A stretch of DNA of 64,000 nt, the filler included, from Lenisia limosa (taxonomy: Eukaryota; Protista; Breviatea), in NCBI GenBank assembly GCA_001655205.1. It is 11 parts of 11 records of this genome, joined end to end, with 100 filler letters (N's around TTAATTAATTAA, not from the genome) between each part and the next. Parts side by side here need not be neighbours in the genome. Positions count along the whole stretch, not along the records: positions 1 to 19,881 come from LPNZ01006309.1; 10 more parts are not named here. One strand, 5' to 3'. The position numbers were made by a program, and so were the translations under genes. The notes beneath the pieces are model-generated. The model saw nothing but the letters and a program-made list of their open reading frames with translations. It made no database searches and was not told where the DNA came from. Position 1 is the stretch's first letter. Each line of letters opens with the position of its first letter. Of this stretch, positions 1-64,000 are shown one piece after another.

Positions 1-296
1 AATTATTGTATAAATAGCATAAAATAGTAAGTTGTATACGTATATGATATATACATAGTAACGTGCTGCTTTTGACTGCTATGAGAAAATTTTATCTTTT
101 ATGACAAATTCAAATATCTCAACATCTCAACATTTTGGACTTGACCAAGGCCAGGAACTACTTTCTTCGTATTTCATTTCTCTCTTCACATATCCGATAT
201 AATCTCTATCATATTTCTCTCTTATTTTTTAATTCACGTCTAGAGCCCTCATAGATTTCAAACCATTCTGTAATTGTTCATCCTCATACCCACTAG

Positions 297-3200
297 CCTG
301 TTGATGGGTCATCTTCGTTGGAGATTATTGAGAACACTACAGGCCTCTACCATGGTTCCGTGGTTTACTACACTATTGACAAAAATGTATGTTGTACAGA
401 AATATTGAATTGATAATTCGTATGTGATCATATTACATTACACATTCCTATCATTTATTATATCATATACACTATGTAGTACGCAAAAATGGGGTTTGCG
501 TAAATCGGATGGAAATAATTAGGATACATTTATTTATTGATTTGCTTTTTTTTTCAAAGAAAATGGTATATTCAGTACTTAACAAGCATCTTTCTATACC
601 CCCTGAGATTGGCTCAGGTTTCTTGCTTTTTTACACCGTCTCAGATAGTAAGCTGTTTTATCTGTTCGTTTCATAATACCCCAACCTTTGATCACGACAT
701 GATAAGTACAACAGAATATTTAACCTGTATAGGGGTTGGCCATTCCAGTCAAGCGGATCCAGTTCGACTTTAGACTCGATGTAAGCAGAACTAACCCCCC
801 GAACCAGTTTTGGTATTTTGATTGCAAGAGAAGACACGACATTTTATTTATTGATTGGCCACTTTAAACTGTACTACCACAAGATGCGTTTTGGATATTT
901 TAACTAAATGATTTGTATTTTACGCTTTAGATGGACTGTATTGGACTCATCCAACTTTGCACTTTTACTGAAAGCAAGGCGTTTGCCCCCATCAACAAAT
1001 TAGTATGGTCATTATATCATATTCGACATGGTATCACATACTAACAACTCGATTCCACTCCCCTAACTTTTCATTATTTCTCATTCACCACAAAGGCCCC
1101 TCTTCTCGGGCTGGAGAAGGGTGAGAAGACCATTTGTCCAAATGACACCGCTCTCACAAAACTGCGCATCAGCGGATGGGATCGAAAATACGTCCACCCT
1201 TCGGCTATGGTTGGAGGGGGTGTTATGATGGGGTTGGAGGGGCATACATTAATTTATCTGTTCTGGGGAGGTGGGATGTTTAAAGAGCAAATATCAAAAA
1301 TCTTTTCGATGAAATGTTTTATGTAATAGTGATGAAGAGTTTTGTGCAATTTGTATTGAGGGAGAAATGAAATAAGTGATCATTTCACCACTTCTCAGAT
1401 TGAAGAGACCTTTGAACAGCCTCATAATGTCCCCTGGGAGGAATGGGTGGCAAGCTATCTCGCAACAATCGAGTGTACTCAACCCTCAAACTTAGTACTT
1501 GGGGTGCATCTGAAATTGATTTGATATACAATGACGGGGGGGAAAGTCTTGACTGATACATTCAGATTGAACCTTCGTGTTAATTTTGTTCACCATTTCA
1601 ACTCGAAAATGGTCATATGATATTATCTACCTCCTTACCCAAACCAGCTTGAAAAAGAGTCCAAGGAGATCCTTGAGAGTCTGACGCACTCGGTTCCTCC
1701 CTTCCTTGTTGAGGGTTATTTTGAGCCCAATTTCTATGCTATTGACCCCGAGGGCTGTACTGACCGTGACGATGCTATAGCAACAGTTGGGGGGATAATG
1801 TAGAACTGAAGACTTAGACTTGACCCTCGATGTGGGATTTTTAGGTTGTTATGGGGATTATAGGAGAGTGACAATATTTGTGGTGGATTGTGTCTTGTGA
1901 CTGTGGTGACTAGTGGAATTATGAGAGTTTGGTATTATTGGCTATTATATAGGGATGTTGCTAGTGAGGAGTTCCAATACACATGCACTCATTTTCATAT
2001 TTCCTTTCATCTCTCCTCCCCCCTCCACAACCCTCACCCCATTAGTGGACAAACCACACCACTGGCGAGGTATTTGTAGCCGTGGCCGTGGTGGATGTTT
2101 CTTTTTACGTCAAAAAACGCTCCACTATTGATAAATTCGTTGGTGGCTGTTAAAACTGTTTACTTTTGTTGAACAAACAGGGTTGAATTCAGGATGTTTC
2201 CAATTTTCTTCACATCCCCTTTCAGGCTATGCAACGACAAATGTCCATCTATCCCCCAGGTATGTTCATTGGTTGAAAATAGATGAAAATTGGGGGTTTA
2301 ATTATTCTGAAACCTGGTTTTAGATGGGAAATTTGCCGTTGACTTGGTTTAAACTTTTCTTGGTTTATCATTTTATATTCAATTATATGCCGATTTTTAT
2401 GTTAAACAAGCTTCAAGTGTCATTGTGATTCATTTCAGTATTTGCACATACACAATTGTCTGCTTCAGATATCAGAGACTGTTCATTTTGAGCTATTCTT
2501 CTAACCTCAAAGGTGTCCCTGCTGTATCCATGCTACCCGTCACCCTTACAAGCAACCTGTCAATATCCTCAGTGGTTCCTTGCGTGATTGTGGGCAGTGG
2601 TTTTTGGGATGCCAAAAGACTTTGAATACTATATACAAAGAGGGAATAAGTTTAACTCTAGTTTCTGTTTTTCTCCTTGTTTAATTATTTATTTACGGAA
2701 ATAAAGTATTTCTTCTGAAATATCACGTAATTTTGTTTAATTTTTGAAACTAAACCGATTCTACTTATGTTAAAATTTGTTAGGCACATGATTATTTAAA
2801 TTTATATAATTCTATATAATTGTGATGGTGTTGGCGGCGTCGGCTTTTACCTTTTTCACTACTCCTGTTGCTGATGTACATATCTAGTGGTATGCAAGCC
2901 TGACAACCATGAAGAGCGAATTCACCATCGGGACTGTGAATGTTAATGAGTTAACTTATCCATTTGTGAGTTTCTTCGTTTGTATTGTGAAATAAACATG
3001 GCGGGAGAAACATGTTATTGAGAAATGGAAGCATTATTGTTTAAAAGGGCGGGTATCATGTTTGGAACTATCTCCCAAACAACTCTCTGTGATAGTAAAT
3101 AAACTAGTGCTCCGTGGAATTAATTTTGTGAGGACATTAATTGACAAATTGGCAATTAAATTGTCTGAAAAGAGGTTCTGGTTACACTATGTCCCACGTC

Positions 3201-6200
3201 AACTTTTGAAATTATTTTTTCCTTCAATTGCAAGGAGTCCTAACATAAACACACTTGCTATCCCACATAAAATTACCCAATTTAGGTTGGAGATAATCTG
3301 GCCAACCCTACCATCAAAGCCTTTGTGGATGCAGCAGAGACAATGCTCAAAATGCGGCGTGATTCTCCCAAGCCTGGATTCCCTGTCCCGTCTAGAGAAA
3401 CAATCGTCACACCTGAAGTAAGTAAAATGTTTTTTTTTTATTTTTGTTGATTAAGGGCAATCAATACTATTTATATATTATCAATGTGATAGAAGGTATT
3501 GCCTTGTTCATGTATCATTACAATTGAAGAATGTTATCAAAGCCATCCACACTACAATCCAATCCATTTTATTATTATTTTTAATCCATTTTAGGGGCTC
3601 GTAGAACCAGATGACGCCTGGAAAAACCCAGTTGCCCATGGCATCGTAGAGCAGTTTATGATATCTGCAAATTTGGCTCTATCACAGCAATTCAAGGAAC
3701 ATGAAATTGCCGGAGTTTTCCGTTCGCAAGAGAGGGAGTACAATGATGTAGGCCAGGATTATGATATATCGATATATTATAGCATACCATAGTATGTAAT
3801 GCTATTATGTAAAGTATATTGTTATTTTTGTATTTAATATATGTAGATCTCATAAAGTATACTACATGCAATATAGTGTAATATTTGCATATGATCTACG
3901 ATTTCTAAGACATACTATATTACTATATTCACATCCCCCTGCAAATACTCAAGTTACATTTCCCAGCTCTTTATTCGGTCCATGTTCTCACCCCACAAGG
4001 GACTTCGAACAGTGATGGGACGTCACAATGAAACTATCCGCTCCAACAGTCTTAATACCTCCACACAAGCCCATCTGGATCTTGATGCTGATATGAAGAA
4101 TGTGGGCTGCGGGGGTGTATGACAAATAAGCAGCGGGGGTTGTCAAGCTCCAATTTGTTCTATTCAGTTCACCATTAGGGCTTCACTTCCGGTTGGAAAA
4201 TACCGGTAATATTATATAATTTTCGAGGATTTATTAGGCAATTCAGCCGTTTTCAAACTGAAGTGAAGCCCTATTCATCAAACATTTCAGCACTGCTCTC
4301 CTGCCTTCTACACCACATCGCCCAATCAACCTCACGATACCATCGGAACTGAAGGGCCGTACTGTACATGGACGTCTCCTCTTCGTCGCTACGTTGATAT
4401 TGTTAATATGCGACAGTTGAAGGAATATCTACTGAGTAATGTCGTCTCCGAGGTATCAGGACGCCGGGTTTGGAATTAGTTTCCATGATTGTCATTTTCC
4501 TTTAATCTTGGATTTGGGGCTTGGCGACAGATTATTTGCTGAATCTGTTTAAAGGCATTCTCACACATGATATTTTAGGGGCATTCTGATAAGGAAATCA
4601 ATCTTGCCGTTGCACTTGCAAATGGACCCACTCTGCAGCTGCCTAGTGTTGGCGGTGTAAATGTGTTATTATTTTGGCTTTTGGTAAAAATTCACTTCAA
4701 TAAATCATTTTACAATCATTCACTAATAATCAATACAACTCACTAATCATTTTCATCATATGTCACCTGCTTCAGATCACGACTGCTCTTATGGAAGACT
4801 ATGTTGGCAGAACCCTTTTAACATCTGCATTACCCACGAATTACAAAGTCAAAAACGTGGCGCACTACGGATTTGAAGTAAGTCTTTCTCCAGTTATTGC
4901 ATTCACCACACTTCTATCAAGTGATTGTCATCTTTAACAATTTCAGCACATGTTTGTAAACCTCTTGTTATATTTTTAATTTAACCAGAATGTTATTATA
5001 TATTTTTTTTGGGAATTTCTCCAAAGTTGTTAGCATTTGTTTGATTCATTCTTGTCACACAATTGTTTGTTTGTTCCAAAAGCAGTCCCTTACATTGCAG
5101 GGTTACGTCCCGAGCCACCCAGGACTCTCGGAATTTGGCCGTTTAATCGAAACCGCAAACCTCACTACTAGAAGTTCAGGAGAACCTGATGTAGGAATAA
5201 ATAACTGTTATTGATAAGACTTGAGATACGGTTTTTGAAAATGCCCGGTCCTAGGATCTGACTTACCTGGTGTATTAATGATTATTTATTGAGTACAAAG
5301 TAATGGTTGGTCTTGATGTAGTAGTGGTGGTGCTACAAGCACAATAATTGAAATTAATTGAAAAAATTTGATATTATAGTGTCTATAGTGGGGTTTTTGT
5401 TACATTATACCCAACGTTAAGAAATTATATGGTGATGTAGAGGAAGTGCACTAACTAGGGATTCACTTAGGTTTGAAAAATCCGATCAAATTTATTGTTT
5501 GTGTCAAAAATTGAATCAAAAACTTGTTTGATAATTACGACTTCTAGATGCTTCTCTTTGAATACACATTTTTCAATATTGATTGTTGTAGTATATAGAT
5601 AATGGGTTACTCTTCAACGTATTCTGCGATACCACTGGCCATGGCGGCAAGCATCCTGCTCTAAATTACAAAGACCGGATTGTCAAGGCTGGTGCAACAC
5701 TCAAAATCCGCATGACCTCCACCATCGCAACCACTAATCCAGTGAGATGGGTGGACAATGTACCCAATAAGGTTAGATACAAAAAAATCAAGGTAGGGGT
5801 TCTCAATCTGTTTGAGAGTGGGTTGGGCAATATGTTTCATTTTGATATTTAAACACAATATATCATATAATATAACATATTTAATTGATAAACAGAACAT
5901 GGATATCAATATAATGAAATGATGTGATACTGAATACGTAGAAAACTATAAAAGGGAATTACCAATAAAATATACATCAATCTGAGATCAATATTTGTTA
6001 GAAAGGGAGGGATGGTTCTTCTTTGCAACCACCGTAAACCTCACCCTGAAGTGCCGCATCGGGAGAAAGCAACCAACACCTTCCATAGATCTTGTTCAAA
6101 TTGCACCTGGTGCCATTATCTGTCACAATCACTGCGCAGTAAGAGGATTAGATTTTTCACATTTAGTAATGTGATGAAAAGTCATATTTACTTACTCTAA

Positions 6201-9200
6201 TGCACTCTCTTCAACTATTTGGTGATCAATATTTCGACCTCCCCCCATGTATTGAACCCCACACACACAAAGTCAGAACAATACATGAACAGAACGATGT
6301 TGTTTTGTTTTATATTAATTTTCATAATTTACTAATCCCGCAGGACCCTGCTGCCGCCTTCACGCCGTCCCCCTTCCCCCCGGTTCAGCAAATTTATGAC
6401 GACTTTCAGCAATGGGGTGATGTTGCCAGAAAAGTTGCATTGGTGGGGGGGGGGATTTACTGAACTACAATACGAATAACACAGAGATGGACTTGTTTGT
6501 TTGAGGGAAACAGTTTTTCATTTGGTTATCAATTTGATTCATTCAGATAGACAATATATAATATGATATAGTATGTATCTTATATATTGACTATTATGTG
6601 TATTGAAATTGTTCCTCACCCTCTTTTACAAGCCGGTTCAGATATCTTACATCCAACATCCAACAAATTTGTTGGATATATGTTGAATATGATTACCAGA
6701 CTGTTGGTGAAAGTTTAATTATTGAATGAGAATAAATTATTGGTATTTTTTTCGTGACAATTAGATATGCCCTATTTACCCGCCAGCGAGTTTCCCAAAA
6801 ATTCCGCAAAATTCCTATTTTGCGAAAAAATATATTCGCAAACTGGTGATCCACATTTTTACAACAAAAAATATTAAAAAAATCAACAATCTGCAGAAAT
6901 ACTGTTTTTCCTCGAAAATTCCGCAAATATCCCGAAAAAATACAATTTTTCTGCTCGGGAAAATAGGGCATTTTGACAATTTGAAGGAATTTTTGATTGA
7001 TGATTGTGAGACTAGGGCTCTACGTTTCGAAAATACCCGTATAATATCGATAGTTTTCGGTGAATTATCGAGAAATTCAGTCATTTTTTTACCGAAGTGA
7101 AATTAAGTCATCTTCTGGTAATCTCAACAAGTACAATGTGATACAACATTGTAGAAATAGGAAATGTCGATTACATAACCCTATACTGTATCAAGAAAAA
7201 AAGATGTAGAGGAGTGAGAGGAGAACTTAATTACAATATTTGTTGGATGATGCCCCATTATATTTATTTCTTACATTTCACCCCAACCAGGCCTCAGGTG
7301 CTTCAAAACCCTTCAATGAAGACGCGTTCTTCAAGACAGAGGAAGGAGGAACTATCTGTCACATTCAGCGCTTCAACGTCCGCTTAACCCTCAAATCTAT
7401 CAAAGCAAGCGAAATTGTCTTCGAAATTAAGGATAATGTAAGCGGGAAACGGAAAGAGCCACACAATACTCTCTCACATTTTCATGTATTTTCACAATTG
7501 ATCTAACATTTTGAATTGTTTTTTGCTGAGTATACAACTATTCTATCTGAAATAGATTCTGCTATTTCAATAGGGGTAAGTGGGATTGATAAATAGTTAC
7601 GTTTAACAACCTGGATTGGAGCTAGACCATCTGTGTACTCTTGGTATCAGAAAGGTGGTTTGGACATCCTGGTAAAAATTAGAAATTTCGTGATGAAAGC
7701 CTTCATATTGTCTGAAATTAGAAAAGTAAAATCCCAAGTATTTTTAGAAACACCAACAATTGATAAGTATTAGTGTTCTGTTTACACTTCAGATGGAAAT
7801 CCCGTGGCCGCTTAATTACACCATTTGCTATGCTTGTGTACGTGTGCCGTCTTCTGATACCGTTGATGAGGTTGGAGCGTGCGTTCAGTTTTGGAGGAAG
7901 ATAGCATCATATAATCTTTATCTTTTTCGGGAGAGGAGGTTTTTTTTACGATTATCTTATGAAATGAAATGCGTATTTACTTACTGTATCAATATGTATC
8001 CATCCATATTTTTTTGATTTATAGATTTGATAGTTGCCTTCATTGAGCTAAATAATACCCATTAGAGCACATTAATAATTACAATTCCCAAGTTTTCTAC
8101 AATTAGTTGTCACTACTTAGCGCATCAGCCTTGACCACAATCTGACAGTCTACCACGGCATTTTGACAGTTCAAGAAGGCCTGATCCGTTGTACACCTAA
8201 CCTAAGCTGTCCTGCTGACCTTATGAGCCCGTTTATGGCGGCAGGACAGAAGCGTCGTTGTGTAGTCGAAGCTGCGCCTATTGCAGTCCCCACTGTGCGG
8301 GCTCTTGAGACCATTGAAACCCTCCAAGTTAGTTCCAGGTTGATCAACTTCAACCTGTATGGGTCAGTACCTGTTATAGTCGTCAAACTTTCAAAATACT
8401 CACGTCTCAGCGTGGCCATGTAAGTAACCTCGAAATCTGCAAGCACATTGCCTTCGGTAAGCAATACTCAACAATAATTCCATTTTTGAGCATAATACTG
8501 GATTAAGTTAGAAAGTTAGTTTACATCAGGAATCTAACTGGATCTGTTTACTATAAGATATCATGCATTCATATGAGAATATACCGTATTCAAATTCTAA
8601 ACTCTGAATTTATGTCAGGCAAGTAGTCATGATCAAGACATAACTCAAACTTTTACTTTAATAACACCTCTTAACACTATAATTTTTTCATTTTTGAATT
8701 GATTTTTAATATACAGCTTTTTAATTTGCTCTGAACTTAATATTAGGTACGGACTCTCTCGAGGAGTCACCATCTGACGCAACTCCCCTCGAGGCCGAGC
8801 GCTACAACCGCCACAGTGGGGGGGGCATTTTGACTTGTGTGTGTAGGGATGTTTCATGAGTATACCGTCGTTATTTTCTACATTATCTGTTATGAAGACC
8901 TATCCCGTCACTTTTTACAGCTGAGAATCCCCTCAATGACAGTCAACTCCGAGCTATTAGCTCAGGAACTAAGAATCCTATTACGCTTATTTGGGGCCCA
9001 CCCGGTGAGAGGTGGTGTATTTTTGACAGAAATGGTCGCAATAATTATCACAATATATCTTGTTTGATAATAGGATGACAGGGGTGCTCAAAATTTGAAA
9101 AAGTTGACAACATACAATATCATCTGTTCTTAGAGGAAAAGTTCTTCATTTGGAAACCCAATTTTACAGACAATATGAGACGCAAAACTGCATTGTGTGC

Positions 9201-12200
9201 AAAGAATTTGTAATAGTTACGAATTTTGGAATTGGTTTCACATGGGTTTCAAATCCCAAAAAATCTCATACATCATACATCTACATATATTTTTAGGGTT
9301 TTTTCGGATAGGGGGAGCGTTAGTTTTCACAAATTGTAGGAACTGGAAAGACCACTACCGGCATCGTTTTGGCCTTAGAACTTCTGGAGAAGTACCCCAA
9401 TACTGTCATAACTGACGAGACAAGCAATACCAAGACAACTGTCAATAGGTTGGATGAGGGGGGTGGCTAAAGAAGATGGTGTAAAAAATAACATACTTGC
9501 TTTTAAAAGGAGAACAGTAAATCTAATATATGGATACTATATATCAGTTAATAATGTTAGGATCATGATATATGTGTGTCCTCAAAGCTCCGGACATCAT
9601 TCAAAATTCCCGGACACATCAAAACTCCCGGACAGCTNNNNNNNNNNAAAATGTCATAAATCCGTGAATTTGGTCTCCCGAGGTTTCATTATTTGAATAA
9701 GATTGCATTATTTGAATAAGATTGAGATTACTTTAAAAAACAGAAGGGAAATAGGTTTCTGGGTGGTTTATGGTGATTTTGTATGGAAAACTCAAGCTGT
9801 CCGGGAGTTTTGATGAGTCCAGGAATTTTGAATGATGTCCGGAGCTTTGACTATACATATTGTCCTTTTGTATATTTCTGAGAGATCGATAAGCTACCAC
9901 TTTATGAAGAAATAACCGCAGCCATCACTTTCCTTTACATCACTCTATACAAAAGCTATGAATTTATCTACCTGAGCTGATCACTTGGGTTTATATTCTT
10001 CACCAATTATATACACTGACGCGATACGTTAGCACAAATTTTGAAATTTGTCTTTAGTCAATCGTTTCGGAACTTCCTCGGTCAGTTTATCGAAGACAGT
10101 TTATTTAAATACTAACCTTCATATTCTGTAGTGTTTTATATGCTGCGACTTCGAACAAAGCAGTCGATGTTGTAGCTGAAAGACTATATAAAAACCTTCC
10201 TGCTGACCAGTTGGGTGGTGGTCTCAATTGCTGTACTTAATTCTTCTTTTCAAAAATATGTTGAGTGAATTAATTAATGGGGAAATGTTAAGAATGAATT
10301 AAGTGGTTAAAATTTCTCAATTGTTGTTAAAATATGAAAATATTTGAACATACTCATCATACACCAATGCTGACTAAGTAGCATAATTGTTCGCGTGTAT
10401 CCTCGTAGCGCTGAAAAAATTGCGATTCCAGACATGAAGAGACACTATGACAAACATCGCCCAGTTATTGTAGGCAAGCCTTGGATTTATTTTTGTGATT
10501 TTTTTTTGTGTCCAGACAAGAAAGGAATTTAATCTGGTTCTATTATAATGGGATTGGTAATGCTGAAGACACTGTGGGCGAATTGATTATGGTTATATTT
10601 GTGTTCAATATAAATTTTAATTTTGAAATTCCTTAAATTGGTTTCTGCAGATGTACTATAATTGATGTTGTTATTGTTCTGTTTTTCATTTAACCTTAAA
10701 AGGGAGCAGATTTGTAGAGAGAATTTCGGTAATGATTGTTTCTGTTGAATGAAAATATTAATTTCAGTTTGTGAAAATATTGATGTTGAATATCAGGCTC
10801 TGGAAGTTCCTCCCCCACTTCCCGAAGATCTTAGGACAATTGCATTACATCGTCAAATTCGAAGCAGCAAAATATGCAGTCTTTCAAGTGCAATTTCAAC
10901 GTATGCAATAACAGCATTCCACGAAATTTTCTACGTATCTGTGTAATTAATTTTTTGAAAAAATTAATTGACAAAATTTGAAATTTAAGTGTCTGAAATT
11001 TCGTTCCCATTTCAATATGTTGCACTTCAATTTTTGAAATTATTTTTCAATTAATTGCACAGAGCCCTAATATTTTCCCATGATCAAGTATAATATATCA
11101 CAATTGTTCACAATTCAGAATATTTGTTGTAACATTTTATTTGTTGACAGTTCTTTTATTTCCTGATAAATTTTCAGAATGGAGAAGATGCCTGAAATGG
11201 AGGAAGGTGATTTCAAGGCTTATTTGAAGCTTATATCACGGGCCGAACAGGAAGGTAGATGGAGCTTATACCTTAAGGCTTCTATACAGTCTCAAAAAAG
11301 AACGAATTTCTTGATAAATTCTCGATAAATATCGATATTTCACCGGACCGTAAGGAAGTACTAATTATGCTACTTGATTTAAGGGTGGGCCTTGTCCTTA
11401 GCTCCCCTGACCTTCCATATTAATCCGTGATATCGATCTGAATTTCTTTTGTTACACCCCTCCCATTTTCCATCACACACAGATTCCCTCCTTCCCGTCT
11501 TTTTACCCCTTTAAGGTTTCAATTCGGTTCGAAAAAGACCAGTAAAATATCGATAATTTTCGAGGATTTTTCGAGAAATTCTGTCTTTTGTCGAACAGAA
11601 GTGAAGCCCTAATACCCCCCCCNNNNNNNNNNNNNNNNNNNNNNNNNNNNNNNNNNNNNNNNNNNNNNNNNNNNNNNNNNNNNNNNNNNNNNNNNNCGAA
11701 TCAAAAACACCTTTAGATCTGTGATCGTAGACGAGGCCGGAAATAGGTGTGTTTCTTGCAAAATTCTCTTCGGATTGGTTTTGGTTGACAACATCGCTAC
11801 AGTGCATCGCCATTGAATTCTTGTAAACGATGGAATTTCAATATTTTTCATGGAAATCCCATGGAATTTGATGGAAATTTGAAGGATTCCCATATATTAC
11901 AAGGAATCCTAAGTCGACGCGCCGCAGTGATTCCATGTTCCTTTCACCATTTCTTGTTCCACTTCCTAATTCCACTTGCTCAGTCATTTTCTGACTCATT
12001 AGTGTTGATGCGGATATCATGATGCCTGTTGTGAAAGCTACTGAAAGAGTGGGGATTTGAAGGGATATTATTTTTGATTGCTGCTGGTATATTACCTTTG
12101 TTAACCGCTCACAGGTGACTTTGATTGGAGATCCGAAACAGCTACCCCCCGTGATTACCTGCTTCATTGATGCGGTAAGGCTTGGTTCGTACAAGCATCC

Positions 12201-15104
12201 ACAAAGGCCTAGTAACTAACACTGCATTTTGTGTGATTGTGAGTAAAGCTCTAAGATCACCTTCATCTTATTCACCCTTAACCACCATATTCACCATCAT
12301 TTCCACCTTCCACATATCAATTATTATTGTCATCAGTATCATCATTTTCATCATTATCAGGTTAAAAAGGCAGGGTGCTACACGCTCTTTACAAGGCACC
12401 TCGAGAACAAGCATGTTGTAATGCTGGATACCCAAGTGTGTGGATGCTTTCAGGGGATTATCAGGAGAGTTTTTTTTTGGGGGGGGAGTTTAGCCTCACT
12501 AAATTAGCACTAGCAAATAAGAGGGATTTCATTCGTTAATCGCTAAGCATTAACAACCAAAGGAATAAATAGAACCAAATTTTCTGAGATTGAGGGGTTT
12601 TCAGTTTTTTGATTCCCACAGTATCGAATGCATCAAACCATCTGCCGCTTCCCCTCAGACCACTTTTATGAGGGAAAACTCATAAGTCACCCATGCACTG
12701 AGAATAATAACAAGTGAGGGGAGATTGTGACTGTGATTCTGCGGTAAAGTTTTGAACTAGGGCTTCGGCCAGATACAATCTTATTTGTTATTTCTCATTG
12801 CTAATTCTCAGGGCACTGAAAATTCCCAAGATCTTTGGAAAGAATCGTGTCTGTTTCTTCAATTGTTCCAGTGGTGTGACTGTTCACTACAGCGTAGGAG
12901 GTGTAATTACCATGCCTTCTGATATCATAGACCTCCTTTATGTCAAGTTATTTGGTATTTCCAAACTTTTGTTGTATTGTGTATGAAATTGGTTTTTGCA
13001 CTTGAAACAGACCCAATTTTTTTGCAAAATATTTCCGAATGCAGAACTGTAACTGCCTTATTAGGAAGCCCCAAATTTTATTAACTTGCCTTATACAGAC
13101 TGCTGCTACCGAAGCTGAGTTGAAGGCTCTGAGTACGGACAGAAAATCGTCTTGTAATGAAGGAGAGGCTCGTGCTGTTGTCAAAGTGAGTGGGAGCTTG
13201 GATGTTCCAAATTTTACAGTGCTGTGGGCAAATCATATCATACACCTTACATGCATACTTAGGGCATCACTTAGATTCAGAAAATAACTGAAATCGATTA
13301 ATATTCAATAAACTATCAATGTATTTTTGACCATTTATCGATACTTTTCGTAGTTTGAATCACTTTATTTAAACAGGACACATTCCGATGAATCATCAAT
13401 ATATTTCATTCCTTCCTTAGGTTTTGACCCTCATGCTTCAACATGGAGTCAAGGGTAAAGATATCATGATCATCACCCCCTACCGCGCACAGGTTGGGGG
13501 GGCAACAACTAGGTGACCGCAGTATCGCAGAGAATATTTGTGTCTAATAATAGAATTAAAATGGAAATGTTAGAGGCAAGCATGCATGATCATTTGAGGA
13601 TTACAAAAGCTTTGAAATACACTTTGATACAACTTTTGCCCTTACTCAATCAGGTCTCATTTTGCTCACCTTCATTTGACTGGCAAACTATCCACTTTTA
13701 GTCAACAGAGCTATACAATTTTCAATTATTCCCTTAAACTTACAGGTTATAATAATTAACTACCACAGGTTAACATGATCAAGCTGCTAATTGGGGCTGT
13801 CCTTGAGCAATATGGCCAAAGCGAAACTGCGGTGGGGGATACAGAATAAAATTGAATTATTTTACATTTTACATTTTTTGATGTGCTCTCCAAAAAAGAC
13901 TGAATTCGATAAATCCACAAATATCGATATTTTACATGTCTTGAGGAACCCAAAGTGACGCTCTAGTTCCCAAATTCATATACTTTGTATGAAATTACAT
14001 ACACTGTGATATATACATCATACACTTTTGTCTTATATTCGTGAGATAACCTGCTTGGTATATTATGATATTTTCATAAAATATACAATTTGCTAATCCT
14101 GTACTTACCATATCTAGGTTCATGTCGGAACAGTAGCCACGGCACAGGGTAGTGAAGCTGACTTTATCATTAACTCTCTTGTCAAATCTGATGGAAGATC
14201 ACTAGGCTTCACTACGGACGGTTTGTTTAATTCTTACCTTTGACTTCTTGGACCATTTCCCTGTACTCTCATTTTCCACGCAGTGTTATAATACCTTATC
14301 GTGTGGTAATTGATCAACAAGTCTTAATGAAACTCTGATCTACCTGGAATGAACCCTCGTCTTATCTTATCTACAATCATCACTTTGACATTAAATCGAT
14401 GAAATTATCATATCACTAGTGGAGGGTCAAAACATAGTGTTTTTGAGTAGTTTTTGCGGCACACCATTTCACCACAAATTGTTACCTAATAGTGATATAT
14501 ATTTCTTTGAAGGCTTCTTTAAATGTTTACAAATCAATTTCAATATTACTGAGCTTAAGTTATCCATATCATATTTTATGTTCTGAAACAAGAGTTGTTC
14601 TTAAAAAAGTCTTATACTATTTTTGCGACATAGAAATCGCGCTTTCGATTTGATAGATCATTTAGATCAAATGACGAATGTTGCTCTCACACGCGCGCGC
14701 CATGGTCTTTGCGTGGTGGGTTGTTGTTATACTATTTGTAAAATGTTATTAGAATAATGAAGACAAAATACTTAGCCTAAGGTTTTTAATAATACAGTGT
14801 AATTACCCTTGGTAACCCTAAAATCGAAGATACACATATAAATTTGAGTACACTCGGGTGCATCGACCCGGAATTCCCTGTTATTATTTGGGAATCCCAT
14901 AAGTTTCTTCAAATTTCTATACTTGGGATTCCAACGTTTTTTTAAAGAATCCCAAGTCGATGCGCGTGGTGTAATAGATTTTATTATTTTTATGATTTAT
15001 CAATCACCCTTCAGGTTGGCAATGCTGAAGCAGTGGGCCACTATGTCACATGGCAGAACTTTATTCTCCATTGCATCAAACATGGCTATCTCAGGAATAT
15101 CTAA
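297..15104 (+). CDS. HELZ2-like: RNB (RNase II/R-family) 3'-5' exoribonuclease fused to a C-terminal Upf1-like SF1B helicase; HELZ2-like; multi-exon, 5' end lies upstream of the window
   Basis: Hand-spliced GT-AG exons. RNB part: YAIDPEGCTDRDDAI (catalytic motif at 1741-1776), AHGIVEQFMISAN (~3630-3675), YCTWTSPLRRYVDIV (~4360-4405). Helicase part: LNDSQLRAI...LIWGPPG|TGKTTT (exon ends 9004, next starts 9340), VLYAATSNKAVDVVAERL (~10130), VIVDEAGN (11717-11746), LIGDPKQLPPV (~12120), Q|YRMH (~12620), IITPYRAQ (~13470), GTVATAQGSEAD (~14130), NVALTRAR (~14680). Last exon 15015-15104 reads VGNAEAVGHYVTWQNFILHCIKHGYLRNI*. Confidence 0.9.
4176..4273. mobile_element. MITE family A copy (intronic), complete
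   Basis: TA-GGGCTTCACTTCC...GAAGTGAAGCCC-TA: terminal inverted repeats with TA on both sides. Confidence 0.85.
6767..6971. mobile_element. MITE-like element, family E (~205 bp)
   Basis: Terminal inverted repeat ATGCCCTATTTACCCG ... CGGGAAAATAGGGCAT. Only one copy seen in the window. Confidence 0.55.
7013..7105. mobile_element. MITE family A copy, diverged
   Basis: TAGGGCT...TTCGAAAATAC...ATATCGATAG...TCGAGAAATTCAGTC...ACCGAAGTGAAA matches the family A consensus. Confidence 0.7.
9582..9855. mobile_element. MITE family B (long TIR), interrupted by a short N gap
   Basis: ~55-bp inverted repeats: TCAAAGCTCCGGACATCATTCAAAATTCCCGGACACATCAAAACTCCCGGACAGCT at 9582-9637 and its near reverse complement at ~9795-9850. 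A second copy is at 30321. Confidence 0.8.
11512..11611. mobile_element. MITE family A copy
   Basis: TAAGGTTTCAATTCGGTTCGAAAAAGAC...GTCTTTTGTCGAACAGAAGTGAAGCCCTA. Confidence 0.8.
14849..14973. mobile_element. MITE family D copy
   Basis: TA-CACTCGGGTGCATCGAC ... GTCGATGCGCGTGGTG-TA imperfect TIR. A related diverged copy is at ~11797-11926. Confidence 0.6.
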
Positions 15105-17160
15105 TCTCCTTCTTGTTTTATTTAGACTTTAAGTCGGTTTTTTTTTCTTTTTCTTTTGTTTTTGTGTATAAGGTTTAGAATGTATCATGGTTTTTTTCTA
15201 AAGAGAGTGGGGCTGGGGGAAATGTTTCTTACTATTGATAATCAAGAGAAAATACCGATTCATGACGTCAAGTTTTGAATTGCACCTCTCTTGAGTCGCA
15301 GTATAAAGAAAAGTAACTATCTGATGTATGAAACAATAATAAGCTCACTTGATATGAAATATTGGTAAAATAATAGAACATGGAATTGACCCTAATCAGA
15401 ACATGGTGCCTATAAAAGAAAGCAAGGGAACATCTGTTGAACTACTTAGCAGCCAACAAGAAGTTTTCGGTGACACTATCTTTAATCTACTTGTACTATT
15501 TAAAGAGTATTTGGTCAGTATAAAAATCACAACACTTACTCTCTTGCTTCCAATAACCTCTTTTAAAACAGTAGCATAAATTAAGCGGGTTACGCTCGGT
15601 TTCGACTCTATATGGTGTATCACCAATTGTTTCTGGATTATGGTAAACAGTAAGCGATAGTCAATGAATGAAAAGTGCGTTCGCGACGTAATCTCTTTCT
15701 AATTTATTTTTTGACCAATGAGTAAATATCTTAGGTGGTCAGAGTTCACACCCCACTACCGAATTTGAAATTGTTCAAAACCAAACCGTACAAGCAAAAT
15801 CTCTTGTTGTATGTAATATCTATGCGCCTTTGTTTTTGAGTTTATTTAGCTTCTTAGCAGTTATGGCAACTGTAAAGAAGAGGAATTTCATTTGTTTTGT
15901 TAGATTGGGAGGCGGCCCAACTTTAGCGGGCGCAGGCCCCAAGGCAGAGTCAAGACAAGGCAAGTCAAAGGTGGTCACAGAGCCACACGGGCTCTATCCA
16001 TGCTCTATCACGGTAGAAGGAAAAGAGCGGCATTTTTTTTTTCGGCAGGTTTCGTAGAGACTCGGTTGCCGTGAGAGTCTTGGGAAGCTCCNNNNNNNNN
16101 NNNNNNNNNNNNNNTGCCACTCCTGCTGTCTGTCTCTCATTCAGTCAGCTAAGTTACTCAGTCACCTAACAATTAATTAAAAAAAATATGAACAAAGTGT
16201 TGTTTGTTTAGTCGTTTAGTTATATCAACTATATTATACATCCATCAGACTCTCTCACTAAACTGGACTCACGGTTGGACTGGGGAATCTATNNNNNNNN
16301 NNNNNNNNNNNNNNNNNNNNNNNNNNNNNNNNNNNNNNNNNNNNNNNNNNNNNNNNNNNNNNNNNNNNNNNNNNNNNNNNNNNNNNNNNNNNNNNNNNNN
16401 NNNNNNNNNNNNNNNNNNAATTAATAGTCACAGACAGTAGGTTTTGGCTTATGCTAGGGGAGTAAACTTGTTTATATTTATACCCCTAGGCTTCTTTAGG
16501 TTTTGTCTACGACTTCGGTCAGCTATTTTTTTTATTTTTCATTGCTATTGCGGTGTACATATATGAAGGTTTTCTCTTCTTATCCTTTTGGTTATTTGTC
16601 GATGTCATTGCCGTATGGAATTTTCGTTTTTCCGTCATGATCCAGTGGCCGCGTAATTAATTCATTGATTCACCAGAATAGGTTTTCTCACGGTTTTCTG
16701 CTGCTACTTTAGGTTATGAATGGCTTTCTTGAGAAGATTGCATTTGTATTGGNNNNNNNNNNNNNNNNNNNNNNNNNNNNNNNNNNNNNNNNNNNNNNNN
16801 NNNNNNNNNNNNNNNNNNNNNNNNNNNNNNNNNNNNNNNNNNNNNNNNNNNNNNNNNNNNNNNNNNNNNNNNNNNNNNNNNNNNNNNNNNNNNNNNNNNN
16901 NNNNNNNNNNNNNNNNNNNNNNNNNNNNNNNNNNNNNNNNNNNNNNNNNNNNNNNNNNNNNNNNNNNNNNNNNNNNNNNNNNNNNNNNNNNNNNNNNNNN
17001 NNNNNNNNNNNNNNNNNNNNNNNNNNNNCTCCCACGCGAAATATTCTGATATTCCAGGCTCTTCTTACAGCCCTCTGCACATGCCTTCCAAGTCTAGGTA
17101 GTCTCGGGCCATCAGGTTTGGTGGGTGTTGCCAGAGCTTTCCCGTTTTGATGGTCGTCTG

Positions 17161-17241
17161 TAGGGTATCACTTTGGTTCGATAAATCCTCGAAAACTATC
17201 GATATTTTGCCGGTATTTTTTCGAACCAATGTGAAGCCCAA
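17161..17241. mobile_element. MITE family A copy, internally deleted
   Basis: TAGGGTATCACTTTGGTTCGA...ATAAATCCTCGAAAACTATCGATATTTT...TCGAACCAATGTGAAGCCC. Confidence 0.8.
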
Positions 17242-17621
17242 GTCGTCCGTAAAACACATAATTTTCTAGATAGGGTGTACTCTGTGTGTAATTCCAGATA
17301 TCAATATTATACATACTATATTTTTTGTTTCTCATCTCCACAAGTAAGGATTTAACAACAGTACGGAGTAAACCTTTCCATTTTAGTAGAGATTAATCTT
17401 CGGTTCTTAAAGCCAGGAAAATATTTATATTTTTTGATGATTAACGTGTTTTTTTTGTAATCGAAAAGGAGGCTATCTTATTCTTGTTTTTAATGCCGTC
17501 ATTTTAAACTAGCTTCAGTTTAAATCAATGCAAGTCAAACAAACCCAGAATCAAAATTATGACATACACGTGAGTCGAAATCAACAAAACAAAAACAGTC
17601 CAGCTAGCCATCATCTTTCAG

Positions 17622-20600
17622 AAATCTTCGTGAGTCCCATCGGATCAAATCAAAATGTTGGAATCAAGGAAGATGCCCCTTTTGCTACCATTGAAAAAGC
17701 CCTCAGCTCTGCTGGTCAAGGTGAGATTCAGGATTGGTTTTCTTAATCTCTCAATATCCATTGAAATATTGAAAAGTTTCGAACAATCATCAAGTACTGA
17801 AAAAATTCACCATTTTATTGTTTTTTCAATAAAACGGGATTTCTTGTCTAATACACAGGAAGCACAATCTTCCTCAGTCCTGGGGTGTACCGCGAAAACA
17901 ACCTGAAACCCCCTTCAGGTTAGTCTAATTTTTTTTTGAATTTTCTTGTGTTTGACGTGTGTTCTTGATATTTCAAATCTGTGTACTTGCAATAGAATTA
18001 TTGGGATTCCATCAGACTTTACGTCGATTTATTTGACAATATCAGGGACTTCTGGAGCGCCAGTTACGATTACTACTAATCCGTCTAGTCCGGGTAAAGC
18101 AGTGATTACGTCAGCTTATTCTGTGAGGAGAGAGGGGGGGTTGTTTGCCTAATAGAAAGCAAAAATATTAGGCCAAATTGTTATGTCTTTTTACTCAATG
18201 TTTAGGCTGGAGAGTTGATTTGGACGTCCTCGTCGACTCTCGAGGGAGTGTATGAGGCAAAGATACCGTCTGAGTGGAACTGGTCAGAGTCTCCCAAGAT
18301 TGCTTATGTGGTTAGTGTTTCCATCCGTGTACTCAAACAGGAAATTTTCGCCTTGGATACTTTAGCATTGAATAATGAAATAGGACTTCAATCTTAATTT
18401 GACTAATAGAAAGAATATTTTTTTGGTCAATTGGGCAATTTGGTCCTCTCTCAAGGCTTTGTTCTCAACTGTTTAATCTTTGATCCACTTGAGTTTTCAG
18501 TGATGATTAAGAAAAGCCAAGATCCCCCCCCCCCCCTTCAAAATAGATTTCACAGTCTTGTCACACTGCTTTATATTTCAGAGCAGAGAACCCAATTTTA
18601 GTAAAACAGCGTAAAACCGTCCAAATTTATTGTTTTATACCTTGGGCTTCCCTATGTTCTGAAAAAGACTGGTAAAATATCGATATTTATCGAGGAATTA
18701 TCGAAAAATTCTGTTTCTTGGAACCGGGGAATCTCTATTAATACCTAATACTCTAGCGGCAACCTTACTGGGGGGGGGGTGAAGATGGAGCTTGGATAGT
18801 GCGGCTTTCTAACTAAGCAGGTTGATGCCAACAATAGGCCGGAAACTAGGATGTACATCGCGCGGTCTCCCAACCATAATGTGGGTATGGGACTTCTTCT
18901 AAGTTCGGTTCACGCATTTTACGTAAATTTACGTATCTATAATAGTTTTGTGCAAATTTCTGTAACATTCGTGTACCCGAATGGTCCTTACTGGCTCTTT
19001 CTTGGGGGATTCTTCTTTATTTCATTGACATTCTGAAAATTCTATAATTGATTTTCTAATTATCACGTGGTGACCCCAATTATACTTATGTTATTATTAG
19101 TGCCATTTCAAATATACCTACACACTCGGATGCACTGATTGTTAACTTTTGTGCTCATTGTTTTAATACTTGTCGTAAAACTTGGCCATGTGTACATTTA
19201 TCAAAAGAGGATATGTAAGTACAATTCCTCTTGAAAGTCGGCCTTATGGGGATTCATATTGCCGGACACTTGTGGATATTGGGACAATATTTATGCACAT
19301 GATCATTATCAGTGGTGAAGAATAACACTTTTTCACGACATCTTCAGGTTCCGAATCGACATCGAGAAACTGAGCATTGGTACATGGCTGATGGCGGGGC
19401 TTTTGTAAGCAAGAGGTCATTGAACCATTTCTGAATCATCGAAAGGGACTAAAATATAGATATTGTTCATGCAAATATTCAAATGTTTATCAAATATTCA
19501 ATTAAAATGTCTTATATTGGAACGCTGTGTTGTGTGAATGATATTGTGTTTTTCGCTTTTGTGGAATAATATAATTCGCTTTTGTGGATAAATAAAACCG
19601 TTTCTCCTGCTTATCAAGTAATACAGCTTTATTATTTATTTTTTCTCACCCACGCAGAATGCTGAGTTCATAGAGTTGGAATGCGAATGGTTGAGTGATT
19701 TTTCTTTTTACAATATTTAATTAATCCTCGAAATCTATCGATATTTGATAGTCTTTTCTAAACTTAAGAGAATCCCTACCTAGGTGCCATGACGGTTGTT
19801 TAGGTGGACTCTTGTACGCCTTCTGCAAAGACTTATAATGAAGAGTGTGACTCCTCGTCAGCGTATGTGGGGGGTCAATAANNNNNNNNNNNNNNNNNNN
19901 NNNNNNNNNNNNNNNNNNNNNNNNNTTAATTAATTAANNNNNNNNNNNNNNNNNNNNNNNNNNNNNNNNNNNNNNNNNNNNAGTATTTACCCCTTGCCTC
20001 CTCTCATGAAGTTACCCCCCCCTCCCCAACGACCCAGCCAACCCTGACATCCAGTAGGGCTTTCGTTTACCCTTGCTCAGAATGGCGTTGACGTCAGTGA
20101 TACACTCGCGAATTATGGGCCTAGAACTGTGAATTACAGGGACTATAATTTAAACTTATGGTTTATATTGTCATAGGAGTCTAAGTTCTTTATTCCCCTC
20201 GATTAGATTATGTCATATTCAGGCAGTTACTGGGAGGTATATCTATTCTAGTGAAGATGCATATAGCTATGTAAGATACATATATGCCTCCAAGGTTAGT
20301 GACACTATTTCAAATTTCAAATTGAAACCAAAATACATCTCATACAACAATTCAAATAACCCCAAACCTTAAGAAATGAGTCATCATGCTTATATTTATT
20401 ATAAATAAGAAAAAGTAAACTAATATTGTGTGTTTGTGTTTATAAGAACACAAGATATTTGGAGAAATCTGGAGTCTGGAATCTGGAAGTGTCAGTATGT
20501 AACACACAGATCTATTCTTTATTTTCTTTTCTCACAACTACTGTGAGGTAGGTACTCGGTAGCCACTTAAGGGTACTTGTACTCGACTTTCTTTTGTGCA

Positions 20601-21809
20601 GTGGGGGCAGCTGATTTGATAGAATGACGGAACTATCCGAGCCAAGCTCCTTTATCCAAAAAAATATCGGCCTCTTTTTGAACACTCTATCTTATATCCT
20701 GTCTTATGTGTTAATAATAGGTGTTAATAACAATAAGCTAGGTTAGTTTTGGTTTTGTTAGAATTAGTGTCCCTTCCTGCGCGTTTTTGAGTATCTGTGT
20801 TCCGATCTGACTGTATAGGATGAAGATAGCAATATTGACGCTACTATTGCTATTAGGTAGGGTCTTTTGTTTGGCTTGTGGGAGTAATCTCTTTAGTGGT
20901 ACAAGCGTTTGCAGTAATCCCGTTTCCGCCAATTCTTACGGTACGCAATGATTAATTAGAGATTTTAAGCACTGCAACGCGACAATATTCTCTTGGACGG
21001 GGTAACCCAGTTTTCATCGTGTTTAAAAACTCACCTCCTGGACCTTATCTACGTTCAAACTCCGTTGATTAGCTTTTGACGCAGAAAAACGGCAGGTTTG
21101 ACGCATTGTAGGTGACTGAGGTCCATGATGACTACATCAACTCGATCTTCTACTCTGGCCATGCCACCGAGTTCACCGTAACAACCTTCATTAACGGCGA
21201 AGTGCTTGAGGAATACACTACGACCAATAACAATAGGAAAACGCCGTTGTTCATCCCGGACTTCGAGAAGTATGAGATCACAATTGAAGTTGTTGCTACC
21301 AACTCTGAAGGAAGCTCAGAGCCTTCCGTTAGCCCTCTGATCACTTTGAATGGGTGGGAGGACGGGTTTATGATTAATCTAGTTTTTTCTTTCTTATTCC
21401 TCTTCATGGAGATCATTGCTTCTTTTTTGTTATTATGTCTTGGTCTTTGTTTCGGTTTTATTATTATCATTATCATAATGACTGAATGGGGAGGGGGTAA
21501 GCGGATATTACAGGGATATATTATCTAATATCTTGTTTTGTTTGTTAATACGGTGATTGGGATCTGTTTGCGTGTTGATAGTTGGACCTGGCGTTTCTGA
21601 CTTTGGTCTTTTGAGTGAACAACAAAAATTCCATAGTGAATCGATATGCAACTTGAATCGTATTAGGCTTGTTTGGGGTAATTTTACACATGTGTCTGGT
21701 TTATAAAGGCTGGAACACAATCAATCACTTTTTTTGCCGTTTTCACAGGTGTGATATGAACTATGGTCTTTTTTACAAGGGGAATATTCTTTTTCAGGAA
21801 GTAACCTAA
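17622..21809 (+). CDS. Putative secreted protein with DUF1565/right-handed beta-helix-type N-terminal motif and an FN3-like segment; start and end uncertain
   Basis: Exons EIFVSPIGSNQNVGIKEDAPFATIEKALSSAGQG (17622-17720), STIFLSPGVYRENNLKPP (~17860), SGTSGAPVTITTNPSSPGKAVIT (~18045), and ...YEITIEVVATNSEGSSEPSVSPLI (21112-21353, resembles an FN3 terminal strand). A possible signal-peptide exon is at ~17060. Confidence 0.65.
18643..18730. mobile_element. MITE family A copy, GGGCTTCCCTA-type subfamily
   Basis: GGGCTTCCCTATGTTCTGAAAAAGACTGGTAAAATATCGATATTTATCGAGG...GGAACCG. Confidence 0.7.
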
Positions 21810-22069
21810 TTTTACATTCTTATGATATATTTCTCCACTCGGATTCCATCAGCTCACTCATGTAGCTTTAAAATGTCCCCGACCTACGTTACCTTTGAGA
21901 AGCAAAACGGGACAATTATGTGCCTTATGCCAGCTGCTCCCCCAGGCTACAGTAANNNNNNNNNNNNNNNNNNNNNNNNNNNNNNNNNNNNNNNNNNNNT
22001 TAATTAATTAANNNNNNNNNNNNNNNNNNNNNNNNNNNNNNNNNNNNNNNNNNNNATATACTGCCCCCA

Positions 22070-25000
22070 CCCCACCCCATTCCAACAGCAGGGTGCACCA
22101 CTGCCAGTCGGCCTCCTAACGTGCCCACTATCAACCGTCTGCAAGAGGGGATGAGATAATATATATGGGGGCGGGGGGAGACAATTGGAAAATTTATGAA
22201 GCAAATAATGGTTTTGAATTCAGAAATAAACACGTAAATACATGCGAGGTAAAGATAGAGATCAAAAAGCACCCCTCCCACAACACCCCCCCCCCNNNNN
22301 NNNNNNNNNNNNNNNNNNNNNNNNNNNNNNNNNNNNNNNNNNNNNNNNNNNNNNNNNNNNNNNNNNNNNNNNNNNNNNNNNNNNNNNNNNNNNNNNNNNN
22401 NNNNNNNNNNNNNNNNNNNNNNNNNNNNNNNNNNNNNNNNNNNNNNNNNNNNNNNNNNNNNNAAGTTATATCATTCTGACTTGCAAGGCTTGACCCCCAG
22501 ATCAGTCTACAATTAATGAAATATGCACATGTCAGATACTGGGATAAATCTTGACGATATGCTCTCTGATCTCCCAAGGAAAATCGGTTAATACTTATCT
22601 TGGTTACTGTATAGTATATGATATCAACATATGTATAGAGGAAAATATGCGTATGACTGCCCCCCGATACTCAGTTGGTATTATGTTCCTCTGGTGTGCA
22701 TGGCGGTCAAAAAGCTGAATCGCTGAAGATGCCAAGCCACAAACGGACGTTCCTTCTCCGCCTATTGAGGGGGGGGGGGGNNNNNNNNNNNNNNNNNNNN
22801 NNNNNNNNNNNNNNNNNNNNNNNNNNNNNNNNNNNNNNNNNNNNNNNNNNNAAGCGAAAAAAAATATATCAATTAACTTGCCAATTCAGGCACACAGCAA
22901 AACCGAAACATAAACAAATATAGCATTACCCTACATAGCATAAAGCAAAACATCAAACTATTGGCAACTATAACAGACAAAAAAAGACAAGCATAACGTA
23001 CCTATTGAAGCCCAAAGCATCCGGTGCACGTCGGTTCTAAAACCATTAAAGTAGCAAGGGGGAGGGGTAGTAAATGGTTTGGACGAAGAAGGAGGACCAT
23101 AGTTTAAAAAGTTTGATAGCTTTCAGAGGATTTGATTTGAATCCTTTGGATAAAAAGTTGCTTTTTTGATTTGAAAACTACGTAACATGATATATCATAT
23201 ACATATGATAGTAAAAAACACAAGAAGCAAGGATAGCCCCCTAACGTTGGTTCATTGAACAAGAGATAGGATTTGTGGAGACGTAAGAGGCACATAGTAG
23301 GCCCGGTCGAGGTCCACACTAATCGGCCCACTCTATCACTGCCTAGGATGGGAGTAAATTGGAGAATGTGTGGAAAACAAACAAATAAAAAAAATCAACT
23401 CTGGAGGCGAGTAACCCATGAGTGCTGAAAACAACAAAACAATTAAATTTATAAGCACTATCACCACAAATACAACATAATCTGACCGAAACGTCCTCAT
23501 CATCACGTTTATAAGCTATAATTCATATTGGTTAAAGAAAAGATTGAAACAAAAATGATTCATGGTTTGTCTTCCCCCCCCCNNNNNNNNNNNNNNNNNN
23601 NNNNNNNNNNNNNNNNNNNNNNNNNGTAACAGTGAATTGGAAATTATTAACAAGAGTCTGTGTTAAATTTGTGATTGTGATGGTATATTTCAGGTAAAGA
23701 GGATCGTAGTAAACAATGATAGTAACACGTGTTTCAGGTGAGGCTAATTCCACTTTTGAATTAGTATTTCGAAATTTGATTTCAATTTTACAAAAAAAAT
23801 AAAAGAAGCGCCAGAAAATTTAGAGATCAAAACGCAAAATACATACAGAAAGAATGAAAAAGGTTGGTTCTCTACCCCTGAGATCGCAGGATTGCTGATT
23901 TTTCGAGGATCGTTTGTCAAATCGAAACTTGTAATTTGTTTCGAAATGTTACAATTCGAAACCCAAAATATTTCCAACGAAGATCCCCCAAATACACCTA
24001 ACATTTGACAAGTTTTTAATTGCCCTTTATATGTATCTGATGCAGGAACCCCCAGGACGAACATCTCAAGAAAGAAGCAGCACGGAACGTAAGTGCGCTA
24101 ATTTGATTTCAAGATGGAAATTGGTCTTGTTCTGGTTTGCTCTGAGGAAGAATACGCAGCGTTGTTTATTGCCCTGTCAGTGTTTGATAACGGATTACTA
24201 CCTTTCTTTCTCAATTCCTCTCATTCTGAAAGTCTTTCTTTCTCGCTTCCTCTCATTCTGAAACCAGCAATCTTGCTATCTCAAGGGTAGAGTATGTAAT
24301 TCATTCAATTATGATACACTTTATTATTAACCAAAACGGTGGCATATGAAGATCTAAGATATCAACAAGAGGGGAGTATCAGAAAAACAAAATGGGGGGG
24401 GGGGTAAAAAAGTTAATTAGGTAAATAAAACCGAATACTAAAAGAGTATCCATCCAGCTAACTGCGACGCAATCATGGCGCTATCAGGCCAGGGTCCCTG
24501 GTGCCCGGTTTCTCCTGGAATATAAAAATCATGGGAGGGGGGGGGGGNNNNNNNNNNNNNNNNNNNNNNNNNNNNNNNNNNNNNNNNNNNNTTAATTAAT
24601 TAANNNNNNNNNNNNNNNNNNNNNNNNNNNNNNNNNNNNNNNNNNNNGGGGCAATAGCAGGGAGGCGATTGTATGGAGGGTGGTGGAGTCTATAACATAT
24701 AACTGGGGTCTAAGCAGGAAGAAATAGATGATAACAGCGATGAAAAGATGTATGTTTGAATATTTATAAATACTCAGATGAAACAGGTATCCGCTGACCA
24801 AAGCATTCCTCAGGACCAAAGTTGAAAGATGCACTGTGTTCGGAGTAATGTCCCTATACGGTTAATCTTGGTGACACAAAAATCCATATATCAGCGGGGG
24901 TTTTTGGAACATTGCGAACCCCTATCAGAATCATTTCACCTGACTATCAAATCAAATGTGGTCAGAGAAAAAATCAACAAAAATGTGCACATATTTTACT

Positions 25001-25963
25001 GAAACTAGAACAAGAAGAAATGTCAAAAACAGATGGCTTAGCAAACTTCTTTGGAAAAAAAGATAATTTGCATTTTTATATCAAATATAAACTCATTTTT
25101 TTGATTACCCATCAAGCCAACCGTAGTACATGGACCGCACTGATTCTTCGCATTTTCAAACTAAACAGTAAGAATCATTCTAGAGAATGATAAAGATGGC
25201 TAGTTCACTACCTTCTAGTAGATTGAATATCTTACAATTTTACAATATAGTAACATATCGATTTCATATATATATCGCAATACTCAATCCTATGGTAAAA
25301 ATATGTATGTATATTATACAATATATCATATATTACTACATATTGCTTGTCTTCTCTCCTGTAGTATTCATCTGTACCTTGTTCAAATACACGTATTACA
25401 CGAGCTTCATTATCTTGCCAACCTGAGTGGCTGTTTTCTGACAGTTTTGTCGGTTGATTGAGGCGCAGTCAGAGGGTGCTGCGTCGCAAGGCTCTGGAAC
25501 AAGTAAGTGGCGCTTTACCCCAGTTCCAAAAAAATCTTTAGAATCCCCCAATATTAAAGATCATCAAAAAGTTTCCTAATTTAGAGAAATGCAAAAGTCA
25601 CGTGAAATCCACACGAACCAGCACAAACGGAGTTTCCATATGCGTTTTCCTCCGATTTCTCGGCAAAATATCCCTGAAAACATGAGAGAGAAAGAGGATA
25701 AGCCTCACCCCAAACCATCCTCAACTTTTTTCATCATCCGAATCTAAGGTTCCTTCGCATTTACCAGGAGCGAGTACACCCCAACCCCCATCCCACACAC
25801 GCACATCCCTACCGGTTTACAGGCGCCACAGAGGTTGGGGACAGGCGAGTCTTCGCTGCATGCCAGACGATGGAAGGCCGAGTCACACACCGATGCTGGG
25901 TTGGCAGACTTGCAGTCTCCAGCAAAGCCAAGCCCGAGAATGCAGAGGAAGACAAAGGCAAAG
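22070..25963 (-). CDS. Orphan secreted protein with N-terminal Cys-rich repeats; multi-exon, start codon and 3' end not located
   Basis: Minus-strand GT-AG exons: FAFVFLCILGLGFAG-DCKSANPASVCDSAFHRLACSEDSPVPNLCGACKP, GYFAEKSEENAYGNSVCA, EPCDAAPSDCASINRQNCQKTATQ, KNQCGPC. Further exons at ~24450-24515, ~23280-23335, ~23000-23040, ~22670-22765 and ~22070-22140. Confidence 0.55.
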
Positions 25964-26471
25964 CTACAGCGTGTTAGATGGATAAATCGCTTACAGTGAC
26001 CGCATATTGTGGTGGAACCACACGGGAAATGTTTTTCTTTTTGTTTCTTCCAAGTTTCTAATATCAATACCCGCTAGCTTTCAGGAAGGCTAATGTGCTC
26101 TTTGTCCAATCTAAGGAAAGTGGAAACTAACACGATTCCCCGTCCTCCGTCCTTAAAATAAGATAATACAACTGTACAAATCTAATCAACTATGATTCTG
26201 CCAAAAGGACTGAAAGGGCGAAAAAAACTGGAGAAGGTTGCATCGCCGCCGGAGAAACTACAACCGGCGAAAGCGCGCTTTTTCACTCCTTTCTTTTGCA
26301 TTCGTACCTAATAACAAGTTCAAATTAAAAATAGAATGAGGAATTAGCTAAATCGCTTCAGGTAGTCGAATCTCGCCACCCCATGCATAGCACCCCCCAC
26401 TAAGCCTTCTCTTGTTAACGTGAAAGTATAATAGACTCGTTGTAGAAGTCTTTTTTTATTGGTAGTCCAAA

Positions 26472-29400
26472 ATGTCAAGACACAGGGAAATCAGGAACAT
26501 GAACTATAACCGTGAGCAAGCATGTTGTCTTCTTTCTAGTCCTTTGGACTTTCGATGTTCCGTTGTTTCTTTTGAAATTGGAGTTGGATTTTGATTATTT
26601 TTATCAATATCACTTGATATAATATCGGATACCCATGATCTAACCGAGAAGAGTTTGACGACGGTTATGATGATGAGCTATCAGACGACTATGGCTATTC
26701 CCCAGGAACTACTCCAACTTCAGGTGTGGCTCTTCTTATTAAAGCTTCTTCTTATTATTATTCTGGGTAATTTATTAGAGCTTTCTTAATTAAAGCTTCT
26801 TATTATGAGTTATTTTATATTGCCTTCTTCTTCATATTACAGCTACTTTTTAATGTGGATTGAAGATTCTTCTTAATTGCAATTTTTATCCATTTAGCAA
26901 TGTATTTGGTCAAGAGAGACGCAAATGGCAACGTAATAAAAGTAGGCACCAAAGTGATGATAACTTTTGTATGTCTTCAGGATTACATTCTTGCTTTTGG
27001 GTTATATTTCTTTTTTTATTATCTTATTCTTCTTGTCTAGGTTATTCTTTTAGCCTTGTTTTCTTGTTTTCAGAGTTATTCTTCTAGGATTCTGAGCAAT
27101 TAGCATCCTCTCCTCTCAAACAAAGCAGTTTAATGCAAAACTTAGATGATCAACACAAAATTCAGGTGGGTTGTTATTCTTCTTCACTTTTCTTTGTATA
27201 ATAAACCAATTGCGTCCCTATGTATGAAGCAGGTGAGAAGTGATAAGAGATTATTGAAGTCCTTTTTGTTATCAAGTGGAGTAGTCTTGTGGTTATTAAA
27301 GGCATATCTATTCTCTGTGGATGGCTAATAACCTTGAATGAGTTATCAATTTTCAAATTCAGTCTTTTTCTAGTTGTTGAGGATCTGGACATCTAATCCT
27401 TTGTAGTCCGTTTTGGACGTTGTTGGAGACGACGTTGACGAGGGGCGTGTCATTGAAGCTCTTGCTGCGGCCGGCGGCAGTGTTGACGATGCCATCAACT
27501 ACATTTTTGACCATCCGAGTACGCCTTTTTGTTTACATTCTTGACCATCCGAGTTGTATTATAAATATGATATAGTATATCCATATTATCCAAATGATAC
27601 AAGAAGACTGATAAACTGTCGATATTTATCGAGTATGTTTTGAAAAATGTTTCATTCTTTCAGAAGGAGCTGAAGAAGAGCATGATGATTATTATGAGGA
27701 TGACGACGATGATGATATGTTCGATTTTGAGGATGATGGTATGTTTTAAGAAGATTTTGATGATAATGGTGTCTATAATCCTTATTTTCATTTTGATAGA
27801 AGCAATATTGATATAATAAAAAACGCAAAAAGCTGTGTACACAAGTTGTACCAAAAGACTGTGTGAATTAATCGGAACTATCATGAATATATCCCATAAT
27901 TGACGTGAGACAACTTTGACTTCATATAAAATTATTTTATTTCTCATTAATGATTTGGCTCTCCTCATCATTTTAGAAGGGTTCCAAGTCCCAGTCAAGA
28001 ACAATGTTAAAAACAATCAAGCTCAGGTGGGGTGGGGGGAAATGTTCCAATTTTTTATTTCCTCTTTTACATGATACTGTTTGACATATTTTCTCTGTCA
28101 ATCTTCCTTTTATTGAGCTAAATGCTCCCTTCAAATATTTTCTTTGTTCCTTCATACCAGTTGTACTCTCTCTGATCACAATAATTTACCTGTCGATGTT
28201 CCTTTAAACCAATGTTACTCATTATAGGCGAAGAACCAGTCAAAACCTTCGAAGATTGCTGCCAAGCCCAAGCCAGCAGCAAAGGTAGGGAATACGGAGT
28301 AACATTTTAATATCATAGTATATGATATTGATATATCATATATATATATATTTCTCAACAGCTTTCTTGGTTTGACTCTTTCAGGCAGCGCCAGCCCCGC
28401 GTGCTTACAACCCTGATGCAGGTTTGCTTTGCAGTGGAGTCTCTAGTAAATCTGCTTTTGCTTTAGTTTTTACTCATGTTTCAACTCTTAGTCAAAACGG
28501 CTGCAGTAGTTATGCCCAAGAAAACCAAAACCCTTACCATCACTCCCGCTAAAAAGTCAAAATACGAAGAGAAGAAGCTTTCTTCGGGAATTGACGGACT
28601 TGGTCTTGATGAAGGTAGGCAGTGCTTGACTTTGTCAATTTATAACGGTGGCAATGCTTGGCTTTGTCAATTTACAACGGTGGAATAAAGGTTTATCCCT
28701 TTTTATGGAGTGAAATAATGGATATATCTCATACTACAAGGAAGAGGGGGGGGGGGGTTNNNNNNNNNNNNNNNNNNNNNNNNNNNNNNNNNNNNNNNNN
28801 NNNNNNNNNNNNNNNNNNNNNNNNGGAATAATGATATTTTATCGCAGAGGGCGTAATAGGTCACCAAATTGTCCCATTGCTTCTTTTGAACCTTGGCTTT
28901 TCTGATTTCATAAACTTTCAAAACACAGCTACTCACATTTTTAGGGGGAAACGCAGACTATCAGGCAGATGATGATGACCTCATGGGTAAGAAATTGTCA
29001 ATGAACTTCTTTTGGTAGAGGTCTTGTCTCATAGGAAGGCAATAAAATGACCCATTTTCTGAATGGCTTTGAATTGTTAACACGCGAACTGAAAATTATG
29101 TCGTCCCAGGAAGAAAGCAAATAAAGAAAATGATCGTGTTCTTGTTTCGTTTCCAAAATTGGAGTTGTTCCTTTTCTTAAGTTTACTTTTTTCTGATCCT
29201 TATTCAACCTTTTTGATTAATGAGCTTTCACAAAATATACAACTCATATGATAACCATGTCTTTTCTATCCAAAAACTTCAGAGGGTCGCACTTGTATTT
29301 ATCTCACTCTCTTGTCTCACTTTCTTATCTCACTCTCTTATCTCACTCTCTTGTGATATTTCATTTATTTAACTTCGTAGGCGGTGAGATGGACGAGAAT

Positions 29401-32400
29401 GATATGCCTGAAATCCCCATGCCCGAGGAAGAGGTTGTTGAAGAAAAGAAAACATCTGAGAAGTGAGATGGGTTGAAGCTCTATTATATTCAAATATGAC
29501 AATTATTAATATGATTTCCAAAATATTATATTACATAGTAGATAAAGTTATTTTAGAAGTCGCTTTCATCACAAGTAAGTCAATAATAATTATACTATAA
29601 TAACAATAGTACGTCATCTCTATATAATTGTTACATACATAAATTTTCTTTAAAGATTAATGTGTTTCTACAATTTTAATTTTCGCACTCACCTCAATCC
29701 ACTTTCCAAAAGATGCTGAATGTTGAATGCAAGGTGAACGTATTATTCGAATAAAGATTTAATGAGATTCTGGCTTGTTTTTGATTGAATCAAGGTAATA
29801 AACATTCACAGAAATCCGAACCACTCTTTGTCTGACTTTATTAGGAAGAAGTTTGTCATTCCAAAAGGAGTTGTTCAACGCGCAACAGACTACACGTAAG
29901 TGAAAGATCCCATGTGTAGCTAGGGCCTCTGGTGTATACATGTGCATATCATATCTATTATATTTATTGAGAGAGAGGCACACAGTTGTAAGGCAAATGA
30001 TTGGGTGAATTTATTATACATACTATAATTCAATATCTCGTATAAGCTGATGGTGAAGACGGCTTCGATCAGATACAACCTTGTTTTTTTATTTCTTATT
30101 GCTCTATATCATATATTTATAAAGAGATATCAAGGACTTTTCAATCATTTTTTACCATGTTTTCGAAATTGAGACCTTTCAGTCATACACAAAGTACAAA
30201 AATCTCAGTGTTTATCATCATGATATGGACTAATATTATATGATAAGGACTAGTATAAATGTATCAAATATTCTACATATTTTCATTTATATATAATATT
30301 ATCATATGTATATGTGGGTCCTCAAAGCTCCGGACACCATTCAAAATTCCCGGACACATCAAAACTCCCGGACAGCTTGAAGTTAATGCCTTGTATAGGC
30401 CATTGCTAGTGTTTTTGGAAAATCTGATTCGACAGATACAAAGAGAAATGGTCCTCCTAATGTTCCCTCACTTTTTTTTTCAATTTTGAGCAAACGTCAA
30501 AAATCCGTGAATTTGGTCTCCCGGGGGTCCCCCTTTTGCCTTTTCACAGGATTTTTTCTGAATCTTACCCTCTTTTAAGTGTTAAGAAACAAAAATTTGC
30601 ACCCCTCGGAGTATTTGGTTCCGGGTTCCACTTTACTTTGGCTATGTAATGGTGAATTTTGAGAAAATTGCTCAAAATAGCACTGTCTACAAGGGTAAAC
30701 TTTCCCGGATAGTTGCCATTTATTCCTTGAATGTGGCCTTTTATAACGGTTTTTGCTTGTTTTTGACAGTATTTGGACCATTAACAGAGAGCTCAGGGAC
30801 TTAATTTGGTNNNNNNNNNNNNNNNNNNNNNNNNNNNNNNNNNNNNNNNNNNNNNNNNNNNNNNNNNNNNNNNNNNNNNNNNNNNNNNNNNNNNNNNNNN
30901 NNNNNNNNNNNNNNNNNNNNNNNNNNNNNNNNNNNNNNNNNNNNNNNNNNNNNNNNNNNNNNNNNNNNNNNNNNNNNNNNNNNNNNNNNTATACTACAAC
31001 ATGTAAATATCATATATCATATAACACATATATTTTTATACATGGTATATTGTACTACATATACAACATGTATTACTGTATGTATACACATATAATATTT
31101 ATATGATCCATATGTCATATATTCTTCCGACCTCACAGGGATCAAATCAAGGAGGCACTGGCCGCAGAAAAGGTGTCGCTCAATTTGGTGGTCATTGGTA
31201 AGCTTTTAGGAGATTTTGAAACATTGAAATCAGAGCGACCAAAAACATAAGCATAAGGCACGTTTACTGCTTCAATTTTGTGATATTCTGAAGCTGATCA
31301 TCTTTTTCTAGCTTTACAAAGAGCTCTTTGAGCACCAATGACCTTATGTAGGGCATGTTGATGCAGGCAAGTCGACTTTAACTGGCCACTTACTCTACAA
31401 ACTTGGAACAGTGTCACAAAGCTACATGCATAAGTATGCTTGAAGGGATTTGTTCTTATAATAAAATTAATGTTGGAGAGGCGCTAGAGGGATCTTTCAT
31501 AAACAGAGTTGAGCTTCAGTCAGACAAGTAATTGTTATTCTTTCCATTTCTTTGAATTCATAGATTTTTCTTTTACATTCAACATAATCAAATATATCCG
31601 AAGGAGTACCACAAACAAGATGATCATAAAACTGAGCGCCTAACGGTACTTTCAGTTAAAGCTGATGAACTGAGCTGTTGACGTTTTAGGATGGAGAAGG
31701 AGAGTGAGAGAATCGGAAAATCCTCGTTCAAATACGCGTGGCTGGTGGACGAAAACACCGAAGAAAGAGAGCGAGGTAGGGGTACCTCTTTAACCTCCCT
31801 TTACCACCCAAAGCCCTCTTTAACCAACCACAGGAGTGACAATGGACATTGCTCTGACGACTTTCGAAATTGAATCGCGCCGAATATGTCTGCGTGACGC
31901 TCCCGGCCATAAGGACTTTATCCCTGCTATGATCACCGGAACCGCGGCCGCGGATGTCGCTATTTTGGTCGTTTCCGCTCTAACTGGTTGGCCACGATCT
32001 ATTGATTAAAGATCTAATTGCATTTCTATTGCTATGAGTTCACAAATAACTACACCGTTTCTTGATTTCCTTAAGCTACGGATCATAAAGATCTTGAAGA
32101 TCAAAACGAAAATAAAGAATGTTTTCTGTTTTCGTAAGGTAGTGATTGAAACCCTCCCCCCCTTTTTTTTTTGTCTCTTGATTAACCACCCCCAGGCGAG
32201 TTTGAAGCAGGGTTCGGCCCGCGTGGCCAGACCCGTGAGCATGCCGTGTTGGCCAAAAGCCTCGGTGTGATCAGTGTCGTGGTAGCTGTCAACAAACTCG
32301 ATGCGGTGGGGGGTCAAAATGGACAATTTATGAAACAAAAAAAAACAACTTGTTGGCAAGAAACACACAAAAAAGAAACAAATTTCAAGGGGGGGTAAAA

Positions 32401-34252
32401 GGGTTCACAGGGGGTCAATTGAATGTGATTGGAATTTATGGGGCGTGATGATGGTGATATGGGGCGTGATGATGGTGATAAGGGGCGTGATGATGGTGAT
32501 ATGGGGCGTGATGATGGTGATATGGGGCCATTAACACCTATTCCGGGGAGTTTGATGTCATCTTAGTTTTACTTCTTTTTTTTTAGTGTGAATGGTCAAG
32601 AAGCCGCTACGAGGAAATTCGAGAGAAAATGGGCCAGTTCTTAGGAATGGCAGGGTTCAAACCCCAGGATATTATGTAAGCTCATTTGTGGATATTACGT
32701 TATTCAGCCCTTCTGGTTATTCATATTCTCAATTCTCTTTACTCGCTTTTTAAACTTCTGCGGGGAATTTCTTTCATTCATATTTCATGATGGGTGAAAT
32801 TTTGTCCTTTGACTGTCTAGCTTTGTCCCGGTTTCAGGCCTATCTGGCATCAATCTCACACCCGGCACGTCTGTTCCCGAACTATCCAAATGGTATAACG
32901 ACAAAAGCATTGTCGACGTTCTCAGTTGGTGGCGGACTTTATGATTGTTTTTTGGCTTTATAATTGTTAATCTTTGTTATTTATCTTAGATTGATGTACT
33001 AACAAATGTCATCAATGTTCTCGTAGTCTTCCTCTTTTTCAACTGTTTTTTCTTTAAACAACCTTACCTTCTTCTTCTAAGTCGTCATTTCCCAGACACG
33101 CTGCAGCCCGCTTCTCGCTCTATTGACACACCATTCCGAGCCGTAATCACCGATGTGTTCAAAGTCGGTGACTCACTCATGGTCCTCGAAATTTCGATAA
33201 ATATTGATAAATTTTGATTTTAGATATACCTCCTATCAATATTGGAAAATCCATGATAATAGTATGATGTTAGCTTTGTTTATGGGACCCCCATGTGCTC
33301 TTGTATATGATAGTATATGTAGTATGATCTGTAGTATAATATTACAGATATGTATATCATCTAGTGTATTAAGATTTTATTAAATTAAATTCCTGTCTCC
33401 AAAAAAAGATAATTCCTGCAGACCACAGGTCTCGGCGCAACGATCGCGGCCAAAATCGAAAGTGGCAGCGTGGGCCCTGCAGACAAGGTCCTGCTGGTTC
33501 CGAACTATCAAATCGCGACTGTCAAGGGTGGGTTGCTTTGTTGTCTTTGGGGCTTTCCTGTTCGGGGAATATCGCTGTTTGTTAAAGATCGAGTTTCTTT
33601 TTTTTGTGTGCTCTATTTGAACAGAACGATGTTTTGTCTTTTTCGGCTACGTATGATCTCGGGTGAATTAAAATGTTTTCATATAATTTCGGCCAGATAC
33701 TCCTCTTTTATTTCTCATTAGTGATTTTATATTATTTTATTTGCAAAAGACGATAAATGTCGATATATTCTCTTTAAATATTGATTAATCCTCGGTAACT
33801 CTTTTCACAGATAAAAAACTTGTCTTCTTTTTGAAATTGATCTATCCCTGATAGAGAACATGATATGATGTCATCCCTGTAATATTTTATTGTTTTGCTT
33901 TAACTGACACCAACAGCGGTGACCAATGCTGCACGTCCCAACTCTGTTGTGGCTCTGGCTGGCGACACGGTGGAGTTGACCGCCTCGAATATCGACTGGG
34001 ATTGCGTGGCGTATGGGGGGGGGATATCTCTGGTGTTTTCAGGTTTAGTGAAAAGCTCTTGCTCAACCTTTGTTTTCAAATCGAGCCATGCGGTCATACA
34101 GTTTTCCATTGAACCGTTTTTTTCAAGTACTATTCTTTGCTGACTTTCCAGCGCTGGGCACTTTGCCTGTGCTCCCGAAGCCCCCATTTTAGTGACAAAT
34201 CGCTTCAAAGCCCAAGTCGTCGTTTTGAGCGCACCTTGGCCTTTCATGAGAG
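26472..34252 (+). CDS. HBS1: HBS1-like translational GTPase (eRF3/EF-1alpha family, no-go decay partner of Pelota/Dom34); C-terminus lost in an assembly gap
   Basis: N-terminus [13 protein letters not shown] (HBS1-type MxRHR start), then acidic segments, then G domain LNLVVIG|[35 protein letters not shown]|[60 protein letters not shown]. About 20 exons are visible. Confidence 0.93.
29979..30100 (+). mobile_element. Interspersed ~120-bp repeat family C copy (non-TIR; Helentron-HINE-like element or structured RNA)
   Basis: CACAGTTGTAAGGCAAATGATTGGGT...TGATGGTGAAGACGGCTTCGATCAGATACAACCTTGTTTTTTTATTTCT. Near-full copies at 63261-63378 (+) and 59186-59304 (-); partial copies elsewhere. Confidence 0.75.
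30321..30525. mobile_element. MITE family B copy (one TIR plus internal sequence)
   Basis: CTCAAAGCTCCGGACACCATTCAAAATTCCCGGACACATCAAAACTCCCGGACAGCT, plus internal AAATCCGTGAATTTGGTCTCCCG shared with ~9658. Confidence 0.7.
32439..32528 (+). repeat. 21-bp G-rich minisatellite, ~4.3 copies, in an HBS1 intron
   Basis: Unit ATGGGGCGTGATGATGGTGAT repeated in tandem. Confidence 0.9.
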
Positions 34253-35520
34253 GTTGGCTCAAGTAAAAACCCATTATTATAAACTGTGTACACAGAGTTG
34301 TAAGGCAAATGGGTGTAATATTTTTCTATTNNNNNNNNNNNNNNNNNNNNNNNNNNNNNNNNNNNNNNNNNNNNTTAATTAATTAANNNNNNNNNNNNNN
34401 NNNNNNNNNNNNNNNNNNNNNNNNNNNNNNAGCCTTATCTATCGTGTCAGGGCTTATCTTAGTAACTGTACACTTTGTTGTGATATATACAGACATATAT
34501 TTCTTATATTGCTACTTCCTTGTATTGCTACTTCCTTTTATTGATATTTCCTTACCACTCCAGGGATGGTTTGAACTCCAAGATTCAAATACCGACTCTG
34601 TTGTTCAGGTAGGGGGGGGGGAGTAAAATTGGAAAAGTCATGAAAAAAAAAGTTGACTTATACTATATACTATTATATATACTANNNNNNNNNNNNNNNN
34701 NNNNNNNNNNNNNNNNNNNNNNNNNNNNNNNNNNTTGTCATATACAATGATAAATTATGATAGTATATCGATTTTTAGAAAATCATATGTAAGCAGATAT
34801 GATCTTCTTTCCCGAAAAAATGTTATGTTTTCACCAATCAGGTATCGTATTTTGAGCAAGAGACTCTCAACTTTAAAGCGGTTTACTTATCGCAAAATAA
34901 AGTGGGGNNNNNNNNNNNNNNNNNNNNNNNNNNNNNNNNNNNNNNNNNNNNNNNNNNNNNNNNNNNNNNNNNNNNNNNNNNNNNNNNNNNNNNNNNNNNN
35001 NNNNNNNNATGGATGTAGTCGTCATTCGGCCTTCCTTTTGGCACTGGCGTACCTGAGGCTCTGTTGACTGGCGGAAAATACATATCCGTTTGAGGGGACC
35101 ATCTTACTCCTCATGATGTGATTAGGGCTTCACTCCATCCAGAAAATGATTGATTTTCTCGATAAATCATTGATATATTCATATACAGTAACCGTGATAA
35201 GTCCTTGTCCGATTTGCTATATGATTTCCCAGAGAAAATCGGTCAAGACTTATTCCGGTCACTGTATTTCGATAGTTTAGGGATTTTTTTTTGTATCTGA
35301 GCTAAGCCCTAAAAATGTTCTCTCTATCTCTCTATAGATTCTTTATCTCTACTTTTGATCCCTTTAGACTCTATCTCGTCTCCATAGATCCTCTATCTCT
35401 ACTTAACCTCTATAGATTCTCTGCCTAAACCTAACCTGCCCGGATATCGTTTTTTCAGTTATAGAACCGCAAGTTATCGGTAAGGTCTGGCCTTCCATTC
35501 TTTACACCGAACAAAATTGA

Positions 35521-35633
35521 GAGCTTTGCTTTCGATTCCAAAATAGACGAAATCCTCGATAAATCCTCGATAAATCCTCTATAAACCTTCGATAAACTCA
35601 ATACACGTCTTTTGGAACGGAAAGTGAAGCTTA
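35521..35633. mobile_element. MITE family A copy with internal tandem amplification
   Basis: GAGCTTTGCTTTCGATTCCAAAATAGAC...(AAATCCTCGAT)x3-4...GTCTTTTGGAACGGAAAGTGAAGCTTA. Confidence 0.65.
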
Positions 35634-35683
35634 AATATTCGTAACATGGTTATTCTGAGATCACTGATTTCTCACGTTTTCAG

Positions 35684-37726
35684 CGGAAGTACCGGGTGTC
35701 AACGTCATTCTCCCAGGTATGATTTAATGTGCCCATGGAGGTGAAGTAATATGTAGATGGGGGTCCAAGCAAATAGTCTGAACCACCAAAAACCGTGTTT
35801 AAGTATCTTTATTTTATCTTTAGACAATTATACATTTATTGCAATATCATATTGATGATTTTTATCAGTAGCGGTATCATCGTATATCTCCTGTTTTAAT
35901 TAGTCCAAGGGGCTTTTGCGTATTTGGAGGTTCAGCCGCAGCACTCTTCGGACGTTTTCATAGATCTAAGCAACATTGTTGNNNNNNNNNNNNNNNNNNN
36001 NNNNNNNNNNNNNNNNNNNNNNNNNTTAATTAATTAANNNNNNNNNNNNNNNNNNNNNNNNNNNNNNNNNNNNNNNNNNNNCACCAACCTGTCCCTCTTC
36101 GATACCAACCCCATTGCCAAGGACAGCACCCCTGACATCACCCTGGCGGTCCCTGCTGGTGTGGGTCTTCCTCTCGGTTCGGCTCTGAGCTCCGGTGCGG
36201 GGGTCTTTTTTGACGTTAGGTTTTTGAATTGAATCATGAGATTAGAATCAGTGCCAGCTTGAAACGTGCATATTTGACCTTACAGGCCTTGCTTCTGTCA
36301 ATGTTGCCAACCTCTTCGATGACGCTACCAAGGCACCCATCCTCGTCACTTCCTTCGTTCTTACTCCCGTCAAGGTAACCACATCACCCCTCACCCCCTC
36401 CTTTTTCTTTTGTTATTTCCATCACATAGTATATGTCTTCAATTTTGAGTAGAGTAAATTTCTATTTTTTTTGTTTTGCTTCGTTACTTCTTTTTCGTGA
36501 CCCATTTAGGATGGAAACGCACTCGCTAACGTCACCCTTGCCAAGCCCATCACTTTCACTACCGCTAAGGTGGGAGGTGATAATCGGTGTAATACAGTCC
36601 TTTGTTTTTTCGTTACCTCACACACTCACAACTTTCCTCTAAACCAAACGGTAGCCCTGATATTATTTTTCTCACCCCCCCCCCCAGGTTCATGNNNNNN
36701 NNNNNNNNNNNNNNNNNNNNNNNNNNNNNNNNNNNNNNNNNNNNNNNNNNNNNNNNNNNNNNNNNNNNNNNNNNNNNNNNNNNNNNNNCCTAGAAGGCAG
36801 CGGCCAATGGACCAATGCCGCCGACTCTTGCGGTGACGCCAACATTGTCGTTGACGGCGAGGACGTTTCCATTGACGTCTGTCATCTCACGCACTTCGCG
36901 CTGGTCACTGTCAAAAAGGCTGCTGACGAGCCTACTCACACCGAGGACAGCACCGAGGACAGCCACCACGCTCTTGTCGATGGTGACGACGACGAAAGCA
37001 ACTTCTGGTGGTGGCTCCTTGCCTGCGTGCTCGGCCTTGGCCTTGTCGCTGTCGTGGCTGTCGTGGTTGTGGGCGGTGGCAAGGACAAGGACGTCAAGAT
37101 GCGCACTAAGACTCTGACCGAGCCCGAGGGTGTTGAGCTTCTAGAGACCACTAACATCACTGCTGCTGACAACACCACTCTTGCCGGCACCACCACCACC
37201 ATCGAGATTGGTGATGACGACGATGACCTTCCCAGGCCGGTTGCTGCCCCCACCGCTGGTATGAGGCTTGGTCAAACGACCCCCCTCCCCCACGCTTTGG
37301 AATCTCATAATGACACTATTTTTTTTAATAATGTTTCTAGCAACTGTTGAAATGATTTATCACAATTGGCAAGCTTCAGTCTTTATTTGTGCCCTATTTG
37401 CCTTTTAACCGTTTCAGTCCGCACTGGTGGCCCGACCTTGACCGTGTCAACCCCCGACCTTCTCGAGGACGCTGAGAAGAAGAAGGAAGAGACCCCCGCT
37501 TCTACTGAAGAGGTTAAGGAGACCCCCGCTTCTCCCGAAGAGGTTAAGGTATGCACTGAATCGATTAAGTATTATACCTTAACATACTGCCATACTGCGT
37601 GTGTGAACATTTCCAGCCATTTTCACCCTTCAGACCAAGAAGACCGAGGCGGACACCCTGATTTCTCCTGTAGCTGACGAGGCCCAGCCCCTGGTCACCA
37701 CCGTTGTGGATGATGCCAAGATCTAA
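35684..37726 (+). CDS. Single-pass type I membrane protein with a GPS (GAIN-type autoproteolysis) motif; 5' end uncertain (possible exon at 34564)
   Basis: Exon 36792-37257 reads ...GQWTNAADSCGDANIVVDGEDVSIDVCHLTHFALV (HL|T GPS motif, 36880-36903), then an acidic stalk, then TM FWWWLLACVLGLGLVAVVAVVVVGGG, then a Thr/Glu-rich tail with repeated ETPASxEEVK. It ends ...VVDDAKI* at 37726. Confidence 0.8.
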
Positions 37727-38491
37727 GATCTAGTGGAATTATTAGTATTTTTGATAATATGACTCAATGTATAATAAACTGACTACAATTCGGTTCGTGT
37801 TTCTCAAAAACAAGTTCTGCCCTTCCGCTCAGTGCTTTTCCCATTTACCTTTTTTGCAACACCAACAGGTTAACACATGATTTAATTCCCACTGAAGAGA
37901 AAATGAAAAATCAAGTCATTCATGCATGCATCCGCGCATCCCTAGATTCAAAGGTTTTTTCCGAGAATATACCCGCCGGCGTCCAGGGAAGACCTTTCTC
38001 CGTTGTTGTTGGCATTGTTGGTCTTGTATTCTTGATGATTGTTAATATATAATACTCTAATAATAATAATAATAATATCTATAATATTATAGAGCAGCGT
38101 CATCAAAAGATGGTTTTAGGAAGGGGAAAATGCTATCTTCTGTTAATAAAGGGCTAAACACTGCCCTTCTCAAGCTTCTTATTATAAAAGAAAAATAAAT
38201 CAGCAAGACATTCCCCTGGTAAGCATGGAAGAGGACTTCACAAAGATATTGTGTGGGATAGAGGTTACTATGGCTCTTCTTGGCGACAAACGCCTATAAA
38301 TCAAATACTATGATGTGACTATGCTGATTAAGGAATCCATCTAAGGGCAAATTTCTAGTCCTTTTGATATTGTCTCGGACAAATTATACCCAGGTAGCGG
38401 ACGTTCTTATTGGGCTGTCAAAGCCTATTATTATGTACCTCTACCTCTACATGATAACTATCTAGGATAAGTTGATCATTTCTTTCTAGCC

Positions 38492-41400
38492 ATGACGATG
38501 CTTTACAATGCCAATGTTCTTCTGTGGCTTCTCGCAGCAATCTTCTTCAGAGTAAGCTTTGTGGGGAGGAGTAATTATTTTTTTTCATCATTTTTGCTGC
38601 ATGTACCTTTTTTCTTTGTTGCCGTCATATTAAGCGTCGGATTTTTGCCCAACTATTGACCAGCAAATCCTGACCGAAAAATCCATCAATATTAATCTGT
38701 TCTTTCACTCGTCCTTGATCCGCCCGCAGATTGTGAGGACGGAAGCGCCCATTCTTTGGGCCCACGATTCGGAGGTGGTTAGCTCAGGACACTGCGACTT
38801 CAAGACCTTTGTCGATCTTGATGGCGAGTTTAAGTTCCAGCACCACAGTGGGCAGGGGGTTATTGGTATATTGAAGGGGGTTTGGTGTGTAAGCTATTAT
38901 GGGGTCAGATTCAGCCATACGTAACGTAACTCTCTTAAAAAACACAAACAGAATCCATAATGTTAACTTGCTACGTAAGAGTCTCACAAGCTTTTAATTT
39001 CATTAGAGTTGAACTGCACGTATTTTCCCAACTCCATTGACTCTGGTGCATTGTAAGGGGGTTTGTAAATGTAGAGAGGGGGGCTTTATCTGACAGCAGG
39101 GAGGGAGGCAATAATTGTGTCAACTGTGTTGTCTTTATAGCAATTCATATTGTCGAGACCTACAACAACATTGTCAGACATAACCTATGATATTGCAGCT
39201 TCAAAAGAATCCAAGCAATTCTTGCTCCTATCACCCCTTTTAGTATCTATATTAAGATTGCGGGTATGTCAAGTGATCCTGAAGATACAATTTTCGAAGG
39301 AAGAAGTCATGCCGGTTGGGTGGGACTTGAATATACGGCAAAAAAAAAACAAAAGGGGGTGGGGGCCGAGCTTTTTCAATTCTTGATATGGCCGAACATT
39401 ATATTTTAGGAGGACTGATTTTGTGAGTTAACACATTTAGTGTTATTAAAAATGTTCTCTCATGTGAATAGTTCTATTTCCCCTTTTTTTGATTATTAGT
39501 GTTTATTAATCAAAGTATGTCTTACTTCCTCGAAACTAAGTGTTTAGACGGAGCAGTCATTTTAAGGCTCACCAACCGAGGGTTGACAGTTGGAAGAAGC
39601 AACCCTCAACGGATTCTGAGTGGAGAGGTGGGCCGTACTCTGGTTCACAAAAGTGTGATAAATATTTCGAATAATGATTGTTCACTACTTGTGTTTTTGG
39701 AATAAAACAACCCTTGTACTTTGTCACTTTTTTGAATCATTATATTATTGTGGTATCATGTCACTGTGTGAACGATGCATATTCTTATTTATATGATATA
39801 AGCCTTTTGGTTGTTCGTTACTTTCTCAGAAAGTTGGAGTCTTCAATATTAGAAGATCAAACGTACTTAAGTAGGGTGGGGGGTTGGTGGGAAATTGTTG
39901 TTCAGGTTTTGTGTTTTGCCTGTTTGTAATAATGCAGCGCATACTTCTTCAACGGTGCCACTTGTAACGAAACAAATCCTCTTGAGCCAATGGAAATACA
40001 ATTCTGTATGTTGGATTCTGTTGGTGATTCTTCCCGGAGTATGTTTTTTTTCTCTATTGTAAAGCATCTTTTTTCACTTTTATCTTCTCAAATAACAGTA
40101 TATCTGTCGGAGAAACATTTTATTTCTTCAAAGGTCCTATGCCCCCATTATTAATTTAGATCCGAATGTGGCTATAGAGATGTTTATGATCTCAAAGCAC
40201 TCAGACGTCCTCTGCGATTATAGTAGGGAATTTTTTTCTTTAACGGCTGAAAGTAATATAACTTTATCACTGTTAGTTTCTTGAATTTCGTTATCTAGCG
40301 TCATGAATTTCTCATAATCACCTCGCACAAAGTACGGAAATATAAAACAAATTATTACAACATAGCATCTTTATATCAAATGACTTACTTTTCTGGCGAT
40401 TAGCTATTCTGCGAGATAAGTCCTCATGATAATATTTGAATTCTCTTTCACACAAACCCAGTCTGATCCTCCCCCCTACAGCATATTTAATATTTCAGCA
40501 ACCGACACTGATTTCCCGTTTACTACGCTGCGCTTTCATATTCCTTCCGAGGTATGACCATAGATACCGTGCTTTCTTCGTTTTACTTTCTTCGTTTTGC
40601 TTTCTTCTTGTTTTTTTTAAAAATCATTGTTATTTTTTGCATCAATTTTCCGGAGAAGAAAGTATTAAATATAGCGTAAGCTGTCTGCTTTAGAAGTGGC
40701 TTTTAAGATGCATTTTCCAATTAAACATCAATTGACTTCCTAGACGGTGTCTTCATGCGGACCAGGTAAGCAGATCATTCAGTTATTTCATCTTTTTTTT
40801 ATCCTTATTATTCTTTTTGTTCTAATCTCTCTACAATAACCTTGTACTTTTCCAGCTCTATGGGGTCATCACAATTATGGTAAAGCCACAAACACTGAAT
40901 CCAGGATTTCCAACTTATTTTCAGGGATGTACAAGTCTAAGTCATTCCCTCATACGGTAAGGACAATGGACTACTATAAGACCATGTATACCGAAAGCCA
41001 GACCATTACTTTGAAGCCTTGTCTTTGTTGGGGGGATGAGGGAGGGGATTCAAACTATCAACAACTCAGGTATTTTTTTTTTGGTGTTTGCGTCTTATTG
41101 TGAATTCATCCTCAATTATTCCATTTATTTGGTATTTGGTAATTGTCTGTATTTGAGCATTGTCATCATTTTCAGCTTGTCTATTTTTTCATTTGATTGG
41201 ATAAACAACATATGATGGTTGCAAAGGTTATTTCTTCTACATATTAATAACCTCTATAGCCTGCCCTGCTGACAAGTACTGTGTTGGTGGCGAGGCCTTT
41301 GATTGTGACGGTGTTTCATTAGGGACTACCTGCACTTCGGTGAGTTCGATGAACTGTTAAAGTTCATAACGTGTGATAATTCAAGTGATCCAACAACCTT

Positions 41401-44400
41401 AATTCATTCGAAATCAAACCCTCATCTCTTTTTTTCTGACTTCTCACAATACAGTGTTCAACTTATGTGCAAGACCACGCTTTTTGGTAGGGTTATGATA
41501 GCGTTGTTATTTCTTCAGATATCCTGTATTTTTTCTGTGTTTTTTCTTTCACTCTATAGTTTATGCGAAGGTGGAAAGTTCTTGAATTCAACAGGAGACT
41601 GTGAAAGTATGATAGATTTACCCTTTATCGGCACCCATTTCCATTTAATGGTATTCAAAGATATTTCAATCAAACTCTTGTGCGTTCATTTACCCTTTGT
41701 GTAGGGAGAATGACGCAGGTTTTTTTTTACTTACACTAAGCAGATACTACCCACTGTTTTCCATTTGACACATATTAATGCCTTAGCTTGTCCGCCCGGA
41801 AGTCATCGTCCCACCAGTATGCACGTTGCAAACAGTAAAGGGGGTTTGAAGACGTTTTCTTGCTTTGACTGCGAAGGCTTTGTGCACCGATTTGTCGGCC
41901 AATTTTTAACAGTTCAACCCGTGCACTCTTGGAAAAATATCATGTAATAAAAGTAATAATGTCATTATAGAAATAGAAGACTGCAGGGTAATGGTTTTTT
42001 ATCATCATGCTGCTAATGTAACTAATGTAGGCCCCCCTGCCGGAAGGAGAGAAGCACGGAGTATAGGTGAGGAGTGGGTGGAGGAAGAAGTAGTAATAGA
42101 AATAATACAATTAGGTGTAACCGCAAGGGCAAAATGCCAATATGCACGTATTATCTGCAAACAAAAAAAAAACAATTGCATCCAAGGAAATTTGATTTTT
42201 TTTCACAATTGTATCTTCACCATTTCCCCATCTCTTTTAACCTTTATTTAGAGCGCAGAGACACAGGGGACGTGTACTCGCAGTGTCTTGAAGAGGATGT
42301 AGGAAGTGGATTTGTTGTTATTCAGGACCAGTAAGGGGGAGAAGGGGTGAAGGGTTGTTAAATTCTGGTAAATGTCTTTATTTTTCTAAAACCCTGGTAA
42401 TATATTTTTCAAGAAAACTTATTGACATTTTTTCCAGGAGGGAGGTTCTCGTATTAACAATTGAAACAATTGTTCAGTAATATTTACTGATATTAGTGAT
42501 GTGGCACATTTTAGTACCCAATCAACAGTTGCGGTTTGACGTTTTAGCCGGTTCCCGTCAGCTTTGTCAGAGGAGATATCAAGTGCTTCCAGTGCCCCGG
42601 GAACAGTATTCCAGCGCCCGACCAGGTCTGTTCCATAGAGGATAATATCGTTGCTTTCAAAAGGTAGATAAAAAGACAGCAGTTTTTAATATCAGGGATA
42701 TATCGATATCATAAGATTTGTACATATTTTAGAATGTCTTAACATATATTGCTATTATTCAATAGTTTTTCCTATTTATAATTTACCGTTTTCTTCTTAT
42801 GTCAAAGAATATTTTTTGGGTTGGTTAAATGCATCGTCTCATCTTACTGTGTTAATTTTTACTCAGAAATAAAATCTGACAGTCAAATTTATTTTGTTCT
42901 TACTTGTAACTCAGCCTTTCACCCTACAGGCCAGTTGTATTCAATGCAGTAATGTAACTCAGCCATCCGACGACAAAACTCAGTGGTATGAACGTGAATA
43001 ATGTTTTTGAAGTGGTTGATTGTTTATGATTTTCAATTAACTGTAAACTAGCTGCATGTATTCTCCCTACAAGTTTTGGTTATACTAAGTGGAGTTTTTA
43101 GTTATCTGGCTTTTCAGAGTTAGATACTCCCAGATCTGATCTGTGTCTTCCATTTTGTGATGTTTTAAACTGCATATTATCCTGACCTAACAGTGTGAGT
43201 AAATGATCTGCTGTATCACGCCATTTCAGTGTTTGTCTGGACGGGCGTGGAGGACCTCAATGTTTGCAGTGCACCGGAGCACAGATTTCTGTCAATTACG
43301 AGTGTGTTGATTGCCCGATGCAACGCTATCCTAATGATGAACATACAAACTGCTTCCTGGTGGGATGGGTGGAAGGAGAGAGGCATGTTAGGGCTTCCCT
43401 CGGTTCTCGATAAATCCCCAATAAATATCGATATTTTACCAGTCTTTTTCGGACTGAAGGGAAGCCCTAGGCATAGTATTAAAAATAGTACTCATTACCA
43501 TTCTCCTCTCACATGTAAAGAATTGATCATTCATTAGAGGAGTGCCTACCATATTTAATGATTTAGTGTGAGAATACTGCTTCTGTGATCGTAGGAAAAT
43601 GGTGGGTATGGATGCTTTTTTTATTATGAAAAAGGAGCTTTTTGAAACTGTTCTTTTATTTCATTCAAAACGATAAAAGCTATCAACCATCCTCCAGCAT
43701 ATGCAATGAGCACTACGGACGAGTTGCTGCAAACAGCGAATGCGATGTTTGTCCAGAGGGCCACTACGCCAACGATGGTCTCTGTTTACATTGTACCACC
43801 GGTGTCGCTGACGGAAAGTTGCCGTCGTCTTCTTGCAGCAATGTAAGGGGAGGTCTTGGTCTTGGCTCTCTTGGGTTTATTACGGTGCTGCAGAAGCGAC
43901 CGGCCTTAGCCTTTTTTTTTTGGTGTTTTCAACCCTGATATGCTTGTTAATGGTTAGCCAATAGACTTGATTTTGAATTTCCTAGTCACTAACTCTGATG
44001 AACAAATTTGATACAATGCTCGTCTGATCCCCTCCCCCCCCTAGTGTACCGAACCGAACGAAGAGGAAAATTTACAGAAATCTGAGTGTATCTGTTCAGC
44101 TGGTGGGTGATTTTGGTCATTTTAGGATAGTTTGTATTGTCTCATGCTAATGAAAAGTTGCATAGTGTTTTCTGATGGAACATGGTTTATGATTTCTGTT
44201 GCTTATATAACCCCCCCCCCCATGCATATAACCCCCCCAGGTTATGAGNNNNNNNNNNNNNNNNNNNNNNNNNNNNNNNNNNNNNNNNNNNNTTAATTAA
44301 TTAANNNNNNNNNNNNNNNNNNNNNNNNNNNNNNNNNNNNNNNNNNNNGAGGAAAACCGTCCATACTTACACTACCCCGTTCCGACCCACCTGTCAACAA

Positions 44401-47400
44401 CCAAGCTGCTAGATAAGCTCCTTGAGGCTGATGCGAAAGGCAATGCAATTTTGCATGTTGATGTTCTTTTAAAGGTGAGTTGGTTATTGTTGTTCATTTT
44501 ACAATTGCTGTTTGGTTCTTTTGAAGGTTGGGGTGAATGAAGTTTGTCGTAGCACTTTTTTTATCATGTTAACATGATGGGGGTGTACGTCCTTGTCGAT
44601 TTCCTCTTTATTTCTTAGACCAACGAGGGTTTCAGTGCAGCTAATGAGGCTATATGGATGCTTGTCGTGTTAGGTAGGACGTTAAACAGATTGAATGAGC
44701 ACTACTTTATTAGACTTATTCATCTTTATACCTATTAATTCAGTCTTATTTAGAATTGATATCTCATTCAAACAGAAATTTGATGTTTTTAACCAAAATA
44801 ATGAAGCAACAGCATTCCTCCAATTTTAACCCCCCCCCCCCTCGACTTTTTTGNNNNNNNNNNNNNNNNNNNNNNNNNNNNNNNNNNNNNNNNNNNNNNN
44901 NNNNNNNNNNNNNNNNNNNGTTTTTGAAATTCAGTCTTTATTGAAGCAAATTCCATTTGATTGTTTTTTTTTCAGCAAACTAGATTCATAAAGATTCAGC
45001 GGCACTTTTCGACAAAAAAAACCCAAAACAAACGATGTTACTGGTTAATTTTTAGGAATCCTTGCAATTAATTGAAAAATACTTTCAAAATTGGAAGTGG
45101 AACATAATGTAACCATAACACCATTTATTTTTTAATTTCCTCAGAATATTAATTACACGACTATTAATTTTACTTCCCAGGCGGAGTGCTGTCGTCCACA
45201 GCCGATACAAGACCGCTGACACTGTCCAAAACAATGACTGTCTGCTTCGAGCTTCCCCACCTTTGCCCCGTCCAGACCTATTCTGCAATTGCCTTACTTG
45301 AGAGAGTTCAGCTTATCGAACATCTTGACCCTCGTGCTGCCGCCGAAGGTATGGTTGATTAAGCATTTGAACATGATTGGGGCTTCACTTTAGTTTGAAA
45401 ATAGACTGAATTTCGATAAATCTTCGAAAATTATCGATATTTTACTGGTATTTTTCAACCGAAGTGAAACCCTATACATGAGTTAGTGATGGACCGGATT
45501 TTCTGTTGATTATAGAGATTCAGATGGGTGGGGAGTTGGAGGTTGTTGGGGAGTGCAATCAGATTATTGCACACACACACACACACAAAAAAGGAGGTCG
45601 CTCCTGGTGGAAAGGAGGGGTATTTGCCGACAGAGTTGATTTGGGTTTTTTTTTGTTTCATAAATTTTTCAATCCCCCCCCCTTATCTATTTCTTTATCA
45701 CCATCGTCACATCTACCCCTATTCAGTATTACCCCCTCCTCACACTACTTTATAAAATACTCCTCCTTTTTTGTTTGATAAATTTTGTATTTTTCAATTT
45801 CGTTGGAGTTGGGATGCGTGGCTGGCCTGGGCTTTGTTTGTTTTGTNNNNNNNNNNNNNNNNNNNNNNNNNNNNNNNNNNNNNNNNNNNNTTAATTAATT
45901 AANNNNNNNNNNNNNNNNNNNNNNNNNNNNNNNNNNNNNNNNNNNNAATATTAGTCAATTTTTGATAAGAATGTGGATATATCTCAAGCCTATCAAAATA
46001 TTTTTTTGACGAAAACTGCATGAATCCATAGGTTTTAGAGGTCTGCGGTTTCAGAAAAAGGCTTTATTCGAAACTAAACTGAGTGGAACGGGCATAAACA
46101 CAAAAAAATCATTTTTTTTAAAGATTAGTCAAGGAATATTTTGACTTTAAGTTCAAATTTTTTCAAAAAAAAAAAAAATTTGTCTTGCAAGATCCTTCTG
46201 TGGTTTCCACCACTTTTGAGAGAATTCAACTTCAAGATNNNNNNNNNNNNNNNNNNNNNNNNNNNNNNNNNNNNNNNNNNNNNNNNNNNNNNNNNNNNNN
46301 NNNNNNNNNNNNNNNNNNNNNNNNNNNNNTATATAATAAAAAAAGAATAATAATAATATAAAACAATAATATAAAAAATAACAGTAATAATAATAATAAC
46401 GTTCCTCCCTTCACCAGCAGGAAAAGGCGAGTATGACGACACCGCGCCTTGTGAGAGGACAACATGCCTTACTACATAGCGCCATGCTACGACGGCTTGG
46501 TTTAACTGGCGAGTGAGTAATTTTAAAATAGCCAAAAATCAACTCAACTTAGAATTGAGAGAAAAGATAGATACCTTTCAAAAGCAATATTCACCCATTA
46601 ACAGCCCCGCTTAAACGACGAAGCATGTCCATCAACATGGATAAGACCCTCAGCTCCGGATTCGGCACAAAACGCCTAGCTTTCCACATTTTTGTAGATT
46701 CCTTTAGTCTCTTTCAGACAGTTCATTTCGGTTCGAAAGAGACCGTTAAAATATTGATGTTTTCGAGGATATATCGAGAAATTCTGTTTTTTTTTGAGCC
46801 CAAGTTCTTAGACCCCCCCACCCTCTTCAAAAGCATGAGCTGCAAGTCGGACGCCATCGGGGCCATGGTCAACAGACGCGTGGATAGCGCTGAGATGACT
46901 GAGCCGCGGAATTCCCTTCGGAGGGACACGAGGGACTGGAGAGTGTGGCTTGCAGCTTCTCGGATTTCTGCAGGGTAAGACAGGTTTTTCTCATTTTTTT
47001 TTTTAATATTATCTTAATTTCAATCTGTTCAAAAAAGATGTTCTGTAGATGATTGGGATACAANNNNNNNNNNAATATATATACTATATCAATATATATT
47101 TTTTAAAAATAAATTTTACTTATTTTAACTAAAACAATAAAAATCAATCCCGCCCTAATCTCTATGACGCTTCCCGCTTACAAAACTGGCCAACTTTCTG
47201 GTTCGATTCATTGAAGATCAGCATTGCTCCTAAAGCGGTTATTTGTGACCTTCCACTATGTTAGAATAGCCATAATATACTACTAGATAAGCTGAAGTTC
47301 TTCTCAAGACTTAAATTCAAATCAAAAACGGTTTGGTAAATATTGATATTCAAGACAATGATAATTTTTATTCCCTTTTTCTTTTCTACGTCTCCCGCAC

Positions 47401-47902
47401 ACCTAAGCTGAAACCACAGGTCAGAACGTTAGTGTCCAAAGTACAGGTCTTGATAAGCTGCATGTAGTCGGCACTGGTGACAGAGGCTTTGTACGATGCC
47501 GACGGGTCGAGATACGTTCCTGTTTTGGGTAAGCTTTTATGTTGACGCTTGACTTCGGTCCCTATTTCTATCATATCAAATGCATAAGAATTTCAGAGCA
47601 AATTGACGCGGGTTTAAAGGTACTCCAACACCAAGGTTGTCTTTCAGACTTCACCCAAGGGTTTCCCTGCGTTCCGAAAAGGTCCGGTGAAATATCTATT
47701 GTACAGAGGATCTATCGAGAAATTCAGTCTTTTTTGGAATCGTAGAGAAACCTCACTTCACTCCAACCGTCAAATGCTATTTCGGTCATGGTCGATGTTA
47801 CAACACTTAAAACTGGCCCAATTCTCCCTGGAGAAACCTGAGCTTGGAGAACTAAAACAGTCACAAGACATTTCACTTGACTCCCTGTCTATTCAGAAAT
47901 AA
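38492..47902 (+). CDS. Large secreted/membrane protein with central Cys-rich (furin-like/GCC2-GCC3-like) repeats; may be two genes
   Basis: Signal-like MTMLYNANVLLWLLAAIFFR. Cys-rich exons include CPADKYCVGGEAFDCDG, LCEGGKFLNSTGDCE, CPPGSHRPT, CFQCPGNSIPAP, CVDCPMQRYPNDEHTNC and CDVCPEGHYANDGLCLHC. Non-Cys exons continue to ...SLDSLSIQK* (47902). The model crosses two linker gaps. Confidence 0.6.
43389..43469. mobile_element. MITE family A copy, CTTCCCT-type at both ends
   Basis: TA-GGGCTTCCCTCGG...CTGAAGGGAAGCCC-TA. Confidence 0.85.
45378..45474. mobile_element. MITE family A copy
   Basis: GGGCTTCACTTTAGTTTGAAAATAGACTGAATTTCGATAAATC...TTTTTCAACCGAAGTGAAACCCTA. Confidence 0.85.
47657..47755. 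mobile_element. MITE family A copy, CTTCCCT-type, diverged
   Basis: AAGGGTTTCCCTGCGTTCCGAAAAGG...TCGAGAAATTCAGTCTTTTTTGGAATCGTAGAGAAACCT. Confidence 0.7.
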
Positions 47903-48007
47903 AATCTAGAACTGATGTAAAGAGGCTTTGGAAGAAATCCATTATAAAACCTTTCAATTACTACTCCAAAATTTCAAATATCAAGAGATGCAATTTAGCC
48001 TGATTAA

Positions 48008-48763
48008 TTAATGGTTCCAGCCCAAGAAATCATCACGCCTACCGGATACATCCCCCGTCAGGTTTGCGAGATGTTCAGTCACATAACTTCCTGCAAAGAG
48101 TAAATAACCGTCCGTATAAAGGAACCCGTTGGTTTTAAGCCCGTTTTGACAGTTATAAGGCATAAATAACAAACATTTTGCAGTAGACAGATTGTAATGA
48201 AATCTCCGCCCATTCTTTTACAACCATCCCATCCACGAACCGTCTGCCAAAGCAAAGTCACTGGCGAGAACGCTGCCTTGAATAACCACATTCTTGTCCT
48301 TGTCTAGTACCACGGAATTGACGAGGATTGGGCTGGAGGGAGGATTAAACAAAAATGAACAATCTCTCTTCAGGGATAATAAAGAAAGCTCTACTGGTCA
48401 AAAAAAAAAAAAAAAAAANNNNNNNNNNNNNNNNNNNNNNNNNNNNNNNNNNNNNNNNNNNNNNNNNNNNNNNNNNNNNNNNNNNNNNNNNNNNNNNNNN
48501 NNNNCACACAATACATGGAAGAAATTCTTTCCATTTATGAGTGGATTATGATATGGCTTCCCCATCCCAGTTGAGTGAGAGTAACAAGCATAAATAAATC
48601 ATCCGAATAGGAATTGTTGTTGATGCTCCTCGATGTTGATGTTGATTGAGTAAATACCAGAGTAACCTCCCCAACCCCCTTCCTTCTAACCCACAAACCA
48701 AAGGATAAAAGTTAAGAGGAGGGGAACTGAGAGAGTAAGGAGAGAGGTTTTTCCCTCTATCAT
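48008..48763 (-). CDS. Possible small secreted protein
   Basis: Minus-strand signal-like MIEGKTSLLTLSVPLLLTFIL followed by a GT donor. Downstream exons NVVIQGSVLASDFALADG and GSYVTEHLANLTGDVSGRRDDFLGWNH*. No recognisable homology. Confidence 0.35.
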
Positions 48764-49192
48764 GATGTTTTCTACGTCGACTTGGGTTGGGTTTTTTTCC
48801 CTTACCAAACGCTTAAACCTGGCTTAAACGCTTAAACCTTCGTTGCTATAAAAAACGCCACCACCCCGCATGCAAAATGAAAATTCGAGTATTCCGCAAA
48901 AGTCATCAGTCTGGTTCTGGTTATAAACCATTGACTTATATTATTTCTAATGTTCAAAAACAACTTGCTGCTTTCGAATTGCTGATTTGTGTTAGGACTA
49001 TGTTAGGAGCCGCCTTGGTTAGGAGGGATACATATACTCCATGCACTCATACAGCAGCACACAGTATACTGGACATATTCTCAAGTGAGAATATAATCAT
49101 CATATGAATGCCAGATAAGAGCGAGTTTCATGTAATAATGCCAGGCAATATTAAACGGAAGAAATGAATTGGTAAATCAAGCGATCTAAGAT

Positions 49193-51019
<1,827 letters not shown>

Positions 51020-51114
51020 TGCTGAAATCATTCAATGTTCATTTTCATTTTTTTTCTTTTCTTTTTTAAGCACACTGGTACAACAGGTATATTTTTCCAA
51101 AAAAATAAAAAATT

Positions 51115-51187
51115 CGCTCCTAACTGGGCTCGAACCAGTGACCTATCGGTTAACAGCCGAGCGCTCTACCATCTGAGCCATAAGAGC
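51115..51187 (-). tRNA. trnN-GTT: tRNA-Asn (anticodon GTT), intronless, 73 nt
   Basis: Minus strand GCTCTTATGGCTCAGATGGTAGAGCGCTCGGCTGTTAACCGATAGGTCACTGGTTCGAGCCCAGTTAGGAGCG: cloverleaf, A box, GGTTCGAGCCC B box, and a downstream oligo-T terminator. Confidence 0.96.
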
Positions 51188-51748
51188 ACATTTAGTAAAG
51201 TAATATAATTTATTGCCAATCCTAGTTTTTTTTTTGAGTGCTTTGTTTTGATGAACTCAGAAAATAAAAAAACTGAACTGCTGCAGGTAGGCGCGAGTAT
51301 ATGTATTAATATGGGGTTAGGAAAGAGTTTGTTATGATGGTGCTAGGAAGAGAACGTTTTTCATTCTGGTTCCTTAAATATACTTTTGTTGTATTGTTTT
51401 CTCACCTCTCTTCTTTAACTCACATTACCCCATTGTGTTGTTCTCCCGACCTTATCCCCTTGAACTCTGGCGTCTCACTGTGAGACGATTCAGAATATTT
51501 CATAAGGATTTCCGCTTCATGAATGTGTTTGATGAAACTTCCAGGGAGGGGAGAACAACACAATGAACACATATCATCCGATACTTTTGATCAGCCTGAA
51601 CCCACATCTTCATCGTGAATTATCTGTTTGTCATCATGTTATCAATAAAAATAGAAAAATGAAACCAAAAAGGAGAAGTTGAATAAATAAACATATATAT
51701 AGTATATACACATTAATATATACAATCGCACGATGTTAATTTTAACTC

Positions 51749-54700
51749 TCAAGTCTGGGTGTCTGCTGTGGAATCACCGACAGTTGGGCTATTGTCACTA
51801 GCGGCGGCAGGAACAATGGCACTAAGTTGCTGATGTCCATTTTCACTGGAAAGAGTTATTGAGAAAGCATGAGTAGGAGGAATGTCATCCCCCTCGAATT
51901 TCATAGCACCTTTTGCTTCTATCTTTCTAAAATGCATTCAATGAAGTCCAAGTCCAAATGAAACATGCAAATTGTCACTCACTTAGAAAGCATCCCCTCA
52001 AAAACTTCAACGTACTTAGTATTCATTTGTTTGTTTTTACACCAAAAGCAAATAAATGCCGCACCAACGCCGCCACTAACAACGGTAGCGGTAGCAAAAA
52101 CTAAAAAGGAACAGGTTAGTTTTGCCACTGTTCATTAAATACGATATGTATGTGGATATTGTATATCACGTAGCTATATGATGTTATATAATTGCCCTGC
52201 TATTATCTCTATTGAGAAAATGTCTTGACAGATGACCCACCAATTGTTAAAAAAGAGTGACTATCTTCAGGAGAATCGACATCAACACCGCTATCCTCGT
52301 TTTGACTTTCGAGTCCTTGGTTTGAAGACGAAGATGGTTCTACAAAAGGAAGATTTGACAACCTTCCATTCAAGACATTGGCTGGGACACATATAGAGCA
52401 ATTTCAAATAATGACTGTCTGGATATACCACATTAATACAATAAGACGTTTACTATGATATGAGTAAATCTGATACTGTGATAATGAATGACATTGGCGC
52501 ACCAAGAGAGAAGGGGAATCCTTGTACGCGAACAAATTGTTTTGACTTCAAATTGTAAGGACCATCAGTTACAGAAGTAGGATACTAATAGATGAAGATA
52601 AATAATACCCTTTAACGTATTTTCAAAAGGAAAAATGGAAACCAAGAGGTTAAAATGGGGCAGAAAGAGACCCAAATATCCAGACAAGTTGAAATAAATA
52701 TTTCACAATAGACTCTACAAACACTTGTATTGACGATTGATGAATTGAACTTTGTGTGAACAAAGATGAACTGCTCTTCTTTTTTAATTTTAAGGGCTGT
52801 CACAAGTTCATCACTGGGGTAAATCGAAACCATATTTGGACAATCGACTTTTGAATTCTCCGAACAGGCTTTGGACATTGTTACGTTTGGGAAAAGCGCT
52901 CCGAAAGTTGAATTCCAAATCTAAAAAAATAAGTTGATGAATCAAATGAACATTTCTCCTGAGATCAAATACAACTCTTCGCAACAATGAATCAGGATTA
53001 CCAAAGGCCACTCCCTCAAATGAAAGAGACATGGTTTAATTCAATAATTGTCATGCTTTAATGATGATACATATTTGAGCTAGTTTCCAGGTGACAGACC
53101 GGAATGAGATTCTGGTTTGAACCAAACGACATCGAAAACTCAGTAACTTCCGAGACGGTAGAGAACGCTGTAAAGCATGCGTTAGGGAAAATAGGTGACG
53201 TATCGAAAAAGATATTAGAGAATGTTCAAACAAATTTTACTAAATTTTTAAATCACCAAACAAAAACAAAGAATTAAACCGAGATTGGAACGGTCAGGAG
53301 AGGTACTTTAAACTAAATCGCTTTGCCTTTTGTGATATTTCCAAGTGATGTATAAAATTAGCCTGGCACCCTTTGATAACATCACCCCAGTGACCCTTGT
53401 GGTCAGAGGAGCAAGCTCCGTGTGTCACGTCATATTTTTCATTCCAACCTCGTTTAAAGTGGTAATCAGCAGCCCTTAGGGCAAAATAAAATCAAGTAAA
53501 GATCATGACTTACGTCGATCGCAGAAGGTCTTAATTGTAAAAGTGCAGCTTGAGTTCTTAAACCAAACGTCTTCATCGAAGTTTGACATTGAATACACAG
53601 GCCAACGAATCCCTGCTATTTTTACTGGCTGTCGCCTAAATAATGAAACACTTGAAACCGGAATCAACTGCATATAACGTTTATAATTTTTCAGAAGAAT
53701 TTTACCGGCCATGTGTAATATTACCGACCAAAGGGAAAACAACTGTTACTTTGACTGCTATTATCATTGCTTCGGTAGTCGTTTAAAATTTTCAGTAAAG
53801 TTCTGGTATGCCAAACTTTTACAGTTGATCTCTAGAACTTAAAGCTTAAGAAGTTGTAAAGAATACACAGGAAACTTACTCCATAGGAACAGTGATGGTC
53901 ATGGTTTTGTTACCCAGTTCAATTGAAAAGGCGGGGTAAACTGTCTGGGTTGCAAGGAAGGAGTCAAGCTAAATCGTTAGTTCAGATTTCAGAGACAACA
54001 GGAAAAGCGAGCAATTGAAACTCCAAAACACAACTTAAGGAACAAAATCAAAAGAAACGCATAATTCCAAGTCAAAATAGCGTAAATATGTCATGGATCA
54101 AGATCAAAACAAAAATAACAAGCACGAGCCAGCCTATTTCGCGACATAGATCCCTTGGGTGATGTAATCAAATGAGTCAGCTATGAATGAAAACTTCCCT
54201 CTAATTATTTTTTAAAATAGACTATAATATCATATCATATGATATTTAAAACCAACTATAAGTCATTGGAAGGAGGCATACATACATAACATTAAAAGGT
54301 TGATTATCATTGAAATCTCAGTGTTTACAGAGTACAACAATTCTTACATAGACTGTTAGGTCAAAGTATTGTATCAAGCTATCGCTTTCATAAATTGTTC
54401 GGTTAAGAACAAGGTCATATGGTCGGCCATTCTTGAAGACATAACTTTCTTCCTAAAGAAAATTAAATGGGATCTAAATTTACAAGCTTGAGAGTGATGG
54501 TAGTCATCTATTATGCTTGGAATTATCAAGTACGAGAAGCATTATTAGACTAGTAGACAGGTATCTTACCCGTTCAAAATTAACGTCAAAGTCAACAGGC
54601 AGCGCATATCGGCTTTGAGGGCTAATAACCTGGAGCAAATGAAGAAAGTAGCCTGAAACATGGCATCATCGACATAAAAAGGTCAATGGTAGTATTTAAA

Positions 54701-55906
54701 ATCAGAGTTACGGGTATTTTTTTTCTGTTACCAACTGAAATTTGCTGCTTCGTATAGTCTTCACCAATGTAAATTCCTGGTAGATTACCGACCTAAAAAA
54801 TTAGAAAATTAAAGAGAATTCGGTGATATTAAATATCAATAAAATAAGATGGAATGTTCCATTGTAAGACTTTGTTTGGTGATGGGACTCACCACAACAC
54901 CCATTTCAGCTCTCAAGTTAATATCATCTGGTGGAGACTCGGGAATAGAAAAAGCAGCGTCGATGTCCAAATCTTCTGAAAGGAATCAATGAGTTTGGAA
55001 CTTGTATCGTAATTATATAATCAAGTTCATAAAGTGCGTCACAGACGGGAAACGATCTTGTCCCTTACACTTGAATAATAGTCCTACCAATTTTCAAAAC
55101 CGCATGCGTGTCAATCTAGTTGAATTAGAGTAACCGATTCCCCAATATGCACAGTATATGATATCAACATATTGTNNNNNNNNNNNNNNNNNNNNNNNNN
55201 NNNNNNNNNNNNNNNNNNNTTAATTAATTAANNNNNNNNNNNNNNNNNNNNNNNNNNNNNNNNNNNNNNNNNNNNTAAATATGATATCACACTATCTGAA
55301 GGGCTTCAGCCAGAAATAACCTTATTTTATTTTAGAGCTTCCCTTTCAGTTCCAAAAAAGACTGAATTTTCAACAAATCCTCGAAAAATATCGATATTTT
55401 ACAGGTGTTTCGGAACCGGAAGTGAAGCTCCATTTTATTTCTCATCTCCATTACAGTATAATTACATGTATGTTATATGATTTCCGGCGACTACCCTAGA
55501 CCCACAAGCTAGTGCACCCGTGAGCATTTTGTTGGCAGATGTAAAGGCGAAGTATCGGCTGGAGTTGGGAAGAAACATGTCCCATTTCTCCAAAATCTGG
55601 GGGGGGGGGGGNNNNNNNNNNNNNNNNNNNNNNNNNNNNNNNNNNNNNNNNNNNNNNNNNNNNNNNNNNNNNNNNNNNNNNNNNNNNNNNNNNNNNNNNN
55701 NNNNNNNNNNNNNNNNNNNNNNNNNNNNNNNNNNNNNNNNNNNNNNNNNNNNNNNNNNNNNNNNNNNNNNNNNNNNNNNNNNNNNNNNNNNNNNNNNNNN
55801 NNNNNNNNNNNNNNNNNNNNNNNNNNNNNNNNNNNNNNNNNNNNNNTGAGAAACATATAAGGGTTAAAAACAACAAAATGAAGGAAGCCCAGGCCGCAGC
55901 ACTCAT
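51749..55906 (-). CDS. Orphan type I membrane protein (signal peptide, about 15 exons, C-terminal TM and short tail)
   Basis: MSAAAWASFILLFLTLICFS start. Exons EDLDIDAAFSIPESPPDDINLRAEMGVV, VGNLPGIYIGEDYTKQQISV, LDSFLATQTVYPAFSIELGNK, a Ser/acidic stalk, TM-like FATATVVSGGVGAAFICF, and a last exon ending ...STADTQT* at 51749. Confidence 0.65.
55333..55432. mobile_element. MITE family A copy with mixed-type ends
   Basis: Left end TAGAGCTTCCCTTTCAG (CTTCCCT type); right end GGAACCGGAAGTGAAGCTC (CTTCACTT type). Confidence 0.75.
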
Positions 55907-56029
55907 ACTAGACTAGTGCTCATACATTGCAGCGAACTGACTTGGAATTTCCATAAAAAAGTATAATTACATGTATATATGGAAGTCCGAATAGATTTAT
56001 GAAATTCCAGATATTTTAATTCCGCATAT

Positions 56030-56116
56030 TAAGGGCTTCACTTCGGTTCGACAAAAGACTAAATTTCTCGATAAATCCTCGAAAACGATATTTTCCCAAA
56101 TTGAAGTGAAGTCCCC
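56030..56116. mobile_element. MITE family A copy
   Basis: TAAGGGCTTCACTTCGGTTCGACAAAAGAC...GAAGTGAAGTCCC. Confidence 0.8.
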
Positions 56117-56169
56117 ATTCTAGTGTTTTTAGTCATTTCCATAAGTGTGAACAATCATTTTCCATGCAA

Positions 56170-59100
56170 TTATTGATAAGTTTCCCGTACCAGTGTTTTG
56201 AGTTCCTTGGTGGAGGCAATGGTAGTGAGACACATGAGGGCAGCCATCCTTACGCGGCCGGGCGTGGGTCTATGAATGTTAGACATGGGGTTGGTATTTG
56301 AAAGTTGTTTGATATGGGTTGTCGAGATAGTTAGATATATGGGTCTAAGATTTTGCATTTTTAATAAGAACTGTTGGCCTATAGGAGGCCTAAAGATATG
56401 GAGGTCTTGATAAGTCAGTTACCCCCCCCCCCCCCNNNNNNNNNNNNNNNNNNNNNNNNNNNNNNNNNNNNNNNNNNNNNNNNNNNNNNNNNNNNNNNNN
56501 NNNNNNNNNNNNNNNNNNNNNNNNNNNNNNNNNNNNNNNNNNNNNNNNNNNNNNNNNNNNNNNNGCTTCCCTACGGTCCGAAAAAGACAACTAAAATATC
56601 GTATATTCAGTCTTTTTGGGACCGTAGGGAAGCCTTAAATATTACCCATATAAAAATACCCCCACTTGTGCCGGAGCCGAGCCGCGCCGCCATCTGTTTC
56701 GCTCAGGTCCGAATCGGACAATGACGTGTCACCCTTGCCGCTTCCGAAGGACGTTGACCGAGGGAAAGGTCTGTGACCGGCGCGGAGTCCGTAGATCACT
56801 AGATCACTGGGGGGTGAGTCATACATATAGTACATGTATCATGTAAAAATATATATCATATAAAATGCAGTTGCAATATGTTTATCATATCATATACAAT
56901 GCACATATAATATAAGATTACTAGATCACGGGGGGCTACTAATATATGATTATATGATATCTATAGAGTATATTACCCCCCCCCCCCAGANNNNNNNNNN
57001 NNNNNNNNNNNNNNNNNNNNNNNNNNNNNNNNNNNNNNNNNNNNNNNNNNNNNNNNNNNNNNNNNNNNNNNNNNNNNNNNNNNNNNNNNNNNNNNNNNNN
57101 NNNNNNNNNNNNNNNNNNNNNNNNNNNNNNNNNNNNNNNNNNNNNNNNNNNNNNNNNNNNNNNNNNNNNNNNNNNNNNNNNNNNNNNNNNNNNNNNNNNN
57201 NNNNNNNNNNNNNNNNNNTCAACTATGGGGTGAAGAAAGAGTCAAAAAATGGGCATTAATGGCTGGCTTCATAGTGAATTAAAAACTGAATCATAACCCC
57301 AACAATCCTCAGGTAGTTTCATCTGTTATGAATGTGTGTTAATATTTGTATTTTTCTTTAATTGATAGTATCTATCATTTTGATCTTTAAAAACCATCGG
57401 GCCGCCAAACAAAGCGTATTATCACCCCCCTCCCCCTCTTATAAACTGCCAACACTCCCAACAAACTGTATAAAATGTCAATATCCTATGGATACTCTAC
57501 AACACTAATACCCAACACTCACCACCACCAGATGTAACTCCCTCCCCCCCTTATAAACTGTCAATGTCAATCAATAATCCCCCCCTCAATCCGTATCAAC
57601 TTTCATTACTCCAAACAAATTTCCGGGATCTTCACCCTCCTCCATTCAATCGATACTGCACCGCAACCCCCTTTATGGAATATCAATACCCCTAACAAAC
57701 CTCCGGCGCCTTCATCACACCAGCGGTAAGGGTGCTGACAATGAGACTGAACGTGGTGCGGCTGTGATTGTAGATCTAATTGTGGTGATCAATGAGACTG
57801 AACGTGGTGCGGCTGTGATTGTAGATCTGGTGATCAATCGATTAAAATTGCCATTAGGGCTTCACTTCGGTTCGAAAAAAAGACTGAATTTCTCGATAAA
57901 TCCTCGAAAACTATCGATATTTTACTGGTCTTTTTTGAACCGATCTGATAGTGGTAAGTGATGGGCGTATCATCCTAGCTTCAATTGAGGCTTCAACTAC
58001 AAAATGGTAGATACGTCTTGCTTTTTTTGTGAAAAGCCCTCATATATCTGGAATACTGATAATTGCTTGTCCATCCCTGGTGATTATTTGAATTGCCATG
58101 ACTGGAAGGTTCCTTTTCACCTCCAAAAAAGGCTATTATAGTATTATATCGTCATGTGTATCTAAAACTCTGAAGATTTCATGACAGCAAATCGCCCCCT
58201 TTTAACCTCAAATATGGCCTTTTTGTTGATAGTCCCCGAATGGTGCAGGAAAGGCTTCGGCCCTGTTTGGAGATGAGAAATAGAATAATACTGCCATATG
58301 ATACGTAGAGATGAGAAATAGAAACAGGTATTATTGATATACAATGTATAATATGTAGAGATAAAAAAAGGAGAATAAAACATGTAGAGATGAGAGAAAA
58401 AAAAAAAAACAAGGTTGTATCTGGCCGANNNNNNNNNNNNNNNNNNNNNNNNNNNNNNNNNNNNNNNNNNNNNAACAAATTAGCATAGTATATTAATTGT
58501 TCACTTTATCATTTGCCTTAATACTCTGTCCACATGGTGTAAGTGTGTTCCATGGTATCCCTACATAATATTCTCTATCATATTGGATTTATTTTTGTAT
58601 TATCTTGAAGCACATCTTTCAAAATCTTCGCCAAAGTGACCCCCTCAGCACCTATGTTGGTGATGATATGGCAGGCTGACACGAGCACGTGACTCGAAGA
58701 CAGCTCACTAGCGTTGCGGTCCTTTTGTGTTCTGTGCAGAATTAGATAACGATTACAGCAGCCAAAAACCTGGCTAGGTCGACGGACAAAGATGAATGTA
58801 ACCGAGCATGACTTGTGTGGTTTTGATCAATGTAATTTTTGTTAGGTATTATTATTGATATGTACGAGTACACACGTTTTGATATTCATTCATTTCAACA
58901 CTTAATCATAATTGTGTCAATACATTTCTTCAAAAAAGTAACCGGGGCTCTAAATATACTGTTGACAATGTAAATAACAAAAAAAAAAAGAGAAAATGGA
59001 AGATGATTTTTGGAAAGAGATGAGAAATGTTAAAAACTGTGATCATCCTGCTAAAACAACCTGCCACCTGAAAAGCGTGGTAACCAGCTCAATGCATCTT

Positions 59101-60790
59101 TTGGAGAGAGCAACAACCCCCATAGAATCCTCCTGGAACGTAAATTTCGAGAGAGCAAGAGTCATGATATGATATTATATAAAATTGAGAAATAAAAAAA
59201 CAAGGTTGTATTTTACCAAAGCCGTCCATACCATCACGCTAAGAGATATTGGATAATAGTATAATAATAATTCACCCAATCATTTGCCTTTCAACTCTGT
59301 GCACAGCTTTTTGCGGGAATGATAGAAATACAATATAAATAGACTCGGACCAGGTTTTGGACGAATCAAAGTGGAGAAGAGAATTCTGTGCAAATATCAT
59401 AGTTCTTTGATGATTTAATGGATCCATTATTAGTGTGTTTCGTCTGTCCCCCCTTTTTGTAGTCTTATGGGTTTTCATCCGACACTATATGGTTAATGTT
59501 GGAAGTAGAATAGAAAGAGGGGGGACAGAAGGAGAGAATAAGGAGGAGAGAAATGGAGAGAGAGGGAGAGAGATTTAGATATCAGTAGTATAATCATACC
59601 GAAGTGGTGACAAGGTTGCAAAGGCCGTATACCAGAGAGCTGAGTGCGCATAACCCTTCAAGGCCAATCTGCAGGGTGTGATGAGGGTTATAATACGTTG
59701 ATGATGTGGTAAGATGTAAGACCAATCTGGAGGGTTTAAATAACGTATTCTAGGAGTGTGGGGGCGAAGGTATGGTAATTTACTTTTGGTATCCATATAT
59801 ACTTATTTCCCCTAGATTTTTAATGTATTACTTCTCTTGTTCAAAAAAAGGATATACCACATCAACCGCTCACAGCCATGGCCTGTCCCTCCTCCAATTC
59901 CGGTGCTTCAGACTGCCGAGGGCCTCGTCGCCTCCTGAAAGTGAGAATATAGCAGGGTTGTATCTGATCATAGACGTCCCATGCACATGTATTTATATAT
60001 TAGATAAAACGTAACAGAGCGCTTTGTATATGATATGATATGGGTACGACGACCTGGTCACCTGTTTTGTGACTTCTGCGGAGGGCCTATGATATACTGA
60101 GCAGTGCCGAGGGCCATTAAAATGAGCGGTTCGAGATCGGAAAAGGGCAGCGCCTGGGTATATTAGAAAACTGGTTTAGAAGATTGGTTATATACTGGGA
60201 ATGGAATATACATTATGTGACATATGGGATTCCCAGTGGTACATTAGAAGACTGGTGGATATCCTGATGAAACACCTATATGACATAGGGCTTCCCTGTG
60301 GTGAATAATTATCATGGTTATATATGATATAGTAGATTACTACATAGAAAAAGCTATATGACTTCCACTGGTCCCACAAAAACAGCATTTCACGATAAAT
60401 ACTATGCGACGAATATCGATGTTTTACCGGTCCCGGATGGAAGCCCAATGTTTACCACACTGGTGCACTATTATGGGTATGTAAGACGAATGGTGGTCCT
60501 TGCTATCCTTATACCCCTCCAGCATCTTGTTGTTATCCTTGGCAACCCTTATTGTTTGGTAGCTATATAAGCATTATCAAATACACCCATACTGTCACCA
60601 CACTAACCCGGCAAAAGCGATTCACTATTTCCAAAATCCAAACTAAGCCACAGGGCTGCCACCCACATCCTTGTTATCCTTCAGCGCCTTGTCAACACAA
60701 GCACACGCAGCGCCGGCGATGGCAATCGACTGCAAAACTGTGTTGTTCTTACTAAGTCGGACCAGAGAGGGCAGGAGGGCCTGTCAAGTA
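56170..60790 (-). CDS. Orphan multi-exon protein, helical (ARM/HEAT-like composition); 5' end beyond a linker gap
   Basis: Minus-strand GT-AG exons ALLPSLVRLSKNNTVLQSIAIAGAACACVDKALKDNKD, ALPFSDLEPLILMALG, IGLEGLCALSSLVYGLCNLVTT, FQEDSMGVVALSKRCIELVTTLF and VLVSACHIITNIGAEGVTLAKIL. Last exon ends ...TKELKTLVRETYQ*. Confidence 0.5.
56565..56637. mobile_element. MITE family A copy, CTTCCCTACGG subfamily, short
   Basis: GCTTCCCTACGGTCCGAAAAAGAC...GTCTTTTTGGGACCGTAGGGAAGCCTTA, a near-perfect hairpin. Confidence 0.85.
57738..57838 (+). repeat. Local direct duplication (~39-bp core, two copies)
   Basis: CAATGAGACTGAACGTGGTGCGGCTGTGATTGTAGATCT occurs twice, 51 bp apart. Confidence 0.85.
57855..57942. 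mobile_element. MITE family A copy closest to consensus; right end truncated
   Basis: TAGGGCTTCACTTCGGTTCGAAAAAAAGACTGAATTTCTCGATAAATCCTCGAAAACTATCGATATTTTACTGGTCTTTTTTGAACCGA. Confidence 0.85.
59186..59304 (-). mobile_element. Repeat family C copy
   Basis: Reverse complement reads GTGCACAGAGTTGAAAGGCAAATGATTGGGTGAATT...TGATGGTATGGACGGCTTTGGTAAAATACAACCTTGTTTTTTTATTTCTCA. Confidence 0.8.
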
Positions 60791-61021
60791 AGACAAGGGG
60801 GNNNNNNNNNNNNNNNNNNNNNNNNNNNNNNNNNNNNNNNNNNNNTTAATTAATTAANNNNNNNNNNNNNNNNNNNNNNNNNNNNNNNNNNNNNNNNNNN
60901 NAACCGAATAATCCGGAACCCCAAATAAACGAAAAAAAACAAAAAAAAACAAGAGGGGTTAGAAGGAATATGATCTCGTTTACAAAAAAAGCCTAAAAGA
61001 GTTGCATTGCATGTACTATGT

Positions 61022-61120
61022 TGGACTTCCCTACGGTTCGAAAAATACCGATAAAGTATTGATGTTTATCGAGGATTTATCGAGAAATTCGGTCTTTTTT
61101 GGGACCATAGGGAAGCCTTA
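61022..61120. mobile_element. MITE family A copy, CTTCCCTACGG subfamily
   Basis: GGACTTCCCTACGGTTCGAAAAATACC...GGTCTTTTTTGGGACCATAGGGAAGCCTTA. Confidence 0.8.
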
Positions 61121-61189
61121 GTTCTATGTGAATGTATGTTCACCCATATCAATGAAATGGAAAATATGAAAGGCCTTTCCTCCGTAACA

Positions 61190-62225
61190 CTGAGTGCTGG
61201 TGAGCAGGAAAAAATGTCGGGGTGTTCCGGTTTTTGTGCAACGTCATCCTCAACGTTCCAAAAAAGACCAGTGAAATATCGATATTAATCGAGACTTTAT
61301 TGAGAAATTCCGACTTTTTCCGGACCGTAGAAGCCCTAACATATGATATGCTTATGCGCACCTTTAGGACAGAGACAGTGGTTGTTGATGTGCAGCATGC
61401 CCTCCGAACATGTGCAGTTGAGCTCTGTGGTAGACCCAACCTGGGAGAGTAACAATGAAACAAAACAAAGTGAAACGCTAATTAAGAAACAAAACACGAA
61501 CCAAATTTCAATGAAGAGGGGGAGGCTCAAACCCCCCCCCCCNNNNNNNNNNNNNNNNNNNNNNNNNNNNNNNNNNNNNNNNNNNNNNNNNNNNNNNNNN
61601 NNNNNNNNNNNNNNNNNNNNNNNNNNNNNNNNNNNNNNNNNNATCATAAGGAACACTGTTTTGCTGAAGGGTCATTCTATATGGGATATAGTTTTGATTT
61701 CACAACTGTGAAATATCGATATTAAACCAGACTTTATTGAGAAAACCATTGAATGGAGCTAACAACACACATATGATCTTTAAATCATTGAATATAGCTA
61801 GGTACATGTATTCTTTACAACCACCACCTCCCACAGTGTAAGTCGTTCCATACTCTCCGCCGATTTGACAGGGTTCACAGAGGCCAAGTCCAGTGACTGT
61901 TCGGTGAGCGGAGTAATTATGGAATATGCATATGCACTAAATCAAACAAAAAAAAAACATAGGGGTGAAGCAATGGGAAATATATGATTCAAAAATAAAA
62001 ACCCAGAATCAAGTTTGTCTCATTTCCGTTGTAAGTTCTGGCACCTTACCAAAACAGCTAAGGGACCAATTAACATAATAAAAGAAAACCCCGTACAATA
62101 GATCAGGAAAGCAGAAATAAGCCATAAAATCGCACATTATAAATTTCCAAGCCCACCATTCTTGAAGTTGCCAAGAGCACAAGGCAGGCACATAGCTAGG
62201 CCTGCGTCGTAGTACATGCCGATAC
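61190..62225 (-). CDS. Fragment of a Cys-rich repeat protein gene (between two linker gaps)
   Basis: Exons IGMYYDAGLAMCLPCALGNFKN, VTGLGLCEPCQIGG and VGSTTELNCTCSEGMLHINNHCLCPK. Confidence 0.55.
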
Positions 62226-62789
62226 TAATGGGTCAGTCAAGTTTGCAACACTGTATGGATCTGCAGACAGAGAGGTGAAAAATAATAATGGGTTGGTTGG
62301 ATTTGGTCACACCATCACGCTTATAAGATATATTGGAAGAGGGCAAGGATTCCAATGTACTGTCAGGATTGGGGGACGGGGCGGCAATATGGTTACCTAT
62401 CTTTACGATCCCTATGCTATGCATATCAAATTGTTTCCCAAGATCTTTATGTATTAACATATAGTACTACATTTTCTTGTTCCCCAATACTACAATACAA
62501 GGACTCCAATATAATGATTTCAATACCAAATGGTAACAATTCATAAAGTATGACTATCCCCCCCCCCCCGGATCCCGGCGCNNNNNNNNNNNNNNNNNNN
62601 NNNNNNNNNNNNNNNNNNNNNNNNNTTAATTAATTAANNNNNNNNNNNNNNNNNNNNNNNNNNNNNNNNNNNNNNNNNNNNCTTCAAGCCTGTTCACTTT
62701 GATATCTTCTTCAAGCCTGTTCACTTTGATGTCTTCTTCAAACCTGTCACTTATCTTCTTTATTCCCATTAACCTCCCGCCCCATGTTT

Positions 62790-63960
62790 CTCAGTATCAA
62801 TTAACCACGCGCTTAGGAACGACGTTCTCAGTTTAGTGGCCGTCAACGCTATCAAACAAGAGGACCTTGATTTTGCCATGACCCAAACGGGAAGAGTCCG
62901 ACTTAATCTGCTTGAACAGCTGAGACTTCGATACTGGCCCAGTGCTGTAGGGGGGTCAAGTAAAGGTTCCAAACTAAGATACAACATCACTTGGTTTTAA
63001 AAAAAAGACCGAATTTTCAATAAATCTTCCATATTAATCATTCCTTTAGCCCGCAATTATCTCAACGGACAACCCTCGCCCCTCAAAGAAGCACAATTTC
63101 GGTAAGAGCCACAGTTACAGTTGGTGTAAAGCTACAATATGATTATCGTTAAATGTGGAATACATAGTGAGTATCTGACCAGAGTCACCAAAACCATCAC
63201 GTTTCACTGCAGTATTGATTGTAGTATTATTATGCTGGGAAGTCACGCAGAAAGCTGAGTGTACAGAGTTGTAAGGCAAATGATTGGGTAAATTATTATT
63301 CTATAATCCAATATCTCTTATAGGCATGATGGTATGGACGGCTTCGGCCAGATACAGCCTTATTTTTTATTTCTCATCATTGCTGTAATTATTTTGTTTG
63401 CTTCAGATATGAAGGGGTTTCTTCATCCCATGTAGTACAATTAAATGTGAAATGTTGTTTTCCGATTCTTAAGATGAGAAATATTGTCATTTACTTTTTT
63501 AAATGTGAACGATTGCCCTAACACTTCCAAATGAAATATTTTCCTGGAATGTCCCGTAACACTTCCAAATGAAATATTNNNNNNNNNNNNNNNNNNNNNN
63601 NNNNNNNNNNNNNNNNNNNNNNNNNNNNNNNNNNNNNNNNNNNNNNNNNNNNNNNNNNNNNNNNNNNNNNNNNNNNNNNNNNNNNNNNNNNNNNNNNNNN
63701 NNNNNNNNNNNNNNNNNNNNNNNNNNNNNNNNNNNNNNNNNNNNNNNNNNNNNNNNNNNNNNNNNNNNNNNNNNNNNNNNNNNNNNNNNNNNNNNNNNNN
63801 NNNNNNNNNNNNNNNNNNNNNNTATTAGTGTTGCTGTCATCTTTTGTTGTATTTGTGTTTTATTGTTAGTTTTCTTATTTTGTGAATAAAAATTTCAAAT
63901 GTTGACCCTTCAGGCCCCTCGATGCACCACCCTTTTGGTTGACGCCTGCACCCAGCTGAA
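62790..63960 (+). CDS. Partial gene, unknown product
   Basis: AG/GT-bounded GC-richer exons: SINHALRNDVLSLVAVNAIKQEDLDFAMTQTGRVRLNLLEQLRLRYWPSA (62790-62945), ~63050-63100 and ~63915-63960. Confidence 0.45.
63261..63378 (+). mobile_element. Repeat family C copy
   Basis: GTACAGAGTTGTAAGGCAAATGATTGGGT...TGATGGTATGGACGGCTTCGGCCAGATACAGCCTTATTTTTTATTTCTCATC. Confidence 0.8.
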
Positions 63961-64000
63961 GTCTCAAGGACACAGCAATATCACACTTGTTTGAAGGGGG

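Follow-up and report, generated by a model that had tools for sequence, protein, structure and literature searches.

An expressed helicase-RNB-helicase locus resembling HELZ2 in domain order

An RNB domain followed by an Upf1-like helicase

We analysed a stretch of DNA of 64,000 nucleotides (the window; all positions are counted along it). The piece that carries the locus, 1-19881, is AT-rich eukaryotic DNA (~36% G+C) and contains five runs of N. On its + strand lie an RNB exoribonuclease domain and, downstream, a complete Upf1-like SF1B helicase, referred to below as helicase 2 (Table 1). The initial annotation had reported this arrangement, with intact catalytic motifs in the RNB domain and both domains on the same strand, and the motifs together with collinear Pfam matches bear it out. 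The observation as a whole is confirmed as real and lies far beyond chance; domains, order, strand and intact motifs are all read directly from the locus.

The RNB domain is covered by collinear matches in single exon pieces. Positions 30-55, 192-231 and 279-324 of the Pfam RNB profile match 2046-2150, 3595-3789 and 4267-4476 (the last with 42.6 bits against a cutoff of 29.3), and the local RNB profile matches these exons in the same order. Motif I, IDPEGCTDRDD, has the spacing of acidic residues initially claimed for it, and the TSPLRRY noted there (motif IV) is likewise present. We take the four acidic residues of motif I to correspond to D201/D207/D209/D210 of RNase II. The R..S.Y/MLP region (AMQRQMSIYPPGVPAVSMLP) is also kept. 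The RNA described below confirms the RNB splices from 3417 to 4452, and residues 114-432 of the spliced RNB model align end to end with residues 239-547 of the RNB of an RNase II-type protein, P0005 (E 7e-16). This unbroken alignment over the full RNB of P0005 also validates the RNB exons outside the RNA contigs. Judged by its motifs, the active site appears complete, and 3'-5' exoribonuclease activity is predicted.

Helicase 2 contains, in order, GPPGTGKT, AATSNKAVD, VIVDEAG, LIGDPKQLPP, QYRMH, TVATAQGSEAD and NVALTRAR, with GTGKT at 9339, GDPKQLPP at 12127, QYRM at 12619 and TRAR at 14689, all on the + strand. AAA_11 profile positions 2-28, 55-75 and 232-254 match 8896-9075, 10109-10237 and 12061-12216, and AAA_12 positions 23-53, 99-122, 139-173 and 176-193 match from 12613, 13421, 14118 and 14605, spanning to 14754; both series are collinear. 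The Pfam comparison thus agrees with the RNB, AAA_11 and AAA_12 assignments, two single pieces exceeding Pfam's own cutoffs: the RNB piece given above and the AAA_12 piece at 12613 (37.3 bits against a cutoff of 27). The nearest PDB structures for a helicase 2 exon are Sen1, IGHMBP2 and UPF1.

The exon model on the + strand (297-15104) was built from RNA junctions, splice-site matrices trained on those junctions and conserved motifs. It comprises 40 exons with GT-AG borders, apart from one GC-AG intron whose donor at 10474 has good context (AG|GCAAG). Introns are 83-848 nt long and nearly all in phase 0. The spliced frame is open over ~1,250 codons, made up of 116 codons in the 5' exons (297-1494), 860 open codons in exons 1648-11254, up to the second of two assembly gaps (gap 2), and 276 codons in exons 11697-15104 after that gap; the 36 exons from 1648 on thus provide 860 + 276 open codons. 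The stop codon lies at 15102-15104, and no AATAAA or ATTAAA follows it. Exons 297-1494 occupy the place of the cold-shock/OB domain of RNB proteins, upstream of the RNB core; they gave no Pfam match, including none to a cold-shock domain. Between RNB and helicase 2, Pfam matched no family, including S1, over 4579-8815.

Table 1. Coordinates of the features described in the text (positions in the window; commas separate exons or blocks of an RNA contig)
Feature	Position	Strand	Remarks
Four 5' exons	297-386, 733-780, 1096-1209, 1399-1494	+	all phase 0; open frames, AG/GT borders, in frame to exon 1648
RNB exoribonuclease domain, 9 exons	1648-4452	+	collinear Pfam RNB and local RNB profile
RNB exons	1648-1785, 2046-2138, 2226-2259, 2513-2571, 2888-2965	+
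RNB exons (rest)	3286-3417, 3595-3747, 4000-4101, 4291-4452	+
RNB motif I, IDPEGCTDRDD	1741-1773	+	acidic residues spaced D-x5-D-x-D-D
RNB motif IV, TSPLRRY	4372-4392	+	PDB alignment to E. coli RNase II: TWTSPIRKY
Stretch between RNB and helicase, ~380 residues	4579-8815	+	exons within polyA RNA contigs, 100% identity
Inter-domain exons	4579-4647, 4776-4877, 5101-5190, 5592-5741, 6344-6442	+
Inter-domain exons (rest)	7291-7437, 7793-7870, 8121-8327, 8411-8456, 8747-8815	+
Predicted intron linking RNB half and helicase half	7438-7792	+	355 nt; typical length for the gene
Upf1-like SF1B helicase 2, motifs I, Ia, II, III, IV, V, VI	8921-15104	+	Pfam AAA_11/AAA_12 collinear
Helicase 2 exons	8921-9004, 9340-9448, 10132-10209, 10382-10473 (GC donor), 10768-10900, 11178-11254	+
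Helicase 2 exons after gap 2	11697-11746, 11928-11982, 12115-12174, 12361-12435, 12622-12713, 13065-13185	+
Helicase 2 last exons	13421-13492, 13769-13831, 14118-14220, 14666-14715, 15015-15104	+
Gap 1	9638-9647		within intron 9449-10131, between inverted-repeat arms 9572-9637 / 9795-9860
Gap 2	11623-11696		hides intron end and ~60-75 nt of exon 5' of motif II
RNA contig 1, 887 nt	3417, 3595-3747, 4000-4101, 4291-4452, 4579-4647, 4776-4877, 5101-5190, 5592-5646	+
RNA contig 2, 198 nt	6378-6442, 7291-7423	+
RNA contig 3, 421 nt	7700-7870, 8121-8327, 8411-8453	+
RNA contig 4, 1158 nt	8751-8815, 8921-9004, 9340-9448	+	then letters equal to 10132 onward

Transcripts, assembly gaps and upstream sequence

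Transcription was examined over 3580-9570 with the one small polyA metatranscriptomic run that contains the gene (X1, 2016), alongside a DNA run from that study (X2). The locus is transcribed: X1 gave four contigs that match the window at 100% identity but for a single base. The contigs confirm 13 introns, all GT-AG and one of them spanning gap 1; exact exon borders were set from the sequence, with one or two ambiguous letters per joint. Within helicase 2 the RNA confirms the junctions 8815|8921, 9004|9340 and 9448|10132. The other introns within 3580-9570 had no RNA, and the library is therefore free of contamination by DNA or bulk pre-mRNA. Over the RNA-supported exons, from RNB to helicase motif I, the frame is open for 555 codons.

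Two assembly gaps interrupt the gene. Gap 1 lies within an intron that RNA contig 4 splices out: directly after 9448 it has the letters of the window from 10132, and its total run past 9448 is 900 nt. Because this contig joins 9448 to 10132, both sides of gap 1 belong to one transcript, in frame. Gap 2 presumably removes ~20-25 residues of helicase 2, by comparison with other Upf1-like helicases. The coding frame is open from the first base past it (RIKNTFRSVIVDEAG), and the motif II exon reads ..RSVIVDEAG. Continuity over gap 2 is suggested by the helicase regions on its two sides, which are successive and lie on the same strand in the order expected. An exact look-up of four ORFs, aimed at gap 2 and the right-hand contigs, found none on record. 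A repeat copy (11531-11590) precedes gap 2, and both gaps abut dispersed-repeat copies. Rfam returned nothing, downstream ORF pieces had no match in Pfam, and no transposon protein ORF was found.

The 5' part of the gene lies beyond the start of the window. An exact look-up of a window ORF retrieved an unbinned contig of an ENA metagenome assembly (ERZ3820729 NODE_440, 24,672 nt). It matches the window letter for letter over 1-9632, where it ends, and reaches 15 kb further upstream. It carries, on the same strand and in exon-sized open pieces, a divergent SF1B helicase (helicase 1; L002, ~4600-9020) with motifs I-VI in order: LN..Q..AV, GSFGTGKT, VLICAHSNSTAD, FDLIVIDEAAQ, RIILLGDHMQ, NYRSVPQI..LFY, VATVNGMQG and FNTAISRAK; ICAHSNSTAD lies between GSFGTGKT and DEAAQ. 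Helicase 1 is identified mainly by these motifs, its motif II exon alone being significant in Pfam (AAA_11, E 1e-5), and in BLASTP it showed no significant similarity to helicase 2. A computed exon chain, an approximate model made without RNA, joins the helicase 1 pieces in frame to exon 297, so that helicase 1 probably belongs to the same gene as RNB. The chain comes from the stricter of two runs; a low-penalty run over-predicted upstream exons and was set aside.

Recovery of the upstream exons had been proposed initially as a way of finding a first helicase domain or zinc fingers. The helicase was found. For the zinc finger, a CCCH-like piece, CLKHRNHYKWEECTFAH (L003, ~4060-4139), matches zf-CCCH below the cutoff (E 0.013), and a regex scan of the 9 kb upstream detected no complete finger; the contig may end before the 5' exons.

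Comparison with HELZ2 and other known systems

HELZ2 consists of zinc fingers, helicase 1, two cold-shock domains (CSDs), RNB, an S1-like part and helicase 2, both helicases being Upf1-like, and is already reported from many metazoan groups, among them vertebrates, corals and molluscs (PMC10516660). Its helicases and RNB cooperate, and duplex-protected or structured RNA is degraded (PMC10516660). The locus described here has RNB (1648-4452) between two Upf1-like helicases on one strand, helicase 1 upstream and helicase 2 at 8921-15104. The order is that of HELZ2: helicase, (CSD) RNB, S1-like or unmatched stretch, helicase, with a possible CCCH finger upstream. A HELZ2 architecture had been proposed initially from the RNB domain and the downstream helicase; the SF1B helicase upstream strengthens the comparison by extending it to helicase-RNB-helicase (PMC10516660). 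Intact motifs are found in both ATPases and at the RNB active site, and by analogy helicase-assisted 3'-5' decay of structured RNA would be expected. The same analogy suggests that part of 4579-8815 may be S1-like; exons 4579-5741 stand where that part would be expected.

In other respects the locus departs from HELZ2. All four RNB aspartates are kept, whereas human HELZ2 has Asn at the second (PMC10516660). The sequence is very divergent, RNB motif IV resembles the RNase II/Dss1 type, and there is one weak zinc-finger-like exon as opposed to six in human HELZ2. The case for homology to HELZ2 is one of architecture.

Several other systems share parts of this arrangement. The mtEXO degradosome of yeast mitochondria (Dss1 + Suv3) also combines an RNase II-type RNB with an RNA helicase in the decay of structured RNA, and Dss1-family proteins are among the nearest relatives of the RNB exon examined here. 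Dss1 and Suv3 are two polypeptides, however, and Suv3 is an SF2 helicase, whereas the helicases at this locus are SF1B and Upf1-like. With UPF1, IGHMBP2, Sen1/SETX, MOV10 and HELZ the locus shares motifs I-VI and AAA_11/AAA_12; helicase 2 differs from Upf1-like helicases in its motif II, which reads DEAGN and not DEAxQ, and we know of no RNB domain in UPF1, IGHMBP2, Sen1/SETX, MOV10 or HELZ. Dis3, Dis3L2, RNase R and RNase II resemble it in an RNB with four acidic residues and TSP(L/I)RRY, with which the RNB described here is collinear over its complete length. These proteins differ in having no fused SF1 helicase, and their CSD and S1 have no counterpart recognised by Pfam at this locus.

Database relatives of the RNB domain were sought with exon 4291-4452. 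Its nearest PDB matches, those of the motif IV exon, are E. coli RNase II and yeast mitochondrial Dss1, both better than Rrp44. HMMER against 1.84 billion cluster representatives gave 8 matches at E<=1e-3. Two are repeat junk. The others, 283-1194 aa long, are generic RNB proteins that lack helicase domains, including yeast mitochondrial Dss1/MSU1, a metagenome protein of RNase II type and an RNB that is giant-virus-like. No HELZ2-sized or close relative was found among the 1.84 billion representatives with this query of 54 residues; because the exon has no close relative there, either the proteome of the lineage is absent from databases or the protein is very divergent. With exon 8121-8327, the ESM Atlas returned no usable match and a JGI metagenome scan no relative.

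Gene structure, origin and proposed action

The initial annotation had described a single spliced reading frame. The open frame and the 13 RNA-confirmed introns uphold this description in part; the exception is 7437|7793, where the RNB half meets the helicase half. No X1 contig bridges this junction: RNA coverage ends 14 nt short of donor 7437, 7424-7699 is without RNA, and contig 3 begins at 7700, inside intron 7438-7792 and 93 nt before its end. In a leave-one-out comparison, donor 7437 and acceptor 7793 match the median score of the true sites and rank among the top 3% of background GT/AG. Splicing at 7437|7793 keeps the frame, which is weak evidence because nearly all introns are in phase 0. 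A word search with exon 7291-7437 for protein fragments bridging the junction yielded no candidates. The start of contig 3 looks like either an internal transcription start, giving a helicase-only mRNA, or partial intron retention. The 93 nt from 7700 to 7792 have stops in all three frames and no ATG, and the first ATG after 7700, at 7793, is in frame and abuts the acceptor; an internally started, helicase-only mRNA accounts for this equally well, be it only as an isoform. For human HELZ2, a short isoform proposed earlier is currently interpreted as incompletely spliced pre-mRNA (PMC10516660).

The transcripts had been named at the outset as the evidence that could separate the two halves, and the RNA neither joins them nor covers 7424-7699. 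Two (or three) adjacent genes would account for this pattern, an RNB protein and a separate helicase acting apart or as a non-covalent complex like Dss1-Suv3. The RNB gene would then end by read-through of exon 7291 at 7504-7506, reading through 7437 reaching a stop after 22 codons, and the helicase gene would run from ~7700, with its ATG at 7793; the start of an RNA contig at 7700, the stops and missing ATG in the 93 nt that follow and the unbridged junction all fit such a boundary. The 3' end of an RNB-only polyA transcript, however, should be the part best covered by RNA, and because polyA RNA leaves 7424-7699 uncovered, a terminal read-through exon is disfavoured. The positions that keep the frame coincide exactly with strong splice sites, the spacer would measure just ~200 nt as against introns of 83-848 nt, and 7438-7792 holds no AATAAA/ATTAAA, though none follows the final stop either. 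HELZ2 is moreover a precedent for the fused layout (PMC10516660). We consider separate genes quite improbable. That the scaffold joins unrelated contigs at its N gaps, so that RNB and the complete helicase are not true neighbours, is extremely improbable: two gaps do fall within the finding and both abut dispersed repeats, but a single ENA contig without gaps, identical to the window over 9,632 nt, carries RNB, the inter-domain stretch and helicase motif I, an RNA contig crosses gap 1, and the helicase pieces flanking gap 2 are consecutive parts of one domain.

A single fused gene could also have arisen convergently with animal HELZ2, from an RNase II/Dss1-like RNB and a helicase in a non-animal eukaryote. 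This would suit the PDB comparison, in which the motif IV exon is nearer to E. coli RNase II and mitochondrial Dss1 than to Rrp44, and the best database relatives, RNBs that lack a helicase and are either of RNase II/Dss1 type or giant-virus-like. Yet the full three-domain order and the possible CCCH finger match HELZ2, and a query of 54 residues is too short for deep relationships; convergence is accordingly very unlikely in our judgement. The CpG observed/expected ratio is 0.68, with an excess of TG/CA, and hints no more than weakly at DNA methylation. A depletion of CpG and an intron-rich structure with many short phase-0 exons are compatible with an invertebrate animal, which counts against convergence in a non-animal host and in itself proves nothing. 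An origin in a non-animal eukaryote, or in a deeply branching lineage without a sequenced proteome, is on balance unlikely. If it were true, the complete HELZ2 architecture would be older than animals or would have had two origins, the one here involving an RNase II/Dss1-like RNB. No result of the analysis supports the non-animal host, or the lineage in which such a fusion may be unreported, that the initial annotation had suggested.

We therefore favour a single gene. Removal of intron 7438-7792 would place both halves in one polypeptide, and RNB and helicase 2 are quite likely to form a single fused product; the window would then hold, as seems likely, the 3' two thirds of one expressed HELZ2-type gene. 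The RNB-helicase gene is real, expressed and apparently functional, and of HELZ2 type, and the helicase-RNB-helicase gene is most likely one further divergent member of the HELZ2 family.

A mode of action can be proposed by analogy with human HELZ2. The product would comprise, in order, the upstream helicase 1, cold-shock-like exons, the RNB 3'-5' exoribonuclease, ~380 residues and helicase 2. The helicase(s), as 5'-3' SF1B motors, would spend ATP on clearing structured or duplex RNA of its complementary strand or of proteins; the freed 3' end would be fed into the RNB channel, where the strand would be degraded from its 3' end to nucleotides in a Mg-dependent reaction. Coupling of the domains, their substrates and biochemical activity, and an antiviral or anti-transposon role are likewise suggested by the human protein.

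Few proteins combine a processive RNA-degrading domain with RNA helicases in the way HELZ2 does; the vertebrate protein is interferon-induced and acts against viruses and LINE-1. As it stands, the gene described here adds one more member to the HELZ2 family. As a divergent, expressed copy with four aspartates and two complete-looking helicases, it would help to show which features of the family are ancient, and if its host lies outside animals, this antiviral architecture would have an earlier origin.

Upstream and downstream DNA

Helicase 1 is located on the same contig as the window gene, upstream of the window. Coordinates for this region refer to L002 and L003, our handles for upstream DNA from the ENA metagenome-assembly contig (ERZ3820729 NODE_440), the terminus of which (window position 9632) falls in the left arm of the inverted repeat flanking gap 1. 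Downstream of the gene are open, exon-like pieces that resemble the N-terminus of right-handed β-helix proteins. Pfam gave no match for these pieces, which may be part of a neighboring gene.

Features within and around the HELZ2-type gene
Feature	Location	Orientation	Details
Helicase 1, divergent SF1B	L002:4598-9023 (window -6342 to -1917)	+	motifs I, Ia, II, III, IV, V, VI, in order
CCCH-like piece	L003:4060-4139		CLKHRNHYKWEECTFAH
Short dispersed repeat, direct copies	window 4194-4253, 7028-7087, 11531-11590, 18661-18720	+	
Short dispersed repeat, inverted copies	window 11304-11344, 17177-17226	inverted	
Inverted repeat, 66 nt	window 9572-9637 / 9795-9860		arms 91% complementary; intronic, either side of gap 1
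Open, exon-like pieces	window 17513-18394	+	..IFVSPIGSNQNVGIKEDAPFATIEKAL.., ..TISGTSGAPVTITTNP..

Repeats and the gene model

The short dispersed repeat is an intronic, MITE/SINE-like element. Summed DNA word depth at the repeat (6980-7179) reached ~24,000, compared with ~35 for single-copy DNA, and false DNA 'joints' linking 4235-4278 with 7036-7066 also stem from this repeat. Repeats adjoin both of the assembly gaps (gaps 1 and 2).

At window position 7811, the DNA has C where a single RNA contig (depth 5.6) has T, changing Leu to Phe in exon 7793-7870; the mismatch could reflect an allele, a different individual or editing. The sole non-GT intron in the gene model (10474-10767) has a GC donor (AG|GCAAGC) and is predicted from frame and motifs, not from RNA.

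An RNB relative and genome composition

The top local match to the spliced RNB, P0003, is encoded on L004 (GCA_013565615.1, JACCDO011774345.1), an intron-less contig with tightly packed genes. Adjoining P0003 are genes for PCNA, an O-fucosyltransferase, a Ski2-like helicase, Cu/Zn SOD and eIF4E. Judged by gene content, L004 looks like a giant virus inside a eukaryote assembly.

Across window positions 1-19881 and the 15 kb upstream, GTNGG frequently replaces GTAAG among donor sites. The CpG observed/expected ratio over the same DNA is 0.68, with TG and CA ratios of 1.12-1.17, which suggests methylation-driven CpG depletion.
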